NCBI GenBank assembly: GCA_965203325.1
Contig: OZ241875.1
Location: 768,001 to 832,000 of the forward strand
Source of the DNA: a bacterium
Lineage (GTDB): Bacteria > UBA8248
Length of the DNA: 64,000 bases
Reading direction: 5' to 3'
Shown here: positions 1 to 64,000 of the stretch, piece by piece
How the letters are laid out: each line of letters starts with the position of its first letter
How positions within the stretch are numbered: position 1 is the stretch's first letter
Made by a program: the position numbers and the translations under genes
The notes under the pieces: generated by a model
The model's database searches: none
Seen by the model: the letters and a program-made list of their open reading frames with translations, nothing else
Told to the model about the DNA's origin: nothing

Positions 1-345
1 TGGCACCAGCAGTCGACGGTTTTCGAATTGCTGCTGAACAGAAAGAAGTGGGACGCGCTCACCGACACCCAGCGGGCGCAGATTGAGGTGTCGTGCGGCG
101 ACGCGTTCCGCCAGGGGCTCGCCGAGGGCGAGGCCATTCAGGGCAAGGCTTTGGCCGAACTCAAGAAGAAGGGCGTCAACATTCATCGCTGGCCCCAGTC
201 GATCCTGGACACGCTCGAAAAGAAATGGGCCGAAGTCGCCGCTGCTGACGCCGCGCGCGACGCGACCTTCAAGAAGGTATGGGAATCCTACAGCGCGTTC
301 CGTAAGGAATACGCGATATGGAAGGATCTCGGATACTTAAGGTAA
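1..345 (+). CDS. dctP: TRAP transporter substrate-binding protein (TakP/DctP-like), 3' part only
   Basis: Open frame from the window edge (WHQQSTVFELLLNRKKWDAL...); directly upstream of dctQ/dctM; resembles the C-terminus of the DctP at 59952-61067. Confidence 0.85.
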   Translation, partial: WHQQSTVFELLLNRKKWDALTDTQRAQIEVSCGDAFRQGLAEGEAIQGKALAELKKKGVNIHRWPQSILDTLEKKWAEVAAADAARDATFKKVWESYSAFRKEYAIWKDLGYLR

Positions 346-388
346 TGCCCATGTGACGGCGCTCAGCCGTCTCGCTTGAAATACCCAC

Positions 389-429
389 AGGCGCCGGAGC
401 CGTAACGGTCACGGTTCCGGCGCCTTTTT
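389..429 (+). terminator. Intrinsic terminator/stabilising hairpin between dctP and dctQ
   Basis: AGGCGCCGGAGCCGT-N7-ACGGTTCCGGCGCCT followed by TTTT. Confidence 0.7.
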
Positions 430-454
430 CGCGTATGTTGCGCCGGAAAGCCTA

Positions 455-1036
455 TTGATGCGGCAACTTTTTCGAATACAAGAGTTTCTGGCCCGAATCG
501 TGACTGCCGTCGGAAAGATCAGCGCCTGGCTCTCGATTCCGCTGATGGTCGTTATCATCTTCGACGTCGTGACCCGGCGCTTCCTGGTGCTGGGCTCGAC
601 CAAGCTCCAGGAAGGCGAATGGCACCTCCACGCGGTTCTCTTCCTGTTGTGCATCGGTTTCACCTATATCGAGGACGCCCACGTGCGGATCGACCTGCTC
701 CGCGAACGGCTGAGTACGCGCGCCAAGGATTGGGTCGAGTTAATCGGCTGCATCGTGTTCGTGATCCCCTACTGCCTCATCGTCACCTATTTCGCCGAAG
801 ACTTCGTCGAGAGGTCCTGGGCCGTCGGCGAGGCCTCAGACTCCGCGACCGGTCTTCCCTATCGATGGGCGATCAAGGCGTTCCTGCCGCTCGGGCTCTT
901 TGTCCTTCTTCTGTCGGGAATCACCATCCTGCTGCGCAAGATCATCGAGTTGTTCGGCCCGGCGGATCTCCGTCAACTCCTCCCCAAAAAGGAAGAGTCC
1001 GGTACCGAACAGATCGACCGGATCGGGTCGAACTAG
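455..1036 (+). CDS. dctQ: TRAP transporter small permease
   Basis: About 4 TM segments, QEGEWHL and HVRIDLL motifs, operon position. Confidence 0.9.
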   Translation: MMRQLFRIQEFLARIVTAVGKISAWLSIPLMVVIIFDVVTRRFLVLGSTKLQEGEWHLHAVLFLLCIGFTYIEDAHVRIDLLRERLSTRAKDWVELIGCIVFVIPYCLIVTYFAEDFVERSWAVGEASDSATGLPYRWAIKAFLPLGLFVLLLSGITILLRKIIELFGPADLRQLLPKKEESGTEQIDRIGSN

Positions 1037-1048
1037 GAGCGCCTGCGC

Positions 1049-2410
1049 ATGTATATCGAGGATTACCTGCCGGCTTGCATGTTCATCACCCTGGCGATCC
1101 TCCTGTTCTCGGGCTTTCCGGTCGGATTCGTTCTCGGCGGCGTGGGCCTCGCCTTCGGCTTCATCGGCATGTATTTCGAGGTCTTCTCCCAAGTCGAGTT
1201 CTTCAACCTCGTGCTCCGTATCTGGGGTTTCGCCGACAACCTGGTGCTGGTGGCGATACCGATGTTCATCTTCATGGGGACGATGCTGGAGCGCTCCGGC
1301 GTCGCCGCCAATCTCCTCTATTGTCTCCAGGTGGTGCTGAGGCGCACACCGGGCGGGCTCGCGCTCGCGGTCACGGTCATGGGGACCATCCTCGCGGCGA
1401 CGACCGGCATCATCGGCGCTTCGGTGGTGATGATCAGCCTGATGGCGCTGCCGGTCATGGTCGAGCGCGAGTACAACATGGAGCTCGCGACCGGCACCAT
1501 CGCCGCATCGGGCACGCTCGGCATCCTGATACCGCCCAGCATCATGCTGGTCATCATGGCTGATCTGCTCGGGCGCTCGGTGGGGACCCTGTTCGTCGCG
1601 GCCATCTTCCCCGGCTTGATTCTTTCCGGCCTCTACTTCGCCTACATCTTTACGAGGTGCATGGTGAACCCCGCCCTGGCGCCGCGTCTGCCCAAAGAAA
1701 TGGGTCCGCAAACATCGGGTGAACTGCTCCTGCTCTTGCTCAAAGGTCTGGTGCCGGCTGTGTTTTTGATCGTCCTGGTGCTGGGGTCAATCGTCGTCGG
1801 CTGGGCGACGCCTACCGAAGCGGCCGGGGTCGGCGCGGCCGGAGCGACCCTGCTCGCCATCGTCAACCGGCAACTGACCTGGTCCGTACTGAAAGACGTG
1901 GTCGAGCGCACCTCGCTCACCAACGCGATGCTGTTCTTCATTTTCGTCGGAGCGACCGCCTTCTCCTACGTCTTCCGCTCGCTCGGGGGCGACGACTTCA
2001 TCCAGGACGTGATTTACTCGGTGGGGACCAATCCCTGGTGGATCCTGATGATCCTGATGGCGGTGACTTTCATCCTCGGATTCTTCTTCGACTGGATTGA
2101 GATCACCCTCATCGTGCTTCCGGTGTTCGCGCCGATCCTCGCAGGGCTCGATTTCGGCGACCACCTGCCCAAGAGCGAGGTCATCTACTGGTTCTCGATT
2201 CTGATGGCGGTCAACCTGCAGACGTCTTTCCTGACGCCGCCTTTCGGCTTCGCATTGTTCTACATGAAGGGCGTGGCCCCGCCAGAGGTGCGTCTGCAAC
2301 AGATATATCGCGGTATCATTCCCTTCGTGATTCTCCAGCTCATCGGGCTGGGGCTGGTCATCGTCTTCCCCGAAATCGCCATGTGGCTGCCGAGGGTGCT
2401 GCTCGACTAG
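1049..2410 (+). CDS. dctM: TRAP transporter large permease
   Basis: GTLGILIPPSI, TPTEAA and QTSFLTPPFG motifs; AGGAG RBS. Confidence 0.95.
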   Translation: MYIEDYLPACMFITLAILLFSGFPVGFVLGGVGLAFGFIGMYFEVFSQVEFFNLVLRIWGFADNLVLVAIPMFIFMGTMLERSGVAANLLYCLQVVLRRTPGGLALAVTVMGTILAATTGIIGASVVMISLMALPVMVEREYNMELATGTIAASGTLGILIPPSIMLVIMADLLGRSVGTLFVAAIFPGLILSGLYFAYIFTRCMVNPALAPRLPKEMGPQTSGELLLLLLKGLVPAVFLIVLVLGSIVVGWATPTEAAGVGAAGATLLAIVNRQLTWSVLKDVVERTSLTNAMLFFIFVGATAFSYVFRSLGGDDFIQDVIYSVGTNPWWILMILMAVTFILGFFFDWIEITLIVLPVFAPILAGLDFGDHLPKSEVIYWFSILMAVNLQTSFLTPPFGFALFYMKGVAPPEVRLQQIYRGIIPFVILQLIGLGLVIVFPEIAMWLPRVLLD

Positions 2411-2798
2411 CGTATGGCCGCCTCCTCTGCTCCACATCCTGAACGCCTCGCAAATCGAACGATTCACCGGAGAGCCTGGCGTCTCGCCGCATAAACCGCG
2501 ACGGATCATTTTTCTTCCCCTGGGCGGGGGATTTGTTTAGACTTGGCTCCTGACTCCCTATCCCCACGGGGTTTCGGAGTCGCACCGCTACAGACAGGGA
2601 AGTTTCCCATGTTCGATGACCCTGTAAGCTCTCCGGATACCGAAACGAAGCGTCTCCTTCGCTTCCCGCTAAAGTTCGTCAACCTCTCCGGCACAACTCA
2701 ATACCACTCTTTCCGAAGCCCTCGGGCTTCCGTTCACCTCGGGTGGATATCGCCGCGACCTGCCGCCATTTCGGAAAAACCAGACGGGGGGTCTACCG

Positions 2799-3725
2799 TT
2801 GGACGACAACCATCATAAAATCCTGTTGACCGGCGCGACCGGATACATCGGGGGCCGGTTACGCCGCCGGCTCGAAGCCGAATCGCACGAGCTTCGGTGC
2901 CTCGCGCGCCGCCCCGAAGTCCTCGAACCACATGTCGCGCCGAGGACCGAGGTGGTGCGCGGCGACCTCTTAAAGCCCGCAACGCTCCCCGCGGCCATGC
3001 GCGGTATATCCACCGCCTACTACCTGGTTCATTCGATGGCGTCCGGCGGAGACTTCATCCGAGAAGACCGCGAGGCCGCCAAGGGGTTCGCATACGCGGC
3101 CCGGGCCGCAGGGGTTGAGCGCATCGTCTATCTGGGCGGGCTCGGAAACGAGGATGCGTTGTCCGACCACCTTGCGAGCAGGCAGGAAGTGGGCCGGATT
3201 CTCCGCGAATCCGGCGTGCAGACGATTGAACTGAGGGCCTCGATCATCATCGGCTCCGGAAGTCTCTCGTTCGAGATGATCCGGGCGCTGGTGGAGAGGC
3301 TGCCCGTCATGGTGACGCCTCGCTGGGTTCGCACGCTTGCCCAGCCGATCGCCGTCGAAGACGTCATCGATTACCTTGTCGCCGCTCTCGACGCTCCTCC
3401 GGGGCGAAGCCTCATCCTGGAAATCGGGGGTGCCGACCGCGCCTCCTACGGGGACATCATGGCGGAATACGCCCGCCAGCGGGGGCTGCATAGGCTGATG
3501 ATCGCCGTTCCGGTGCTCACCCCCCGTCTGTCGAGCCTGTGGCTCGCGCTGGTTACTCCCTTATACGCCCGGATCGGGCGCAAACTCGTCGAAAGCCTCC
3601 GCAACGAGACGACCGTGAGCGATACGACGGCTTTCGAGATGTTCGGCATCCGCCCGCGCGGTCTGACCGAAGCGATCCGGCGAGCGCTGGCCGCCGAAGA
3701 ACACGAGTTTGCGGAAAGGCGCTGA
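2799..3725 (+). CDS. Atypical SDR / NAD(P)H-binding oxidoreductase (YbjT-like)
   Basis: Rossmann TGATGYIG, AYYLVHSM, HLASRQEV and RASIIIGSGS motifs; TTG start uncertain. Confidence 0.85.
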   Translation: MDDNHHKILLTGATGYIGGRLRRRLEAESHELRCLARRPEVLEPHVAPRTEVVRGDLLKPATLPAAMRGISTAYYLVHSMASGGDFIREDREAAKGFAYAARAAGVERIVYLGGLGNEDALSDHLASRQEVGRILRESGVQTIELRASIIIGSGSLSFEMIRALVERLPVMVTPRWVRTLAQPIAVEDVIDYLVAALDAPPGRSLILEIGGADRASYGDIMAEYARQRGLHRLMIAVPVLTPRLSSLWLALVTPLYARIGRKLVESLRNETTVSDTTAFEMFGIRPRGLTEAIRRALAAEEHEFAERR

Positions 3726-3736
3726 CCCAAGGCGTC

Positions 3737-3766
3737 TTGACAAGCCCGCGCCCGCTTCCCTATAAA
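3737..3766 (+). promoter_or_regulatory. sigma70-type promoter for tRNA-Asn
   Basis: TTGACA-N18-TATAAA upstream of the tRNA. Confidence 0.55.
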
Positions 3767-3831
3767 CCCCTTACGCTTGGGAGCCGGCGCCGATTCCGGT
3801 AGAATGCCCACTCAAGCGAAACGCCTCTCAC

Positions 3832-3906
3832 TCCGGCGTAGCTCAACGGCAGAGCAATCGGCTGTTAACCGATGGGTTGTAGGTTCGAATCCTACCGCCG
3901 GAGCCA
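3832..3906 (+). tRNA. tRNA-Asn (GTT)
   Basis: Cloverleaf: acceptor TCCGGCG/CGCCGGA, D arm GCTC/GAGC, anticodon arm ATCGG-CTGTTAA-CCGAT, T arm GTAGG-TTCGAAT-CCTAC, discriminator G, encoded CCA. Confidence 0.97.
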
Positions 3907-3930
3907 GGATTTTCAGAGATCACCTCACCT

Positions 3931-4281
3931 TCAGGCCTCATCCGCCTTCGAGACGAAATCCGAGAGCGCCTCTTTCACGAGGGCGTTCATGCTCCGGCCG
4001 CGCAAGGCCGCCATACGTGCGAGTTTCTCATGCAGTTCCGCCCCCGGACGCACGTTGAAAGACCCGCTGTATGGCTTGTTCGGCTCGATTCCTTCCGCCT
4101 CGCACGTTTCCAGATAATCGTTCACCGAATCCTGAAACGATTTCTTGAGTTCCCTGGCGGTTTCGGCTTCGTATGTAATCAAATCCTGCACGTGGAGCAC
4201 CTTGCCGTGCAAGGTTTCGCTTTCCTCGTCATATTCAATGGATCCCTGATAATTCTTGTACCTCAAAACCGCTCCGATCAT
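3931..4281 (-). CDS. hicB: HicB family antitoxin
   Basis: YKNYQGSIEYD...LHGKV...DLITYE...SVNDYL...KPYSGSFNVR plus C-terminal RHH (SMNALV). Confidence 0.9.
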   Translation of the reverse strand: MIGAVLRYKNYQGSIEYDEESETLHGKVLHVQDLITYEAETARELKKSFQDSVNDYLETCEAEGIEPNKPYSGSFNVRPGAELHEKLARMAALRGRSMNALVKEALSDFVSKADEA

Positions 4282-4344
4282 CTTTGGCCCCTTTCCATCC
4301 TCGTGAGCAAATCTGATTCCCCGCCATTCCCCTTCAGGTGTATT

Positions 4345-4599
4345 TCACAACAAACCACCTTCCTCCAACTTCTTTCTTACCTCGCGTATGACATATGGCT
4401 TCAACTTTCCTTCGGCATGGGGCTGGTGAAGGAAAATCCGGGGAGCCAACGAATGAATGAACCTTCGCCGTGAGCCACCCATTCTTCCTCCCGTTGACTG
4501 CCGATAACCCAATCCCTCCAATAGCTGAACCAATTCGTTCCATGTAAAATTTTTTGGATTCTTCCTGAATTTATCCAGCAGCTTCTCGTGTTTGCTCAT
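4345..4599 (-). CDS. hicA: HicA family mRNA interferase toxin
   Basis: 84 aa; FTWNELVQLL..LGY, GGSRRRF, LHQPH, LKPY motifs; upstream of hicB. Confidence 0.9.
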   Translation of the reverse strand: MSKHEKLLDKFRKNPKNFTWNELVQLLEGLGYRQSTGGRMGGSRRRFIHSLAPRIFLHQPHAEGKLKPYVIREVRKKLEEGGLL

Positions 4600-4638
4600 C
4601 GGTCTCTTGTCTAAATATCACTGGCTCAAACCATTATA

Positions 4639-4703
4639 GCAACTGTCAATTAGTTGCATTATATAGGGCAAACCCCCAGAAATGCAACTATTTTTTCGTT
4701 GCA
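4639..4703 (-). promoter_or_regulatory. hicAB promoter with two palindromic operators
   Basis: Two GCAAC-N9-GTTGCA palindromes (4639-4658, 4684-4703) overlapping a minus-strand TTGCAT-N18-TATAAT. Confidence 0.65.
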
Positions 4704-4811
4704 ATAAGAAGTCGGGGTATAGATTATGAAATGATCACGGGCATGGGAGGGAAAAGACTTCCCAAGGAGTGGCATTCTTGATGGCAACTGCCCTTACCCG
4801 GCAATACCCCC

Positions 4812-6161
4812 TCAAACGCCGCTCTTCGCTTTTTCGAGGGCCGCGACGTTCATCGGGTGCGCGTTGCGGCGGCGCTTGTCGACGCGGATGCGCAGGCGCG
4901 CGGCCTCGGCGGGACTCAAACCGGCTTCCCGCAGTTCGCTCCGGCTGAACCCCTTGCCGGGCCGCCAGGCTCTGCGCGCATCTCTCACGAGAGGGAGGAG
5001 CCCATTTTCCGGGAAAGGGGGTTCCGAGGCTTCCTCCGGTTCTTCCAACGGCAAGTCGGCAGCCGCGTCGACGGCCTCCGGCTCGCTCTCCCGAGGCGTT
5101 TCCGGCTCGGAAACCGTCGCCTCCGCCACGCTTTCCTGAGAGGTTTCCGGCTCAGGGGCAGCCGCCTCCACGGCGTTTTCAACTACGTCCGTGACGTCCT
5201 CATGTTCCGAAACGACACCAAGCGTAGCGTCCGGCCCATCTTCATGAGGGACTGCAAGATCGGATGCAGTCTCCTCTACGACCTTCTCCTCGACAACCGA
5301 AACGGCTTCGTCCTGCTCTTCATCCGAATCGGCCGCATCCGGCGAATCAGCCGGTTCCGGCACGGCCAGGGCATCGAAATCATCGCCATATCCTTCAAGC
5401 GGCTCAGGCTCGCGAGATGGCACGGCCTCATCCACCGAACCACCCGGGATCGACGCCGCCGGAGGTTCGTCATCCTCCGCCGCGTCGGCATCGTCAATAA
5501 TACGCACCCCGCTATCTTCAGGAATCTCCGCCGCCACGGGCGCATATCCCCCCACGACGCTTTCGGCTGCGTCGGGGGCTTCCTCAAACTCAAGAGCGGC
5601 ATCGCCGATAGCTTCCGACTCGCTTTCTACAAAAACCTCAGGCTCTGAGTCCGGCGGCTCCCCGGCCTTTTCGGAAACGCGCGCGGCGGTCTCCTCATCC
5701 TCCCGAGGCGAATCGGCCGGTTCCGGCACGGCCAGGGCCTCGAAACCATCGCCATATCCTGCAAGCGGCTCGGACCCGCGAGGCATCCCGGCCTCACCCG
5801 GCGGTTCATCCGAGACCGGCGCCGCCAATGATTCCGGGGCGGGGGCATGGCCGCTTTCTGGCGCGTCCACCACGTTCGCCGGTTCCGCGCCTTGCGGTTC
5901 ATCGGAAGCCAGTAACTCCAACTCGAGACCGTATCCGCTTTCTGGCGCGTCCGTTTCGCCCGCCGCATCCGGGTTCGGCGTTTCACCGGAAGCCAACAAC
6001 TCGAAGTGAGAGCCGTAGCCGCTTTGCTCCGCCTCGTTCTCAGAATACGGAACGCCCGGTTCGATGGCCGTGGGAGGCGGCAAATCAAACCCCTCTTCTT
6101 CCGGCTTTGGAGGTGCAGATTCCTTGCGACGCCCGATGCGGCTCAAAAATTTTTTCTTCAT
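4812..6161 (-). CDS. Acidic low-complexity repeat protein with C-terminal ribosomal protein eL13 (L13e)-like domain
   Basis: 449-aa ORF, E/D/P/A-rich with internal repeats; C-terminus LLPLVRDARRAWRPGKGFSRSELREAGLSPAEAARLRIRVDKRRRNAHPMNVAALEK follows the eL13 pattern R.G[RK]GF[ST]..EL..AG[LI]....A..L.I.VD.RR......NV..L. Confidence 0.8.
   Translation of the reverse strand: MKKKFLSRIGRRKESAPPKPEEEGFDLPPPTAIEPGVPYSENEAEQSGYGSHFELLASGETPNPDAAGETDAPESGYGLELELLASDEPQGAEPANVVDAPESGHAPAPESLAAPVSDEPPGEAGMPRGSEPLAGYGDGFEALAVPEPADSPREDEETAARVSEKAGEPPDSEPEVFVESESEAIGDAALEFEEAPDAAESVVGGYAPVAAEIPEDSGVRIIDDADAAEDDEPPAASIPGGSVDEAVPSREPEPLEGYGDDFDALAVPEPADSPDAADSDEEQDEAVSVVEEKVVEETASDLAVPHEDGPDATLGVVSEHEDVTDVVENAVEAAAPEPETSQESVAEATVSEPETPRESEPEAVDAAADLPLEEPEEASEPPFPENGLLPLVRDARRAWRPGKGFSRSELREAGLSPAEAARLRIRVDKRRRNAHPMNVAALEKAKSGV
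5341..5771. repeat. Intragenic direct repeats in the eL13-domain protein
   Basis: 65-bp copies at 5341-5405 and 5707-5771 with 4 mismatches (EPL.GYGD.F.ALAVPEPADSP); also an 18-bp exact repeat at 5851-5868 and 5935-5952 (DAPESG). Confidence 0.9.
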
Positions 6162-6257
6162 GATGACACCGCCCTCTTTCGGAAAAACTCACGAGTCCAT
6201 AAACTATCGTCGAGTAAATACAGGGGCGGTAAGAGAGGCAAGAAAACTTACGGGTTA

Positions 6258-6287
6258 AGACTAACGATAACAAAGATTTGGTGTCAA
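6258..6287 (-). promoter_or_regulatory. Putative sigma70 promoter of the eL13-domain gene
   Basis: Minus-strand TTGACA-N18-TAGTCT about 100 bp upstream of the ATG. Confidence 0.45.
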
Positions 6288-6387
6288 GCCGCGCAAAAAC
6301 GAGCGCGTTGACGGGTATTCTCAATTATCCAAAACACGCGAAACCGGGAAGGCCGAGTGGGTGTCAATCGTTCAAACCGGATACGGG

Positions 6388-6705
6388 TCACCCGTCCTTT
6401 TGATGGATGGTTTGCAAGTCTCGATCGAGATCTTCGAGGTCATATTGGACCGGCGTTTTTCGGCTGCGCGCATAGTCCATCATCTCCCACAGGGAAACTC
6501 CCGCATCGCGCGCCGCCCGCGCAAGAGTGACCTTTCCATCCCCGTAGAGCCGGAAGTAATGCTCCAGCTTCCACTGCCGGACCGCGTTCGACAGCAGCCT
6601 TCGCAGGGTGGTCGAACGGTCGGACTGCTCCACATTCTCGATGAGTTCCAGTTCGCGAACCAGTTCCAGGGGGAGCCTCGCGCCTACCATGCGCTCTTTT
6701 TTCAT
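6388..6705 (-). CDS. UPF0175-family antitoxin-like protein (RHH + HTH)
   Basis: VGARLP...DRSTTLRRLL N-terminus; LYGDGKVTLARAARDAGVSLWEMM...Y.LEDLDRDL C-terminus; start may be 6705 or 6723. Confidence 0.75.
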   Translation of the reverse strand: MKKERMVGARLPLELVRELELIENVEQSDRSTTLRRLLSNAVRQWKLEHYFRLYGDGKVTLARAARDAGVSLWEMMDYARSRKTPVQYDLEDLDRDLQTIHQKDG

Positions 6706-6741
6706 ACGATGCAATCCACACAATCCAGGGGTTGTGAGTAA

Positions 6742-8376
6742 TTATTCATCCCAACTATCCACTGATGCCTCATGCTTGATCATTTCCATGACATTGATAC
6801 CAGAAGACATGACCTCGAATCCACTAGATGTGCGACCGCTCTCAAAAATCTGCTGCCAGAAGTCATTATTTTGCTTTCCGCCGAACACCGAAGAGGATAG
6901 ATCCTTGTTGACCCACAGTGGGAGGCGCTTCAAAGCATCAACAAAATTCTCGATATTCTCCCAACAAGTATCCGGGATCGTATATTGAAACAATTTACCT
7001 TCGGGTAGCGGCTTACCTGTAGCGATGAAATAATGCTGAATAATCTGGCTCACGTATCTCAACCAATTGTAAACAATCTCTTCTTTGGCCATTCGGAACG
7101 CGCGGAGGTGAGGCTCCGGGATGTCTTCTCCTTTTTGGATATTGTGTTCAATCCGTCGAGTGCCAAGTGAAGGCTCAAATTGTCCGATGAAAATCTTCTC
7201 GGCAATGACATTCATCAATCGGACTATCTGTTCAATTTCGAGATACCGTGGATTCGCCCCTTCTTCGAGCTTGAAATTAAACGGGGTAGTCAACAAATCA
7301 GCATGGATAAAAAACGAGTAGAAGGTTTTTTCGACTGTACTGTAACTCAGAGGCTTTTGGGTGCCCCGACCACCATAGTCAATATAGTCGCGTAGCTTGT
7401 TGTCGGGATGTCGTGTGATGCTGTTTCGAATCCAATCAATGACATACCTCTTCATTTCCCTGCTTTCGCCTTTGAAATGATTGACGAGATCCCTTTCCGT
7501 GAAACTCTCGTAATCTTCGTCTTTCCCACAATCACTTCGATAACGCTTCATTCTATCTTCCAACAGGGAACTACCGAGACTTCTCTGCACCGATTTGTCG
7601 AATGCGACTTGGCGCAGCGTCGTGCCTGCGTGAGTGTTCGCCGTCAGTAAGATATCGGTATCCGGATCGATGAACACTCGAACCGGTAGGCAACGAGTCC
7701 CCAAAAGTATTTGTGCAGCTGCTTTGTGTTGGCCGTCGAATATCTGAACTTTGGTCAGGTTGCCATTAGAAGTATCGAGCCATCCCAATGCGATATGAAG
7801 TTGTGGCATCTGCTTATGGAATTCCTCCACAATCTTCCTGAGATTCGCCCCAATTGGCCGTGGATTTATGTGGTTATCATGATGCAAGTACTCAATGGGG
7901 AGGTTGATGAATGTATAACGAAACCCTGACAGATCATCTTTATAGATCGGAAATGTAAGAATGTCGTTCTGGCCGAGATCAGAGAACGCCGTTTTCAATT
8001 TCTCTTCGTTAACAGTGACCGAAAGTTCATATTTAGCGCCACCATTCTCGCTAAGGACATCACCGAGGTTGGGAGAACGGTCTTCCGATATCGACTCCGA
8101 TATCCTATCAAAGGAAGCGAGGATCCTCGCTACACGAAGGTCACTGGCTTGTTTCGTCCGATTACACGAATCATGGGTGACGGCGAAGTTGCTCGGATCG
8201 TCTTTTCCGCCGACTTTGGTCGGCTCTACATGGTCGATATCAATATGGTTGCCATGGACATCGGGGTCAATCGCCTTCCCACAGATGAAACAATTGTTAT
8301 TTTGTGTTTTCAGAAGACGATTAATGAGTTCCCGGCGTTCCTCAACCGACAGTCTGTTGAGATAAGGTGATGGCAT
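6742..8376 (-). CDS. HNH endonuclease fused to a DGQH(R)/ParB-Srx-like domain
   Basis: CFIC...DIDHVEP...GG.D...N....HDSCN.TK at the N-terminus; INPRPI...IFDGQHKAAA...LPVRVF centrally; GGAGG RBS; visibly AT-richer than flanks. Confidence 0.8.
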   Translation of the reverse strand: MPSPYLNRLSVEERRELINRLLKTQNNNCFICGKAIDPDVHGNHIDIDHVEPTKVGGKDDPSNFAVTHDSCNRTKQASDLRVARILASFDRISESISEDRSPNLGDVLSENGGAKYELSVTVNEEKLKTAFSDLGQNDILTFPIYKDDLSGFRYTFINLPIEYLHHDNHINPRPIGANLRKIVEEFHKQMPQLHIALGWLDTSNGNLTKVQIFDGQHKAAAQILLGTRCLPVRVFIDPDTDILLTANTHAGTTLRQVAFDKSVQRSLGSSLLEDRMKRYRSDCGKDEDYESFTERDLVNHFKGESREMKRYVIDWIRNSITRHPDNKLRDYIDYGGRGTQKPLSYSTVEKTFYSFFIHADLLTTPFNFKLEEGANPRYLEIEQIVRLMNVIAEKIFIGQFEPSLGTRRIEHNIQKGEDIPEPHLRAFRMAKEEIVYNWLRYVSQIIQHYFIATGKPLPEGKLFQYTIPDTCWENIENFVDALKRLPLWVNKDLSSSVFGGKQNNDFWQQIFESGRTSSGFEVMSSGINVMEMIKHEASVDSWDE

Positions 8377-8454
8377 CGCAGTCCTCCATTAGACCTCGTG
8401 CGAGTGGAACATAATTACGGACCGCAGAAGCTACCTGTCAAGCCCTACAATCCG

Positions 8455-9237
8455 TCAGCCAATGAACTCGGCCTCACCACTTACATCACCCGCCAGTTCC
8501 TCGGCGGTCCGGATGATGAGTTCGATGTCCGCATCCCGCGAGAGCCGGTGGCCGCCGTCCTTGACGAGCATGAGTCTCACGTCATCGCTTTTGAGGACCT
8601 CGGTCAGTTTCAAGGAAACCTCCCAGGAAATCGTTTCATCGAGCATCCCGTGTATAAGGCGAACCGGGCAGTTCAAATCGATCTCACCCCGCAGGAGCAG
8701 GTGCTTATCCCCCTCATCGAGGAGCTTTTTGGTGAAGGGATACGGCTCCCCCCAGATGTTGGGCGCGTGCATGACGTATCCCCGCTCGTCGAGTTCACGC
8801 TCCATCTCTTCGGTGAGCCTGTGCTTCTTGAAGCCATCCGTAAAATCAGGTCCCGACGCCACGCCCACCAGCCCTTTCACGCGTTCGGGCCGGGCCAGGG
8901 CGGTGAGCAGCATCATCCACGCGCCCATGCTGGAACCCACGAGCACTTGGGGTCCCCGGGCGACCTCGTCCAGGATCGCCAGCGCGTCCTCCGCCCACTC
9001 GCCGATGGTTCCCTCCTCGAATTTTCCCGAGGATTCCCCGTGTCCGCCGTAGTCGAAGCGAACGTAGGCGCGCCCCACCTTCCGGCAATGGGCTTCGAGC
9101 GCGCTCGCCTTCGTCCCGCTCATGTCCGAGCGGAAACCGCCCAGGAACATCAGGCCGGGCGATTCGCCCTCCAGACGGAACCAGGCGAGCGAATTCCCGT
9201 TTTCTCTGTGAAGAAAACTCGATCCGGAGTCGGACAT
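8455..9237 (-). CDS. Alpha/beta hydrolase (ABHD10-like)
   Basis: GGFRSDM.GTKA, RFDYGGHGES, GSSMG nucleophile elbow, KDGGHRLS. Confidence 0.9.
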   Translation of the reverse strand: MSDSGSSFLHRENGNSLAWFRLEGESPGLMFLGGFRSDMSGTKASALEAHCRKVGRAYVRFDYGGHGESSGKFEEGTIGEWAEDALAILDEVARGPQVLVGSSMGAWMMLLTALARPERVKGLVGVASGPDFTDGFKKHRLTEEMERELDERGYVMHAPNIWGEPYPFTKKLLDEGDKHLLLRGEIDLNCPVRLIHGMLDETISWEVSLKLTEVLKSDDVRLMLVKDGGHRLSRDADIELIIRTAEELAGDVSGEAEFIG

Positions 9238-9244
9238 TTTCGTT

Positions 9245-9778
9245 TCAGGATGAATTTTTCAGATGGTCGAGCAGCCGGGCGGGGACGCTCCGGATTGCGG
9301 CCTCCGCCGCCTCGTCTATGCAATGCCCATCCTCGTCGAAGACCTTGTGGACGCTTCCGATGGAAGCCTGACCGGGCAGAACCTCTCCGCCGATGTGGGT
9401 GAGAATATGCCTCAGGTGCGCGAGGGCGTTGTCCGCGCTCGGCCCCATCGCCACGCCCAGGATGGCGATGGTCTTGCCCTCGAACGTGGAGGGATAGCCC
9501 AGGTTGTCGATCGCCAGCTTGAGCGTGCTGCTGATGCTGCCGTGATACTCGGGCGTCGCGATGAGGATTCCCGCCGCCCCCGTCACGAGACTTTGCAGCA
9601 TATCGGGGTCTTTCGACTCGCTCGGCTCACCGGGCAGGGGCAGGTCCAGTTCACCCAGATGGATGCGCTTGATCTCGAAATCGCCCTTCCCCAACTCATC
9701 GAGCGCGAGGGCGAGGGCTTTATCGGTATTGTTCTGGGGCCTGCGGCTGCCGCCGAAGACAAGGATGTAGGGAGTCAT
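9245..9778 (-). CDS. NADPH-dependent FMN reductase (SsuE-like)
   Basis: GGSRR and TPEYHGSISSTLKLAID motifs; adjacent to an LLM monooxygenase. Confidence 0.88.
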   Translation of the reverse strand: MTPYILVFGGSRRPQNNTDKALALALDELGKGDFEIKRIHLGELDLPLPGEPSESKDPDMLQSLVTGAAGILIATPEYHGSISSTLKLAIDNLGYPSTFEGKTIAILGVAMGPSADNALAHLRHILTHIGGEVLPGQASIGSVHKVFDEDGHCIDEAAEAAIRSVPARLLDHLKNSS

Positions 9779-9793
9779 TTCCAGTTTTTTCGA

Positions 9794-10900
9794 TTATGCG
9801 GCGACGCCGGCCGGCTCGGGCAGTACGATGGGTTCGGTATCCTTGAGAAGCGGCAGGACCTCCCTGCCGAATATTTCCGCCTCTTCCCTGTGGGGCCATC
9901 CGTTCATGATGAAATGCCGCACGCCCGCTTCGTAATACTCGCGAATCACGCCTGCGACCATATCCGGCGTCCCGACGAACATCGTCCCCGCACCGCCGCG
10001 CACCCTGTTCACGCCCATCCAGATCGTATCGGTGATCCAGAGGCTGTCGCGCGAGCCCATCTCGTTGATGCGCATCTGTCCGGTGGATTCGGTGACGTTC
10101 TTCATGTCGCTCCACGTTCCCGTGTTCGAGATGTCGCTCCCCTCGATGAGCGCCTCGGCGGCGCGCACCGCCTCTTTCCTCGTCTCGCGCACGCAGACCA
10201 AATGGCGGATGCCGTAGCTGAGCGGCCGTTCGCGCTCATACGCCTGGGACTCGCGCCTGCCCTCCTCGATGTCCTTGCCGACGACTTCTGGTTCGGCGGC
10301 GTACATCATGTGCACGTCGCCGTGTTCCCACGCCACGCGCTTGCCGGGGTCTGAGCTACCCGCCAGGAAAATCGGGGGATTGGGCTTCGTCACCCGCTCG
10401 GGGAATATCCCTGCGTTTTCGATCTCGAAGAATTTTCCCTTGTAGTCGAGCGGCCCCTCCGCGTTCCAGAGCTTGCGCACCACGTCCAGGAACTCGCCCG
10501 TGCGCGCGTAGCGATCGTCATGCGGCATGAAATCTCCGTATCTTTTCTGATCCACGGGCGTGCTGCCCGTCACCACGTTAAGCGTGCAGCGCCCGCCGGT
10601 GAGGTAATCGAGGCTGTTCGCCTGCTGCGCCGCGTAGACCGGGCCGGTGATTCCGGGCCGGAAAGCCACCAGGAACTTGATCTTCTTCGTCCGGCTCGAA
10701 ATCGCGCCCGCCGTCGTCCAGGCGTCGATGCAGTGCGTGCCGCACGGCACGAGGATGTTGGCGAAGCCCGCCTCCTCGGCCGACGTCGTGACTTCCGCGA
10801 GATAATCCAGAGTGGCGGGCCGATCGGGCGTCTTCTGGTTCACCTGCGACCCGTCCCCCGCCCTGTGGGAGCAGAGCGCCCAGATGTATTCGGTGGACAT
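9794..10900 (-). CDS. LLM-class flavin-dependent monooxygenase (SsuD/SfnG-like)
   Basis: AEEAGFANILVP, KFLVAFRPG, GGRCTLNVVTG, GDFMPHDDRY and VGTPDMVA motifs; start chosen at MSTEYIW. Confidence 0.88.
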   Translation of the reverse strand: MSTEYIWALCSHRAGDGSQVNQKTPDRPATLDYLAEVTTSAEEAGFANILVPCGTHCIDAWTTAGAISSRTKKIKFLVAFRPGITGPVYAAQQANSLDYLTGGRCTLNVVTGSTPVDQKRYGDFMPHDDRYARTGEFLDVVRKLWNAEGPLDYKGKFFEIENAGIFPERVTKPNPPIFLAGSSDPGKRVAWEHGDVHMMYAAEPEVVGKDIEEGRRESQAYERERPLSYGIRHLVCVRETRKEAVRAAEALIEGSDISNTGTWSDMKNVTESTGQMRINEMGSRDSLWITDTIWMGVNRVRGGAGTMFVGTPDMVAGVIREYYEAGVRHFIMNGWPHREEAEIFGREVLPLLKDTEPIVLPEPAGVAA

Positions 10901-11033
10901 CTTTCGTCTCCTCGGCGCCTCACTCACCCGCGTGGCGCGACTTGGAAGAAGTCCTGAGTTTCACCCGGAACACGTACATCAAGATAAAGCCATCGCCATC
11001 ACGGATCAAGTCCGTAAATCAACGCTGAAGCAT

Positions 11034-11431
11034 GGCTGTTGAAAAGTCCCCGCAAGCGGTGGGGGTACGATGGTTTTGTAGTGACAACCCCTCCCCGGGG
11101 TTGCCCCACAGTTCACGAACCGCCCCTGCAGGCGTCATTCCGGCATGTTTTAAGCCGGGATCCATTTTCAAGCAGAATGACGATACGCCGGCTTTTCATC
11201 TCCCCGTCATTGGGGGAAGCAATCAGGAAATAAAAACAAAGGCAAAACAAATGGATTCCGGCTTTCGCCAGAATGACGATCAAAAGCATATTCACCCGTA
11301 GGGGCGGCCCCCTGTGGCCGCCCACATCGTATATGATCATCCCCGTGACTACCCTTCGCAGGGACAGGCACGGGGGCCTGTCCCTACAAACCCTCTACTT
11401 GCAGGGACCTGTGTGGGCTTTTTCAACAACC
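11034..11431. mobile_element. MITE-like composite element with terminal inverted repeats enclosing nested REP-like palindromes
   Basis: Left GGCTGTTGAAAAGTCCC (11034-11050), right GGGCTTTTTCAACAACC (11415-11431); internal GTCATTCCGGC/GGATTCCGGC pair and GTAG/CTAC palindromes; no coding capacity. Confidence 0.6.
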
Positions 11432-11523
11432 CCCGAAGCGCGAGTAACAGGCGCAAACCGGGTTCGCAACTCAACAGGGCGAATGACCTTTCGTCGGGCC
11501 GGCCGATCAGCGCTTGGACGAAT

Positions 11524-12114
11524 TCAGGGCGCTTTCTCCAAAACGACCATGTAGCGGCGCTCGCGCCTGCGCTCGACGATGACGTTTCGGCGCTCCATCC
11601 CGTGCCCCGGCAGCCGCAGCCACATCGAATACTCGCCCGGGGTGAGATTCGTCACCTCGATCGCCGGGGCCGCCTTGCCGTAATACTGGCTCCCGATAAA
11701 GACCTCCGCGCCCGGCGGGTCGGAGCGGACGACGAGGCGGCCTGCGCCCTCTCTCGTCAACCGCATCTCGATGGACGTCTTCTTCGCGCGCACGTCGACT
11801 TCGAGAACCTGGCCGACGTAGCCGGGAAACTCCGCCCGGATCGAATGACGCCCGTAGTCCACACCCTTGATCTCGACGGGCCTGAGTTTATAGGCCTCCC
11901 CGCGCGGATTTCCGTTGAAGATGACGACGGCGCCCTCGGGCCTGCTCGTCACGACGATCTCGCCCTTGCCGCTGCGCGGAGCTTCAGCGGCTTTTTTCCC
12001 CCGGGCGCACCCCACAGCCGACACCAGGGCGAATAGCATGGACAGAACAACAATGAAACGGATGGGGCGCTTCGGCGGCGAAATGGAAGCAAAGAGTCTC
12101 TTCTTCATGCTCAT
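11524..12114 (-). CDS. PEGA-domain lipoprotein (two PEGA repeats)
   Basis: Lipobox SAVGC; VTSRPEGAVVIFNG and VRSDPPGAEVFIG repeats. Confidence 0.8.
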   Translation of the reverse strand: MSMKKRLFASISPPKRPIRFIVVLSMLFALVSAVGCARGKKAAEAPRSGKGEIVVTSRPEGAVVIFNGNPRGEAYKLRPVEIKGVDYGRHSIRAEFPGYVGQVLEVDVRAKKTSIEMRLTREGAGRLVVRSDPPGAEVFIGSQYYGKAAPAIEVTNLTPGEYSMWLRLPGHGMERRNVIVERRRERRYMVVLEKAP

Positions 12115-12287
12115 CCCTCCTGTCTTGCGAGACCTGAGCCTTTTGCATCCCTCTAATGTACCCTGTTTCGGGCGAGAGCAAAAGCCGGGGGAAAAGACGA
12201 CCCCCGCACGCGCTTGCCCATTCCCCTCCCATGAGGAATGATGCGGGTAAATTCCAGAAAATAATCACCAGGGGAGAAGATTCCAAG

Positions 12288-13982
12288 ATGCGGGGACACC
12301 TGAGAGGACTGACGAACTATGGCGACCCAGGCTTCAGCGTTTTCGCGAGAGGCGCCTACGCGCGGGGGTTCGGCCTGACGAAAGAGGACCTGGAAAAACC
12401 CATCGTCGGCATCGCGCAGACCTGGAGCGAACTCAACCCCTGCCACCGCCACCTGCGCGAGATCGCCGAGGCCGTCAAGCGCGGCGTCTGGCAATCGGGC
12501 GGCCTGCCGCTGGAGTTTCCCACCATCTCCCTGGGCGAGATGTACATGAATCCGACTGCCATGTTCTTCCGGAACCTCCTCTCGATGGACACCGAAGAGA
12601 TGATCAAGGGCCAGCCCATGGACGGGGTGGTACTGCTCGGCGGCTGCGACAAGACGCTCCCCGCGCAACTCATGGGCGCGGCCAGCGCCGGGATGCCCGC
12701 CATCTGCGTGACGGCGGGGCCGATGATCGGCGGACGCTTCGAGGACAAGGTGCTGGGCGCGTGCTCGGACTGCCGGGGGACGTGGGCCGAATACCGGGCG
12801 GGCAACTATGACGACGCGCGCCTCGAAGAGGTCCAGGGTTCGCTCTTCCCGTCCACGGGCACCTGCATGGTGATGGGAACGGCGAGCACGATGGCGTCCC
12901 TCACCGAGGCGATGGGCATGATGCTGCCGGGTCTCGCGGCGGTCCCGGCGGTGAACTCGAACCGCATGCGCCTCGCGGAGCAAAGCGGGCGGCGCATCAC
13001 CGGGTTGATCGAAAAAGACATCACGCCCGAGAAAATCATGACGCGCGAGGCGTTCGAGAACGCCATCCGCGTGCTGATGGCCGTGGGCGGATCGACGAAC
13101 GCCGTCGTCCACCTGCCCGCCATCGCCGGACGGCTGGGCATCGACCTCCCGCTATCGGTGTTCGATGACATCTCGCGCACCACGCCCATGATCGGCAACA
13201 TCCGGCCATCGGGGAAGAAATACCTGATGGAGGACTTGGCTGCTGCTGGCGGAATCCCGGTGGTGATGAAGGAACTCGAACCCCTGCTCCATGGGGATTG
13301 CCTCACCGTGACGGGAGAGACCGTGAGCGAGAACCTCTCGAAAATCCAAGGGGCGCAGCCGTGGCAGGACGTCATCTACACGCGGGAGGAACCCATATCC
13401 GAAGAAGGCGGCCTCGTCATCGTCAAGGGCTCGCTCGCACCCGACGGGGCGGTCATCAAGATTTCAGCGGCGGACTCCGATCTGCTGACGCATACGGGTC
13501 CTGCGGTCGTGTTCTCATCCCAGCAGGATTTGATCGAGCGAATCGACGACCCCGACCTCCCCGCCACGGCGGAGAGCATCTTCGTGCTCCAGAACACGGG
13601 TCCCATCGGCGCGCCCGGCTTCCCGGAGGCAGGCTCCCTGCCGCTGCCCAAGAAGCTGCTCGAAGCGGGCGTTCGCGACGTGGTGCGCATTTCGGACGCG
13701 CGCATGAGCGGGACGGCGTCGGGAACCATCGTGCTGCACGTGGCGCCCGAAGCGGCGGCGGGCGGCCCCCTCGCCCTCGTCCGGGACGGCGACATGATCA
13801 CCCTGGACGTCCCGAACCGAAAGCTGGATCTCAACGTCCCCGAAGAAGAACTCCAGCGCCGCCGCGCCACGCTTGAGCCTGTGCCGCCTCACTACGACAG
13901 GGGCTACGGCAGGCTGTTTATCGAAAACGTGCTCCAGGCGCCCGATGGCTGTGACTTCGGTTTCCTGAGAAAGGCGGAATAA
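12288..13982 (+). CDS. Dihydroxy-acid/sugar-acid dehydratase (IlvD/Edd family)
   Basis: ELNPCH, GGCDKT, GTCMVMGTASTM, GGSTNA and SDARMSGT motifs; AGGGGAG RBS before ATG 12288. Confidence 0.93.
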   Translation: MRGHLRGLTNYGDPGFSVFARGAYARGFGLTKEDLEKPIVGIAQTWSELNPCHRHLREIAEAVKRGVWQSGGLPLEFPTISLGEMYMNPTAMFFRNLLSMDTEEMIKGQPMDGVVLLGGCDKTLPAQLMGAASAGMPAICVTAGPMIGGRFEDKVLGACSDCRGTWAEYRAGNYDDARLEEVQGSLFPSTGTCMVMGTASTMASLTEAMGMMLPGLAAVPAVNSNRMRLAEQSGRRITGLIEKDITPEKIMTREAFENAIRVLMAVGGSTNAVVHLPAIAGRLGIDLPLSVFDDISRTTPMIGNIRPSGKKYLMEDLAAAGGIPVVMKELEPLLHGDCLTVTGETVSENLSKIQGAQPWQDVIYTREEPISEEGGLVIVKGSLAPDGAVIKISAADSDLLTHTGPAVVFSSQQDLIERIDDPDLPATAESIFVLQNTGPIGAPGFPEAGSLPLPKKLLEAGVRDVVRISDARMSGTASGTIVLHVAPEAAAGGPLALVRDGDMITLDVPNRKLDLNVPEEELQRRRATLEPVPPHYDRGYGRLFIENVLQAPDGCDFGFLRKAE

Positions 13983-13985
13983 GCC

Positions 13986-15032
13986 ATGCGCCGGGTCCGC
14001 GTCGTCGCACGCATGCTGCCCTGCATCCGCGCCCTGCGCGGCAGGCCCTTCGCGCCTGCGATTGAAGAGCGCATGACCCGTGCGATGGATGAGGAGAAAA
14101 TCGAACTCATCATCGAACCCGACGCCGGAAAACGGATGGCGGCGCTTGAGGAGGCGGATTTCTTTCTCTGCGAGAACGACCCGCTGCCTGAGGATTTTTA
14201 TGCGCGCGCAAAAAAGCTGAAACTCATCCAGGCGGGCGGCTATTTCTTCGAGAAACTGCAAATCGAGCGCGCCACGCGGGCGGGCGTGCCCGTGATGACC
14301 TTCCCGATGCCGATCACCGACTCGGTGGCGGACCACACCCTGATGATGCTGTTGGCGCTCAAGAGAAATTTCGAAGGCGCCATGCGCGACGCCCGCGAAG
14401 GTTCGGACAATCCCCCATCCCCCCAAAGGCCGGACGGCAGCGCGTTTAACTGGACGCAGACGCAGGGCATCGCCCCGCTGCGCGGCGCCCGCCTGGGCGT
14501 TCTGGGGATGGGCGACATCGGACGCGGCGTATCCCTGCGCGCCCGCGCGTTCGGGATGGAGATTCTGTATTGGAACAGAACGCCGCTGCCCGAATCCGTG
14601 GACGAGGCGCTGGGCGCGCGGCCAGTGACGCGTGAGGAGTTGTTCCAAAACGCAGACGCGCTTCTGGTCGGCGTCGCCTTGAACGAGGAGACGCGCGGCA
14701 TCATCGGCGAGAAGGAGATTCGCGCGCTGCCCAAAGGGGCATACATCCTGAACATCGGGCGCGGGCCGCTCATCGATCAGGAAGCCATGTATCGCGCGCT
14801 CACAGACGGCCACCTGGGCGGGGCGGGGCTGGACGTCTTCGACCCCGAGCCGTTTCCCCCCGAACACCCGCTGCTGCGTCTGCCGAACGTCATCCCCACG
14901 CCGCACTGCGCGGGCGGGGACGATGAGAACATCATCCGGGAAATCGAGGTTTACTTCGAAAACATCCACCGCGCCCTGAACGGCGAAGCGCCCCTGGGCG
15001 TGGTGAACGGCGCCCCCTGGCGGGGTTTGTAG
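13986..15032 (+). CDS. D-isomer-specific 2-hydroxyacid dehydrogenase
   Basis: GVLGMGDIG, NIGRG, GAGLDVF.PEP and TPHCAG motifs; start uncertain. Confidence 0.9.
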   Translation: MRRVRVVARMLPCIRALRGRPFAPAIEERMTRAMDEEKIELIIEPDAGKRMAALEEADFFLCENDPLPEDFYARAKKLKLIQAGGYFFEKLQIERATRAGVPVMTFPMPITDSVADHTLMMLLALKRNFEGAMRDAREGSDNPPSPQRPDGSAFNWTQTQGIAPLRGARLGVLGMGDIGRGVSLRARAFGMEILYWNRTPLPESVDEALGARPVTREELFQNADALLVGVALNEETRGIIGEKEIRALPKGAYILNIGRGPLIDQEAMYRALTDGHLGGAGLDVFDPEPFPPEHPLLRLPNVIPTPHCAGGDDENIIREIEVYFENIHRALNGEAPLGVVNGAPWRGL

Positions 15033-15035
15033 GCG

Positions 15036-15767
15036 ATGTGCGGACGCTTCACCCTCATCGAACCCATCCCCTGGCTCGCGGAAATTTTAGGCCTTGAAAA
15101 CCCGGAAAGCGTGGGCGAGCTTCCGCCCCGCTACAACGTCTCGCCGGGCACGGAGGTCGTGATCGTCCGCACGAAAGAATCGACTGATACGAACGCGCGC
15201 GAACTCGCCCTCGCCCGCTGGGGCCTGGTGCCCTTCTGGGCGAAGGACCCCGATTTCGGGACCAGAACGATAAACGCACGCTCGGAAACCGCTGCAGAGA
15301 AACCCGCCTTCCGCGCCGCATTCCGCTACAGGCGATGCCTCATCCCCGCGGACGGCTTTTACGAGTGGGCGGGGAGCGGGAGAAAAAAACAGCCTTGGTT
15401 CATTCATCTGGCAGACAGGAAACCCTTCGCTTTCGCGGGTCTTTGGGAGAGTTGGACGGGGGCGGACGGGAGCGTTCTCGAGACCTGCACGATCCTCACG
15501 ACGGGGGCGAACGAGAAACTGGCCGAACTGCACCACCGGATGCCGGTCATCCTGCCCGAGGCATCTTATGCGGACTGGCTGAACCCGCGCGAGAACCGCG
15601 CGAAGGTTCTCCAGCCGTTTCTCAAGCCCTATCCCTCCGACGCCTTTTCGTATTACCCGGTGAGCGAGCGGGTGAACAGCCCGAGAAACGACGATGCGGC
15701 GTGTACCGAAAGACACGAAGAGGAGAAGGAGCCGCCACAGCTTCAGGGCTCGCTCTTCGGGGATTGA
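15036..15767 (+). CDS. SOS response-associated peptidase (SRAP/YedK/HMCES family)
   Basis: MCGRF N-terminus, INARSET, DGFYEW, HHRMPVIL; C-terminal QGSLF clamp-binding-like motif. Confidence 0.95.
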   Translation: MCGRFTLIEPIPWLAEILGLENPESVGELPPRYNVSPGTEVVIVRTKESTDTNARELALARWGLVPFWAKDPDFGTRTINARSETAAEKPAFRAAFRYRRCLIPADGFYEWAGSGRKKQPWFIHLADRKPFAFAGLWESWTGADGSVLETCTILTTGANEKLAELHHRMPVILPEASYADWLNPRENRAKVLQPFLKPYPSDAFSYYPVSERVNSPRNDDAACTERHEEEKEPPQLQGSLFGD

Positions 15768-15801
15768 GGCGAGGGAGCGGATGACCCCAGAGATACTTAG
15801 A

Positions 15802-16093
15802 GGACAGGCACGGGGGCCTGTCCCTACACACCCTAACGAGTGACGGACTGTAGGGACACCCCCCCGTGGTTGTCCGTCGTTACGACCTTTTCCTGCGAAG
15901 CAGGGCGGCTTTGCTCGTCATTCCGGCGAAAGCCGGAATGACGGCGGTGGCAAAAATGTCGGAGAGGAAAAGCGAGTTCATCGGATGGCGCTGCGCAGGG
16001 CGCGATGGTTCTGTAGGGACAGGTCGCGACCTGTCCCTACGGTGAACAATTCGATAATTGGGATGCTGTCCCCCCTTGGGACTTTCTCAACAA
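15802..16093. repeat. Cluster of REP-like palindromes between convergent genes
   Basis: GGACAGGCACGGGGGCCTGTCCCTAC (15802-15827), GTAGGGACACCCCCCCGTGGTTGTCC (15850-15875), GTCATTCCGGCGAAAGCCGGAATGAC (15917-15942), GTAGGGACAGGTCGCGACCTGTCCCTAC (16013-16040) and TIR-like GGGACTTTCTCAACAA (16078-16093). Confidence 0.85.
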
Positions 16094-16144
16094 TTCCGCC
16101 TGCATTTCCTACGAGCCGTTAGACAAAAACTGGGCGGACACATT

Positions 16145-16171
16145 CGGGCTTCGCTTCCTCAGCGAAGCCCG
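16145..16171. other. Perfect 11-bp stem hairpin downstream of the OYE gene (possible terminator)
   Basis: CGGGCTTCGCT-TCCTC-AGCGAAGCCCG; no clear U tract. Confidence 0.5.
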
Positions 16172-16219
16172 GAACATCTATGGAAAATCTTTCGTTATCA
16201 ATTACTTACAAAGCGAAGC

Positions 16220-17413
16220 TCACGAAATAGACGAACCCTCGGGTTGTTCTTCTATCGGCGCATCGGTGGTGAGGCGCTTTTTCGCCGTGGGCGCGTAGCC
16301 GCCACCCGCCATCGTGGAGGCGATTTCGAGCACCTCGCTCATGGATTCGGGGATTCCCGAGGGATAGGCATCGTCGGGACACTTGCTGTTCGTCATGAAC
16401 GCGCACGGCTTGCACTCGATGCAGCGGATGACTTCCCCGTCCCGCCCGGCGAGCGCCTTGTTCGCATAGTCCGGATCCGTGAGCAGGGCGCGTCCCACGC
16501 CGACGAAATCGGCACCCCCATCGAGATACGCCTGTATCCGCGCGGGCTCGAAGGCGGCCCCGTTCGCGACCAGGGGAACGTCCACCGCTTTGCGCAGCCT
16601 GTCGAAAGCGGGGTTGTACAAATCCGGCATGACGGGCAGGCCCACGCGCGCGTTTCGCGAGCAATGGAGGATGTCGACCCCCGCCTCCACGAGCGCGGGC
16701 GCAAGGGCCAGCGTGTCCTCCACCGTGAAGCCGTTCTCGAAAGGCTCCAAAAGCCCTAGGCGATAGCTCACCACCATCTCGTCTCCCCCGCCCTCGCGCA
16801 CGGCCTGCGCCACCTCGATCGGAAAGCGCATGCGGTTCTCAAGCGCGCCGCCGTAGCCGTCCGTCCGCTGGTTCGAAGCCGGCGAGAAGAACTGCTGGCA
16901 CAGATACCAGGTCGCCCCGTGAATTTCGAGTATCTTTCCCCCCGCCTCGCGCACCCTGCGCGCCGCGTCGCCATAAGCCTTGACGGCGGTTTTGATATCC
17001 GCCTCGCTCATCTCGCGCGGCACCTCGTCTTCGGTGGGATGCGGGATGGGAGAAGGTCCCACGGGCTCCATCCCCGTGATGGCGCTGAGCGCCGTCCTGC
17101 CCGCGTGATAAATCTGGACGGCGAGCGGCGCGCCGGCGTCTTCCACCGCCTGAATCAGTTCACGAAGCGCGGGGACGTGCGCGTCGTCATGCGTGCTCAA
17201 CTGGTTGGGAAAGCCCTTCCCCTCCTGGTTGACGTAGGTCGCCTCGGTGAAGCAAATCGCTGCGCCCCCTCTGGCGCGGGCTTTATAGTGCGCGTGCGAC
17301 CAGGCGGAGGGCGCGCCGTCTTCTTCTGCGCGCGAGGTCGTCATCGCGGACATGAGGATGCGGTGCTTGATGCGCTGCCCTCGGACTTCGATGGGATCCG
17401 TAAATTTAGCCAT
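16220..17413 (-). CDS. NADH:flavin oxidoreductase (Old Yellow Enzyme family)
   Basis: RARGGA, QIYHAGR, EIHGA..YL..QF.SP.SNQRTD.YGG..ENRMRF motifs. Confidence 0.92.
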   Translation of the reverse strand: MAKFTDPIEVRGQRIKHRILMSAMTTSRAEEDGAPSAWSHAHYKARARGGAAICFTEATYVNQEGKGFPNQLSTHDDAHVPALRELIQAVEDAGAPLAVQIYHAGRTALSAITGMEPVGPSPIPHPTEDEVPREMSEADIKTAVKAYGDAARRVREAGGKILEIHGATWYLCQQFFSPASNQRTDGYGGALENRMRFPIEVAQAVREGGGDEMVVSYRLGLLEPFENGFTVEDTLALAPALVEAGVDILHCSRNARVGLPVMPDLYNPAFDRLRKAVDVPLVANGAAFEPARIQAYLDGGADFVGVGRALLTDPDYANKALAGRDGEVIRCIECKPCAFMTNSKCPDDAYPSGIPESMSEVLEIASTMAGGGYAPTAKKRLTTDAPIEEQPEGSSIS

Positions 17414-17531
17414 GTAGAGAAATCTCCCGAAAATCACCCCCAACAACCACCATCGCGGCGAGCCCGCCGGACCCGCCGCGATGCGATCTGAAAATCAGGA
17501 GGGCGGAAACTGCACCCGCTCCCCGCTCGTT

Positions 17532-18326
17532 TTAGTTTCTCGCCAGAAAATCCTCGATGTCGCGCAAGGATTCCTCAAAGCACTGGATGAGGAAGAAGTG
17601 GCTCGCCTCCTCGTAAATCTTGATCTCACAACCCGGCACGCGGTCGGCTATCTCCTGGGAAGCGCTCGCCGCGCACAGCACGTCCTGCCCGCCCGCGAGC
17701 ACGAGCGTCGGGCACTTCACCTCGTGGAGCCTGTCGAGCGCGTCGTGCGTGAGGCAGGCGTGGGTGGAATTCACATAACCGGGTATGGGCCTGTCCGTGT
17801 TCCCGAGTCCCGCCTCGAACGCGTCGAGCTGTTCCTTGTTCTCGTTGAAATAGTGCGGCGGAAAGAAGAAGAGCGATTGGTGCATCGCGGCCGGTCCGTA
17901 GCCCTGGGCCTTCACCACCTCGTTGATGTTGTAGAGGATCTGGTAGCCGTATCTGTCCAGCTTGCCGAAAGAGGCGGTGATGAGGAGGCTGCGCACGCGG
18001 TCGGGATAGTCGAGCGCCATCATCTGGGCGATGGCTCCCCCCATCGAGCGTCCGATGACGTGCGCGGGCTCGGTGATGCCCACCGCGTCCATCAGGCCGA
18101 TGGTGTCGGCCGCGAAATGGCTCGACGTATAGGGATAATCAGGCGCGGAACTCCTGCCCGCTCCCCGGTTGTCGAAGGCCAGCACGCGGTAGTTCTTCTC
18201 CAGGCTCTCGATTTGCGCCTTCCACGCGCTGCAATCGCCGGCGAGGCCATGGATGAGAACGACGGGAACGCCTTCCCCGTAATCCTCATAGTAAAGCTCT
18301 ACGTCACCCACCTGAACTTTCGGCAT
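17532..18326 (-). CDS. Alpha/beta hydrolase (PcaD/RutD-like)
   Basis: IHGL, FDNRGAGRS, GRSMGG and ASH motifs. Confidence 0.9.
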   Translation of the reverse strand: MPKVQVGDVELYYEDYGEGVPVVLIHGLAGDCSAWKAQIESLEKNYRVLAFDNRGAGRSSAPDYPYTSSHFAADTIGLMDAVGITEPAHVIGRSMGGAIAQMMALDYPDRVRSLLITASFGKLDRYGYQILYNINEVVKAQGYGPAAMHQSLFFFPPHYFNENKEQLDAFEAGLGNTDRPIPGYVNSTHACLTHDALDRLHEVKCPTLVLAGGQDVLCAASASQEIADRVPGCEIKIYEEASHFFLIQCFEESLRDIEDFLARN

Positions 18327-18437
18327 CTTGGTAATCCTCTTCTGTGAATAGTCGAAAAGCCGCTCCTAGGCCCCTCGCGCGGCCGCGGCGGCCCGCCTGC
18401 GAAAATCGAATTACGCTCTATTTCGAGCGCGGGGGAA

Positions 18438-19175
18438 TCAGCTCTTTTTCCCCTCGGCGCCCTCGGCGACTTTATCCATGAACTCCTCGTTGTCGAACAC
18501 CCAGCCGAGGCAGCGCATGACGTTCTGCATCCCGAAGACGTGGAGGTCCGGCCCGTACATGCTCTTCACGCAGTCGGAGAGCATCACCACCCGGTAGTCG
18601 TAGTTGAAGGCGGTGAAGGCCGTGTTCAGAACGCACGTGTTCGTGTTGATGCCCATGAGGCAGACGTTCTTCGTGCCGAGTGAGTCGAGGAGCATCTGGA
18701 GGTCCGTTCCCATGAAGCAGTCGAGGCGCTTTTTGTTGTCGATGACGTAGTCGCCTTCTTCCACGAGGGAGGGAATCATCTCGGTCGTCACCTCGCCCAT
18801 GATGTTGTGGTCGTTCACCGTGCTCTTGCGGCCCAGGGTGAGGCGGTTCTTCTCGTCCTGAATGTCGTGGAGCGCCTTCCAGAAGTGGACCCGCATGCCC
18901 TCGCTTCCGAGGCCGGGAATCTTCCGGAAGATGAGCTTCACGTGGACGACGGGAATTCCGTGGCTTCTGGCGAAACCGAGGAGTTCCTCTGCCGCGCTGA
19001 TGACGCTCTCGCAATCCTCGTCACTCGCCGGCATGGTGGCGACTTCGGGGTCCAGGTGCCCCCGGTGCATGTCGATGGTGACGATGGTGGTTTCTTTGGG
19101 ATCGAGCGATATCATTTCCTTCAACTGATCCGTCATCTCGGAGCGATCAAGAATCTCTACTTGTTGTGCGCACAT
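18438..19175 (-). CDS. Cysteine hydrolase (isochorismatase family)
   Basis: IDM, K.R and GINTNTCV catalytic D-K-C pattern; GAGGGG RBS before MCAQQ. Confidence 0.88.
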   Translation of the reverse strand: MCAQQVEILDRSEMTDQLKEMISLDPKETTIVTIDMHRGHLDPEVATMPASDEDCESVISAAEELLGFARSHGIPVVHVKLIFRKIPGLGSEGMRVHFWKALHDIQDEKNRLTLGRKSTVNDHNIMGEVTTEMIPSLVEEGDYVIDNKKRLDCFMGTDLQMLLDSLGTKNVCLMGINTNTCVLNTAFTAFNYDYRVVMLSDCVKSMYGPDLHVFGMQNVMRCLGWVFDNEEFMDKVAEGAEGKKS

Positions 19176-19400
19176 GGCTTCACCCCTCTGCATGAGAATA
19201 GATGGACAGGTTCCTATCGAATGCTCATAGCATAGTACATATCGCCGGGATTGAAAACGGGGGGATGGGGCGGACTTTCGGGGCGTGATAGCGTTCAACT
19301 TGGTATCTCTTTTATTCGGTAGTATCATCGCATATCGGATATGGAGCACCGCTCCACCCGTGAAGGCCCTGACTAGATTGGCTACGCAAGGATAAGCGAA

Positions 19401-20540
19401 ATGCTGAAGTTCACGAAGTTGCGCCTGAAAAACTGGAAGAACTTCAAGAGCGTGGAATTCGACCTACAGAATCGCATGTTCCTTGTCGGCCCCAACGCCT
19501 CGGGAAAATCGAATCTCCTGGACGCTTTCCGCTTCCTGCGTGATCTCGCTTTATCAGGCGGCGGCTTCGAAGAGGCCGTAAATCGGCGAGGTGGAATGAA
19601 CGCCATTCGCTGCCTGGCGGCGCGAAAAAAACCGGACGTCGAGATCGGCGTCGAGCTGCAAGAAGTCGAAGGACATCGCTGGAAGTATGAACTCGCCTTC
19701 CACCAGGACAACCGACGCCGACCGTTGGTGCGCAAGGAACGTATTTGGCAAGACGACGAAGCGATCATTGACCGACCAAATGAAGAAGATTGCAAAGACA
19801 CTCAACGCCTGACCCAGACCTACCTGGAGCAGGTGAACGTAAACCAGCCGTTTCGCGAGCTGGTTTCGTTCTTCGCATCCATCCGCTACTTGCACATCGT
19901 GCCGCAAATTCTGCGCGAACCGGACCGAGCACAAGGCAGATCGAATGATCCCTTCGGAGGCGATTTCCTGGAGCAAATCGCCAATACGCGAAAACAAACC
20001 CAAAACGCGCGAATGAAACGAATTCAGAGAGCGCTTCGCGTGGCGGTGCCGCAACTCGAAGAGATTGAATTGGAGCGAGATGAGCGCGGGACACCCCATC
20101 TGCGCGGCAAATACCAGCACTGGCGGCCCCAGGGGGCATGGCAAAACGAGGAGCAATTCTCCGACGGCACTTTGCGCCTTATCGGACTACTCTGGGCGGC
20201 CTTGGAGACGGGTGGGCCATTGCTGCTCGAGGAGCCGGAGTTGTCGCTGCATCCCGAAATCGTGCGCATGCTTCCGCAGATGCTGGCGCGCGTTCAACGC
20301 CGCACAGGAAGACAGATATTCATGAGCACGCATTCGCCGGAGTTGCTGCACGATGAGGGGATCGGCCTCGACGAAACACTTCTATTCCTTCCCAGGAAAG
20401 AGGGCACCGAGGTAGAACCCGCAGCATGTGATGCCGACATTCCACACTTATTGGAAGGCGGGCTCCAACTCAACGATATTGTGCTCCCCAAAACACGGCC
20501 TGAAAACGCTACAGAGTTGTTTATGATCGCGGATGCGTGA
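19401..20540 (+). CDS. ABC-type (AAA_21/AAA_15-like) ATPase, putative defence system component
   Basis: Walker A GPNASGKS, signature FSDGT, Walker B LLLEEPE, H-loop STHS; no TM partner. Confidence 0.88.
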   Translation: MLKFTKLRLKNWKNFKSVEFDLQNRMFLVGPNASGKSNLLDAFRFLRDLALSGGGFEEAVNRRGGMNAIRCLAARKKPDVEIGVELQEVEGHRWKYELAFHQDNRRRPLVRKERIWQDDEAIIDRPNEEDCKDTQRLTQTYLEQVNVNQPFRELVSFFASIRYLHIVPQILREPDRAQGRSNDPFGGDFLEQIANTRKQTQNARMKRIQRALRVAVPQLEEIELERDERGTPHLRGKYQHWRPQGAWQNEEQFSDGTLRLIGLLWAALETGGPLLLEEPELSLHPEIVRMLPQMLARVQRRTGRQIFMSTHSPELLHDEGIGLDETLLFLPRKEGTEVEPAACDADIPHLLEGGLQLNDIVLPKTRPENATELFMIADA

Positions 20541-21153
20541 AGCGTTGGCGGCTCCAGTAATCAAAGCCGCGGTTGAAGGAATCGTGGACGAAGCGGTCGT
20601 GAAAAAACTCATCGCTCACATCGGCGGCGCGACGATCAATATATACGGAAGAAAAGGCAAACCTTTCCTACGTACAAAGATCGGCGGCTACAACAACGAT
20701 GCCCGGACACGTCACACACCATGGCTCGTGCTGGCCGATCTCGATAACGAAGCGGACTGCGCGCCTTCTATGCGCGACGGGTGGTTGCCCGACCCCGCAG
20801 ATAATCTTTGCTTCCGGATCGCCGTCCGCGAGGTCGAAACCTGGCTGATGGCGGACGCCGAAACACTCGCCAAACACCTGAGCATATCGCCGAACCGGAT
20901 TTCCAGAACACCCGAAAACATCGAGCATCCAAAAGACGAAATGGTGAATTTGGGACGGCGTTCGCGTCGGAGAGATGTTCGCGAGGACATGGTACCTCGT
21001 GAGAGAAGCGGGCGTCGAGTGGGACCCGCCTACGCATCGCGGCTCATCGAGTACGTCAAGAACAAATGGCGTCCCGATGTCGCGGCTAGTCGTTCGGAAA
21101 GCCTTCGCCGAGCGATCCTTTGCTTGAAGCGACTCATGCAGACTACATCCTGA
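20533..21153 (+). CDS. TOPRIM-like putative nuclease (DUF4276-like)
   Basis: AVEG..DE, DLD and REVETWLMAD motifs; 8-bp overlap with the ATPase gene. Confidence 0.75.
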   Translation: MREALAAPVIKAAVEGIVDEAVVKKLIAHIGGATINIYGRKGKPFLRTKIGGYNNDARTRHTPWLVLADLDNEADCAPSMRDGWLPDPADNLCFRIAVREVETWLMADAETLAKHLSISPNRISRTPENIEHPKDEMVNLGRRSRRRDVREDMVPRERSGRRVGPAYASRLIEYVKNKWRPDVAASRSESLRRAILCLKRLMQTTS

Positions 21154-21192
21154 TTAGGTTTTCCAAGCGGAACAAACCCGGTTTTTCACGAG

Positions 21193-21219
21193 AAAAAGGC
21201 TCCCCGCCGGGGGGAGCCT
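21193..21219 (-). terminator. Intrinsic terminator of sdhCAB
   Basis: Minus strand AGGCTCCCC-CCGGC-GGGGAGCCT-TTTT. Confidence 0.75.
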
Positions 21220-21245
21220 CATTATAACTTACTGAAATGTAAGGC

Positions 21246-21991
21246 TTAATCGCCTCTCACGGTCGCGCGGATGAACTCGCGGTTCATCTTGGCGATGTGG
21301 CTGATGCTGATGTCCTTGGGGCACATGGCCTCGCACTCGGCGTGGTTGGTGCAATTGCCGAAGCCCTCTTCATCCATCTGCGCGACCATGCTGAGCACCC
21401 GCTGCCCCCGCTCGGGCACCCCTTGCGGCAGGTGTGCGAGGTGAGAGACCTTCGCCGCAACGAAGAGCATCGCCGAGCCGTTCGGGCACGACGCCGCGCA
21501 GGCGCCGCAGCCGATGCAGGCGGCCGCGTCCATGGCCGCATCCGCATCGGGCTTGGGGATGGGGACAGCGTTGCCGTCCGGCGCGCCGCCCGTGTTTGCC
21601 GAGATGAACCCGCCCGCCTGGATGATGCGGTCGAACGAGGTGCGATCCACCACCAGGTCCTTCAATACCGGGAAAGCGCTCGCCCGCCAGGGCTCGACCG
21701 TGATGGTGTCGCCGTCGTTGAATTTTCTCATGTGAAGCTGGCAGGTGGTCGTTCCGGAGAATCCCCCGTGCGCTCTTCCGTTGATGACGAGCGAGCACGC
21801 GCCGCAGATTCCCTCGCGGCAATCGTGATCGAAGGCGATGGGTTCCTTGCCCTCCTCGATGAGACGCTCGTTCGTCACGTCGAGCATCTCCAGGAAAGAC
21901 ATGTCCGGGATGATGCCGCTTATCTGGTAGGTCTCAAGCGTTCCCGTAGACTGCCCGTCTTTTTGCCGCCAAACCCTGAGGGTGAGGTCCA

Positions 21992-21992
<1 letters not shown>
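21246..21992 (-). CDS. sdhB: Succinate dehydrogenase/fumarate reductase iron-sulfur subunit
   Basis: [21 protein letters not shown] and [12 protein letters not shown] cluster motifs. Confidence 0.95.
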
Positions 21993-23917
<1,925 letters not shown>

Positions 23918-23941
23918 ACCCTTCTCCTCACCAGGGGAGAA

Positions 23942-24619
23942 CTATTTCAACACACCCGCCAAGACGGCCAGCGGAATCGCCATGAAGCCCGCGGCGACAA
24001 GCACGCCGCTCCAGGGGCCCAGCCGCTTGATCAAAGGGTTGTAAGAGGGATTGTTGATCCCCAGCGACTGGAACAGACTCGTCACGCCGTGGCTCAGGTG
24101 AAGCCCCAGCAGAATCATCGAAACCAGATACACGCCCGATACCGCCGTGTTCCTGAATCCCAGAATCACCATCCTGTAGACGTCGTGGCGGCCCTGCGCG
24201 TCGTGCAACTGGGCGAATTCTGGGTTCGTGGCGAACAGCGTGAAATGAAGCAGATGGTAGGCGGCGAAAGCCAGCACCAGGGCGCCCGTCAGCACGATGG
24301 AGCGGCCCGCATAGGTGACCATCGTGGATTCGGACACGGCGTAGGCCTGCGGCCGGGCCGCCTGATTCATGCGCCAAAGGCGCAGGGCCGAGCCGATGTG
24401 CACCAGGAACACGACAAGAAGCCCTATGCGCGCCACCCACAGGAGAGCGCCGAGATCCTTCAACCCCTTCGCATAGGCGTTCGTCGCCTCGGGACCCGCG
24501 AACATCAGGAGGTTGCCGAGCATGTGGGCGATGATGAACAGGACCAGAAGAATGCCGGTGACGGCCATGGCGACTTTCGCGCCGATGGATGATTGCAGGA
24601 CTTTCGCGAACCTGCCCAT
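23942..24619 (-). CDS. sdhC: Succinate dehydrogenase cytochrome b subunit (single-anchor type)
   Basis: SSIG.K..MA.TG; about 5 TM helices with conserved His residues (HMLGN, VHI, HLLHF, LHLSHG). Confidence 0.92.
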   Translation of the reverse strand: MGRFAKVLQSSIGAKVAMAVTGILLVLFIIAHMLGNLLMFAGPEATNAYAKGLKDLGALLWVARIGLLVVFLVHIGSALRLWRMNQAARPQAYAVSESTMVTYAGRSIVLTGALVLAFAAYHLLHFTLFATNPEFAQLHDAQGRHDVYRMVILGFRNTAVSGVYLVSMILLGLHLSHGVTSLFQSLGINNPSYNPLIKRLGPWSGVLVAAGFMAIPLAVLAGVLK

Positions 24620-24844
24620 CAAATTGCTCCCCCAAAAGCAAAAAATCTCGAAATCGAGAGGGTTGATTCGTCTAATCGGGTGGCAATGTATAGTTTCGGG
24701 GGCGCATGGTCAACCGCATTTCGGGAATTCCTCTTTTTTCACCAGACCCCGTTTCGCACCTTGGCCTATTTGTGATTTTTGCGATATTTTAGACTTGGAA
24801 TCAGCCCGATTACCCAGCAAAACCACCCCGAGAGGGACGCTCAA

Positions 24845-25867
24845 ATGCTGAACGGCGACGTCTTCGTTTTCGACAACGTGGTTCACATGTACGACCTGTC
24901 TGACGAGAACCTCGCCCGCCCGGACAGCGGACTCGATCGCCTCTGGCACCTGCGCATCGGCAAGGGAAGACGCCCCAGGGGCCAGGAGGACGTCTATGCG
25001 GGCGGAGACCCCATCGGCGGGTTCGCCAGGAAATGGACGTGCGATGAGCTCGGCAGGCTGGTTTTCGAGGATTCCGAGACCGACATGGCCATGGCGCAGG
25101 CGGTCGTGCTCTACGACGTCTACAAGGAGGGCTTCTCCCCCGTTCAGGCGCAATACGATTTCGCCTGCGCGAATCCCGAGCGCGTCTTGTTCTGCGGCGG
25201 GGTGGACCCCAAATACCCGAGCGTTCAGGGCGCGCTCGAGGAACTCGAACGCCAGGTGACGGAGATGGGCGCGCGCTCTGTGAAGTTCTACAACGCCCAC
25301 ATCGACGGCAATTCATGGCGGTGCGACGACCCCGAACTCGCCTATCCCATATACGAGAAAGGCCGCGAGCTGGGGCTCAACGTGTTCCAGTACCACAAGG
25401 GCTTTCCGATCACCCGCGCGCGACTGGAGGATTTGACGCCGCTCGACATCCAGCAGGCGGCGATGGATTTTCCCGACCTCACCTTCGCCATTCACCACCT
25501 CGCGCTGCCCTACTTCGAGGAGTGCGTATACATCGCGGCGCGTTTCGAGAACGTCGTGCTCGTCCTGTCGGGCACGATGCACCTGCCCCTCGTCGCGCCC
25601 TGGCAGTTCAAGGAATACATGGGCAGGCTGCTCAGAGACGTAGGCTCCGACCGTATCATCTGGGGTTCGGAAGCGCCCCTGCTGGGCAATCCCCAGCCCA
25701 TGATCGAGTGGTTCTGGGAGATGGAGATCGACGAGGAACTCCAGGAGCGATACGGCTATCCTCCCATCACGGAACAGGACAAGCGCAACATTCTGGGCGA
25801 GAACCAGGCCAGACTCTTCGGAATCGACGTGGCGGCGAAGAAAAAAGAGCTCGGTCTCCTCGCCTGA
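24845..25867 (+). CDS. Amidohydrolase_2 family metal-dependent hydrolase
   Basis: DNVVH, YHKG, FPDL.F.IHH and WGSE motifs; GAGGG RBS. Confidence 0.85.
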   Translation: MLNGDVFVFDNVVHMYDLSDENLARPDSGLDRLWHLRIGKGRRPRGQEDVYAGGDPIGGFARKWTCDELGRLVFEDSETDMAMAQAVVLYDVYKEGFSPVQAQYDFACANPERVLFCGGVDPKYPSVQGALEELERQVTEMGARSVKFYNAHIDGNSWRCDDPELAYPIYEKGRELGLNVFQYHKGFPITRARLEDLTPLDIQQAAMDFPDLTFAIHHLALPYFEECVYIAARFENVVLVLSGTMHLPLVAPWQFKEYMGRLLRDVGSDRIIWGSEAPLLGNPQPMIEWFWEMEIDEELQERYGYPPITEQDKRNILGENQARLFGIDVAAKKKELGLLA

Positions 25868-26008
25868 GGCCACCGCGGGCCAGTCGAGGCTACGCTCTAT
25901 ACCAACGGGGTTTCGGTTTGACCCTCACCGATTTCTGCGCGAGGATGAGACGAACAACTGACAATCATCTCAGACATTTCCAGGCAAATGAAAATTGGAG
26001 GATTTTCC

Positions 26009-27139
26009 ATGCAACCACCCTATGACGGGGAAAAACTCGACCGCCTCATGAGCGAAGCCGGCGTGGACCTCGTTCTGGCCAACTCGCGCGAGAACGTGCG
26101 CTATCTGTGCGGCGGCTATTACTATCACTTTCACGAGAGGTTCACGTCCATGGGGCGCGGCCAGTACATGGCGCTGGCGGGCATCCCGCGCGGCGACGCC
26201 GGAAAATCGTTCCTGATCGGCGGGACCGGCGAGCGCGGCCAAGCGCAGGACCAGAATCTCTGGATACCCGAGCTTATCCCCTCAGGCAGATATCCGGCCG
26301 AAGCCGCCAAAGACGCCGCGCAAGCCATCTCGGAGCGCGGTCTCGGGAGCGGCTCCATCGCCGTGGAGGGCAACTTCCTGCCCGCCATCGCCAAGGATAC
26401 GCTCATGAGCGAACTGCCGAACGCGACGTTCGTGGAAGCGCTCCCGATTCTGGAGGAACTTCGCGCCATCAAGACGCCCGAGGAGATCGATATCTACCGG
26501 CGCATCTCCCAGGCGGACGCAGAGGCCATACGAGACGCTTTCGAGACGGCCAAACCCGGCGCCACCACGAAGGACGTCGCCCACGCCGTGGAACGGGGCA
26601 TGACGGACAGGGGCCTCCACTTCCTGTGGGTCTTCGCCGCTGCGGGACCGGGCATGCTGCGCGCCCCGTCCGGGAAAGTGTGGGAAAAAGGAGAAGTGCT
26701 GCACTTGGACGCGGGCGGCTCGGAATCCGACTACCTGACGGACATCTGCCGGATGGGCGTGCGGGGCGAGCCCACGCCGCTTGCGGACGAACTCTACAAG
26801 GCCTGTCTCGGAACGCAGGATCACGTGCGCGCCGAGATTCGCGCAGGCGCCGTGTGCGGCGACATCTACGAGAAGGGCACGACGTATCTCCAGAACACCG
26901 AGCACGGCGCGTACGGCAACTTCATCATCCACGGCATCGGCATGGTCTCGCACGAGCAGCCCTATTTCGGCCCCGGCGTGGAGAGAGCGCTCGAAGAGGG
27001 CATGGTGGTGTCGATAGAGACCGACATCCGCCATCCCGAGGTGGGCTACGTGAAGGTGGAAGACGCCGTGGCGGTGACGGCGGACGGCTACGAACCCCTG
27101 GGCGACCTGGGGCGCGAGGACTGGGTGGTCGTCGACTGA
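26009..27139 (+). CDS. M24 (Xaa-Pro peptidase/creatinase-like) hydrolase, copy 1
   Basis: Creatinase_N-like start, RAIKTPEEI, LDAG...TDICR, HGIG..HE, SIET and KVED. Confidence 0.9.
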   Translation: MQPPYDGEKLDRLMSEAGVDLVLANSRENVRYLCGGYYYHFHERFTSMGRGQYMALAGIPRGDAGKSFLIGGTGERGQAQDQNLWIPELIPSGRYPAEAAKDAAQAISERGLGSGSIAVEGNFLPAIAKDTLMSELPNATFVEALPILEELRAIKTPEEIDIYRRISQADAEAIRDAFETAKPGATTKDVAHAVERGMTDRGLHFLWVFAAAGPGMLRAPSGKVWEKGEVLHLDAGGSESDYLTDICRMGVRGEPTPLADELYKACLGTQDHVRAEIRAGAVCGDIYEKGTTYLQNTEHGAYGNFIIHGIGMVSHEQPYFGPGVERALEEGMVVSIETDIRHPEVGYVKVEDAVAVTADGYEPLGDLGREDWVVVD

Positions 27140-28272
27140 TGAAGCCGCTGTACGACGAGCAAAAACTCGCCCGCCTGATGGAAGATGCGGGCGTCGACCT
27201 CTTGCTCGCGCACACGCCCCACAACATCCGCTACCTGACGGGCGGCTACTACTTCCATTTCCGCGAAAGGGTGGCCGCCATCGGGCCGAGCCAATACCTC
27301 CCTTTCGTGGGAATCCCCCGCGACAACCCCGAAAACGCCTTTCAGGTGGCATGGCGCGTCGAGGCGTCGCCGCGAAACGAGGTGGACACCTGGATCCCAG
27401 ACGTCATCTACACGAAGGCGCGGGGCACCGTCGGTGCTGCGGAAACGGCGGCCGAGGCCGTGAGGAAGCGGGGACTGGACGAGGGAACCATCGCGGTCGA
27501 GCGCGCCTTCATGCCCGTGGACGCGATGGAAGCGCTTGCGCGCGAACTCCACGGCGCAAGGTTTGTCGATTCTCTCACTATCCTGGAAGAACTACGCGCC
27601 GTGAAGAGAGAGGATGAACTGGAGATATTCCGGCGCGCGGCGAATGCGGATTCAGAAGCCATCCAGGCTGGCTTTCAGGAGGGAGCGCGCGGCGTAACGA
27701 CCCGGCGGATCGAGCAAAGGGTGGAGGAGGAAATGGTGCGGCGCGGGCTCCATTTCCACTACGCCTTCACCGCGGCGGGACCCGCCATGCGGCGCGAGCC
27801 CTCGGATAAAATCTGGCAGAAAGGGGAAATCCTCCACATCGACGCCGGCGGCTCCGAGGCGGGCTACATGTCCGACATCTGCCGGATGGGGGTGCGGGGC
27901 GAACCCTCCCCTCTCGCCGAAGAGTTGCGCAAGGCGTGCCTCCACGCGGTAGACGCCTGCCGGGACGCCATCCGGGCCGGGGCGAGTTGCGCATCGGTGC
28001 ATGAGCGGGGACACCGGGCGTTCGCGGACACCGGCTTCGCCGACTTAGGCATTTTCGAGGTGCACGGCATCGGCATGGTGCAGCAGGAGTTGCCGCGCTT
28101 CGGCCCCGAGGTGGAGCGCTCGCTCGAGGCGGGCATGGTGGTATCCGTGGAATGCGACATCCGCCACGCGGAAATCGGCCACGTGAAGATTGAAGACGCC
28201 GTCGCCGTCACAGAAGACGGCTGCGAGGGTCTGGGGGATCTGGGCAGGGATTCCTGGGCCTGCATCGACTGA
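27139..28272 (+). CDS. M24 (Xaa-Pro peptidase/creatinase-like) hydrolase, copy 2
   Basis: TGATG stop/start overlap with copy 1; MKPLYDEQKL start; colinear paralog with the same motifs. Confidence 0.88.
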   Translation: MKPLYDEQKLARLMEDAGVDLLLAHTPHNIRYLTGGYYFHFRERVAAIGPSQYLPFVGIPRDNPENAFQVAWRVEASPRNEVDTWIPDVIYTKARGTVGAAETAAEAVRKRGLDEGTIAVERAFMPVDAMEALARELHGARFVDSLTILEELRAVKREDELEIFRRAANADSEAIQAGFQEGARGVTTRRIEQRVEEEMVRRGLHFHYAFTAAGPAMRREPSDKIWQKGEILHIDAGGSEAGYMSDICRMGVRGEPSPLAEELRKACLHAVDACRDAIRAGASCASVHERGHRAFADTGFADLGIFEVHGIGMVQQELPRFGPEVERSLEAGMVVSVECDIRHAEIGHVKIEDAVAVTEDGCEGLGDLGRDSWACID

Positions 28273-28308
28273 TTATTATCGACTCATAGAAACGGAGGAG
28301 AAATTCAT

Positions 28309-28893
28309 ATGCCGAGACCATCGGGGGGCTTCACGCGGCTCCAACACGCCGCCATCAAGGTGCACGACATCGAGGCGGCCAAGGATTTCTACGTCAACAC
28401 GCTGGGCTTCACCATTTCGGAGATATTCGAGCCGGGCACGGTGGGCGATTTCCCCTTCGGGCTTTGCTTCATGCGGTGCACGGAACTTCACCACGACATG
28501 AACCTCATCTTCTGGCCCGATGGCGAAGGCCCCGCCCCGCCCGAGGAGCGCTCCTTCTTCTCCTTGCAGACGGGCCTGCATCACATCGCGTTCGAGGTGG
28601 AAGACCGCACGCAAATCGAGGAGTGGGCGTCCTATCTGGAAGAAAAAGACGTCGAAATCTTCTGGGGGCCTTCCATCCACAGCCCCACGCATCCCGAGGG
28701 GGATGGCTTCTGGGGCGAGAACCACGCGCTCTACATCGCGGACCCCTCGGGCAACTGCATCGAGATATTCTGCGACATGGCCGTCATGGACCCCTACACG
28801 AACCGGGTGAACGAGGATTGGTTCCGCGACAGACTCTCCCGGGACGGCCACCCGCGCGACGCGGCGGCGCCGCCCGAAGCCTGGAAGCCCTAG
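28309..28893 (+). CDS. VOC/glyoxalase family protein (extradiol dioxygenase-like)
   Basis: LQHAAI, FMRC..LHHD, GLHHIAF and Y..DPSGN.IEI motifs. Confidence 0.85.
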   Translation: MPRPSGGFTRLQHAAIKVHDIEAAKDFYVNTLGFTISEIFEPGTVGDFPFGLCFMRCTELHHDMNLIFWPDGEGPAPPEERSFFSLQTGLHHIAFEVEDRTQIEEWASYLEEKDVEIFWGPSIHSPTHPEGDGFWGENHALYIADPSGNCIEIFCDMAVMDPYTNRVNEDWFRDRLSRDGHPRDAAAPPEAWKP

Positions 28894-29087
28894 AAACGGG
28901 CGAATCAAGGGCGCGCCGGGAGCGCTTCCCGACGACCGGCATCGGCTCGGGAAACGGCGCGCGTCGATTCGAAATGAAGTCCCAGGGCGCGGTTGCCCGC
29001 CGCGCCTTCGCGACTATGCTATATTCACGGCAAACAAAACCGCGCGCCGCTCCATCCGGTCGGGCGCAACTCATTCGGAGACAAGAC

Positions 29088-30014
29088 ATGAAAGAAGGCA
29101 TGAGGCCCGGAGACCGCCTGCCCTATTCGGCCATCGTCGATCGCAAACCGCTCAAACTGCCCGAAGGCGCACGCCTGGTGCTCTGGCCGGTACTGGCGCT
29201 GGAAGTGTGGGACATCGTCCGGCCCATGGCGCGCATGGTGATTCCCCCGCCCCAGGGGGTGCCGATGCTCCCCGACCATCCCAACTGGAGCTGGCACGAA
29301 TACGGCATGCGGGTCGGCATTTGGCGCATCAAGCGCATGCTCGACGATCTGGGCGTACGCCCGACGGTGACGCTGAACGCCCGCACCTGCCTGGAATATC
29401 CGCAAGTCGCCGGGGCGTGCCTGGAGGCGGGCTGGGAATTCAACGCCCACTCCTACGAGCAGATACCCATGCACAAACTAGACGACGAGCGCGCGACGAT
29501 TGAGGAGTGCATGGACATCATCACGGAATTCTGCGGCAAAAGACCGCGCGGCTGGTTCGGTCCGGGGCTGACCCAGACCTACCAGACGCTGGATCTTCTC
29601 GCCGAGGCCGGGGTCGAATACATCGGCGACTGGGTGCTCGACGACCAGCCGGTGCACGTGAAGACGACGGTCGGCAAGACGGTCGTGGCGCTGCCCTACA
29701 ACTACGAACTCCACGACATCGTGAGCATGGCGATCCAGTACCATGAGTCCCGGGTCTTCCGCGACCGCGCGATTGATTACTTCGAGACCGTCTACGCCGA
29801 GAGCCACGAATCCACCAAGGTGATGTCGATCGCCATGCACCCATATCTCTCGGGCTCGCCGCACCGGATCAAATACGTGCGCGAGACCTTCGAGCATATC
29901 CTGTCGAAACCGGGGGTGGTCTGCTGGGACGGTGAGCAAATACTGGATTGGTTCCTGAAGGAACGCCCGGCGCCGAAACCCCGGAAACGCCGCGCCAGGC
30001 GGAAAAGGGCTTAG
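29088..30014 (+). CDS. Polysaccharide deacetylase family protein (PuuE allantoinase-like)
   Basis: NWSWHEYG.RVG.WR, WEFNAHSY, PRGWFGPG and AMHPYLSG motifs; GGAG RBS before ATG 29088. Confidence 0.87.
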   Translation: MKEGMRPGDRLPYSAIVDRKPLKLPEGARLVLWPVLALEVWDIVRPMARMVIPPPQGVPMLPDHPNWSWHEYGMRVGIWRIKRMLDDLGVRPTVTLNARTCLEYPQVAGACLEAGWEFNAHSYEQIPMHKLDDERATIEECMDIITEFCGKRPRGWFGPGLTQTYQTLDLLAEAGVEYIGDWVLDDQPVHVKTTVGKTVVALPYNYELHDIVSMAIQYHESRVFRDRAIDYFETVYAESHESTKVMSIAMHPYLSGSPHRIKYVRETFEHILSKPGVVCWDGEQILDWFLKERPAPKPRKRRARRKRA

Positions 30015-30085
30015 CCCGGAACCGGAAAGGATTTGAATTTCCCGGCGTCAGTGGATCACCGAAGAAATAGAACCGGATATCTCAC

Positions 30086-31237
30086 TCAAGCGAACGCGCG
30101 GATTCCGGTTTCAAAGCCTGCGATGATGAGCTTCTGGATCTGGCTGGTTCCCTCGTAGATGGTCGCCACGCGCGCGTCGCGCATGTAGCGCTCCACGGGA
30201 TACTCGTTGCTGTAGCCCATGCCGCCGTGAATCTGAATCGCGTCGTTCGCGCAGCGAAGGGCCGCCTCGGTGCAATAGTATTTGGCGATGGAGGTCTCGC
30301 GCGTGTTCGGCTTGCCCGCATTCTTGAGTTCTCCCGCCCGGTAGAGCAGGAGCCTGCTCGCGTCGATGTCGACCACCATGCGGGCGATCATGTCCTGTAC
30401 GAGCTGGTGCGCGGCGATGGGCTTACCGAACGTGCGGCGCTCCTTCGCGTAGGCAACCGAGGCTTCGAGCGAGCCTTGCGCGATTCCCAGGCAACCCGCG
30501 CCCACCGAATAGCGTCCGTTGTCGAGCGCGCTCATCGCGACCTTGAAGCCATCGCCCACCTCCCCCATCAAGGCGTCATCGGGCACTTCGACGTTCGCCA
30601 GGAAAAGCTCGGCGGTGTTGGAACTCCTGAGTCCCAGCTTCCCGTGCATCGTCCGCGCCTCGAAGCCGGGCAGATCGGTCTCCACCAGAAAGGCCGCCAT
30701 CTTGCGCGGGTTCTCGCGATCGGTCTGCGCGATCACGAGCGCAAGCTGCGCGACCCCTCCGTTGCTGATCCATATCTTCTGCCCGTTCAGATTCCAGCCG
30801 CCCGAGGTCTTTTGCGCAAAAGTCTTCAAGTGCTGCGCGTCGGAGCCCACGTCCGGCTCCGTGAGGCCGAAACACCCTATCCACTCCGCCGAGCAGAGTC
30901 TGGGAAGATATTTCTTCTTCTGCGCCTCGCTCCCCCACTTCAGAATCGTGGTGGCGACGAGAGAGATCTGCACCGACAGGACGGTGCGCACCGAACTGCA
31001 CGCTTTGCTTATCTCCTCGTTCATGATGGCGTAGGAGATATAGTCGAGGCCCGCGCCGCCGTATTCCTCTGGAATCGGGCCGCCGAACATCCCCAACGCG
31101 CCCATTTCGGCGACGATGTCCGCCGGGTAGCGTTCCTTCTCGTCGTTCTCCCGGGCCACGGGGACGATTCGCCGTTGGGCGAACTCCGCCGCCGTTTCCT
31201 TGATCAGCCGCTGGGTCTCGTTGAGTTCAAAGTCCAC
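30086..31237 (-). CDS. Acyl-CoA dehydrogenase
   Basis: GCFGLTEP..GSD, LNGQKIWISNG, QIHGGMGY and IYEGTSQIQ motifs. Confidence 0.95.
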   Translation of the reverse strand: MDFELNETQRLIKETAAEFAQRRIVPVARENDEKERYPADIVAEMGALGMFGGPIPEEYGGAGLDYISYAIMNEEISKACSSVRTVLSVQISLVATTILKWGSEAQKKKYLPRLCSAEWIGCFGLTEPDVGSDAQHLKTFAQKTSGGWNLNGQKIWISNGGVAQLALVIAQTDRENPRKMAAFLVETDLPGFEARTMHGKLGLRSSNTAELFLANVEVPDDALMGEVGDGFKVAMSALDNGRYSVGAGCLGIAQGSLEASVAYAKERRTFGKPIAAHQLVQDMIARMVVDIDASRLLLYRAGELKNAGKPNTRETSIAKYYCTEAALRCANDAIQIHGGMGYSNEYPVERYMRDARVATIYEGTSQIQKLIIAGFETGIRAFA

Positions 31238-31258
31238 GGTCGTCTCAGGATGGGAGGC

Positions 31259-32113
31259 TTACTCGTAGGTGAAGAAGCCGCGGCCGGACTTTCGGCCCAG
31301 GTGGCCCGCCTTGACCATCTTGCGGAGCAGGAAGTTGGGCCGGTAGCGCGTATCGCCCAGCTCGCGGTAGAGCGTCTCCGTCTTGGCGAGGTGGATGTCG
31401 ACGCCGATCAGGTCGATGAGTTCGAGCGGCCCCATGGGCAGGCCTGCGCCCATCTTCATCGCCTTGTCGATGTCCTCGGCGGAGGCCAGACCGCCCGCAT
31501 AGACTTCCACCGCCTCGTTGAGCATTCCCGCCAGCACGCGGCTGCCGATGCCCGCCGGGCTGTCGAAATTCGCCATCACGGGCGTCTTGCCGAGCCGTTC
31601 GGCCAGGGCGCGGGCGGCTTCGACCGTCTCTTTCGAGGTGCCGAGGCCCGGCATGATCTCCACGAGCTTCATCACCAGCGGCGGGTTGAAGAAGTGGACG
31701 CCCACGACCTTCTCGGGCCTGGAAGTGGCCGCCGCCATCTCGGTGATGGAGAGCGAGGTGGTGTTCGACGCGAAAACAGCGTGCTCGGGCGCCGCTTCAT
31801 CCAGTGCGCCAAGCACCTCTTTCTTGATATCCATGTCCTCGAAAACGGCCTCGACGACAACGTCCGCATCCGCCGCCTTCGCGTAGCCCGTCGCAGGCGT
31901 GATGCGCGAGAAAACGGCGTCTTTTGCCTCGGCAGACATCTTGCCCTGCTCGACGCGCTTCGCCGCGCGCGCCTCAAGCCCCGAAATCGCCTTCGCCACC
32001 ATCTCTTCGCTCAAATCCGTCAGGACCACCGGAATCTCGTTTTGCGCGAAAAGCTGGGCGATTCCTGCGCCCATCGTGCCCGCGCCCACCACCATTGCCT
32101 TTTCCATTCCCAT
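31259..32113 (-). CDS. 3-hydroxyacyl(butyryl)-CoA dehydrogenase
   Basis: GAGTMG.GIA, EAVFE, ASNTTSL, HFFNP and PMGP motifs. Confidence 0.93.
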   Translation of the reverse strand: MGMEKAMVVGAGTMGAGIAQLFAQNEIPVVLTDLSEEMVAKAISGLEARAAKRVEQGKMSAEAKDAVFSRITPATGYAKAADADVVVEAVFEDMDIKKEVLGALDEAAPEHAVFASNTTSLSITEMAAATSRPEKVVGVHFFNPPLVMKLVEIMPGLGTSKETVEAARALAERLGKTPVMANFDSPAGIGSRVLAGMLNEAVEVYAGGLASAEDIDKAMKMGAGLPMGPLELIDLIGVDIHLAKTETLYRELGDTRYRPNFLLRKMVKAGHLGRKSGRGFFTYE

Positions 32114-32152
32114 CTCACCCTCTTGCTTTGCCGAACCGTATAATCATTGCGC

Positions 32153-33337
32153 CTATGCGACGCGCTCCAGCACGACGGCCACCCCCTGGCCCCCGCCGAT
32201 GCAGGCGCTCACGACGCCGAACTGCCCGCCCCTTTGCTCGAGCGCGCTCAGGCAGGTGGCGATGATCTTACCGCCCGTTGCGCCCACCGGGTGGCCGAGC
32301 GCGATGGCGCCGCCGTGTACGTTCAGCTTTTTCCTGTCCCACTCGAGTTCGCGCTCACAAGCGATGACCTGGGCGGCGAACGCCTCGTTCACCTCGATCA
32401 AATCCATGTCCGCAAGCGCGAGGCCCGCGCGTTCGAGCGCCTTCGGCATGGCCGTGACGGGCCCCAACCCCATGTAGCGGGGCTCCACGCCCGTCGAGGC
32501 ATAGCCGCGCAGGACGGCGACGGGCTTCGCGCCCAAATCGTCGGCCTTTTCCTTCGACGCCAGCACGAGGGCGGAGGCCGCATCCGCCTGGCAGCAGGAA
32601 TTGCCGGGGGTGACGGAGCCGTTCTTGTCGAAAACGGGCCGGAGGCGGCCCAGCTTTTCCATCGACATGCCGCTGCGCGGCGTCTCGTCCCTATCGAACA
32701 CGTTCACCTCGCCCTTGCGCCCTTTTAGTTCGACCGGCACGATCTCATCGGCGAACTTTCCGCCCTCGACGGCCGCCACGGCCTTCTCCTGGCTTTCGAG
32801 CGCGTACTCATCCTGCTCCTCTCGGCTCAGGTTGTATTTTTCCACCAGATTCTCCGCCGTCACGCCCATGAGTTGCCCCGAGAGCGGGTCCTCATAGCCG
32901 TCCTTGTAGATCAGGTCCAGAAACTGCGCGTGGCCGAAGCGGTTCCCCCACCGCGCGCCCGGGTTCACGAAGGGCACGTTGGAGGTGCTCTCCACGCCGC
33001 CCGCGAGCACGACATCCGCATCGCCCGCGCGGATCGCCTGGGCGGCGAGGGCGGCGGCCTTGATGCTCGAGCCGCAGCGCTTGTTGATGGTGTAAGCGGG
33101 CGTCTCCTTGGGAAGCCCCGCGCCCACCGAGATGAGCCGCGCGGAATTGGGACCCACCCCCGCCTGCCAGCCGTGGCCGATGATGGTCTCGTCGAAATGT
33201 TCCGGCGCCACGCCCGATCTTTGAACCGCCTCACGCGCGATGTGAACACCCATCTCCGGCGCGGTCATGCCTTTGAGCGCGCCGCCGAAGGCCCCGCCCG
33301 GGGAGCGAACGCTGCTGAGAATGACGACGTCTTTCAT
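32153..33337 (-). CDS. Acetyl-CoA C-acyltransferase (thiolase)
   Basis: INKRCGSS, NEAFA, GHPVGATG and CIGGGQG motifs. Confidence 0.95.
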   Translation of the reverse strand: MKDVVILSSVRSPGGAFGGALKGMTAPEMGVHIAREAVQRSGVAPEHFDETIIGHGWQAGVGPNSARLISVGAGLPKETPAYTINKRCGSSIKAAALAAQAIRAGDADVVLAGGVESTSNVPFVNPGARWGNRFGHAQFLDLIYKDGYEDPLSGQLMGVTAENLVEKYNLSREEQDEYALESQEKAVAAVEGGKFADEIVPVELKGRKGEVNVFDRDETPRSGMSMEKLGRLRPVFDKNGSVTPGNSCCQADAASALVLASKEKADDLGAKPVAVLRGYASTGVEPRYMGLGPVTAMPKALERAGLALADMDLIEVNEAFAAQVIACERELEWDRKKLNVHGGAIALGHPVGATGGKIIATCLSALEQRGGQFGVVSACIGGGQGVAVVLERVA

Positions 33338-33535
33338 ATAAGCCCTCAATTAACAAAAGGATGAGATATCTTTTCTCCAAATTACCAGAGCAGATAACTC
33401 AAATGCCTGAAACGATATCTCCATGTGTCAGGAGTTCTTATGGCATACCTCGAACACGGTAGGCAAGGAATGAGATGAAACGAAACCTTGGGACGCCTCG
33501 GGCGGCTTAGGCGTGAAACTCATTCAGCAAGAGAG

Positions 33536-34501
33536 CTACCCCCGTAAATCCTCCAGCAGTTTCAGGAAATCCACCGGAGGTTCGGCCAGCAGTTCCCGCT
33601 CGTCCCCTTCGATGGGATGGCGGAAAACCAGCCTGTGCGCATGGAGAGCCTGTCTCCCGATGAGGCTCTTTTGATTCGATTTGTTCTTCTTGCGGGGCCC
33701 TCTCGGCAACCTCCCCAGACCGTAGACCGGGTCGCCCAGGACGGGATGCCCGATATGGCTCATGTGCACCCTGATCTGGTGCGTTCTGCCCGTTTCGAGC
33801 GTAATGCCCAAAAGCGAAGCGCCTCCCAGCACTTCACGGACCGCGTAGTGAGTCACCGCCCGACGCCCGCTCTCCACAACCGCCATGGCCGTCCTGTGGG
33901 CCGGATGGCGTCCGATGGGAGCGTCTACCGTCCCCTCCCCTTGGGCGGGGATGCCGCGGACGATGGCCAGATAGTGGCGGTGAACCCGGCGCGCCTTGAG
34001 ATCGGCGGATAGTTTTCGGTGCGCGGCATCCGTTTTCGCCGCAATCAGCAGGCCGGACGTGTCCTTGTCGAGCCGGTGAACGATGCCGGGCCTCTCCACC
34101 CCGCCGATGCCCGAGAGCTGTCCTCTACAGTGATGCAAAAGAGCGGCGGCGAGGGTTCCCTTGCGCTGCCCGGCTCCCGGGTGAACCACCATGCCGGGCG
34201 GCTTGTTGATCACGAGAAGGTGCGCGTCCTCGTAGCGAACGTCGAGCGCAATCTCTTCGGCCTCGATGTGGGAGGGCGCGGGAGGCGGCAGCGTCACCAC
34301 GACGCGTGCGCCGCCCGGGAGGGCGTGCGCCGTTTTCGTCTCCACTCTTCCATCGACCGAGACCATGCCGTCCCGGATGAGCCCCTGCACGCGCGAGCGG
34401 GAGAGGTCTTTCAAATTGTGAGCCAGAAACGAATCGACCCGCTTGGCGCCTTCACGGCAGACAAGCGCCCAGGTTTTCTCGCCTCCCTCCGCCACACTCA
34501 T
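33536..34501 (-). CDS. rluD: RluA-family pseudouridine synthase (RluD-like, S4 domain)
   Basis: RVDSFL..LSRSR S4 domain, NKPPGMVVHP, HRLDKDTSG and GRTHQIRVH; real start at MSVAEGG. Confidence 0.92.
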   Translation of the reverse strand: MSVAEGGEKTWALVCREGAKRVDSFLAHNLKDLSRSRVQGLIRDGMVSVDGRVETKTAHALPGGARVVVTLPPPAPSHIEAEEIALDVRYEDAHLLVINKPPGMVVHPGAGQRKGTLAAALLHHCRGQLSGIGGVERPGIVHRLDKDTSGLLIAAKTDAAHRKLSADLKARRVHRHYLAIVRGIPAQGEGTVDAPIGRHPAHRTAMAVVESGRRAVTHYAVREVLGGASLLGITLETGRTHQIRVHMSHIGHPVLGDPVYGLGRLPRGPRKKNKSNQKSLIGRQALHAHRLVFRHPIEGDERELLAEPPVDFLKLLEDLRG

Positions 34502-35046
34502 ACCTTGACGAGGGCGCCGATGACGCGCGTTCTGGGGTAGAGCGTTCCCCGGACATGATCGCCCGTAGCCAGGAGGTCGTGATAGCCCTGCGCGGCCAGG
34601 AACCAGCCTTCCTTGATGATTTTTCCGCTCCCGAGCGTCAGCGGGCGCATGCCTACGCCGCGAACGATTCTGAGGTGATATTTTTCTTCCAGGAAGGCCA
34701 GTTTGTTCCAGAAGATATAGGAGGCTTTGGACGCGACGCGGCCCTCGAAGTTCACCGGTTCGCCCATCAGGTCTCTGAGCGCGCGAGAGGCTCGCCAGAA
34801 TGAATAAGCGAGAAAAACGCCCAGAACAGATGCGGCGGCGTAAAAGAGCGTCTCTTCTTGAAGCGGGCGCTGCGCAAACAGGTATCCCAGGCCCGAAATG
34901 CAGGCCAGAGAAACAACGCTCCAGACAACAGACGTGTTCCACAGATAATGGCGCGCATAGCCGCGCGCCCTGGTCGCCGAGCCTACGGAGGGTTTGTTTC
35001 GACTCGCATGCGTTCCCGAGAACGGGAAGGGGCCGAGCATCTCCAT
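34498..35046 (-). CDS. Hypothetical membrane protein (2 TM + beta-rich domain)
   Basis: Fills the lspA-rluD gap and overlaps rluD by ATGA; two hydrophobic helices; start uncertain. Confidence 0.65.
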   Translation of the reverse strand: MEMLGPFPFSGTHASRNKPSVGSATRARGYARHYLWNTSVVWSVVSLACISGLGYLFAQRPLQEETLFYAAASVLGVFLAYSFWRASRALRDLMGEPVNFEGRVASKASYIFWNKLAFLEEKYHLRIVRGVGMRPLTLGSGKIIKEGWFLAAQGYHDLLATGDHVRGTLYPRTRVIGALVKV

Positions 35047-35103
35047 CCCTCCGGAAAGAAATCCACTTCTCGTGAAAACCGGCTGCTGCCCGGTCGAACC
35101 GCT

Positions 35104-35613
35104 CTACCCGCCTTTCCCCTTCGATGCGGTCTCGGCCGGACTCCGCAAGAGATCGAGTATCATCAGACCGACACCGACCGTGATGCCTGAGTCCGCCAGG
35201 TTGAACGCGGGCCAATGGTATTGCCCATAATAGAACAGGAGATAGTCGATCACCTCGCCGTGGGCGACCCTGTCGACCAGGTTTCCCAGTCCGCCGCCGA
35301 AAACGAGAATCATGCCCGCTCTTCCCCAGAGATTTTCCGGCGGATGAGAGCGGTATAGATAGAGGACGAACGCCAACGCGGCCAGGGTGGCGCAGATAAA
35401 GAAAAGACGCCCCCACAGGGGAGGCAGGCCGTCGAGGATGCTGAACGCCCCGCCGGAATTTCTCAAATGTACGAGGTTGAAAAAACCCGGAATCACCGCT
35501 ACCGAGTCGCCCAGGGCGAAGGTTTTATCGACGATTTGCTTGACCACCTGATCGGCCAGGGCGAAAAGAGCGGCGATGAGGAAAAACGGTTTGAGCCCCG
35601 GCCTTCGGCTCAC
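35104..35613 (-). CDS. lspA: Lipoprotein signal peptidase II
   Basis: DQVVK, N.GGAFS, GNLVDR, VIDY and FNLADS motifs. Confidence 0.96.
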
Positions 35614-38465
35614 GAAAGCACCTTCGCGGCGATGCGGGCGCAGCGCGCCGAGAGGTCGGGGAAACGCGGGTCAGAACCCACGTCTTCCGAGATTTTCCAC
35701 GACATGGCGCACTTCGCCCCCCGCGCCTCGTTCACCTCGACGGCCAGACCCTCCACCTCCTCGCTGCGGTAAACATCGCCCGAGGGCGCCTCGCCTGAGT
35801 CTGCGAGCGCGGCGCCCGAGACGATGAACACGTCTTCCATCTCGGGTTCCAGAACCGCCAGCCTCTCGCGCATACTCTCCTCGGTGAACAGCCTCACGCT
35901 GAAATTGAGAGAACTGCCCTTGCCCTTTTCCTGATTCTGGCGGACGAGTTCGAGCGCCTTGAGCACCTCGGCCCGCGCGCGCATGAGCGGTTCCCATTTC
36001 TCTTCGAGCGCCTCGTCGCGCCGCGCAGCGTCGGCCTCGGGCAGGGACGCCAGGTGAATGCTCTCGCCGTGTAGTTTCGGCGTGAGTTGATAGGCTTCTT
36101 CCGCCGTGAAGGGCAGGATCGGCGCCATCATCCGGAGCAGCGCATCCAGGATTTCGTGCATGGTGCTGACGCCCGATATTCTGTCCACGTCGTCGGGCAG
36201 GGAGATGTAGAGCCTGTCCTTCAAGACGTCGAGATAGAACGAGGACAAATCGACCGCGCAGAAGTTGTTGAGCGCATGGTAGACGGCGTGAAACTCATAA
36301 TCGGCATAGGCCTGCCGCACGCGCTCGACGAGCCTGTCCAGGCGGCTGATGATGAGCCTGTCGATCTCCATGCGCTCTGCCAGCGGAACGGCGTCCTCGC
36401 CGGTGTCGAAGCTCTCATAGTCTCTCAGGTTGCCCAGCAGGAAGCGGCACGTATTCCTGATCCGGCGGTAGGCCTCCGCCATGCGGTCGAGAATCTGCGG
36501 GGAGATGCGGATGTCTTCCCTGTAGTTCTCCCCGGCGACCCAGAGCCTTAATATCTCGGCGCCGTATTTCTTGATGATCTCTTCGGGCGCGATCGTGTTG
36601 CCGAGCGATTTGCTCATCTTCTTGCCCTTGCCGTCCACCACGTAGCCGTGGGTGAGCACTTCGCGGTAGGGCGCCGCGTCCCTGACGCCGACGGCGGCGA
36701 GCAGGGAACTGTGGAACCAGCCGCGGTGCTGATCGCTGCCTTCGAGATACATGTCCGAAGGCCACGTCAACTCTTCTCTTTTCTCCAGGACGGCCGCCTG
36801 GCTCACGCCCGAGTCGAACCATACGTCGAGAATGTCGGTCTCTTTCCTGAAAGACGTGCCGCCGCATTTGGGGCAGGTGAAACCCGGCGGCAGAAGTTCC
36901 GCGGCCGGTCTCTCGAACCATACGTCCGCGCCGCCTTCTTCCATCAGGTCGGCCACGCGGTGCGCCACCTCGGCGTCCACCACGACGTGCCCGCAATCCT
37001 CGCAATGGAAGGCGACGATAGGCACGCCCCAGGAGCGCTGGCGCGAGATGCACCAGTCCGGCCTGTTCTCGATCATGCCGTAGATGCGCTCCTCGCCCCA
37101 AGGCGGCACCCAGGCGACTTTTCGAATTTCCTCCAGCGAGCGCTTTCTCAAATCGGCGTGCTCCATCGAGATGAACCACTGCGGCGTCGCGCGGAAGATG
37201 GTCGGCCTGTGGCTGCGCCAGTCGTGCGGATAGGGGTGGGTGTAATCCTCCACCGCGAACAAATGGCCCGAATCGCGCAGATGGGCAATGATGTTCGGAT
37301 CCGCATCGAAGACGAACTGGCCTGCGAAATGCGCCACGTCGTCGGTGAACTTCCCGTCATCCGCGATGGGGCTGTAGACTTCGAGGCCGTATTTGAGGCC
37401 GGTCTCGTAGTCCTCGCGCCCGTGGCCGGGAGCGGTGTGCACGACGCCCGTCCCCTGATCGAGGGTGACGTAATCGGCCTTCACGACGAGCGAGTCGCGC
37501 TCTATCCAGGGGTGTCGCGCGTGCAAGCCCTCGATCTCGCCTCCCTGGAAGCCCGCCACCTTCTGGAAGGCGCCGCTCGCACCCTCTTGTTCGGCCAACT
37601 CTTTCAACCGGGGCAGGAAATGCTCATGGAATATCAGCAACTCCTCCCCGTGGCGGAATACGCCGTATTCGAGAGTCTCGCTGAACGCCAGCGCCAGATT
37701 GGCGGGCAGCGTCCAGGGCGTCGTCGTCCAGATGAGAACGCTCACCCGCGAACCTTCCGCGGCCTCGTCCAGACCTTCGATCTTCTCCGCCCAGCCCGGC
37801 AACTGCTCGTCCGAGATGGGGAACTTCACATAGATGCTCGGCGTGGTGACCTCCTCATACTCCACTTCGGCCTCGGCCAGCGCGGTCCTCAGACCCGGCG
37901 CCCAGTGCACGGGTTTGAGACCCAGATACACGCCGCCGCGCTCGATGAAGCGCGCCAGTTCGCGCACGGTGGCGGCCTCGTAGTCGTAGCTCATGGTGAG
38001 GTAGGGCCGCTCCCAGTCGCCGAAGACGCCCAGGCGCTTGAACTCGTCCCGTTGGATGTCGATGTATTTCTCCGCGTATTCGCGGCACATCCTGCGCTTT
38101 TGCACCTCGTCTATCTCGAAGCGCTTGCGGCCGAGTTCCTTGTCCACCTGGTGTTCGATCGGCAGGCCGTGGCAGTCCCATCCCGGCACGTAGACGGCGT
38201 CGAAGCCGGCCATCTGCTTCGATTTCACCACGACGTCCTTCAATATCTTGTTCAGCACCGTGCCCAGGTGGATATGCCCGTTCGCATAGGGGGGGCCGTC
38301 GTGCAGGATGTATTTCTTGCAGCCCTGCGATGCGTCCCTGATCTTCTCGTAAATACCCTGCGCCTCCCAGGACTCGAGCATCTGCGGCTCGCGCCGGGGC
38401 AGGTTCCCCTTCATGGGAAACGAGGTTTTGGGCAGGTTCAAGAGTTCCTTGTAGTTCGTCGTCAT
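35610..38465 (-). CDS. ileS: Isoleucine--tRNA ligase (bacterial type 1)
   Basis: [40 protein letters not shown] and KMSKS motifs. Confidence 0.98.
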
Positions 38466-38481
38466 TCTCCCATCCAGTCCT

Positions 38482-39504
38482 TTATGTCGTTTCGACAGCC
38501 GATACGGGCATCCCGGGGATTCCCGCCGCCTCCCTCACGAGGCGCATCGTCTTTTGCGCCTCCGCCCTGGCCCTGGCGCCGCCTTCGGCCAGAACGTCCT
38601 CCACATAGCCGATATCCCCTTCCAGGCGTTTCCTCTCTTCCCGGTAAGGTGCGAAATACGCATCCATCTTCTCGAAAAGAGCCTGTTTCGCATGGCCGTA
38701 GCCGAAGCCGGGCGTCCGGTATTGCTCCCTGAGCTCCTCCTGTTCCGCCTCATCGGAGAAGAGTTGATACAGGGCGAACACGTTGCAGGCGTCAGGGTCT
38801 TTGGGCTCTTCGAGCGGGGTGGAGTCGGTGACGATCGACATCACCCGCTTCCTGAGTTTTTTCCCCTCCTCGAAAATCTCGATGGTGTTGTCATAGCTCT
38901 TGCTCATCTTCTGGCCGTCCAAGCCCGGCACCTTGGCCCCCGCATCGAGCCGGACGGTGGGCAGGGGGAAGATTTCCCCATACGCGTTGTTGAACGCCAG
39001 GGCCATGTCGCGCGTCATCTCGAGATGCTGCACCTGATCCTCTCCCACGGGCACGACCGTGGAGCGGTAGATGAGGATGTCGGCGGCCATGAGCATCGGG
39101 TAATAATAAAGCCCCATCGAGGGCGTGATGCCTCGCGCCACCTTGTCCTTGAACGACGTGGCGCGATCCAGAAGCCCCTTTCCCGTGACGGCGGAGAGCA
39201 TCCAGGCGAGTTCGTTCACCTCGGGCACGTCGGACTGGCGGAAGAAAACCGCCTTTTCGGGGTCCAGACCCAATGCGAGATAGTCCATCGCCACGGCAAG
39301 CGTCTGCTCCGCCAGCAAGTCCTTGTCCTGCACCGTCGTCATGGCGTGGTAGTTCGCAATAAAATAGAAGGCCTCAGCCTCATCCTGGAGCGCGATGTGC
39401 TGTTTGAGCGCGCCGAAATAATTGCCCAGGTGCAGTTTTCCCGAGGGCTGCACTCCGGAGAGAAACCGCGTCGGCCGGTTTTTCTCGTTTTGGCTATCCG
39501 TCAT
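38482..39504 (-). CDS. trpS: Tryptophan--tRNA ligase
   Basis: [30 protein letters not shown] and KMSKS motifs. Confidence 0.97.
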
Positions 39505-39541
39505 CCGAGTGTCCTTTATCCGCGCGCCTGCGAGAAACCCG

Positions 39542-40213
39542 CTACGCCAAACCGAAGATTCTGAGAAGATTTAGCACAAAAACCTGCTCGGCCGTAGCCA
39601 GGGCGACGAAAATCGGCATCATGATCGTGTGCAGCGCGCCCAGCAGCAACAGGCCCAGCACGATGAAGAACCCGAACGGCTCGCTGCGCGAGTACTGCCA
39701 CGCCAGTCTTCTCGGCAAAAGCCCCATGACAATCCTCCCCCCGTCGAAGGGGAGGATGGGAATCAGGTTGAACGCCGCGAGCGCGGTGTTGATGGTGAAG
39801 CTCGCCCGCAGCATCAACATGAGCGGCTCGCCCACGAAGGTGAAGCCCAGGCCCGAGCCGCGCAGCAGAGAAAACAAAAAACCGCTGATGATCGCCAGGA
39901 TGAAGTTCGTCGCCGGCCCGGCGAGGGCCACCCACATCATTCCCCGTCTGGGATGACGGAAATTGCGCGGATCCACCGGCACCGGCTTCGCCCAGCCGAA
40001 GCCAACGCCCCCCACCATGGAGATGACGAAAGCGAGCGTCCCCATCAAATCGAGATGGACGATGGGATTCAGATTGATACGCCCCAGCATGCGCGCGGTG
40101 TTGTCGCCCAGCTTCTCGGCCATCCAGCCGTGCGCCACCTCGTGAAAGGTGAGCGCCAGCAGAATGGCCGGTATCGCGATCAGCAACTGCTGAATGAAAT
40201 CCGAGGAGAACAA
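39542..40213 (-). CDS. Site-2 protease (M50 family)
   Basis: HEVAH, GWAKPVP, ALAGP and FNLIPILPFDG motifs. Confidence 0.93.
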   Translation of the reverse strand: MFSSDFIQQLLIAIPAILLALTFHEVAHGWMAEKLGDNTARMLGRINLNPIVHLDLMGTLAFVISMVGGVGFGWAKPVPVDPRNFRHPRRGMMWVALAGPATNFILAIISGFLFSLLRGSGLGFTFVGEPLMLMLRASFTINTALAAFNLIPILPFDGGRIVMGLLPRRLAWQYSRSEPFGFFIVLGLLLLGALHTIMMPIFVALATAEQVFVLNLLRIFGLA

Positions 40214-40370
40214 GGCAGTCCCTTACCCCGTATGAGAGGCGACAATGAACGAGCGGCATGAACCCCTGACATTCACAAACCGGGCGCTTTACCAAGCAAA
40301 CCCGCTGGATTCTAGGGGCATAGGCAGATAGGGTCAAACGCGATACGCGCCGTGAAAACCGGCCCCGCGA

Positions 40371-40925
40371 CTATCTCGCCTGGCCGAACGAATCCTGGAA
40401 GAAAATCTCGGCGGGATCCTTGCGCGCGGGCGGCTTGTTGTCCTTCGCCTGCACGTCGGGGTGCAGATCTTCGGTCTTGCCCGGATACCCCACGGCGAAG
40501 AGGGCCGCGACGCGAAACGGCTCGGGGATGCCGAAACCCTCCAGCACCTTCTGCTCGTCCCATCCCGCCATGGCGTGCACGGTCAGCCCGAAGTCACTGC
40601 CCTGGAGCAGGAGATTCTCGAGCGCCATGCCGACGTCGAGCAGGTATCGTTGCTGCCCGAAACGCTCGGGCTGTTCCTCGGGATTGCCGAGAACAACCAT
40701 CTTGAGCGGGGCCGCGGCCGCCCACTGGCGGTTCCCCTCGTTCAGGCATTCGTCGAACTTCGCCTGCGCCTCTTCAGACTCCACCACGATGACGCGCCAG
40801 GGCTGGCGGTTGTTCGATGACGGCGCCCAGCGGAACGCCTCGAGCATGGCTTCGAGCTTCTCGGGCTCGGGCGGCACGCCGTTGAAGGCGCGCCGGCTTC
40901 TTCGGTTCTTGATGAGTGGGTGCAT
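40371..40925 (-). CDS. Nitroreductase family protein
   Basis: RRS.R.F, APSS.NRQPW and AVGYP motifs; AGGAGG RBS. Confidence 0.92.
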   Translation of the reverse strand: MHPLIKNRRSRRAFNGVPPEPEKLEAMLEAFRWAPSSNNRQPWRVIVVESEEAQAKFDECLNEGNRQWAAAAPLKMVVLGNPEEQPERFGQQRYLLDVGMALENLLLQGSDFGLTVHAMAGWDEQKVLEGFGIPEPFRVAALFAVGYPGKTEDLHPDVQAKDNKPPARKDPAEIFFQDSFGQAR

Positions 40926-41119
40926 CCGTTACTTCCTCCTTGGGAATAAAAAAAGACGAAACAAAGTAGCTATTTATAACGAACACGATATGCAGACAAC
41001 TACTTCATCAATTACAACCGCAAATACAGAGCAAACCCAGCAAAGATTAGCTCTTATGGACGATTCGTTATACAAATAGAGAACGAAACGAAACAACCAT
41101 GTATCTCGTTTTCTTTAGC

Positions 41120-41149
41120 TTGACATCAATACGTGTCATTACGTATATT
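41120..41149 (+). promoter_or_regulatory. sigma70 promoter upstream of the abi leader RNA
   Basis: TTGACA-N18-TATATT. Confidence 0.6.
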
Positions 41150-41156
41150 AAATACA

Positions 41157-41288
41157 ACATAGCCACCACGCCTCTCGCATTGGTGCTTATTGATGATGCT
41201 AAACTTAAACGGGGCGACTATTTGACCCCGGAGAGTAGATCGTCAAAGGCTCCCCTTGATGATGCGGACCTTGGTGGCTTTTGCTTTA
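41157..41288 (+). ncRNA. Candidate structured RNA (abiF-associated leader/antitoxin RNA)
   Basis: AGCCACCA (41161-41168) pairs with TGGTGGCT (41272-41279), followed by a T-rich tail; inner CGCAT/ATGCG and CGGGG/CCCCG stems; TTGATGATGC present twice; lies between promoter and abi CDS. Confidence 0.55.
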
Positions 41289-41343
41289 GTTCTTCAGTGA
41301 TTTTTTGTACCTGCATCTTGGACACCCTGATCTTTGAGGTCTA

Positions 41344-42240
41344 TTGAAGATCCGCCATCTTACCTATGAACAACAGTTGGTTCACCTCAAAAAACAGGGT
41401 TTGAGCATAAAAGATAATGCTTTCGCCCTATCCAAACTCAAGACCATTGGCTACCACCGCTTAAAAGCATACTGCTCTCCATTCTGTGTTTGGGACAAAC
41501 ATTCCAAAAAAGTAACCAACCAATTCATCCGGAACGCAAACTTTAACGAAGTCATCAAGGTATATGAGTTCGACCGCCACTTGCGATTGCTGGTCATGGA
41601 CGCCATCGAAAGGGTGGAAGTCTATATTCGCACTTTAATCGCATATCACTTGGGCCATACATACGGTCCTTTCGGGCATACCGACGCATCGAATTTTCGC
41701 CCGGAATTCGACCATACGGATTGGCTTGGTAAGATAATAGAAGAAGCAAATCGCTCCAGGGATAGCTTTATCACGGACTATAAACTCAAGTATCCGCAGT
41801 CTTCTGCCTTACCAATCTGGATGAGCGCAGAAGTGATGTCGTTTGGAAGTTTGTCTTTTTGCTATAAAGGTTTGAAAGGCAATGACAAACAAGCCATTTA
41901 CCGGCAACTGGGACTTCGGGACAATCGCTTGGCGGATTGGCTACATCAGTTGACTGTTATACGCAATGTATGCGCCCATCATAATCGGCTTTGGAACAGA
42001 GAGGTTTCGATTAAGGGGAGACGCGTGCGCGATCCCGTTTGGAATCCACCGGTTACGCCCAGAAACGATCGCGTCTTCTTCATCCTCTTGATGTTGCGTT
42101 ATTTGTTGAAAACCATGGACGATAGAGATGACTGGCGCAATCAATGTACGGATTTAATTGAGCCGATAGCTCAGGAGAGGCGTTGGCGTGTGGCGATGGG
42201 AGTGCCGGAGAACTGGAAAAAACACCCGATATGGAATTAA
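41344..42240 (+). CDS. Abi_2 / AbiD-AbiF family HEPN RNase (abortive infection)
   Basis: TYEQQL..L...GL, IGYHRL.AY, YEFDR.LR, IERVEV..R, PIW...E.MSFG.LS and HEPN RNVCAHHNRLWNR; AT-rich. Confidence 0.92.
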   Translation: MKIRHLTYEQQLVHLKKQGLSIKDNAFALSKLKTIGYHRLKAYCSPFCVWDKHSKKVTNQFIRNANFNEVIKVYEFDRHLRLLVMDAIERVEVYIRTLIAYHLGHTYGPFGHTDASNFRPEFDHTDWLGKIIEEANRSRDSFITDYKLKYPQSSALPIWMSAEVMSFGSLSFCYKGLKGNDKQAIYRQLGLRDNRLADWLHQLTVIRNVCAHHNRLWNREVSIKGRRVRDPVWNPPVTPRNDRVFFILLMLRYLLKTMDDRDDWRNQCTDLIEPIAQERRWRVAMGVPENWKKHPIWN

Positions 42241-42321
42241 AAATCAAAACGTCCCACACATAATCCCTTAGTTATGCGGTGCATGGCAGCCGACCTAGGA
42301 TTTCGTCGGGAACCTTTACTC

Positions 42322-43143
42322 CTAATCCTCGAACCTCGCGTCGCGCCAGGCGACGGCGGCGCGAAGGCCCTCGCTCCGCGCAATCTCCAGAAAGCGGGCC
42401 TTGTCCTCGGTTCCCCTGCCCTCGATCATGAGGTCCAGGTCGAGCGCGGCCTCCAGCGCGCGGCCCATTCCCATGATCTCATACGTGCGGTTCATCGCCA
42501 GCTTGGTGGCGCGCAGGAGGCTCTGATCCATCGGCGTCATCTTCTCCGCCAGTGACATGGCGGTATCGAGCACTTCGGCTTCGGGAACCACCCGGTTCAC
42601 CAGCCCGATGCGGTGGGCCTCGGCCGCCGGAATCCCGTCTTCCCCCGTCAGGATGATCTCCTTCGCCAGCTTGGGGTTCGTGAGCCAGGGCAGGAGCATG
42701 ACGACAATTCCTGCACCGAACTTGAGTTCCGGCTCGCCGAAAACGGCGTCTTCTGCCGCCACGGTGATGTCGCAAGCCAAGGCCAACTCGCATCCTCCCG
42801 CCAGTGCGTGTCCCCGGACGGCGGCGATAGTGGGTTTCGAGAGATTCCAGAAGCGCATGACGGCGTCGAAATCCTGCCGGAGCGCTTGTCTCCACTCGGC
42901 GAAGCCTGTGGGCGTGTTCTCCGCCTGTTCCTTGAGATCGAAGCCTGAGGAAAACGACTTGCCCTCCCCGGTGAGAACGGCGACGAATATGGAATCTTCG
43001 GCTTCAATGAAATCGCACGCCTCGTTCAACTCGCGCAGCATGACGCGGTTCATGGCGTTCAGCCGCTCGGGGCGGTTCAGGCTCACGAGCGCGACGTTCC
43101 CGCGCACTTCGAACAATAGCGTCTCGAAAGCGGGAATGTTCAT
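42322..43143 (-). CDS. Enoyl-CoA hydratase/isomerase
   Basis: LNRPERLNA, FSSGFDL, GHALAGGCELALACD and FGEPE motifs. Confidence 0.93.
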   Translation of the reverse strand: MNIPAFETLLFEVRGNVALVSLNRPERLNAMNRVMLRELNEACDFIEAEDSIFVAVLTGEGKSFSSGFDLKEQAENTPTGFAEWRQALRQDFDAVMRFWNLSKPTIAAVRGHALAGGCELALACDITVAAEDAVFGEPELKFGAGIVVMLLPWLTNPKLAKEIILTGEDGIPAAEAHRIGLVNRVVPEAEVLDTAMSLAEKMTPMDQSLLRATKLAMNRTYEIMGMGRALEAALDLDLMIEGRGTEDKARFLEIARSEGLRAAVAWRDARFED

Positions 43144-43964
43144 CAGGTTTTATTCCTCGACAGAAACGCCAGAATCGCCTCGGCCGAGGCTTCGGGGCGT
43201 TCGGAATAGAAATGATGGCCCGTGTTCTCGACGATGACCAGTTCCGCCCCCGGAATCCGCCCGGCCATGAGTCTCGAATTCTCCGTCGGCACGAGAACGT
43301 CCGCCGCGCCTGATATGACGAGCGTGGGGACTGGCAAGGCCTTGATCTCCTCAGAAACGTCGAACGCCGCCATGCCTTCGTTGCGCCGCTCGATCTCCTC
43401 TTTGCTGATGGGAAAGCGGCGCTTGAAGCCGTCATAGAAAGCGACCACCCCGGGCCTTTCGTCTATCGTCTCGGGATGAAAGAGCGTCTCCAAAGCCGCC
43501 CGGCGCTCCGCTTCCGTGGCGTCGGGCGCGCCGCCTCTCGCGCGCGTCTCCCGGACGCCGGGGGCGGCTGCGATTTTATCCGCTCCTCCGAAATGAGAAC
43601 ACGCGACGATGAGACTCTTGAGTCTTTGGGGGTGTTTCACCGCGAAGGAAAGCGCTATCGTCCCGCCGTAGGAGCCCCCCATCAAGTGAAACGTGTCGAG
43701 GCCCAGCCCGTCGGCCAGCCCCAGGAGGTCTTCCGCCATGCGTGAAGGCGCGCGGTCGTTGTCGTCATGATGCGCCTTCGTCCTGCCCGTCCCCCGGTTG
43801 TCCGGCATGATGAGGCGGTATTCCGCCGCGAGAAGCCCCCGCAGCTTTCCCCAGACCTCCACCGTGGCCGTCAGGCCGCCCACCATCACCAGGGGTTCGC
43901 CCGCGCCCTCTTCCTCGTAATATATATCGAGCTTTCCCCGGCTCTCGACTTCCAGCGTCGCCAC
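43143..43964 (-). CDS. Alpha/beta hydrolase
   Basis: DNRGTGRT, GGSYGG and TGH motifs. Confidence 0.88.
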   Translation of the reverse strand: MATLEVESRGKLDIYYEEEGAGEPLVMVGGLTATVEVWGKLRGLLAAEYRLIMPDNRGTGRTKAHHDDNDRAPSRMAEDLLGLADGLGLDTFHLMGGSYGGTIALSFAVKHPQRLKSLIVACSHFGGADKIAAAPGVRETRARGGAPDATEAERRAALETLFHPETIDERPGVVAFYDGFKRRFPISKEEIERRNEGMAAFDVSEEIKALPVPTLVISGAADVLVPTENSRLMAGRIPGAELVIVENTGHHFYSERPEASAEAILAFLSRNKT

Positions 43965-44058
43965 CTATGACTCCTCAATCACGCATCAAACGCCTACATT
44001 CGTACGGATGTGCGCGGATGCTCGGCTTGGTCGCGCCAAATGAAACTCCTATTTGGCC

Positions 44059-45237
44059 CTACGCGCCCAGTTTCTCGGCCATCCAGTCCGCCATGTAGCC
44101 CACGACGGGCGCGATGTAGTCCATGTGGCAATGCTGGGAGCCGCCGTCGGTGCCCTTGTAGACGCGAAGCGTCTTGTCCTTCGAGCCCGCCGCCTTGTAG
44201 AGCGATTTCGCGTCCGCCAGCGGTATCTGCTGATCGTCTTCCCCGTGCACGAGAAGGAAGGGACACTTCATCCGCTGCACGACGCCGTCGAGCCGGAAGC
44301 CTTCGAGCTTCTCCAGGCCCTCTTCCGCCGTCTTGACGTTGAAGCTCCACGCCAGGTGGTTCCCCGGCGAGGGAAGCTGAATCTTGAACGCCGCCTCGAT
44401 GCGCCTTTTCCATATCGCGTGGTAGTCCCATATCGCGCCGTGGGCGAGACAGGCCTTGAAGCGGCGCTCCATGCTGGCGGTTCTGGGTGCGTAGTATCCC
44501 CCCAGGCTCGACGCCATGATGCCGGCGCGCTTCGCGTTCACGTCTTTTCGCTTCTCCAGCCAGTCGAGAACCGCCGAGCCCGCCACCTCGTAGTCGTGCC
44601 TGAGATATATCTTTCGGAAACGGATGGCCTCGCCCACGCCCGGGCTGTCGACCACCACCACGCTCATGCCGCGCCGGGCGAGTGCGCCGGCCGAGATGAT
44701 CATGGGCGATTCCTTGGTGCCGTCGAAACCCGAATACAGCACGACCACGGGGGGTCTTGATTTGCGCGTGTTCTCGGCGTGGACGAAGTAGCCGGGCAGC
44801 GATTTGCCCCCCTCGTAGGGAATCTCGACGATCTCCGCTTTGGGACTGTCGTTCAGGCGGACGTAGCGCTTGAAGCTGTCGATGGATTTGCGGTAGACGC
44901 CCTGCGATTCCTTATCCTTCGGGAAGCGAAACCTGTCGGCCATCTGGTGATAGGTGGCGGAGCGGCAGAAATGGCCCGCCGCCGTCAGGTTCTTGCCGCG
45001 GCGCTGCGCCACCACGCCCATCGCGCGTATGCGGTCGCCCATGCGCTTCCACTCATCGAACCAGAGTTCGTCATTGCCTACGTCTTTATCGAGATTCCTG
45101 CAGACCTCGAAAATCTCCGACGTATCCGCCCCGCCGCCCGCCACGCGCATCAGCCCCATGGAGGTAATGAACGACCAGCGATAGTTATCGGGAAAGTATG
45201 TGAACCATGGAACCTTGCGTACCGCGTTGACGACCAT
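44059..45237 (-). CDS. Alpha/beta hydrolase (2,6-dihydroxypseudooxynicotine hydrolase-like)
   Basis: IPYEG..LPGYF, GFDGTKE, D.PGVGE, SLGGYYAPR and HCH motifs; AGGAGG RBS before MVVNAV. Confidence 0.85.
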   Translation of the reverse strand: MVVNAVRKVPWFTYFPDNYRWSFITSMGLMRVAGGGADTSEIFEVCRNLDKDVGNDELWFDEWKRMGDRIRAMGVVAQRRGKNLTAAGHFCRSATYHQMADRFRFPKDKESQGVYRKSIDSFKRYVRLNDSPKAEIVEIPYEGGKSLPGYFVHAENTRKSRPPVVVLYSGFDGTKESPMIISAGALARRGMSVVVVDSPGVGEAIRFRKIYLRHDYEVAGSAVLDWLEKRKDVNAKRAGIMASSLGGYYAPRTASMERRFKACLAHGAIWDYHAIWKRRIEAAFKIQLPSPGNHLAWSFNVKTAEEGLEKLEGFRLDGVVQRMKCPFLLVHGEDDQQIPLADAKSLYKAAGSKDKTLRVYKGTDGGSQHCHMDYIAPVVGYMADWMAEKLGA

Positions 45238-45392
45238 GCGCGCTCTCCTCCTGATACCGGAATTTTGGACCAAACCTCTGTCTCAGATGGGTGGAGTATA
45301 CGCGAGATGATACCATTCCTGGAATCGGGTTATGATTCGCGGGTTCTTTTCAGCCATTCTCTTTCAAGCACACTACCGCAGGGGGGTATGAA

Positions 45393-45809
45393 ATGCCTTT
45401 TTACAGCACCGAGACCATCGAGAACGTACAGCTCCGCACGGGAAACCCGGGCGAGTACAAGCCCCTGGCCGGGGAGTTCATGAAGGCGGGCGTCGTCACC
45501 TACCGCAAGGGGACGGGTTCCAAGCCCCACTGGCACAACAACGAGGAGCAATACATCTACATCATCGAGGGCAAGCGTTACATGCGCCTCGGCGATGAGG
45601 AGCGAATCATCGGCCCCGGCGACATCCTCCATATCCCCCGGGGAACGCTCCACGGCGGGAGGACGCTCACCGAAAAGGCGGTGATGTTCGTGGCGAAATC
45701 ACCCGCCGAAGACCCCGACCTAGGGGCCGACCACCACTACCCGGACGATCTCCAGGACATCATCGCGCACCTCGACGCCAAGGCGGAGGAGCTTTACGGC
45801 ACGGTGTAG
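45393..45809 (+). CDS. Cupin domain protein
   Basis: PHWH..EEQ..YI.EG and GPGD..HIP...LHG motifs. Confidence 0.88.
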   Translation: MPFYSTETIENVQLRTGNPGEYKPLAGEFMKAGVVTYRKGTGSKPHWHNNEEQYIYIIEGKRYMRLGDEERIIGPGDILHIPRGTLHGGRTLTEKAVMFVAKSPAEDPDLGADHHYPDDLQDIIAHLDAKAEELYGTV

Positions 45810-45816
45810 AACGTCT

Positions 45817-46128
45817 GTAGTGGCAGTTCCTGCTCGGGACTGCCCCACAGGTCGCGACCTGTCCCTACGGGATCGACTCCTTCTTCCTTCTCGCATCCGT
45901 CAAAACGGACCAGAAAGCCGTCATTCCGGCATCATTTCCGACCAAGGCGGGAGGGAATGCGGAATCCAGGGAATTTGTTTTTCACCTTTGGTTTTTACCG
46001 GTATTCCCCGCGAATTATGGAGACAATGGAATGCCGCCGGATATCTATTTCATCGGTTCTGGATTCCGGCATGCGCCGGAATGACGACTAAAAACGAAAA
46101 CCGGGCGGACACGCGGGTCCGCCCCTAC
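45817..46128. repeat. REP-like cluster between convergent cupin genes
   Basis: ACAGGTCGCGACCTGTCCCTAC (45847-45868), GTCATTCCGGC...GGAATCCAG (45920-45969), CTGGATTCCGGCATGCGCCGGAATGAC (46059-46085) and GGGCGGACACGCGGGTCCGCCCCTAC (46103-46128). Confidence 0.8.
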
Positions 46129-46192
46129 GGAAGACGAATGGTTTCGCAGGGGAAAACCCGCATGTTCTCCCGCATCGAGCAATCGCTCCCCC

Positions 46193-46573
46193 CTAAAACG
46201 GATCATCAGGTGGCGGCGCGTCGGGGGCGGCCTCGCCGGCGGCCACGCCTTTCAGGCTCCAGGTGGTGTCCTTGACGTAGATGGCCTCGACCTCTTCGAT
46301 CATCTTTGCGGCGTGGACCTCGTTCGCGGGTATGTGGATGACGTCGCCCGGCCCGAGTTCGTACTCCTCGCCGCCCATCGTGAACTTCTGCCTGCCGCGC
46401 ATGATGTAGATGAACTGCTCGCAGGCGTGGTAATGCGGCTTCGCCTCGGTGCCTGCCTCCCAGATGCGGTGGCAGAAATACATCCGCTCCCCCTTGATGC
46501 TCTCCCCGTGGCCCGAGGAGAGGCCGGGGTTCTGCTGAACGTCCTTCAGATCTTCGAATCTGTAGATGGGCAT
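46193..46573 (-). CDS. Cupin domain protein
   Basis: PHYHACEQ..YI..G and GPGDVIHIP.NEVH motifs. Confidence 0.88.
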   Translation of the reverse strand: MPIYRFEDLKDVQQNPGLSSGHGESIKGERMYFCHRIWEAGTEAKPHYHACEQFIYIMRGRQKFTMGGEEYELGPGDVIHIPANEVHAAKMIEEVEAIYVKDTTWSLKGVAAGEAAPDAPPPDDPF

Positions 46574-46658
46574 TTCATGCTCCTTGCGTTATGAGGCGCT
46601 CATACAGACCTCGCGCCTTGAGCAGTGGCTGGCGACGGTCGAGAAGTAAACCTGCAAT

Positions 46659-47450
46659 CTATTTTATCTTCTCTAGTATTTCTTTTGATTTACTAATGAC
46701 GAACCGAGCAGATTTATCAAAAATCTCTGAATTCAATGCCATTATCCGCTGTTCTTCCATTGGTAAAATGCCAATCCTTCTCGCAGGATCATATCTCTTC
46801 GAAAAAAGAATGTATAAATTATGTGCGATAGGGCATCCCATATCGGTTATTGAATTATCATCCCTCAAGTATTCAAACTTTGTTGGGGAGTCACCAATAA
46901 TAAACTCATTGTTCCTATTGTATGGCGTGAATAAGAAAAGATCGCTTGCTTCATCTACAAACTCCGATGACTTTGACGGACGTGGCCAATCTCGTAGCGC
47001 GAGAAACACTTGAAACACCATTTGCTGATTGTGTAACAAATCTCCCGAATGACCGGAAAGTCTCGATGCAGAAAGATACAGAAAATACATCAAAATAAAA
47101 TCAACCAAAGTGTCCACTTCCTTTTCATAAAGTCGAAATTTTTCTTCTCCTCTATGATTTTGCTTCTCACGGTTTGCGAGTTTCCTCAATTTTCTGATTA
47201 TTGGCGCTGCCTTATTTTCAAGTTTAGAGCGTTCAAATTCCAATGAATAATTCTTTGCTGGAATTTCTTCATGAGGATTTATCATTGTATGTAAATCTGG
47301 GGTTACTATATTTGAAGGTTTTGCTTCTCTTAACTTGTTTGTTTTCTTATCAAAAATCCAACATTGGCCGTTTTTGTTACAAAAACCACTCAAAATAAAC
47401 TTTGAGATAAAATGTTGTTTTACAGGCTTATTCAAAGGTTTTCCGTCCAT
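46659..47450 (-). CDS. DUF4238-like protein
   Basis: N-terminal KQHFISKFILSGF, LE..AAPII and FIIGDSP motifs; strongly AT-rich; GAGGGG RBS before MDGKP. Confidence 0.72.
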   Translation of the reverse strand: MDGKPLNKPVKQHFISKFILSGFCNKNGQCWIFDKKTNKLREAKPSNIVTPDLHTMINPHEEIPAKNYSLEFERSKLENKAAPIIRKLRKLANREKQNHRGEEKFRLYEKEVDTLVDFILMYFLYLSASRLSGHSGDLLHNQQMVFQVFLALRDWPRPSKSSEFVDEASDLFLFTPYNRNNEFIIGDSPTKFEYLRDDNSITDMGCPIAHNLYILFSKRYDPARRIGILPMEEQRIMALNSEIFDKSARFVISKSKEILEKIK

Positions 47451-47472
47451 CGCTTTGCCGTGACACCCCTCA

Positions 47473-48357
47473 TCAACCCTGCTCCTTACGAATAAACCTC
47501 GCCACGGCCTCTCCGATCTCATCGGGGCAGTCCTCCTGGCCGTAGTGGCGCGTCGGGATGGTTACCTCCTCCTGGTTCGGCCACTCGCGGCAGAACGCGC
47601 GCGCGGCCCCCGCCAGGGCGTGGCCGTGTTCGCAGTTGATGAACAGCTTTGGGAGATTCCCGCTCGTGCGCAGAAATTCGCTGTAGCGCTTCACGATCTC
47701 GTAGTTGTCCGCAGGCTCCCCCTCGAAGGGAATCTCACACGCCCACTGGTGGGTCTGTCTCCTCTTCTGAGGATCTTCGGTAGGCTTTCTGTAGGCCTCC
47801 TTTTCCGCCTCGCTCAGATCGCGCACGATCCCGCGCTCGAACAGCATGGTCTCGACGAAAAAATTATCCTCCATCACCATATCGAGACCCGCCTCGCCGC
47901 GCAGCGTCTGGAACTGCGCGACCCTGTCCTCGGGCATGTCCGTCCAAAGGCGCGGGCGCACCATGGATTCCATATAGGCGAGACCTATCACCTGCTCCGG
48001 GAAGCGGGAGACGCGGTTGAAGCCCAGCGCGGCCCCCCAGTCGTGGAGCACGAAAAAGGCGTTTTCCGTCGCGCCCACCGCCTCGAACCAGGCGTCCATG
48101 TAGGGGATGTGATCCCGGTAGCGCAAACCGCCGCCGGGAATGCCCTCCGACGCTCCGCTGTTCATGAGGTCGGGCGCGAGGCACCGGCCTAAACCCTCCA
48201 GATGGGGAATCACGTTCCGCCACAGATAAGAAGTGGCCGGGTTGCCGTGCAGGAGCACGATGGGCGCGCCCTCCCCTGCTTCGATATACGCCATCTCCGC
48301 GTCGAGCACGCGGACGCGCTTTCTCTCATAAGGATCATCGGGGGATACGGGACTCAT
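47473..48357 (-). CDS. Haloalkane dehalogenase (DhaA/LinB-like)
   Basis: LHGNP.TSYLWRN, VLHDWG (Asp nucleophile + Trp), YME and HYGQED (catalytic His). Confidence 0.92.
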   Translation of the reverse strand: MSPVSPDDPYERKRVRVLDAEMAYIEAGEGAPIVLLHGNPATSYLWRNVIPHLEGLGRCLAPDLMNSGASEGIPGGGLRYRDHIPYMDAWFEAVGATENAFFVLHDWGAALGFNRVSRFPEQVIGLAYMESMVRPRLWTDMPEDRVAQFQTLRGEAGLDMVMEDNFFVETMLFERGIVRDLSEAEKEAYRKPTEDPQKRRQTHQWACEIPFEGEPADNYEIVKRYSEFLRTSGNLPKLFINCEHGHALAGAARAFCREWPNQEEVTIPTRHYGQEDCPDEIGEAVARFIRKEQG

Positions 48358-48375
48358 GGATGACTCCTGTCTTCC

Positions 48376-48747
48376 TCAGTTGGTCGTTCCCTCTTCCTGC
48401 CTCGGTTCGATGAGTTCGAGCCGCGCGTCGCCCTCCAGCATCCCCACTCTATATAGCGTGTGCGCCAGAGACTGCGGAGATTTTAATACTTCGACTCGGC
48501 TGGAGACACTCAAAAGGAGCCTTATTAAATCCACCATTCGGGCGACGGCGGTGCCGTCTACGAGATCCAGTTCCTCCAGATCGAGGCTCGTGAGGTCTGC
48601 GCTCAAGACCTCGCTTTCCATCGTCTCCAGGACGCGGGCGGCTCCCTCCGCATCGAGGTCGCCTGTGAGGATGAAACACTCTCCCGAGGCGGATTCCCTG
48701 AGTTCGTACTGAGGATGCGAAAGGAGAATTCTCTGGTCGGAATTCAA
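48376..48747 (-). CDS. STAS/anti-sigma-antagonist-like small protein
   Basis: LTGDLD...LDL.EL..VDG.AV...PQSLAHTLY pattern. Confidence 0.55.
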   Translation of the reverse strand: MNSDQRILLSHPQYELRESASGECFILTGDLDAEGAARVLETMESEVLSADLTSLDLEELDLVDGTAVARMVDLIRLLLSVSSRVEVLKSPQSLAHTLYRVGMLEGDARLELIEPRQEEGTTN

Positions 48748-48759
48748 TGCAAGAGGAGC

Positions 48760-49842
48760 TCAGTGGGAGTTCGTGAGCGGGAAGTCGATCGGCCGGTTTT
48801 CCTTTGCGCTGTGCTCGATCGCCAGCGTCACCTCAAGCACGGTGCGGGCGTGATGGGGCAGCGCCAGCGAGACGCTGCGGCCCATCGTCACCCGCTCCAG
48901 AAACAGCCTCGTTTCATCGCGCATCGGCCCCCAGAAATCGCCCACCAGCCAGTCGCCCGCCATCATGGATTCCAGGAACACCACGTCCGACGACATGCCG
49001 TCCACATACGGCGAGGGAACGCCCTTGTTCGTCGCCATGACGGCGTTTTTGTGCGAATCGTCAATCGCGATGGCCCCTTCGGTGCCCATGACTTCGAGGT
49101 CGATGGAGGTGATGTTCGCCGGCCAGTTGTCGGGCAGTATCCACGAACACCCGAAGTTCACGGTGCCGCCGTCCTCGAAGGTGAGGATCGCCCAAGCCCA
49201 ATCGCCGCAGCCCATGGGGTGATGCGGAAACACCTTGCTGCCCCCCTGGGCGTAGACGCGCCTGGGTTTTCTGCCCTCGAAATACCAGAGGCAGATGTCC
49301 ACCATGTAGGTGAGCGTGTCGGTGACGGGGCCGGCGTGCGCGGCGCGCTTGTATATCTCCGCCCCGTTTGTGGTGACGTTATAGAGCGTGGCGCGCGCGG
49401 TCTGGAGATGCCCGAGGCGGCCCCGCTGAATCTGCTCCTTGGCGTTCAGGAAACGGCGCCTCTGCCGCTGCGTGTAGCCGATGAAGAGCTCGGTATTCGA
49501 TTTCTCATACGCCGCGAGAATCCTGTCCGCATCCTCCAGGGACAGGGATATGGGCTTCTCGCACAGCACGGGCTTTCCGAGCTCCAGCGCGCGGCAGACG
49601 GCGTCCGCGTGATCGAACTCGGGCGTGGAGACGATCACCGCGTCCACGTCGGGATGCGCGAGCACCTCTTCATTATCGCCCGAGTGGAAATCGGCCTGCG
49701 TCTCGGTGGCGATGAGTTTCGCCCGCGCGGGGTCCCTGTCCGAGAGCGCCAGAAATTTCACCTCCGGCGAACCCGACGCCAGGTGCGCGCGCAGCCTGCC
49801 CATGCGTCCTGAACCAATGATGCCCAATCCGATCTGCTTCAC
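48760..49842 (-). CDS. Gfo/Idh/MocA family oxidoreductase, copy 1
   Basis: GIIGSG.MG, VSTPE..H, KPVLCEKP and GYTQR motifs. Confidence 0.92.
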   Translation of the reverse strand: MKQIGLGIIGSGRMGRLRAHLASGSPEVKFLALSDRDPARAKLIATETQADFHSGDNEEVLAHPDVDAVIVSTPEFDHADAVCRALELGKPVLCEKPISLSLEDADRILAAYEKSNTELFIGYTQRQRRRFLNAKEQIQRGRLGHLQTARATLYNVTTNGAEIYKRAAHAGPVTDTLTYMVDICLWYFEGRKPRRVYAQGGSKVFPHHPMGCGDWAWAILTFEDGGTVNFGCSWILPDNWPANITSIDLEVMGTEGAIAIDDSHKNAVMATNKGVPSPYVDGMSSDVVFLESMMAGDWLVGDFWGPMRDETRLFLERVTMGRSVSLALPHHARTVLEVTLAIEHSAKENRPIDFPLTNSH

Positions 49843-49944
49843 TTTGTCATCCTTCTAGATATACAGAACTGGTTTCACTTGCTCCTGCGGCGTCCGTTCT
49901 CGCGCCTTCTCCGGGCCGCTCATGAAGCTGCGCAACGAACCGCC

Positions 49945-50274
49945 TCAAATTGTGCTCGAACGGCTCGCCTCCTGCCTGCTGTACCACTCGACCCCCTGCT
50001 CTCTGATATGCCGGCGCAGCGCCGGGTTGTCTATCGAGTCGTAGAGTACCAGATCGACCGACTGCGCCATGGGAATTTCTTCAATGGCGGCACCGAGGCG
50101 GGCCTGATCAGTCAGGGTGAGGCGGCTGCCGAACAGCGCGATGTCCACGTCCGAGGTCGCGGTGTTGGTTCCGGTGGCCCTAGAACCGAACAGAACGGCC
50201 CGCTCCACGTTGTCGTTGGCGGCGATGGCGGCGGTGATCGCCGCGCGGTGTTTGTCTTTGAGAGCATCGGTCAT
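49945..50274 (-). CDS. Minimal nucleotidyltransferase (MNT antitoxin)
   Basis: LFGSRA.G....SDVDIA and VDLV motifs; 4-bp overlap with the HEPN gene. Confidence 0.9.
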   Translation of the reverse strand: MTDALKDKHRAAITAAIAANDNVERAVLFGSRATGTNTATSDVDIALFGSRLTLTDQARLGAAIEEIPMAQSVDLVLYDSIDNPALRRHIREQGVEWYSRQEASRSSTI

Positions 50275-50684
50275 TGCCGCCGTCTCTCGTTCAGGGTTGC
50301 GCGAAGCTGTAGCAGGGCCGGGTGATAGCTGTTCCTGATCAGCACTTCCGCTTCGAGCGCAAGCTCCTTTCGATAGGTATGGCTCAGCAGATTCCTCTTG
50401 TCCAAGGCGTCGAGCAAGGCTTCGCTATCGTCCTCTCCGAGATACCCGGCCTCAAAACTCTTTCGGATAATCGAACGGGGCACCTTTTCGTCGTAACCCT
50501 CGAAGAACAGCAAATCCTTGAGGGTGTTCCAGGCGAGTTCGAAACTGAACTCGAACGTCTGGACCAGGCCGGCACGCTCCAGATCGCTATACTCCGTAAT
50601 TGCGCAGGCATCCGTCAGTTGTGAGAGCGCGCTTTCGAAACTCTCCAGCCTCTGCATCCACCGGGCTTCATCGAGATTACTCAT
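50271..50684 (-). CDS. HEPN toxin / nucleotidyltransferase substrate-binding protein (HI0074 family)
   Basis: RW.QRL..F, GLVQ.FEF.FELAW..LKD and RNLLSHTY (RxxxxH). Confidence 0.9.
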   Translation of the reverse strand: MSNLDEARWMQRLESFESALSQLTDACAITEYSDLERAGLVQTFEFSFELAWNTLKDLLFFEGYDEKVPRSIIRKSFEAGYLGEDDSEALLDALDKRNLLSHTYRKELALEAEVLIRNSYHPALLQLRATLNERRRQ

Positions 50685-50787
50685 CCTCCGCCCTCCAGAA
50701 CCCCGGCGCTTTCAAGTTCCCGGCGATGACGGCGCTTCGGCGGGAGATGGAGCCGTTCATCGCCCCGATTTGCCTTGCTTCACCGTT

Positions 50788-51879
50788 TCATCCCTTAAAC
50801 GGCAGTTCGACCACCTCGCCGCCCCGGCGGGCGCTCTCTTCCATCGCGAGGGTGAGTTCGAGCACGGCGCGGCCCGTCTCCGCGTCGCAAAGCGGCACGT
50901 CCTTGCCGGTGGTGACGCGCTCCAGGAAGAGCCTCGTCTCATCGCGCATCGGCCCCACGAAATCGCCCACCGCCCAGTCCCCCGGCATGGCGGAGCCCAG
51001 GAAGGCGACCTCCACCGAGGAGTCGGGCGCATAGGGCGAGGGAACGCGCTCGTTGCCCACCATCATCACGTCCTTGTGGCCGTCGTCGATGCGGATGGCG
51101 CCCTCGCTCCCGAAGATGTCCATGCTGATGGTCGCCACCGTGGCGGGCCAGTACTCGGGCAGCGCCCAGTTGCCGCCCAGGCACGCCGCCGCCCCGTCCT
51201 CGAAGGTGACGACCGCCCAGCCGTAGTCGCCCATTTGGTCTGGATGATCGTGAAACACCTCGCTGCCCGCCTGCGCGTAGACGCGCACCGGCTTTCTGGG
51301 CTGGAAGAACCAGAGCGCCATGTCGGCCATGTAGGTGATCTCGTCCGTGAAGGGATTCGCATGCGGGGCGCGCAGGTAGACCTGCCGCGCCGTGGGCCGC
51401 GTGTTGTAGATCGTCATGCGCGCGGTCATCACCTCGCCCAGGCGGCCCGCGTCGATGTGCTCCTTGATCGCCAGGAATTTCCGCCTGATCCGCTGCGTAT
51501 AGCCGATGTAGAGCTCGGCGCCTCCCTTGTCCTTCGACTCCATGATCCTGTCCGCATCGGGCAGCGTGAGCGCGATGGGCTTTTCGACGAGAACAGGTTT
51601 TCCAGCCTCTAACGCCATGCAGATGGCTTCTGTGTGCTCGCCCTCGGGCGTCGACACGATTAACGCATCCACCTGGGGGTGTTCGATGACCTCACGGTTG
51701 TCCGAGGTGTGAAAGGCCGCCTCGTTCTGCTGGGCCACGGCCTCTGCGCGCTGGGGGTCGATGTCGGATATGGCGAAAAAATTCACCACCGGCGAGGTCG
51801 CCGCCAGATGCGCGCGGAGCGAGCCGATCTTTCCCGCGCCGATCAGGCCGACGCCGACTTCTTTCTTTTGAATCACCAT
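50788..51879 (-). CDS. Gfo/Idh/MocA family oxidoreductase, copy 2
   Basis: GLIGAGKIG, VSTPEGEH, KPVLVEKP and GYTQR; colinear paralog of 48760-49842. Confidence 0.92.
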   Translation of the reverse strand: MVIQKKEVGVGLIGAGKIGSLRAHLAATSPVVNFFAISDIDPQRAEAVAQQNEAAFHTSDNREVIEHPQVDALIVSTPEGEHTEAICMALEAGKPVLVEKPIALTLPDADRIMESKDKGGAELYIGYTQRIRRKFLAIKEHIDAGRLGEVMTARMTIYNTRPTARQVYLRAPHANPFTDEITYMADMALWFFQPRKPVRVYAQAGSEVFHDHPDQMGDYGWAVVTFEDGAAACLGGNWALPEYWPATVATISMDIFGSEGAIRIDDGHKDVMMVGNERVPSPYAPDSSVEVAFLGSAMPGDWAVGDFVGPMRDETRLFLERVTTGKDVPLCDAETGRAVLELTLAMEESARRGGEVVELPFKG

Positions 51880-51956
51880 TTGGCTTTCTCCTTGAAGACG
51901 CGCGAATCCTACAATCCCGACCCGCGCTCCGCAAGGCGCGCAGGGCTGGTTGGAGA

Positions 51957-52132
51957 GGTTGTTGAAAAAGTCCCTCAAAAAGAGAACCAACGCCCCCTTC
52001 GAGGGGATCGGGACAGGCCCTTCGATACAAACGCTCCTTTCTCAGTCGTGTTTGACCTTCGGCGGCTACTCAGGGTGAGGAAGACTAAAAACACCCTCAT
52101 CCCGAGTAGGCCCGCAAGGGCCGTATCGAGGG
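51957..52132. repeat. TIR-like motif plus paired CCTTCGATAC/CTACTCAGGG repeat
   Basis: GGTTGTTGAAAAAGTCCC (51957-51974); 59-bp unit at 52017-52075 recurs at 61309-61367 with 2 mismatches; partner at 52095-52130 recurs at 61269-61303. Confidence 0.85.
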
Positions 52133-52178
52133 ACGCGGGAAAACAGCCTTCCCATCCCTCCTTGCCGTGCCTCGCCTC

Positions 52179-52430
52179 TCAGATCATCCCGCCGACGAAA
52201 CCTTGCCTGCGGGTTCTGGCGACCGGCTCGAGATCCACCTTCTTCGAGCGGCATTCCCGGCAACGCAGGAGCGCCTCCAGCTCTTCCACGCGCATTCCGC
52301 GGTGCACTTTTCCCGTCCCCGGCCGGGCCAGGAGTTCGGCGGGCTCCAGGGCCGTCTCACGGCCGCAGGCCCCGCATGATGCGATGAAATACCAGTCCCC
52401 CCCGGCGTAATCGCCCAGACAGAGCGCCAT
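52179..52430 (-). CDS. Small CxxC...CxxC zinc-ribbon protein
   Basis: 83 aa, CGAC...CREC; TAATG coupling to the upstream polymerase stop. Confidence 0.7.
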   Translation of the reverse strand: MALCLGDYAGGDWYFIASCGACGRETALEPAELLARPGTGKVHRGMRVEELEALLRCRECRSKKVDLEPVARTRRQGFVGGMI

Positions 52431-53668
52431 TACCGGAAATCCTCATGCCCGGGAATGCGGCCGTACCCGATCTTGGCCCCCACGTAGCCGCCCGGAGGAG
52501 CGCAGCCGCCGTAGCCGACGACGGTGCGCGCATAGCGGCCGTTGATCGCATCGACGGCGGCGGTAAGCCTCGCCAGCCGATGCTCTTCGCCCGGCTCGCC
52601 GAGAGGCAGTTCGAGTTGCGCTTCATCCGACGGGGTGAGCCGGTCGAATGAGACGGCGATCCGGAACACCGCGTCCCGGCTCCGCGCCGAGGCAAGCGCG
52701 GGCCAGAGCGCCGAGAGGGCGCCCAGGCAGGTCAGATCGTCGTTCGCTCCGGCGACGGCCGCCGAGGCCGTCCAAGAGGGTGCATCGAGACAGTCGGCCG
52801 ACAGGGTGAGCCTCCGGGCGAAGACCCCCTCCCGGCGCAGGCGCCGGGCCGCCTTCACCACCAGTTGCCTGGCCATCGGTCGGGCCGCCTGCGCGCTGCG
52901 CTCCCCCGGAGGCAGGACCCGCCCGTGGCCGATCGAGCCGCGCCTCGTCACCGGCGGCTCCACGGCGTAGCCGTGCAGCGCGTACCAGAAGCGCGCGCCG
53001 TTCACGCCGCCCCAGATCGAACGCAGCCGTCCGGGATCCGTTTTCCAGATGTCCTCGACCGTCGATATCCCGCCTTGTCTCAAGCGCGCGCGCATGCGCT
53101 TGCCTACTCCGGGCAACGCCTCCAGGCCGAGGCCGAGCAGAGGACCCGGCAGGTCGGCGGGAAGCAGCACCGTCAGGCCGTCGGGCTTGTCCAGTTCCGC
53201 GGCGATCTTGGCGAGCCACCTGTTGGGCGCACAGCCGATGGAGCAGGTGATGCGCTCTCCGACGGCGGCCCGCACCCGGGCCTTGATCCGCCCCGCGACC
53301 TCTTCGGGGCGGTCCCGCTCCCCCAGAACGGCGGCGAGCTCGTCTATCGAGCAAACGACGTCGATCGGCAACACGGAGAGCACCGCAGCGATGATCCGCC
53401 GGTGGATGCGGACGTAGTGGTCCGGCCGCTGCGGCGCGAGCGTTATCCGGGGGCACAACCGGCGGGCCTCGGCGATGGCTGTCCCGGTCTTGACGCCGAA
53501 CCTCTTGGCCGCAGGGTTTGCGGCGAGCACGCAACTGTTGCGCGCCCCCGCGAACGGTATGACCCCGACGGGGCGGCCATGCAGGCCGGGGTCCGCCTGT
53601 TCCTGGCAGGACGCGAAAAAACCGTCGAAATCGATATAGAGCCGCTTCGGCTTGGTCGGTCGGCGCAT
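52430..53668 (-). CDS. Y-family DNA polymerase (DinB/UmuC-like)
   Basis: YIDFDGFFAS, A....AKRFGVKTG, SIDE catalytic motif, LAKIA...KPDG, LPGVG HhH and QLELP clamp-binding-like motif. Confidence 0.93.
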   Translation of the reverse strand: MRRPTKPKRLYIDFDGFFASCQEQADPGLHGRPVGVIPFAGARNSCVLAANPAAKRFGVKTGTAIAEARRLCPRITLAPQRPDHYVRIHRRIIAAVLSVLPIDVVCSIDELAAVLGERDRPEEVAGRIKARVRAAVGERITCSIGCAPNRWLAKIAAELDKPDGLTVLLPADLPGPLLGLGLEALPGVGKRMRARLRQGGISTVEDIWKTDPGRLRSIWGGVNGARFWYALHGYAVEPPVTRRGSIGHGRVLPPGERSAQAARPMARQLVVKAARRLRREGVFARRLTLSADCLDAPSWTASAAVAGANDDLTCLGALSALWPALASARSRDAVFRIAVSFDRLTPSDEAQLELPLGEPGEEHRLARLTAAVDAINGRYARTVVGYGGCAPPGGYVGAKIGYGRIPGHEDFR

Positions 53669-53681
53669 GGCTCACCCAAGA

Positions 53682-53696
53682 GAATAAAAAGCGAAA
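53682..53696 (-). promoter_or_regulatory. Possible degenerate alphaproteobacterial-type SOS box
   Basis: GAAT-N7-GAAA (consensus GAAC-N7-GAAC) about 14 bp upstream of the polymerase ATG. Confidence 0.35.
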
Positions 53697-53762
53697 ATAA
53701 CACATTCCCGGCGGCTCGCGCAAGATGAAAATCGACGCCGCGCGCGGTTTGATCCCGGCCGG

Positions 53763-53934
53763 GGTTGTTGAAAAAGACCCCTTTTCAGGGAGTAGAGAAG
53801 ACGCCCCTCTCGAATAGAAAAGCACCCCCCCCTACCCCCCCTTGTCAGGGGGGTAAAAAAAGGCGACGCCCACCGCCGGTTGAGGGGCTTTTGTTTTTTC
53901 TTGCCCCCCTGACAAGGGGGGGTAGGGGAGGGTG
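53763..53934. repeat. TIR-like motif plus long C/G-run inverted repeat
   Basis: GGTTGTTGAAAAAGACCC (53763-53780); about 34-bp arms CACCCCCCCCTACCCCCCCTTGTCAGGGGGG (from 53823) and CCCCCCTGACAAGGGGGGGTAGGGGAGGGTG (to 53934). Confidence 0.8.
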
Positions 53935-54052
53935 TCCGAAGCTGCGAGAAGGAAGAGAAACACGACCCCCTCCTCTGGCGAAGCGGACGATAAAACCTTA
54001 TAGTGCGTCGCCGAATCGCCGAAAACCGAAAATCACCACCGGAGGATTTCTC

Positions 54053-55099
54053 GTGACCGACCGAAATTCACTCGCCGCCCTCTTGCATGAACCGGGGAGG
54101 CTCGAACTCGTGGAGCGTCCCGCGCCCGAGCCGGGGCCGGGCGAGGTGCTCGTCGAAGTCGGCGCCTGCGCGATATGCGGCAGCGATTTCCACCTGATCG
54201 ACGGCCACGTTCGGCGCGCGAAATACCCCGTCGTGCCGGGCCACGAGCTCATGGGCGTGGTGAGCGCGCTGGGTCCCGGCGTAGAGGGCGTGGAAGTCGG
54301 CGCGCGCGCCTGCATCGAGAACCACGTGCACTGCGGGGAGTGCTACTTCTGCAAAATGGGCCGGGTGAACCTGTGCAACAACTCGCGCTCCATCGGGATG
54401 AACGCCGACGGCGGCTACAGCCAACATGTGATTGCGCCCGCCAAGTGCGTCCTCCCCCTGCCGGATGCGCTGGACGACGCCACCGCTTCGGTGATGCAGA
54501 CGCTGGGCACGGGCTATCACGTCGTGATGAACCGCGCGCGGATGGAAGCGGGCGAGACCGTCGCCATCATCGGGATGGGGCCGGTGGGGCTGTGCGCGCT
54601 GGCCTGTGCGAAATACGCCGGATGCCGCGTGGTCGCGATCGACGCGGTGGCGGAGCGGCTCGAAGTCGCCCGGGAGATGGGGGCGGATGAGACGATAGAC
54701 GTACGCGAGCATGATTCCGTCTCCGCCGTGCATGACCTGACCGGCGGGCACGGGGCGGACGCCGTCCTGGAAGTCGTGGGAGGCGCGCAGAACAAGACGA
54801 TGGCCCAGGCCTTCGAGATGGCACGCAAGGGCGGGCGCATCGTGGTCGTGGGCGCGTTCTCGGTGGATGCGCCCATCGCGCTCGAACACTTACAACACCT
54901 CGAAAAAGAGATCATCGGCTCGCGTGGACACCCCGACACCTTCGAGGTCTGCATCGACCTGGCCGCACGCGGGGAGCTGAACGTGAAGCCCATGATCACG
55001 CACCGGATACCGCTCTCGATGGTGCACCGGGGGATCGAGATGATGCGCGAGCGAAAGGACGGGGCCATCAAGGTGGTGCTCATCCCGAAAGAAGGCTGA
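54053..55099 (+). CDS. Zinc-dependent alcohol/polyol dehydrogenase (MDR family)
   Basis: ICGSD, PGHE, CGECYFC...NLC and G.GPVG motifs; GGAGG RBS before GTG 54053. Confidence 0.93.
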   Translation: MTDRNSLAALLHEPGRLELVERPAPEPGPGEVLVEVGACAICGSDFHLIDGHVRRAKYPVVPGHELMGVVSALGPGVEGVEVGARACIENHVHCGECYFCKMGRVNLCNNSRSIGMNADGGYSQHVIAPAKCVLPLPDALDDATASVMQTLGTGYHVVMNRARMEAGETVAIIGMGPVGLCALACAKYAGCRVVAIDAVAERLEVAREMGADETIDVREHDSVSAVHDLTGGHGADAVLEVVGGAQNKTMAQAFEMARKGGRIVVVGAFSVDAPIALEHLQHLEKEIIGSRGHPDTFEVCIDLAARGELNVKPMITHRIPLSMVHRGIEMMRERKDGAIKVVLIPKEG

Positions 55100-55184
55100 G
55101 TTTCGGGCGCGCCGCGCCGAATCCGCTCTACCTCTTCTGACAAGACAACCAACGTGACACCCAAGCAGGGAGATAAAAGCGATC

Positions 55185-56075
55185 ATGCAAAGAGAAGAAA
55201 CCATCGGCTTCATCGGTCTGGGCCTCATGGGCCGGGCGTTTTCCAGGAATCTGATTGAGGACGGCTACCGGCTCGTCGGCGCAGACCCGGTTCCGGCGGC
55301 GCAGGAAGCGTTCGAGAGTTTGGGCGGCCAGGTTCTCGCCTCCCCGAAAGAGGTGGCCGAGGCGGCGGATTTCGTCTTCATCTCGGTGCCGAACTCGAAA
55401 ATATCCCTCGAATGCGCGCGGGGCGAGGAAGGTTATCTCACAGCCGATCCGGACAAGAAACCGAAGGCCGTGGTCGACACCACTACGTCGGATCCGGACG
55501 ACACGCGCGAGATGGCGCGCCTGTGCGCGGAGCGCGGCTTCGACTTCATGGAGGCGTGCGTGAGCGGCAACAGCGAGAACGTGAAGAACAGGTCGGGCCT
55601 CTTTCTCGTGGGCGGAGAGGAGCGGACACACACGCTTGTGAAGGACATGCTCGGCCGTCTGCTTTCGGATCAGATCCACTGCGGTGCTGCGGGCGACGGC
55701 GCGACGATGAAGGTGCTCATCAATTACTTGACCTGCCTGCAGCGGTGCGCCATCGCCGAGACGCTGCGCATGGGTCTGAGAGCGGGCGTGAAAGGGGAAC
55801 TCCTGCTCGACGCCTTCATGCGGAGCGCCGCCGACAGCAGGCAGCTCAGAAACCGGGGTCCCCGGATGGTGAGCGGAGATTTCTCGAACCCCGTGAGCAC
55901 GCTCGACGTGCTGACCAAGGACATCAAGCTCGGCCTCGCCCTGGGCCAGAGCGTGAACGCCAACATGCCGCTGGGCGATCTCTGCCTGCCATTTTTCACC
56001 GAGGGACAGGAACTGGGCTTCGGCTCCCTCGACAGCGCAGCGGTGTACAAGGTGTTCGAGCAGAGGGAGGGATAG
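55185..56075 (+). CDS. NAD(P)-dependent oxidoreductase (3-hydroxyisobutyrate/6-phosphogluconate DH family)
   Basis: GFIGLGLMG, DTTT, MKVLIN and KDI motifs. Confidence 0.9.
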   Translation: MQREETIGFIGLGLMGRAFSRNLIEDGYRLVGADPVPAAQEAFESLGGQVLASPKEVAEAADFVFISVPNSKISLECARGEEGYLTADPDKKPKAVVDTTTSDPDDTREMARLCAERGFDFMEACVSGNSENVKNRSGLFLVGGEERTHTLVKDMLGRLLSDQIHCGAAGDGATMKVLINYLTCLQRCAIAETLRMGLRAGVKGELLLDAFMRSAADSRQLRNRGPRMVSGDFSNPVSTLDVLTKDIKLGLALGQSVNANMPLGDLCLPFFTEGQELGFGSLDSAAVYKVFEQREG

Positions 56076-56151
56076 CAGGGGAAACGCAAGTTGCCCTTGC
56101 TTTGGAGCTATACCCTCTTCCGCTTTGGTCAAGAATTACGCAAAAAAGAAA

Positions 56152-56217
56152 GCAGGGACAGGTCGCGACCTGTCCTTACACAAGGCATATTTCCCGCATC
56201 GCTCGTGATTGAACTCA
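56152..56217. repeat. REP palindrome with conserved 3' flank
   Basis: GCAGGGACAGGTCGCGACCTGTCCTTACACAAGGCA...CGCATCG...GATTGAAC; second copy at 62084-62150. Confidence 0.8.
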
Positions 56218-56263
56218 AGGGGATAGTGTGCTTCGCCTCTGCCCATCATTCCGGCGGATGCCC

Positions 56264-58915
56264 CTAGAAGCTCAAGGAGATGTCGCGGTGGTGGGACATG
56301 CAGGCCGCCACGGGTTTCGCGAACCGGGTCGGCAGGCGTTCCAGTTGCCGGACCCCGATGGTTCCGCGTATGGCGGCCTCATAAGTAGCCAGGCCGGGGT
56401 CGAGCTCCCGGGCGGCGCGGGAGCGCCACGCCACCTCGCGCTCGAACAGGGCGATAACATCATCCAGGCGCTTCTCGGCGCGCTTCAGGCCTGACTTGCC
56501 TCGTCTGGAGTCCGAGCGCGCCCTGGAGAGACCCGAGCGCAGATCGTAGGTTCCGGGCACTTTTCGAAACGCCCGCTCGGCTTCGCGGATGGCGGACCCC
56601 GCCTTTTGGGCCGTCTGCGTCTGGAGGATTTCCGGCAACCCCTTGAGCTTCGCGCCTGCTTGCTCAAGAGCCGCTACCTTCGCCAGCATCTCGCGCATCG
56701 AACGCACGGAGGCGTAGGCGTCGTCGACGTTACGCCGGTAGGCGCGGCGGGCGCGTGTCTCCTTGCGCTCCAGGTTCAGGTAACGTCGGCGCATCTTCTT
56801 CCCGCCTTCGGGGCGTCTCGCCTCGGCGCGGGCCCTTCGCTTCGTGAGCTCCTCGATCTCGTGGCGCAGCGCCGCCGCGGCGTCCGTATCGCGCCCCATG
56901 CGCCGGATGGTGGTGCGGATCTCGCGGATTTCGCGGTCGATCCGCCTCTCCTGCGCGTTGACGCGCCTGATGACGGTGTGTACGGGCTTATAAGTTTCCC
57001 CGAACTTCTTCCGCTCCGCACTTGTGCGGCGCACTTGCGCGACCAGATCGAAGGTCCGGGCCGCCTTCTCCATGCCGCCGGTCAGCTTTTTGCGGACTTT
57101 CTCGGGCAGATAGCCGGTATCGAGTTTTTGCGCGGTTCGTATGCTCGCGCGTATCGTCTCGCCGTCGCGGTCGTACTGCTCGAACAGGTATTCCTCCAGG
57201 CAGTTCTGGAGGCGCGGGTTCCGCGGAGGCGGCGCCGTCTCGCCGGTGAGCGAGGTGCGCATCGGCAGGTAGTTCACCAGGGGCGGATAGAAACCCACTA
57301 TGCCCAGGGCCACGAGCTGGAGCACGATGAACGCGACCACGCCCTTGTAGATGTCCGTCGTCAGCACGTTGGACGGCGCCACGCCGCGCAGGTAGAACAG
57401 CGCGAAACCGAACGGCGGCGTCAGGAAAGAAGTCTGCATGTTGACGCCGATCATCACCCCGAGCCAGACGGCGGTGACGTTGGCCGAGGGATCCGAGAGC
57501 AGGATGGGGGCCACGATGGGCACCACGACCACCGCTATCTCGATGAAGTCGAGGAAAAAACCCAAGATGAAGATGACCGCCATGACGACGATGAACTGGC
57601 TCCAGAAACCGCCCGGCAGCGTGGTGAGAAACTCCTTCACCAACTCCTCGCCGCCGAAGCCCCGGAAGGCGGAGGTGAGCATGGCCGCGCCAAGGAGGAT
57701 GATGAAGACCATGGCCGTGGTCTTGGCGGTCTCGACCATGACGCCCGCGAGCATATTCTCGGTGCGGTAGGCGCGCCAGCCGCTCCAGGCCACGGCGACC
57801 AGCAGACCGAAAACAGCGATGGCCGCGAACGTCACGCCGATGGCCTCGTAGGCGCCGTGAATGGTGCGTATGTTGAGGTCGAAGGTGGCCAGGAGGATGA
57901 AGAGCGCCAGCAGGGAAAGGCCCGCGATGATGGCCGGCGTGTAGCACCCGCGCTGCCCCTCATTCAAGCGGTACCCCGCCATGATGGTGGCGCCGACGGC
58001 GCCGATGGCACCGGCCTGATTGACCGTGGCGACCCCCATGATGATGGAGCCGAGCACGGCCAGGATGAGCGCCAGGGGCGGAATGAGCGCCAACAGCACG
58101 CGGAAGGCGAACTGGCGGTCGAAGCTGCCTACCATCGGGATGGCCGGCGCGCTGCCGGGCCGTATGAGCGCGACCGCGAGAATGTAGATGACGTAGAGGC
58201 CCACCAGCACCAGGCCGGGCAAGATGGCGCCCAGGAACATGTCGCCCGCGCTGGCCGAGGTGATGCCGAACTCCGTGGGCATGATGAACTGGCCGGTGGA
58301 GGCCTTGAAGTCCACCAGCCGCAGCGTGCCCGCCTGGTCGGTGGCGTTCGAGAGCTGGTCGGCCAGGATGATGAGCACCACGGAGGGCGGGATGATCTGT
58401 CCCAGCGTGCCCGCCGCGCAGATGGTGCCGGTGGCGAGCCGGCGCGAGTAGCCGTTGCTCAGCATGGCCGGCAGCGAGATGAGGCCCATGGCGACCACGG
58501 TGGCGCCGAGAATGCCGGTGGTGGCGGCGAGCAGCGCGCCCACCAGCACGACCGAGATGCCGAGACCGCCCGGAACCGGCCCGAACAGGCGCGCCATGGT
58601 CACCAGCAGGTCCTCGGCGATCTTCGAGCGCTGCAGCATGATGCCCATGAACACGAACAGGGGCACGGCGATGATGGTGTCGCGCTCGACCTCCCAGTAG
58701 ACGCCCCGGAAATTGGTGACGCCGGCTGTGAGCCACTGAACGGGGCCGTCCTGCGCGAAGAAGGCGCTGGCGTCCCCGGCAAAGATGTAGCCGGTGATCG
58801 ACGCGAGACCGATGGTCAGGATGGCCGAGCCGGGCAGCGCGAACGCCACCGGGTAACCCGACGCCAGCGCTCCGGCCATGGCCAGGATTAAGAGTGCGAG
58901 AAAGAAGAGTTCCAC
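56264..58915 (-). CDS. dctM: TRAP transporter large permease with long C-terminal soluble extension
   Basis: GTLGQIIPPS and QTSFLTPPFG motifs; about 320 aa charged helical tail after APPPRNPRLQ; GTG start just after the dctQ stop. Confidence 0.9.
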   Translation of the reverse strand: MELFFLALLILAMAGALASGYPVAFALPGSAILTIGLASITGYIFAGDASAFFAQDGPVQWLTAGVTNFRGVYWEVERDTIIAVPLFVFMGIMLQRSKIAEDLLVTMARLFGPVPGGLGISVVLVGALLAATTGILGATVVAMGLISLPAMLSNGYSRRLATGTICAAGTLGQIIPPSVVLIILADQLSNATDQAGTLRLVDFKASTGQFIMPTEFGITSASAGDMFLGAILPGLVLVGLYVIYILAVALIRPGSAPAIPMVGSFDRQFAFRVLLALIPPLALILAVLGSIIMGVATVNQAGAIGAVGATIMAGYRLNEGQRGCYTPAIIAGLSLLALFILLATFDLNIRTIHGAYEAIGVTFAAIAVFGLLVAVAWSGWRAYRTENMLAGVMVETAKTTAMVFIILLGAAMLTSAFRGFGGEELVKEFLTTLPGGFWSQFIVVMAVIFILGFFLDFIEIAVVVVPIVAPILLSDPSANVTAVWLGVMIGVNMQTSFLTPPFGFALFYLRGVAPSNVLTTDIYKGVVAFIVLQLVALGIVGFYPPLVNYLPMRTSLTGETAPPPRNPRLQNCLEEYLFEQYDRDGETIRASIRTAQKLDTGYLPEKVRKKLTGGMEKAARTFDLVAQVRRTSAERKKFGETYKPVHTVIRRVNAQERRIDREIREIRTTIRRMGRDTDAAAALRHEIEELTKRRARAEARRPEGGKKMRRRYLNLERKETRARRAYRRNVDDAYASVRSMREMLAKVAALEQAGAKLKGLPEILQTQTAQKAGSAIREAERAFRKVPGTYDLRSGLSRARSDSRRGKSGLKRAEKRLDDVIALFEREVAWRSRAARELDPGLATYEAAIRGTIGVRQLERLPTRFAKPVAACMSHHRDISLSF

Positions 58916-58917
58916 GG

Positions 58918-59910
58918 TCAGGCCGGCTCGTGCGTGGGCTGGCTTGGCGACTGTCCGCGAAGAACCGCCATGGCGTTGAGATAGTACGCCAGAAACTGCG
59001 TCATCATGGAGACGGCGTAGACGGCGAGGAAACCCGCCATCAGGTACTTGACGTAGAGACCGTACCCGCTCTGGGACGTTTCGAAATAAAGCAGCGGGCT
59101 GTTGATGACGGACGCCTTGCCCGACATGCCGACGGCGAGGATGGTCCAGCACAGCGGCACGCCCAGCAATATGGAGCCCCACGCGTTGACCAGCGCCTTG
59201 CGCCGTTCCGTGAAATGCGTGTAGAGCACGTCCACGCGCACATGGCCCCCGGCGACCAGGGTATGGGCGCTGGCGAACAGGAAAAGCGCTGCGTACCAGA
59301 AACGAACGAGGTCGCCCATGAAGGCCTGCTCATAGGAGAAGATGAAGCGCGCGATGACGATCTGGAACTCGGCGACGACCACGAGAAGCGCGAGCCAGAT
59401 GAAATCGAGCCCCCGCCGGAAACAGGCCACCACGACGGCCGCGAGCATCAACGGCAAATGCACGTAGATGCCGCGGAAGCTCGAGACGCCGAGTTGCTGG
59501 GCGAGCGTCTTGCCGAACACCGCGGGCAGCAACCCTTCCACGCGCAGAAACGATATGACGCCGTCGACGATGCCGACGAAAAAAGTCGACCAAAAGGCCG
59601 CGGAGATGATATAGGCGGTGACGGAACTGAGAAGCGCCGCATCAGACGCGAACGGCCGCTCCTGGTTCCTGAGCGTGATGATGATGATGGCGACGACCGG
59701 AAGGACGTAACCTACCAACTGCAGCCATGCCAGGAAGGCCGCTCCTCCGGAGAAGATGCGTGCGACGCCCGGCCAGCCATGCCAGAAGACCAGATAGTTG
59801 TTGAAAAGGAAGGCGAACATGGTTGCGGCCAGCGACAGCGCGAACGCGCGGTAGAGCGCGTCCGCGATGCCGGGCCGTCTTTCGTCCTCGTTTAACCGAT
59901 CCTCAGTCAC
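58918..59910 (-). CDS. dctQ: TRAP transporter small permease (extended N-terminus)
   Basis: GHVRVDVLY motif in the C-terminal half; multiple TM segments; operon position. Confidence 0.85.
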   Translation of the reverse strand: MTEDRLNEDERRPGIADALYRAFALSLAATMFAFLFNNYLVFWHGWPGVARIFSGGAAFLAWLQLVGYVLPVVAIIIITLRNQERPFASDAALLSSVTAYIISAAFWSTFFVGIVDGVISFLRVEGLLPAVFGKTLAQQLGVSSFRGIYVHLPLMLAAVVVACFRRGLDFIWLALLVVVAEFQIVIARFIFSYEQAFMGDLVRFWYAALFLFASAHTLVAGGHVRVDVLYTHFTERRKALVNAWGSILLGVPLCWTILAVGMSGKASVINSPLLYFETSQSGYGLYVKYLMAGFLAVYAVSMMTQFLAYYLNAMAVLRGQSPSQPTHEPA

Positions 59911-59951
59911 CGTGGAAAACCATAGCGATCCGTCACGCTATTGCCGGACGT

Positions 59952-61067
59952 CTAGCTCGATACGCCCAGCACGCGGTTGCGCTGCGCTATGAATGCCTGG
60001 TCAGCGAGGCTCATCCAACCGCCGACCTCGAGGCGCGCCTTGGCGAAACTGTCATGGATGCGCTTGGCGAGCGGGCTGTGGGTCACCACCCCCGCGAAGA
60101 CTTCATCGGCCGCTTTTCCGAACGCGTCGTAGATGTCGTCGTTGAACTTGCGCACCTGGACGCCCTGGTCGCGCGTCAGCCGCGCCAGCGCCGCGCCGTT
60201 CTTGGCGTTGTACTCGGCCATCATCACGTCGTTCTCCATGGAGGCCGCGGCCTCGATGAGCGTCTGATCGGCCTTCGAGAGCGAATCCCAGAACTTCTTG
60301 TTGAAACCAGCGGACAGCATCGAGCCGGGCTCGTGCATGCCCGGATAGTAGTAGTACTTGGCGGCTTCATAGAACTTCATGAACTCGTCGTTCCACGGCC
60401 CCACCCATTCGGTGGCGTCGATGGCGCCCGAAACGAGGTTCTCGTAGATCTGCCCGCCCGGCAGGGATACCGGCGAGGCGCCGAGCTTCGCCATGACGTC
60501 GCCGCCGAGACCCGGGATGCGCATCTTGAGGCCCTTGAGGTCGTCGGGGCTGTTGATCTCCTTGCGGAACCAGCCGCCCATCTGGACACCCGTGTTGCCG
60601 CACATGAGGCCCTTGAGCCCGAACCCTGCGGCCAGTTCGTCCCAGAGCTGCTGCCCGCCGCCGAAACGGATCCAGGCGTTCAACTCGGTGTAGGTGAGGC
60701 CGAAAGGCACGGCGGTGAAATAGGCCCAGCCCGGATGCTTGCCTTTCCAGTAGTAGTCGGCCGCGTGGTAGGCCTGCGCGTTGCCCGAGGCCACCTCGTC
60801 GAACGAGTCGAAGGCGCCGACGCGCTCCCCGGCGGCGAAGTAGCTCACCTTGATGCGGCCGTCGCTCATATCCTGGAGCCGTTTGGCGAAGCGCTGCGCC
60901 CCGGTGCCGAGTCCGGGGAAATCGCGCGGCCAGGTGGTGACGATGGCGATCTCGATGCGCTTCTTCATCATGGCGGGCGCCTTCTGCGCCTGGGCCAACC
61001 CGCTGCCCGTCACGACCGCCGCGGCGGTTCCGGCCGCGGCGCCGGTCATAAAGTCACGACGTTTCAT
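59952..61067 (-). CDS. dctP: TRAP substrate-binding protein (TakP-like, Tat signal)
   Basis: MKRRDF twin-arginine signal, GNTGVQMGGWF.KEI, KMRIPG, DATEWVGP and YYPGMHEP motifs. Confidence 0.93.
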   Translation of the reverse strand: MKRRDFMTGAAAGTAAAVVTGSGLAQAQKAPAMMKKRIEIAIVTTWPRDFPGLGTGAQRFAKRLQDMSDGRIKVSYFAAGERVGAFDSFDEVASGNAQAYHAADYYWKGKHPGWAYFTAVPFGLTYTELNAWIRFGGGQQLWDELAAGFGLKGLMCGNTGVQMGGWFRKEINSPDDLKGLKMRIPGLGGDVMAKLGASPVSLPGGQIYENLVSGAIDATEWVGPWNDEFMKFYEAAKYYYYPGMHEPGSMLSAGFNKKFWDSLSKADQTLIEAAASMENDVMMAEYNAKNGAALARLTRDQGVQVRKFNDDIYDAFGKAADEVFAGVVTHSPLAKRIHDSFAKARLEVGGWMSLADQAFIAQRNRVLGVSS

Positions 61068-61268
61068 TTGGTTCTCCTTTTGATGAGAGTAGTTTTATAC
61101 CCACAATATGCTCGGCCGGCGCGCCGGCCGGAAACCAACAGCCAAACTTCCCATAAGACTCATTCTTCATGCGTTGTGACGCCAGAAAATATACTATGAC
61201 AAGCGCAATTGCGGCGCAACCACGAACTTGGCGACTGTCGGTCCGGCGGGGTGGGGAACGCCGAAGGG

Positions 61269-61367
61269 CCTCATCCCGAGTAGGCTCGAAGGGCCGTATC
61301 GAGAGAGCGCCCTTCGATACAAACGCTCCTTTCTCAGTCGCGTTTTACCTTCGGCGGCTACTCAGGG
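61269..61367. repeat. Paired CCTTCGATAC/CTACTCAGGG repeat, second locus
   Basis: Same two modules as 52017-52130, in swapped order. Confidence 0.85.
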
Positions 61368-61424
61368 GGAGGCGGAGACATTGCCTGCAACCCCGATCCG
61401 CCTTGCGGCGTTATCGTTGCCGGC

Positions 61425-61460
61425 CTGTCAGTTGACAGATGACACCTGACACACTACTCT
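61425..61460 (+). promoter_or_regulatory. higBA promoter with palindromic operator
   Basis: TTGACA(61432)-N17-TACTCT(61455); palindrome CTGTCA-GT-TGACAG and TGTCAG...CTGACA overlap the -35. Confidence 0.6.
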
Positions 61461-61466
61461 TGGGTA

Positions 61467-61745
61467 ATGATCGTGTCTTTCAAACATCGGGGTCTGAAAG
61501 CACTCTACGATGGCCGAACGGCGCGACGGGTTGCGCCGACACATGTCCAGAAGCTGAGGGATATCCTGGCCGTTCTCGACAGAAGCCGACGGCCGCAGGA
61601 TGTCAATATTCCCGGTTTCCGGCTTCATCCACTAAAGGGTGAACTGAGGGGCCATTACGCCGTGACGGTTTCAGGCAACTGGCGGGTGACCTTTCAGTTC
61701 GAAGAAGGGGACGTAGTCGACGTGGATTACCTCGACTACCACTGA
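61467..61745 (+). CDS. higB: HigB/RelE-ParE family toxin
   Basis: MI.SFKHRGL, PGFRLHPLKG, V.GNWRVTF.F and DYLDYH motifs. Confidence 0.93.
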   Translation: MIVSFKHRGLKALYDGRTARRVAPTHVQKLRDILAVLDRSRRPQDVNIPGFRLHPLKGELRGHYAVTVSGNWRVTFQFEEGDVVDVDYLDYH

Positions 61746-61755
61746 TGAGGGCCAA

Positions 61756-62046
61756 ATGATGGCGATGAAAAATCCGCCGCATCCGGGCGGGATCGTGAGG
61801 CGGCAATGTCTCGAACCGCTCGGATTGTCCGTGACGAAGGCCGCTGAGGGCATCGGCGTCGCGCGCCAGACCTTATCGGAACTGGTCAACGAGCGCACCG
61901 GCGTCTCCGTGGAGATGGCGATCCGCCTCTCCAAGGCGTTCGGCTCGACGCCGGAGACCTGGCTCGGCCTGCAGATGGCCCACGACCTCTGGCGGGCGCG
62001 CGCCCAGGCAGACGAAATCAAGGTTGAGAAGCTCGGGGCGGCGTGA
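61756..62046 (+). CDS. higA: HigA family antitoxin (HTH)
   Basis: NPPHPG, AA..IGVARQTLS.LVN and EMAIRLSKAFGSTPE.WL.LQ motifs. Confidence 0.94.
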   Translation: MMAMKNPPHPGGIVRRQCLEPLGLSVTKAAEGIGVARQTLSELVNERTGVSVEMAIRLSKAFGSTPETWLGLQMAHDLWRARAQADEIKVEKLGAA

Positions 62047-62083
62047 TTTTGACTCCCTTCAGCAACGCCACACTCGGGAACTC

Positions 62084-62264
62084 GTAGGGACAGGTCGCGA
62101 CCTGTCCCTACACAAGGCAAAATTCCCCACGCATCGATCACGATTGAACCCTATTGAAATAATTTTCGCCTTTGTTCGTCATTTCGGCGAATGCCGGAAT
62201 AACAATTACTTGATTGGAAGTAGGCCATTTGAAAAAGCACGGGCGGCTCGCGAGCCGCCCCTAC
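62084..62264. repeat. REP-like cluster between higA and ridA
   Basis: Perfect palindrome GTAGGGACAGGTCGCGACCTGTCCCTAC (62084-62111), degenerate GTCATTTCGGCGAATGCCGGAATAAC and GGGCGGCTCGCGAGCCGCCCCTAC (62241-62264). Confidence 0.85.
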
Positions 62265-62302
62265 GGAACCAACGCGTTCGTCCACTTCAAAGTGATGGAC
62301 GG

Positions 62303-62770
62303 CTAGGGACGAATCTGCAGGGTGAGGATGGTCTCGACCGGCGCGTCGTAGGTGAGTTCGTTGATGTTCAGGGCCGCGCGCGCGTGCTTTCCCCGCTCCT
62401 CGCCGAGCACTTCGACGAGAAGGTCGCTCTCCCCGTTCACGACCCAGGGCGCCTCCTGGAAGCCGGGCGCGCTGTTCACGTAGCCTTCGAGGCGCACGGC
62501 CCGGACGATACGGTCCAGGTCGCCCCCGAGGCACTCTTTCGCCATGGCGAAGTGGTTCAAGCCGCACAGGCGCGCCGACTGGTAGCCCTCCTCGACGCTG
62601 ACCCCGCCGCCGAGCTTCCCTCGGATGGGGATCTCTCCGTTGTACTGGCCGATGGTGCCCGCGAGGAAAAGCACCTCGCCCACCGCCACGCCGGGGATGT
62701 AGTTCGCCACGGCGGGCGGGACTTCGGGAAGCTCGACCCCGAGCTCTTCCAGCCTCTTTTCGATGCTCAT
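62303..62770 (-). CDS. RidA/YjgF family protein
   Basis: RL.ELG..LP....VANY, VVNGESDLL.EV.GE.G.HARAA and APVE motifs; start at MSIEKRL. Confidence 0.9.
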   Translation of the reverse strand: MSIEKRLEELGVELPEVPPAVANYIPGVAVGEVLFLAGTIGQYNGEIPIRGKLGGGVSVEEGYQSARLCGLNHFAMAKECLGGDLDRIVRAVRLEGYVNSAPGFQEAPWVVNGESDLLVEVLGEERGKHARAALNINELTYDAPVETILTLQIRP

Positions 62771-62934
62771 TTTTATGCTCCATGCCTGATGAGGATACGA
62801 TCGCAGAAGGCGGGCGCGTTCGCCCGCGCCGGGACGATGGTAGCACGACTTCGCTTCCCTTGCGCCTGAGTTTTTTCGACGACGGGCGTTTGCGCGAGGG
62901 GAGGGACAGGCCGCGACCCCGGACAACGGGGGCA

Positions 62935-62960
62935 GGACAACCACGGAGGGTTGTCCCTAC
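62935..62960. repeat. REP-like palindrome
   Basis: GGACAACCACGGAGGGTTGTCCCTAC, near reverse complement of 15850-15875. Confidence 0.75.
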
Positions 62961-63054
62961 AAAACCCCGACGAAACGAAGCGCAGGGGGGTTGGTTTTCG
63001 AGGCGATTCCGAACCGGCCCTGAAGGGCCTGTAATCAAGCCGAAAGCGGATTGA

Positions 63055-63309
63055 TTCAAACTCACGCGCGCCCCGCTGGCGTATCGGCGTGTCCTGGAAG
63101 TTCCGGGAATGGCCCAAGTCCTCGGAGAGTCCCGGCGAGCGGATGTGACCGGGAAAATCCTCAAGCCTCAGCGCCGCCTCCTGATCGCGCAGATATTCGA
63201 ACAGCCTCAGCCCGTCGGGCCGGCAACTCTTCAGGCGATGCACTTCTTCTGCGCTCAGCCCCGAGGAGACGAACTCCCGCGGCCCTCCCACCTCGTCGCA
63301 TCCGTTCAT
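63055..63309 (-). pseudogene. Probable fragment of a GAF-domain sensor protein
   Basis: DEVGGPREFVSSGLSAEEVHRL...DGLRLFEYLRD...LRLEDFP.HIRS.GLS...NFQ.TPIR.RG resembles, from recollection, GAF sensor segments; lacks flanking domains and runs into repeat DNA. Confidence 0.45.
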
Positions 63310-63595
63310 CGTCAGCGCCTCCCGTGAGCGAGAAATACGGCAAAAAATGCTAATATACACGATAATAATATGAAAATAAATAATTCAGATACGAAGAAGA
63401 TATAAAGTTTCTGTAAAATGAAAGCTGAATCCGGTGACCACATCCGGACGGCGAGTCGTCCCCGCCGCGACTCCTTGGAATGGAGAACAATACAACTTCT
63501 TGCGGCGGGGGCGGCGACAAAGGCGACAAACAGGAGCGAATCATGACGGACGGCATGATTCACGGCCTGCCCGTGATGAGGATGCGATAATACTC

Positions 63596-64000
63596 GTGCA
63601 ACTGGACCGATACATCGACGCCGTTTTGCGCCACCGGTGGCTGATCATAGCGCTGGCCGTTTTGCTGATGATCATCGCGGGAGCGGGCGGGCGATTCATC
63701 ACCGTTGCGAGCGATTACCGCATTCTGTTCAAAAAGGACAACCCTTACCTCCTTGCTTTCGATGCGCTGGAACACACCTTCTCCTCATCCGACAACGCGC
63801 TGATCGCCGTTGAACCCCGCAGGGGATCGGTGTTCACCAAAGAGGCGCTCGTCGCGCTCGAGGAGTTGACCGAAGCCGCGTGGAAAACACCGCATTCGAG
63901 CCGGGTCGACTCCTTGACGAACTACAACCACAGCCGGGCGGAGGGGGATGATCTGATCGTCGAGCCGCTCGTTGACGACGCGGGCGCGCTCACCGACGCC
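63596..64000 (+). CDS. MMPL/RND family exporter, 5' part only
   Basis: Frame not in the ORF track (no stop in window): VQLDRYIDAVLRHRWLII...DYRILFKKDNP...FDALEHTF...LTEAAWKTPHSSRVDSLTNY. Confidence 0.85.
   Translation, partial: MQLDRYIDAVLRHRWLIIALAVLLMIIAGAGGRFITVASDYRILFKKDNPYLLAFDALEHTFSSSDNALIAVEPRRGSVFTKEALVALEELTEAAWKTPHSSRVDSLTNYNHSRAEGDDLIVEPLVDDAGALTDA

Follow-up and report, generated by a model that had tools for sequence, protein, structure and literature searches.

The ribosomal protein eL13 is regarded as belonging to archaea and eukaryotes. The accessible text of two earlier studies (PMC3353972; bioRxiv 10.1101/2021.01.31.429008) describes its distribution for these two groups only. 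In Druantia type III of E. coli, the DruH protein precedes DruE and carries a small C-terminal domain that aids single-stranded DNA (ssDNA) binding and forms part of the ssDNA site, according to the portion of that report available to us (bioRxiv 10.64898/2026.05.12.722862). In this work, we have analysed a stretch of 64,000 nucleotides of DNA from a sponge-associated bacterium (the window), in which an open reading frame (ORF) of 449 amino acids ends in an eL13 core. Our results place the eL13 core fold in bacteria in what appear to be two non-ribosomal settings, the ends of proteins paired with DruE and a polyacidic protein from a tRNA-linked island. The first-pass annotation had singled out this gene as a candidate for an undescribed system. 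Our searches of the literature on L13e in bacteria, in sponge symbionts and on Druantia returned no paper describing a bacterial eL13 module, and the terms L13, ribosomal protein, Rpb6, omega and DruH are absent from the part of PMC12458937 that was accessible. Databases are not wholly silent on the protein, as NCBI already gives some family members the automatic name 'ribosomal protein L13e'.

An acidic protein with a C-terminal eL13 core

The ORF occupies positions 4812..6161 of the reverse strand (449 aa plus stop; net charge -81), with a Shine-Dalgarno-like word, AGAGGG, 10 nt upstream of its ATG. Promoter and terminator scans around it gave nothing above shuffles. Three parts can be distinguished, all encoded on the same strand: a conserved N-terminal segment defined by alignment (6072..6161, aa 1-30), a polyacidic, Pro/Ala-rich linker that is predicted to be disordered (5007..6071, aa 31-385, net charge -94), and the eL13-core module, consisting of a beta-hairpin and three helices (4815..5006, aa 386-449, net charge +10). 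Positions 4812-5003 correspond to the stop codon plus aa 387-449, and the C-terminal end of the protein reads ...ENGLLPLVRDARRAWRPGKGFSRSELREAGLSPAEAARLRIRVDKRRRNAHPMNVAALEKAKSGV, in agreement with the first-pass annotation. The N-terminal segment reads KKKFLSRIGRRK, followed by an acidic stretch and then by the invariant P28 and P30 of an (I/L)PPP motif that is present in 72 of the 97 family members. In the structure predicted for the whole ORF, 339 of the 449 residues have a pLDDT <50, and aa 32-389 contain no secondary structure. We also considered an N-terminal amphipathic membrane helix and rejected it, as shuffled sequences equalled or exceeded the observed hydrophobic moment at fractions of 0.34 and 0.59.

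That the C-terminus carries an eL13 domain, as the first-pass annotation had claimed, is borne out by profile, sequence and fold comparisons. The Pfam family PF01294 (Ribosomal_L13e) matched the whole ORF with 34.1 bits (E 3.2e-8), above its gathering cut-off of 24.9, aligning aa 397-435 with profile positions 60-98 of 180, and matched the 72-aa C-terminal piece with 38.4 bits under the same cut-off. The proposed likeness to the short archaeal form was likewise recovered: NCBIfam NF008914 (short archaeal L13e) matched the ORF over profile positions 24-73 of 83 (E 5e-14), although with 51.6 bits for the whole protein and 56.2 bits for the C-terminal piece it stayed below the equivalog cut-off of 96. 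When PDB sequences were searched with phmmer, 72 distinct sequences were found at E <= 10; among the 60 listed, 58 were eL13/L13 chains, the best of them being 9e6q_AH (E 8.5e-8). We modelled the last 72 aa with AlphaFold2, using an alignment that included archaeal-type homologues, and obtained a pLDDT of 84.5. Compared with 48,161 PDB representatives, this model matched 13 chains with Z >= 2, and all eight with Z >= 5 were eL13. The top match was the Pyrobaculum calidifontis eL13 (9e6q_AH; Z 9.5, rmsd 1.4 A over 64 residues, 41% identity), whereas the next non-eL13 fold reached Z 2.5. The best 50 Foldseek matches in the PDB all came from structures of ribosomes or pre-60S particles, mostly as chain L/LL; since the entry titles name no chain, we read these chains as eL13 because the structural alignment and the sequence search identify them as such. 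Our results thus show genuine homology between the module and the eL13 core, with a resemblance far beyond chance.

Other matches were set aside. The remaining two of the 60 listed PDB matches were IcmE/DotG repeat proteins, which score spuriously for L13e without an aligned stretch; so does the decapeptide-repeat protein P0184, and the match of the ORF differs from these in kind. A match in Albirhodobacter lies in an ORF resembling the ethanolamine ammonia-lyase light chain and, judged from its sequence, looks like chance similarity.

The module shares with the archaeal eL13 (P. calidifontis 9e6q AH) the beta-hairpin and the patterns WR.G[KR]GFS..EL..AG[LI] and DKRRR..H..N. The Lys-rich tail found in archaea is missing from it, as are the N-terminal 60 and the C-terminal 80 residues of the eukaryotic proteins, and, unlike eL13, it forms the C-terminal 60 residues of an acidic, disordered protein of 449 aa, which is encoded by an accessory island gene in a bacterium. 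The ORF product is therefore not a stand-alone small basic protein spanning the full eL13 profile, given that the module sits behind 385 acidic disordered residues. Within the family, W399, R400, G402-K403-G404-F405-S406, E409, L410, D428, K429, R430-R432 and N433 are invariant. The module is under purifying selection, with a median dN/dS of 0.23 and a maximum of 0.51 (78 pairs among 13 copies); the value of 0.38 obtained for the N-terminal segment is unreliable because some sequences are one residue out of register.

The linker contains four copies of an aromatic-acidic motif on the reverse strand: GYGSHFELL (5994..6020, aa 48-56), GYGLELELL (5910..5936, aa 76-84; family consensus EEYGLDLELL), GYGDGFEAL (5733..5759, aa 135-143) and GYGDDFDAL (5367..5393, aa 257-265), the last lying 122 aa (366 nt) after the third. 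In the third motif, Y136, G137, E141 and L143 are invariant in an alignment of 15 sequences. These motifs may loosely resemble the acidic peptides in which the stalk proteins of archaea and eukaryotes end, and possibly also eukaryotic sorting or actin-regulator motifs such as dileucine sorting signals and EVH1 ligands. Two 120-nt direct repeats span 5341..5826 (units 5341-5460 and 5707-5826, 82% identical, 366 nt apart), and the copy number of the 366-nt unit differs between samples: a joint 5380->5747 skips 366 nt in contigs of run X6, and contigs of runs X4 and X6 go back 366 nt.

A family carried in a variable slot

Altogether, 97 protein clusters share one layout, in which a short basic N-terminus is followed by a polyacidic, disordered linker and an eL13 core. 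Their members are 249-541 aa long, with highly variable linkers and 1-4 motifs of the GYGxxFExL type each, and in 95 of the 97 clusters a PF01294 match had been precomputed. ORFs that bear the module and have no globular core were found in 17 of the 22 congeners, in 0 of 18 genomes outside the genus and in 0 of 14 control genomes; the constant presence in the lineage expected of an eL13 orthologue is thus missing. The five congeners that lack the gene have 94-100% complete genomes, four of them at 98-100%, and they are more distant relatives, their hydrolase being 64-70% identical to that of the window as compared with 73-96% in carriers. As these kin are not independent, the count of 17 out of 22 reflects one subclade. 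The reading frame is intact in the 13 copies examined, and the N-terminal segment and the motifs are kept across genomes with a dS of about 0.6. Some genomes hold extra copies beside transposases; one extra copy lies near an ankyrin-repeat gene, and another, in G010 (locus L026), is broken into two frames. Profile searches with PADLOC and PHROGs assigned no family to the ORF, the ESM Atlas gave no usable match, and the collections of viral contigs, phage records and plasmids contained no relatives.

As the first-pass annotation had noted, the surrounding DNA is bacterial and the gene lies outside ribosomal operons. It sits in a slot bordered on one side by a tRNA-Asn (GTT) gene on the forward strand (3832..3906), which is found beside the gene in 10 loci from congeners or MAGs, and on the other by an alpha/beta-hydrolase gene on the reverse strand (8455..9237) that is conserved in all congeners examined. 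Between these borders, and also on the reverse strand, are genes for a HicB antitoxin (3931-4281) and a HicA toxin (4345-4599), which together span 3931..4599 and are optional island cargo of low GC (0.54 and 0.47), and an indel block (6362..8488) comprising a UPF0175 antitoxin-like gene (6388-6723) and the gene of a 544-aa HNH protein (6742-8376; GC 0.46). Contigs of three other runs lack this block (joint 6361->8489 in X2, X4 and X6). The acidic gene has a GC of 0.64, and its module a GC3 of 0.79; these values are host-like, and the gene is therefore a long-standing resident.

In the window, then, the slot holds the HNH, UPF0175, acidic and HicAB genes. The same slot is empty in G019 (about 190 bp), holds an HNH gene alone in G008 and NupC-like, M48-like and HicB genes in G001, and is occupied in G006 by a Druantia-like pair, a long gene ending in an eL13-like module and a DruE-like helicase gene; relative to the tRNA, the acidic gene lies on the strand opposite to that long gene. 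The slot of G015 was not scored, there being no tRNA <=12 kb from the hydrolase gene on its contig. The slot between the hydrolase gene and tRNA-Asn is hypervariable, and the acidic gene is island cargo. As a pointer to function, this location would offer guilt by association only.

A sister family encoded before DruE-type helicases

The long protein of G006 belongs to a second module-bearing bacterial family, whose members (560-1170 aa) are encoded directly before DruE-type helicases. The best module match outside the acidic family is a protein of this kind, P0107 (59% identity, 61 bits), and a quick module tree of 72 columns, unrooted and with most forks unsupported (of 148 inner branches, 3 starred and 106 drawn open), agrees with the acidic module being nearest to the long family. 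A search with the long family gave 377 matches at E <= 1e-10; in 107 of the 120 listed, the module lies <=25 aa from the C-terminus. The first-pass annotation had envisaged an acquisition across domains; rather than a one-off capture in this gene, we find a module shared by two bacterial families, the 97 acidic clusters and this larger, DruE-linked one.

A DruE-like gene lies directly downstream of the long gene in four of six metagenome loci and in G006 and G008. These genes match PADLOC DruE1 at E 1e-147 to 1e-150 and carry the Pfam domains DEAD, Helicase_C and MZB. The position of DruH, directly upstream of a DruE helicase, is thus held by the sister family and not by our ORF, whose neighbours are the UPF0175/HNH and HicAB genes. 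The genome of the window has no DruE orthologue (best score 24.6 bits), so a defence role of the acidic protein, if there is one, would not depend on Druantia.

How close are the two families? In both, the module stands at the extreme C-terminus, and many of the DruH-position proteins (P0107/P0129) also start with a short basic or hydrophobic segment followed by a disordered linker, acidic or rich in Ser/Thr/Pro. They differ in that the DruH-position proteins have a globular core of their own, about 450 residues long and partly Ig-like, which is common to 60 of 75 long or mid-length proteins, and a DruE partner, whereas the acidic family has neither. When the two families were aligned with hhalign, the module aligned with a probability of 99.4, and only the C-terminal 66 columns were covered; an HMM of the N-terminal segment found nothing better than E 0.1 among the long-family proteins, and no sequence similarity between the families was found beyond the module. 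Similarly, the match of the A3 profile in the window's genome is confined to model positions 715-780, and the core of the long family was not found there. The acidic family might have been derived from the long family by loss of the core.

The relationship of either family to the DruH of E. coli is a different matter. The DruH models of PADLOC matched neither the long family nor the ORF, and PADLOC assigned no family at E <= 0.01 to the ORF, P0107, P0109, P0111 or P0129, a result compatible with distant kinship. Against the ESM Atlas, the core of P0129 reached only scores <=0.85 and TM <=0.29. We consider the comparison between the ssDNA-site domain of DruH and the module of the ORF to be an analogy of position only, which may serve as a model for the action of a C-terminal module.

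Possible roles of the acidic protein

We propose, with a probability that we put at roughly 0.45, that the ORF encodes a conserved accessory, island-borne protein which shares its module with the DruH-position proteins and acts in phage-host or mobile-element conflict rather than in translation. The eL13 core would be a small anchor that binds nucleic acids, either single-stranded DNA or structured RNA. The polyanionic linker, whose length changes through recombination between its own repeats, would mask the core, whether through autoinhibition or by mimicking nucleic acid, or might instead recruit partners through its motifs. A charged disordered linker joined to a small binding module is also found in PopZ and HMGB1, and an acidic tail may mask a basic domain; we see here an analogy of layout and no homology. 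The product is probably tied to anti-virus defence, away from the ribosome, and is probably not a ribosomal protein, although the defence role of the acidic protein itself is something that we infer.

Among the roles proposed in the first-pass annotation were a ribosome-binding factor and an effector. Neither idea gains support from a gene that was not found in five of the 22 congeners and that shares a variable island with HNH genes and toxin-antitoxin pairs, the corresponding site being empty in one congener. In the ribosomal case, the protein would be a ribosome-associated factor or a lineage-specific extra ribosomal protein, its core docking on 23S rRNA and its acidic tail projecting from the 50S subunit, for instance as a stalk-like recruiting arm. 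In favour of this, everything that is conserved in the core of archaeal eL13 is present in the module, the basic DKRRR stretch among it; the module can be overlaid on eL13 bound to the ribosome with an rmsd of 1.4 A, and selection preserves it. We nevertheless regard this explanation as unlikely, as four of the gene-less genomes are 98-100% complete, the gene behaves as island cargo (with the empty site of G019 and the extra copies beside transposases), the NF008914 score falls well short of the equivalog cut-off, and defence-linked proteins end in the same module. Still less likely, in our judgement, is an effector of a sponge symbiont that enters host cells and disturbs ribosome assembly, trafficking or signalling there through its core or its motifs. 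Close relatives of the window stretch do occur in runs labelled 'sponge metagenome' (X3 and X6, with contigs 95-99% alike), the family is confined to one genus, and there is the copy near an ankyrin-repeat gene; but neither a signal peptide nor a secretion system was apparent in the surroundings of any copy, the module is nearer to the short archaeal form and to the bacterial modules than to eukaryotic eL13 (51.6 bits with NF008914 vs 34.1 with Pfam), and the sister family is cytoplasmic defence machinery.

The 13 intact frames, the low dN/dS of the module and the conservation of the N-terminal segment and motifs make it very improbable that the gene is the decaying, functionless remnant of a defence gene, a view that could otherwise appeal to the slot shared with the complete Druantia-like pair of G006, to the widely varying linker and to the split copy of G010. 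An assembly chimera, which the first-pass annotation had allowed for, or a chance match has a negligible probability: contigs of other runs bridge the junction between module and linker at about 5003 (X3 record 12, 4073-5060; X2 record 1, 4369-5014; X4 record 20, 4987-5405), the same layout recurs in the 97 clusters, which stem from many assemblies, and the evidence from profiles, sequence and fold is concordant.

Our preferred reading, a conflict protein built on a module shared with the DruH-position family, can be widened, although we hold the wider version to be doubtful. In that version, bacterial immunity would use the eL13 core as a portable module, either for docking or as bait. Sensors at the DruH position would end in small, swappable modules taken from the core information machinery, which would tether them to ribosomes, to RNA polymerase or to their nucleic acids, or would imitate these as decoys for phage factors. 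The acidic family would be an offshoot without the core that sponge symbionts have retained as a free-standing regulator or decoy; it could, for instance, be a polyanionic nucleic-acid mimic acting on the same target. Should the module bind nucleic acid or the ribosome, it would open a way to study how infection is sensed by Druantia-like systems, and it would be a natural example of a ribosomal-protein fold put to another use; the label 'ribosomal protein L13e' that annotation pipelines attach to these genes is misleading. Modules other than the eL13 core do occur at this position in the long family. A third C-terminal module, for which no Pfam family was found in the 5 of 10 proteins scanned, is present in 10 of the 120 long-family matches listed, and the long-family protein of the congener G008 ends in an Rpb6/omega-like module.

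An eL13 core at the end of an acidic protein

Our results uphold the first-pass annotation, which had recognised a domain of the ribosomal protein eL13 at the C-terminus of the 449-residue product of ORF 4812-6161 (minus strand); the C-terminal sequence itself is identical to that reading. Profile, PDB sequence and model-fold searches agree, and we regard the match of this module to eL13 as solid, statistically in its sequence and structurally in its predicted fold. The protein scores 34.1 bits against Pfam Ribosomal_L13e (cut-off 24.9) and 51.6 bits (E 5e-14) against NF008914, the short archaeal NCBIfam model, whose equivalog cut-off of 96 is not reached. Among the 60 matches listed in a phmmer search of PDB sequences, 58 are eL13 chains, the best being 9e6q_AH from Pyrobaculum calidifontis (E 8.5e-8); the remaining two, DotG repeat proteins without any aligned stretch, were rejected. 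Decapeptide and pentapeptide repeat proteins are a false-positive mode of the Pfam L13e model, as seen with PDB IcmE/DotG and with the 817-aa representative P0184, which has a whole-protein score of 33.5 bits without an aligned stretch.

The last 72 residues, aligned with 46 short stand-alone relatives, were modelled by AlphaFold2 as a beta-hairpin and three helices (pLDDT 84.5). When this model was compared by VIA-align with 48,161 PDB representatives, 13 chains were found at Z >= 2, and all eight with Z >= 5 are eL13, headed by 9e6q_AH (Z 9.5, rmsd 1.4 Å over 64 residues, 41% identity); the first non-eL13 fold appears at Z 2.5. The top 50 Foldseek matches are ribosome or pre-60S entries. The module is therefore not a common non-ribosomal bacterial fold, and the junction between module and linker is bridged by contigs from three other runs, so it is no assembly chimera. 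The eL13 domain is already known, and databases already label the acidic-family genes. The available parts of two sources treat L13e as archaeal and eukaryotic (PMC3353972; bioRxiv 10.1101/2021.01.31.429008), and the literature searched yielded no account of an eL13 module in bacteria.

What is new is the acidic, disordered architecture around the eL13 core. The product has a net charge of -81, divided between -94 in residues 31-385 and +10 in the last 64, with a basic stretch in the first 30. In the full-length model 339 of 449 residues have a pLDDT below 50, disorder is predicted from about residue 32 to 389, and the module is the sole folded part. Four GYGxx[FL][ED]xL-type motifs start at residues 48, 76, 135 and 257, the last two falling in 120-nt direct repeats spaced 366 nt. 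Since this 366-nt unit is exactly skipped or duplicated in contigs from other samples, the linker becomes shorter or longer as its repeats recombine, a repeat-driven length variation that is also new.

Searching with residues 380-449 gave 97 protein clusters (249-541 aa) of this layout, and a precomputed PF01294 match exists for 95; the NCBI name 'ribosomal protein L13e' is borne by four MAG proteins, three from Nitrospinae and one from Rhodospirillaceae. Across 15 aligned members the N-terminal KKNFLSRIARRK...(I/L)PPP segment and motifs of the EEYGLDLELL type are conserved and the module hardly varies; dN/dS of the module has a median of 0.23 and a maximum of 0.51 (78 pairs, 13 gene copies).

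An accessory gene in a tRNA-Asn slot

Within a sponge-associated genus, the acidic gene belongs to one subclade, as accessory cargo of an island; the confinement of its family to one genus is likewise new. One copy is present in the genome of the window (one contig, 4.39 Mb). Our search of 40 relatives and 14 control genomes found PF01294 matches in 18 of the 22 congeners, in none of the 18 genomes outside the genus and in none of the controls. Seventeen of these 18 congeners match the long-family profile, built on the sister family of longer proteins, by the module alone; the eighteenth, G006, and another congener, G008, each encode a full long-family protein, and neither kind of protein was found in G001, G015 and G019. 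Five congeners lack the acidic gene; they are the more distant ones, with a hydrolase 64-70% identical to that of the window versus 73-96% in carriers. Close relatives of the stretch occur in runs labelled 'sponge metagenome'.

The acidic gene is flanked by an alpha/beta-hydrolase gene and by tRNA-Asn(GTT) in 10 loci of congeners or MAGs, where toxin-antitoxin genes may or may not be present on either side of it. The slot is empty in G019 (L042:1207-1394, ~190 bp), which sets the borders of the island. In G008 it holds an HNH gene alone, 76% identical to that of the window; in G001, NupC-like, M48-like and HicB genes; and in G006, NupC-like and M48-like genes together with a long-family gene and a DruE-like helicase adjoining the tRNA. 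That this slot is common to the acidic gene and the long-family pair is a new observation. The HNH/UPF0175 block of the window (6362-8488) is a 2.1-kb indel, missing from contigs of three runs; inside it, 6742-8376 (minus strand) encodes a protein of 544 aa whose N-terminal part is an HNH nuclease domain, the remaining ~460 aa having no domain assigned. The GC content of this gene and block is 0.46, foreign to the window (0.61), versus a host-like 0.64 in the acidic gene.

Some further observations were made around these loci. The 544-aa HNH protein has weak PtuB-type HNH matches in PADLOC. Second copies of the acidic gene (L024 in G013, L025 in G020) adjoin an ABC-3 metal transporter gene and lie beside transposases of the Mutator, IS110 and DDE_3 families, with an ankyrin-repeat gene near L025. 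In the extra copy of G010 (L026:7040-8162), which has an autotransporter and a TbpB-like gene among its neighbours, the coding sequence is broken into two frames of 300 and 98 aa, the shorter of which bears the module; this copy could be a pseudogene that arose by frameshift, or else a free-standing module. In the window, a complete gene for an SOS-response-associated peptidase (SRAP) at 15036-15767 (plus strand) follows ilvD-like and 2-hydroxyacid dehydrogenase genes and looks ordinary.

The defence-linked relatives and the role of the protein

An exhaustive phmmer search with the module against 1.84 billion representatives gave 287 matches at E <= 1e-3. The best of these outside the acidic family are to long proteins (580-1170 aa) that carry the module at their extreme C-terminus and have no Pfam domain besides L13e; P0107 leads them (59% identity in the module), and short stand-alone proteins rank next. 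The archaeal L13e model matches all 47 rows of an alignment of 46 such short proteins and the window's own 72-aa piece (best E 1.2e-35). A core common with the representative P0129 is present in 60 of 75 long or mid-length proteins. Searching with it retrieved 377 proteins at E <= 1e-10, and in 107 of the 120 listed the module lies at most 25 residues from the end. In four of six metagenome loci a DruE-like gene directly follows the long-family gene; at one locus no adjacent one was found among the ORFs scanned, and another is too short. These neighbours match PADLOC DruE1 (E 1e-147 and 1e-150; 7e-65 for a truncated copy) and carry the Pfam domains DEAD, Helicase_C and MZB. The same arrangement occurs in G006 and G008.

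In a quick, unrooted and poorly resolved module tree (151 rows, 72 columns), the short forms make one cluster (aLRT 81) and the acidic family another (aLRT 93), which lies among the long-family modules and outside the short cluster. A bacterial defence-linked family, which uses the very same slot in a congener, has this module too and supplies the closest relatives of the copy in the acidic gene. Since the acidic gene is also an accessory island gene, we favour a non-ribosomal role for its product. We infer that the module binds nucleic acid and that the protein acts in phage-host conflict. By analogy with E. coli DruH, whose C-terminal domain forms part of an ssDNA site according to the available portion of bioRxiv 10.64898/2026.05.12.722862, the basic eL13 core could serve as a small nucleic-acid-binding anchor, which the acidic disordered linker would mask, unless the linker draws in partners via its motifs.

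Several results count against this defence-linked reading: DruE was not found in the window's genome, the ORF has no defence or phage profile match, and it runs in a different direction from the G006 long-family gene. Moreover, in the profile-profile comparison of the acidic and long families only the module aligns (probability 99.4) and no likeness was found beyond it, so the claim of common descent is limited to the module. The product may instead be a ribosome factor or a host effector, as the first-pass annotation had proposed, but our tests add no support to either.

Apparent exchange of modules at the long-family C-terminus

The G008 long-family protein (L039:9742-12132, plus strand), encoded upstream of the DruE-like helicase L039:12335-16498, ends in an omega-like RNA_pol_Rpb6 Pfam domain (aa 715-769, 32.9 bits, cut-off 26) in place of the eL13 module. 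Small modules of information-processing machines thus appear to be interchangeable at this end of the long-family proteins, a swap site that would also be new. A third C-terminal module, without a Pfam family in the five carriers scanned, occupies the last ~90 residues (...QLLEKVVEMQ...YYRGFLG...YFAVRTSN...) in 10 of the 120 long-family proteins listed: P0318, P0324, P0325, P0328, P0331, P0342, P0345, P0348, P0350 and P0356.
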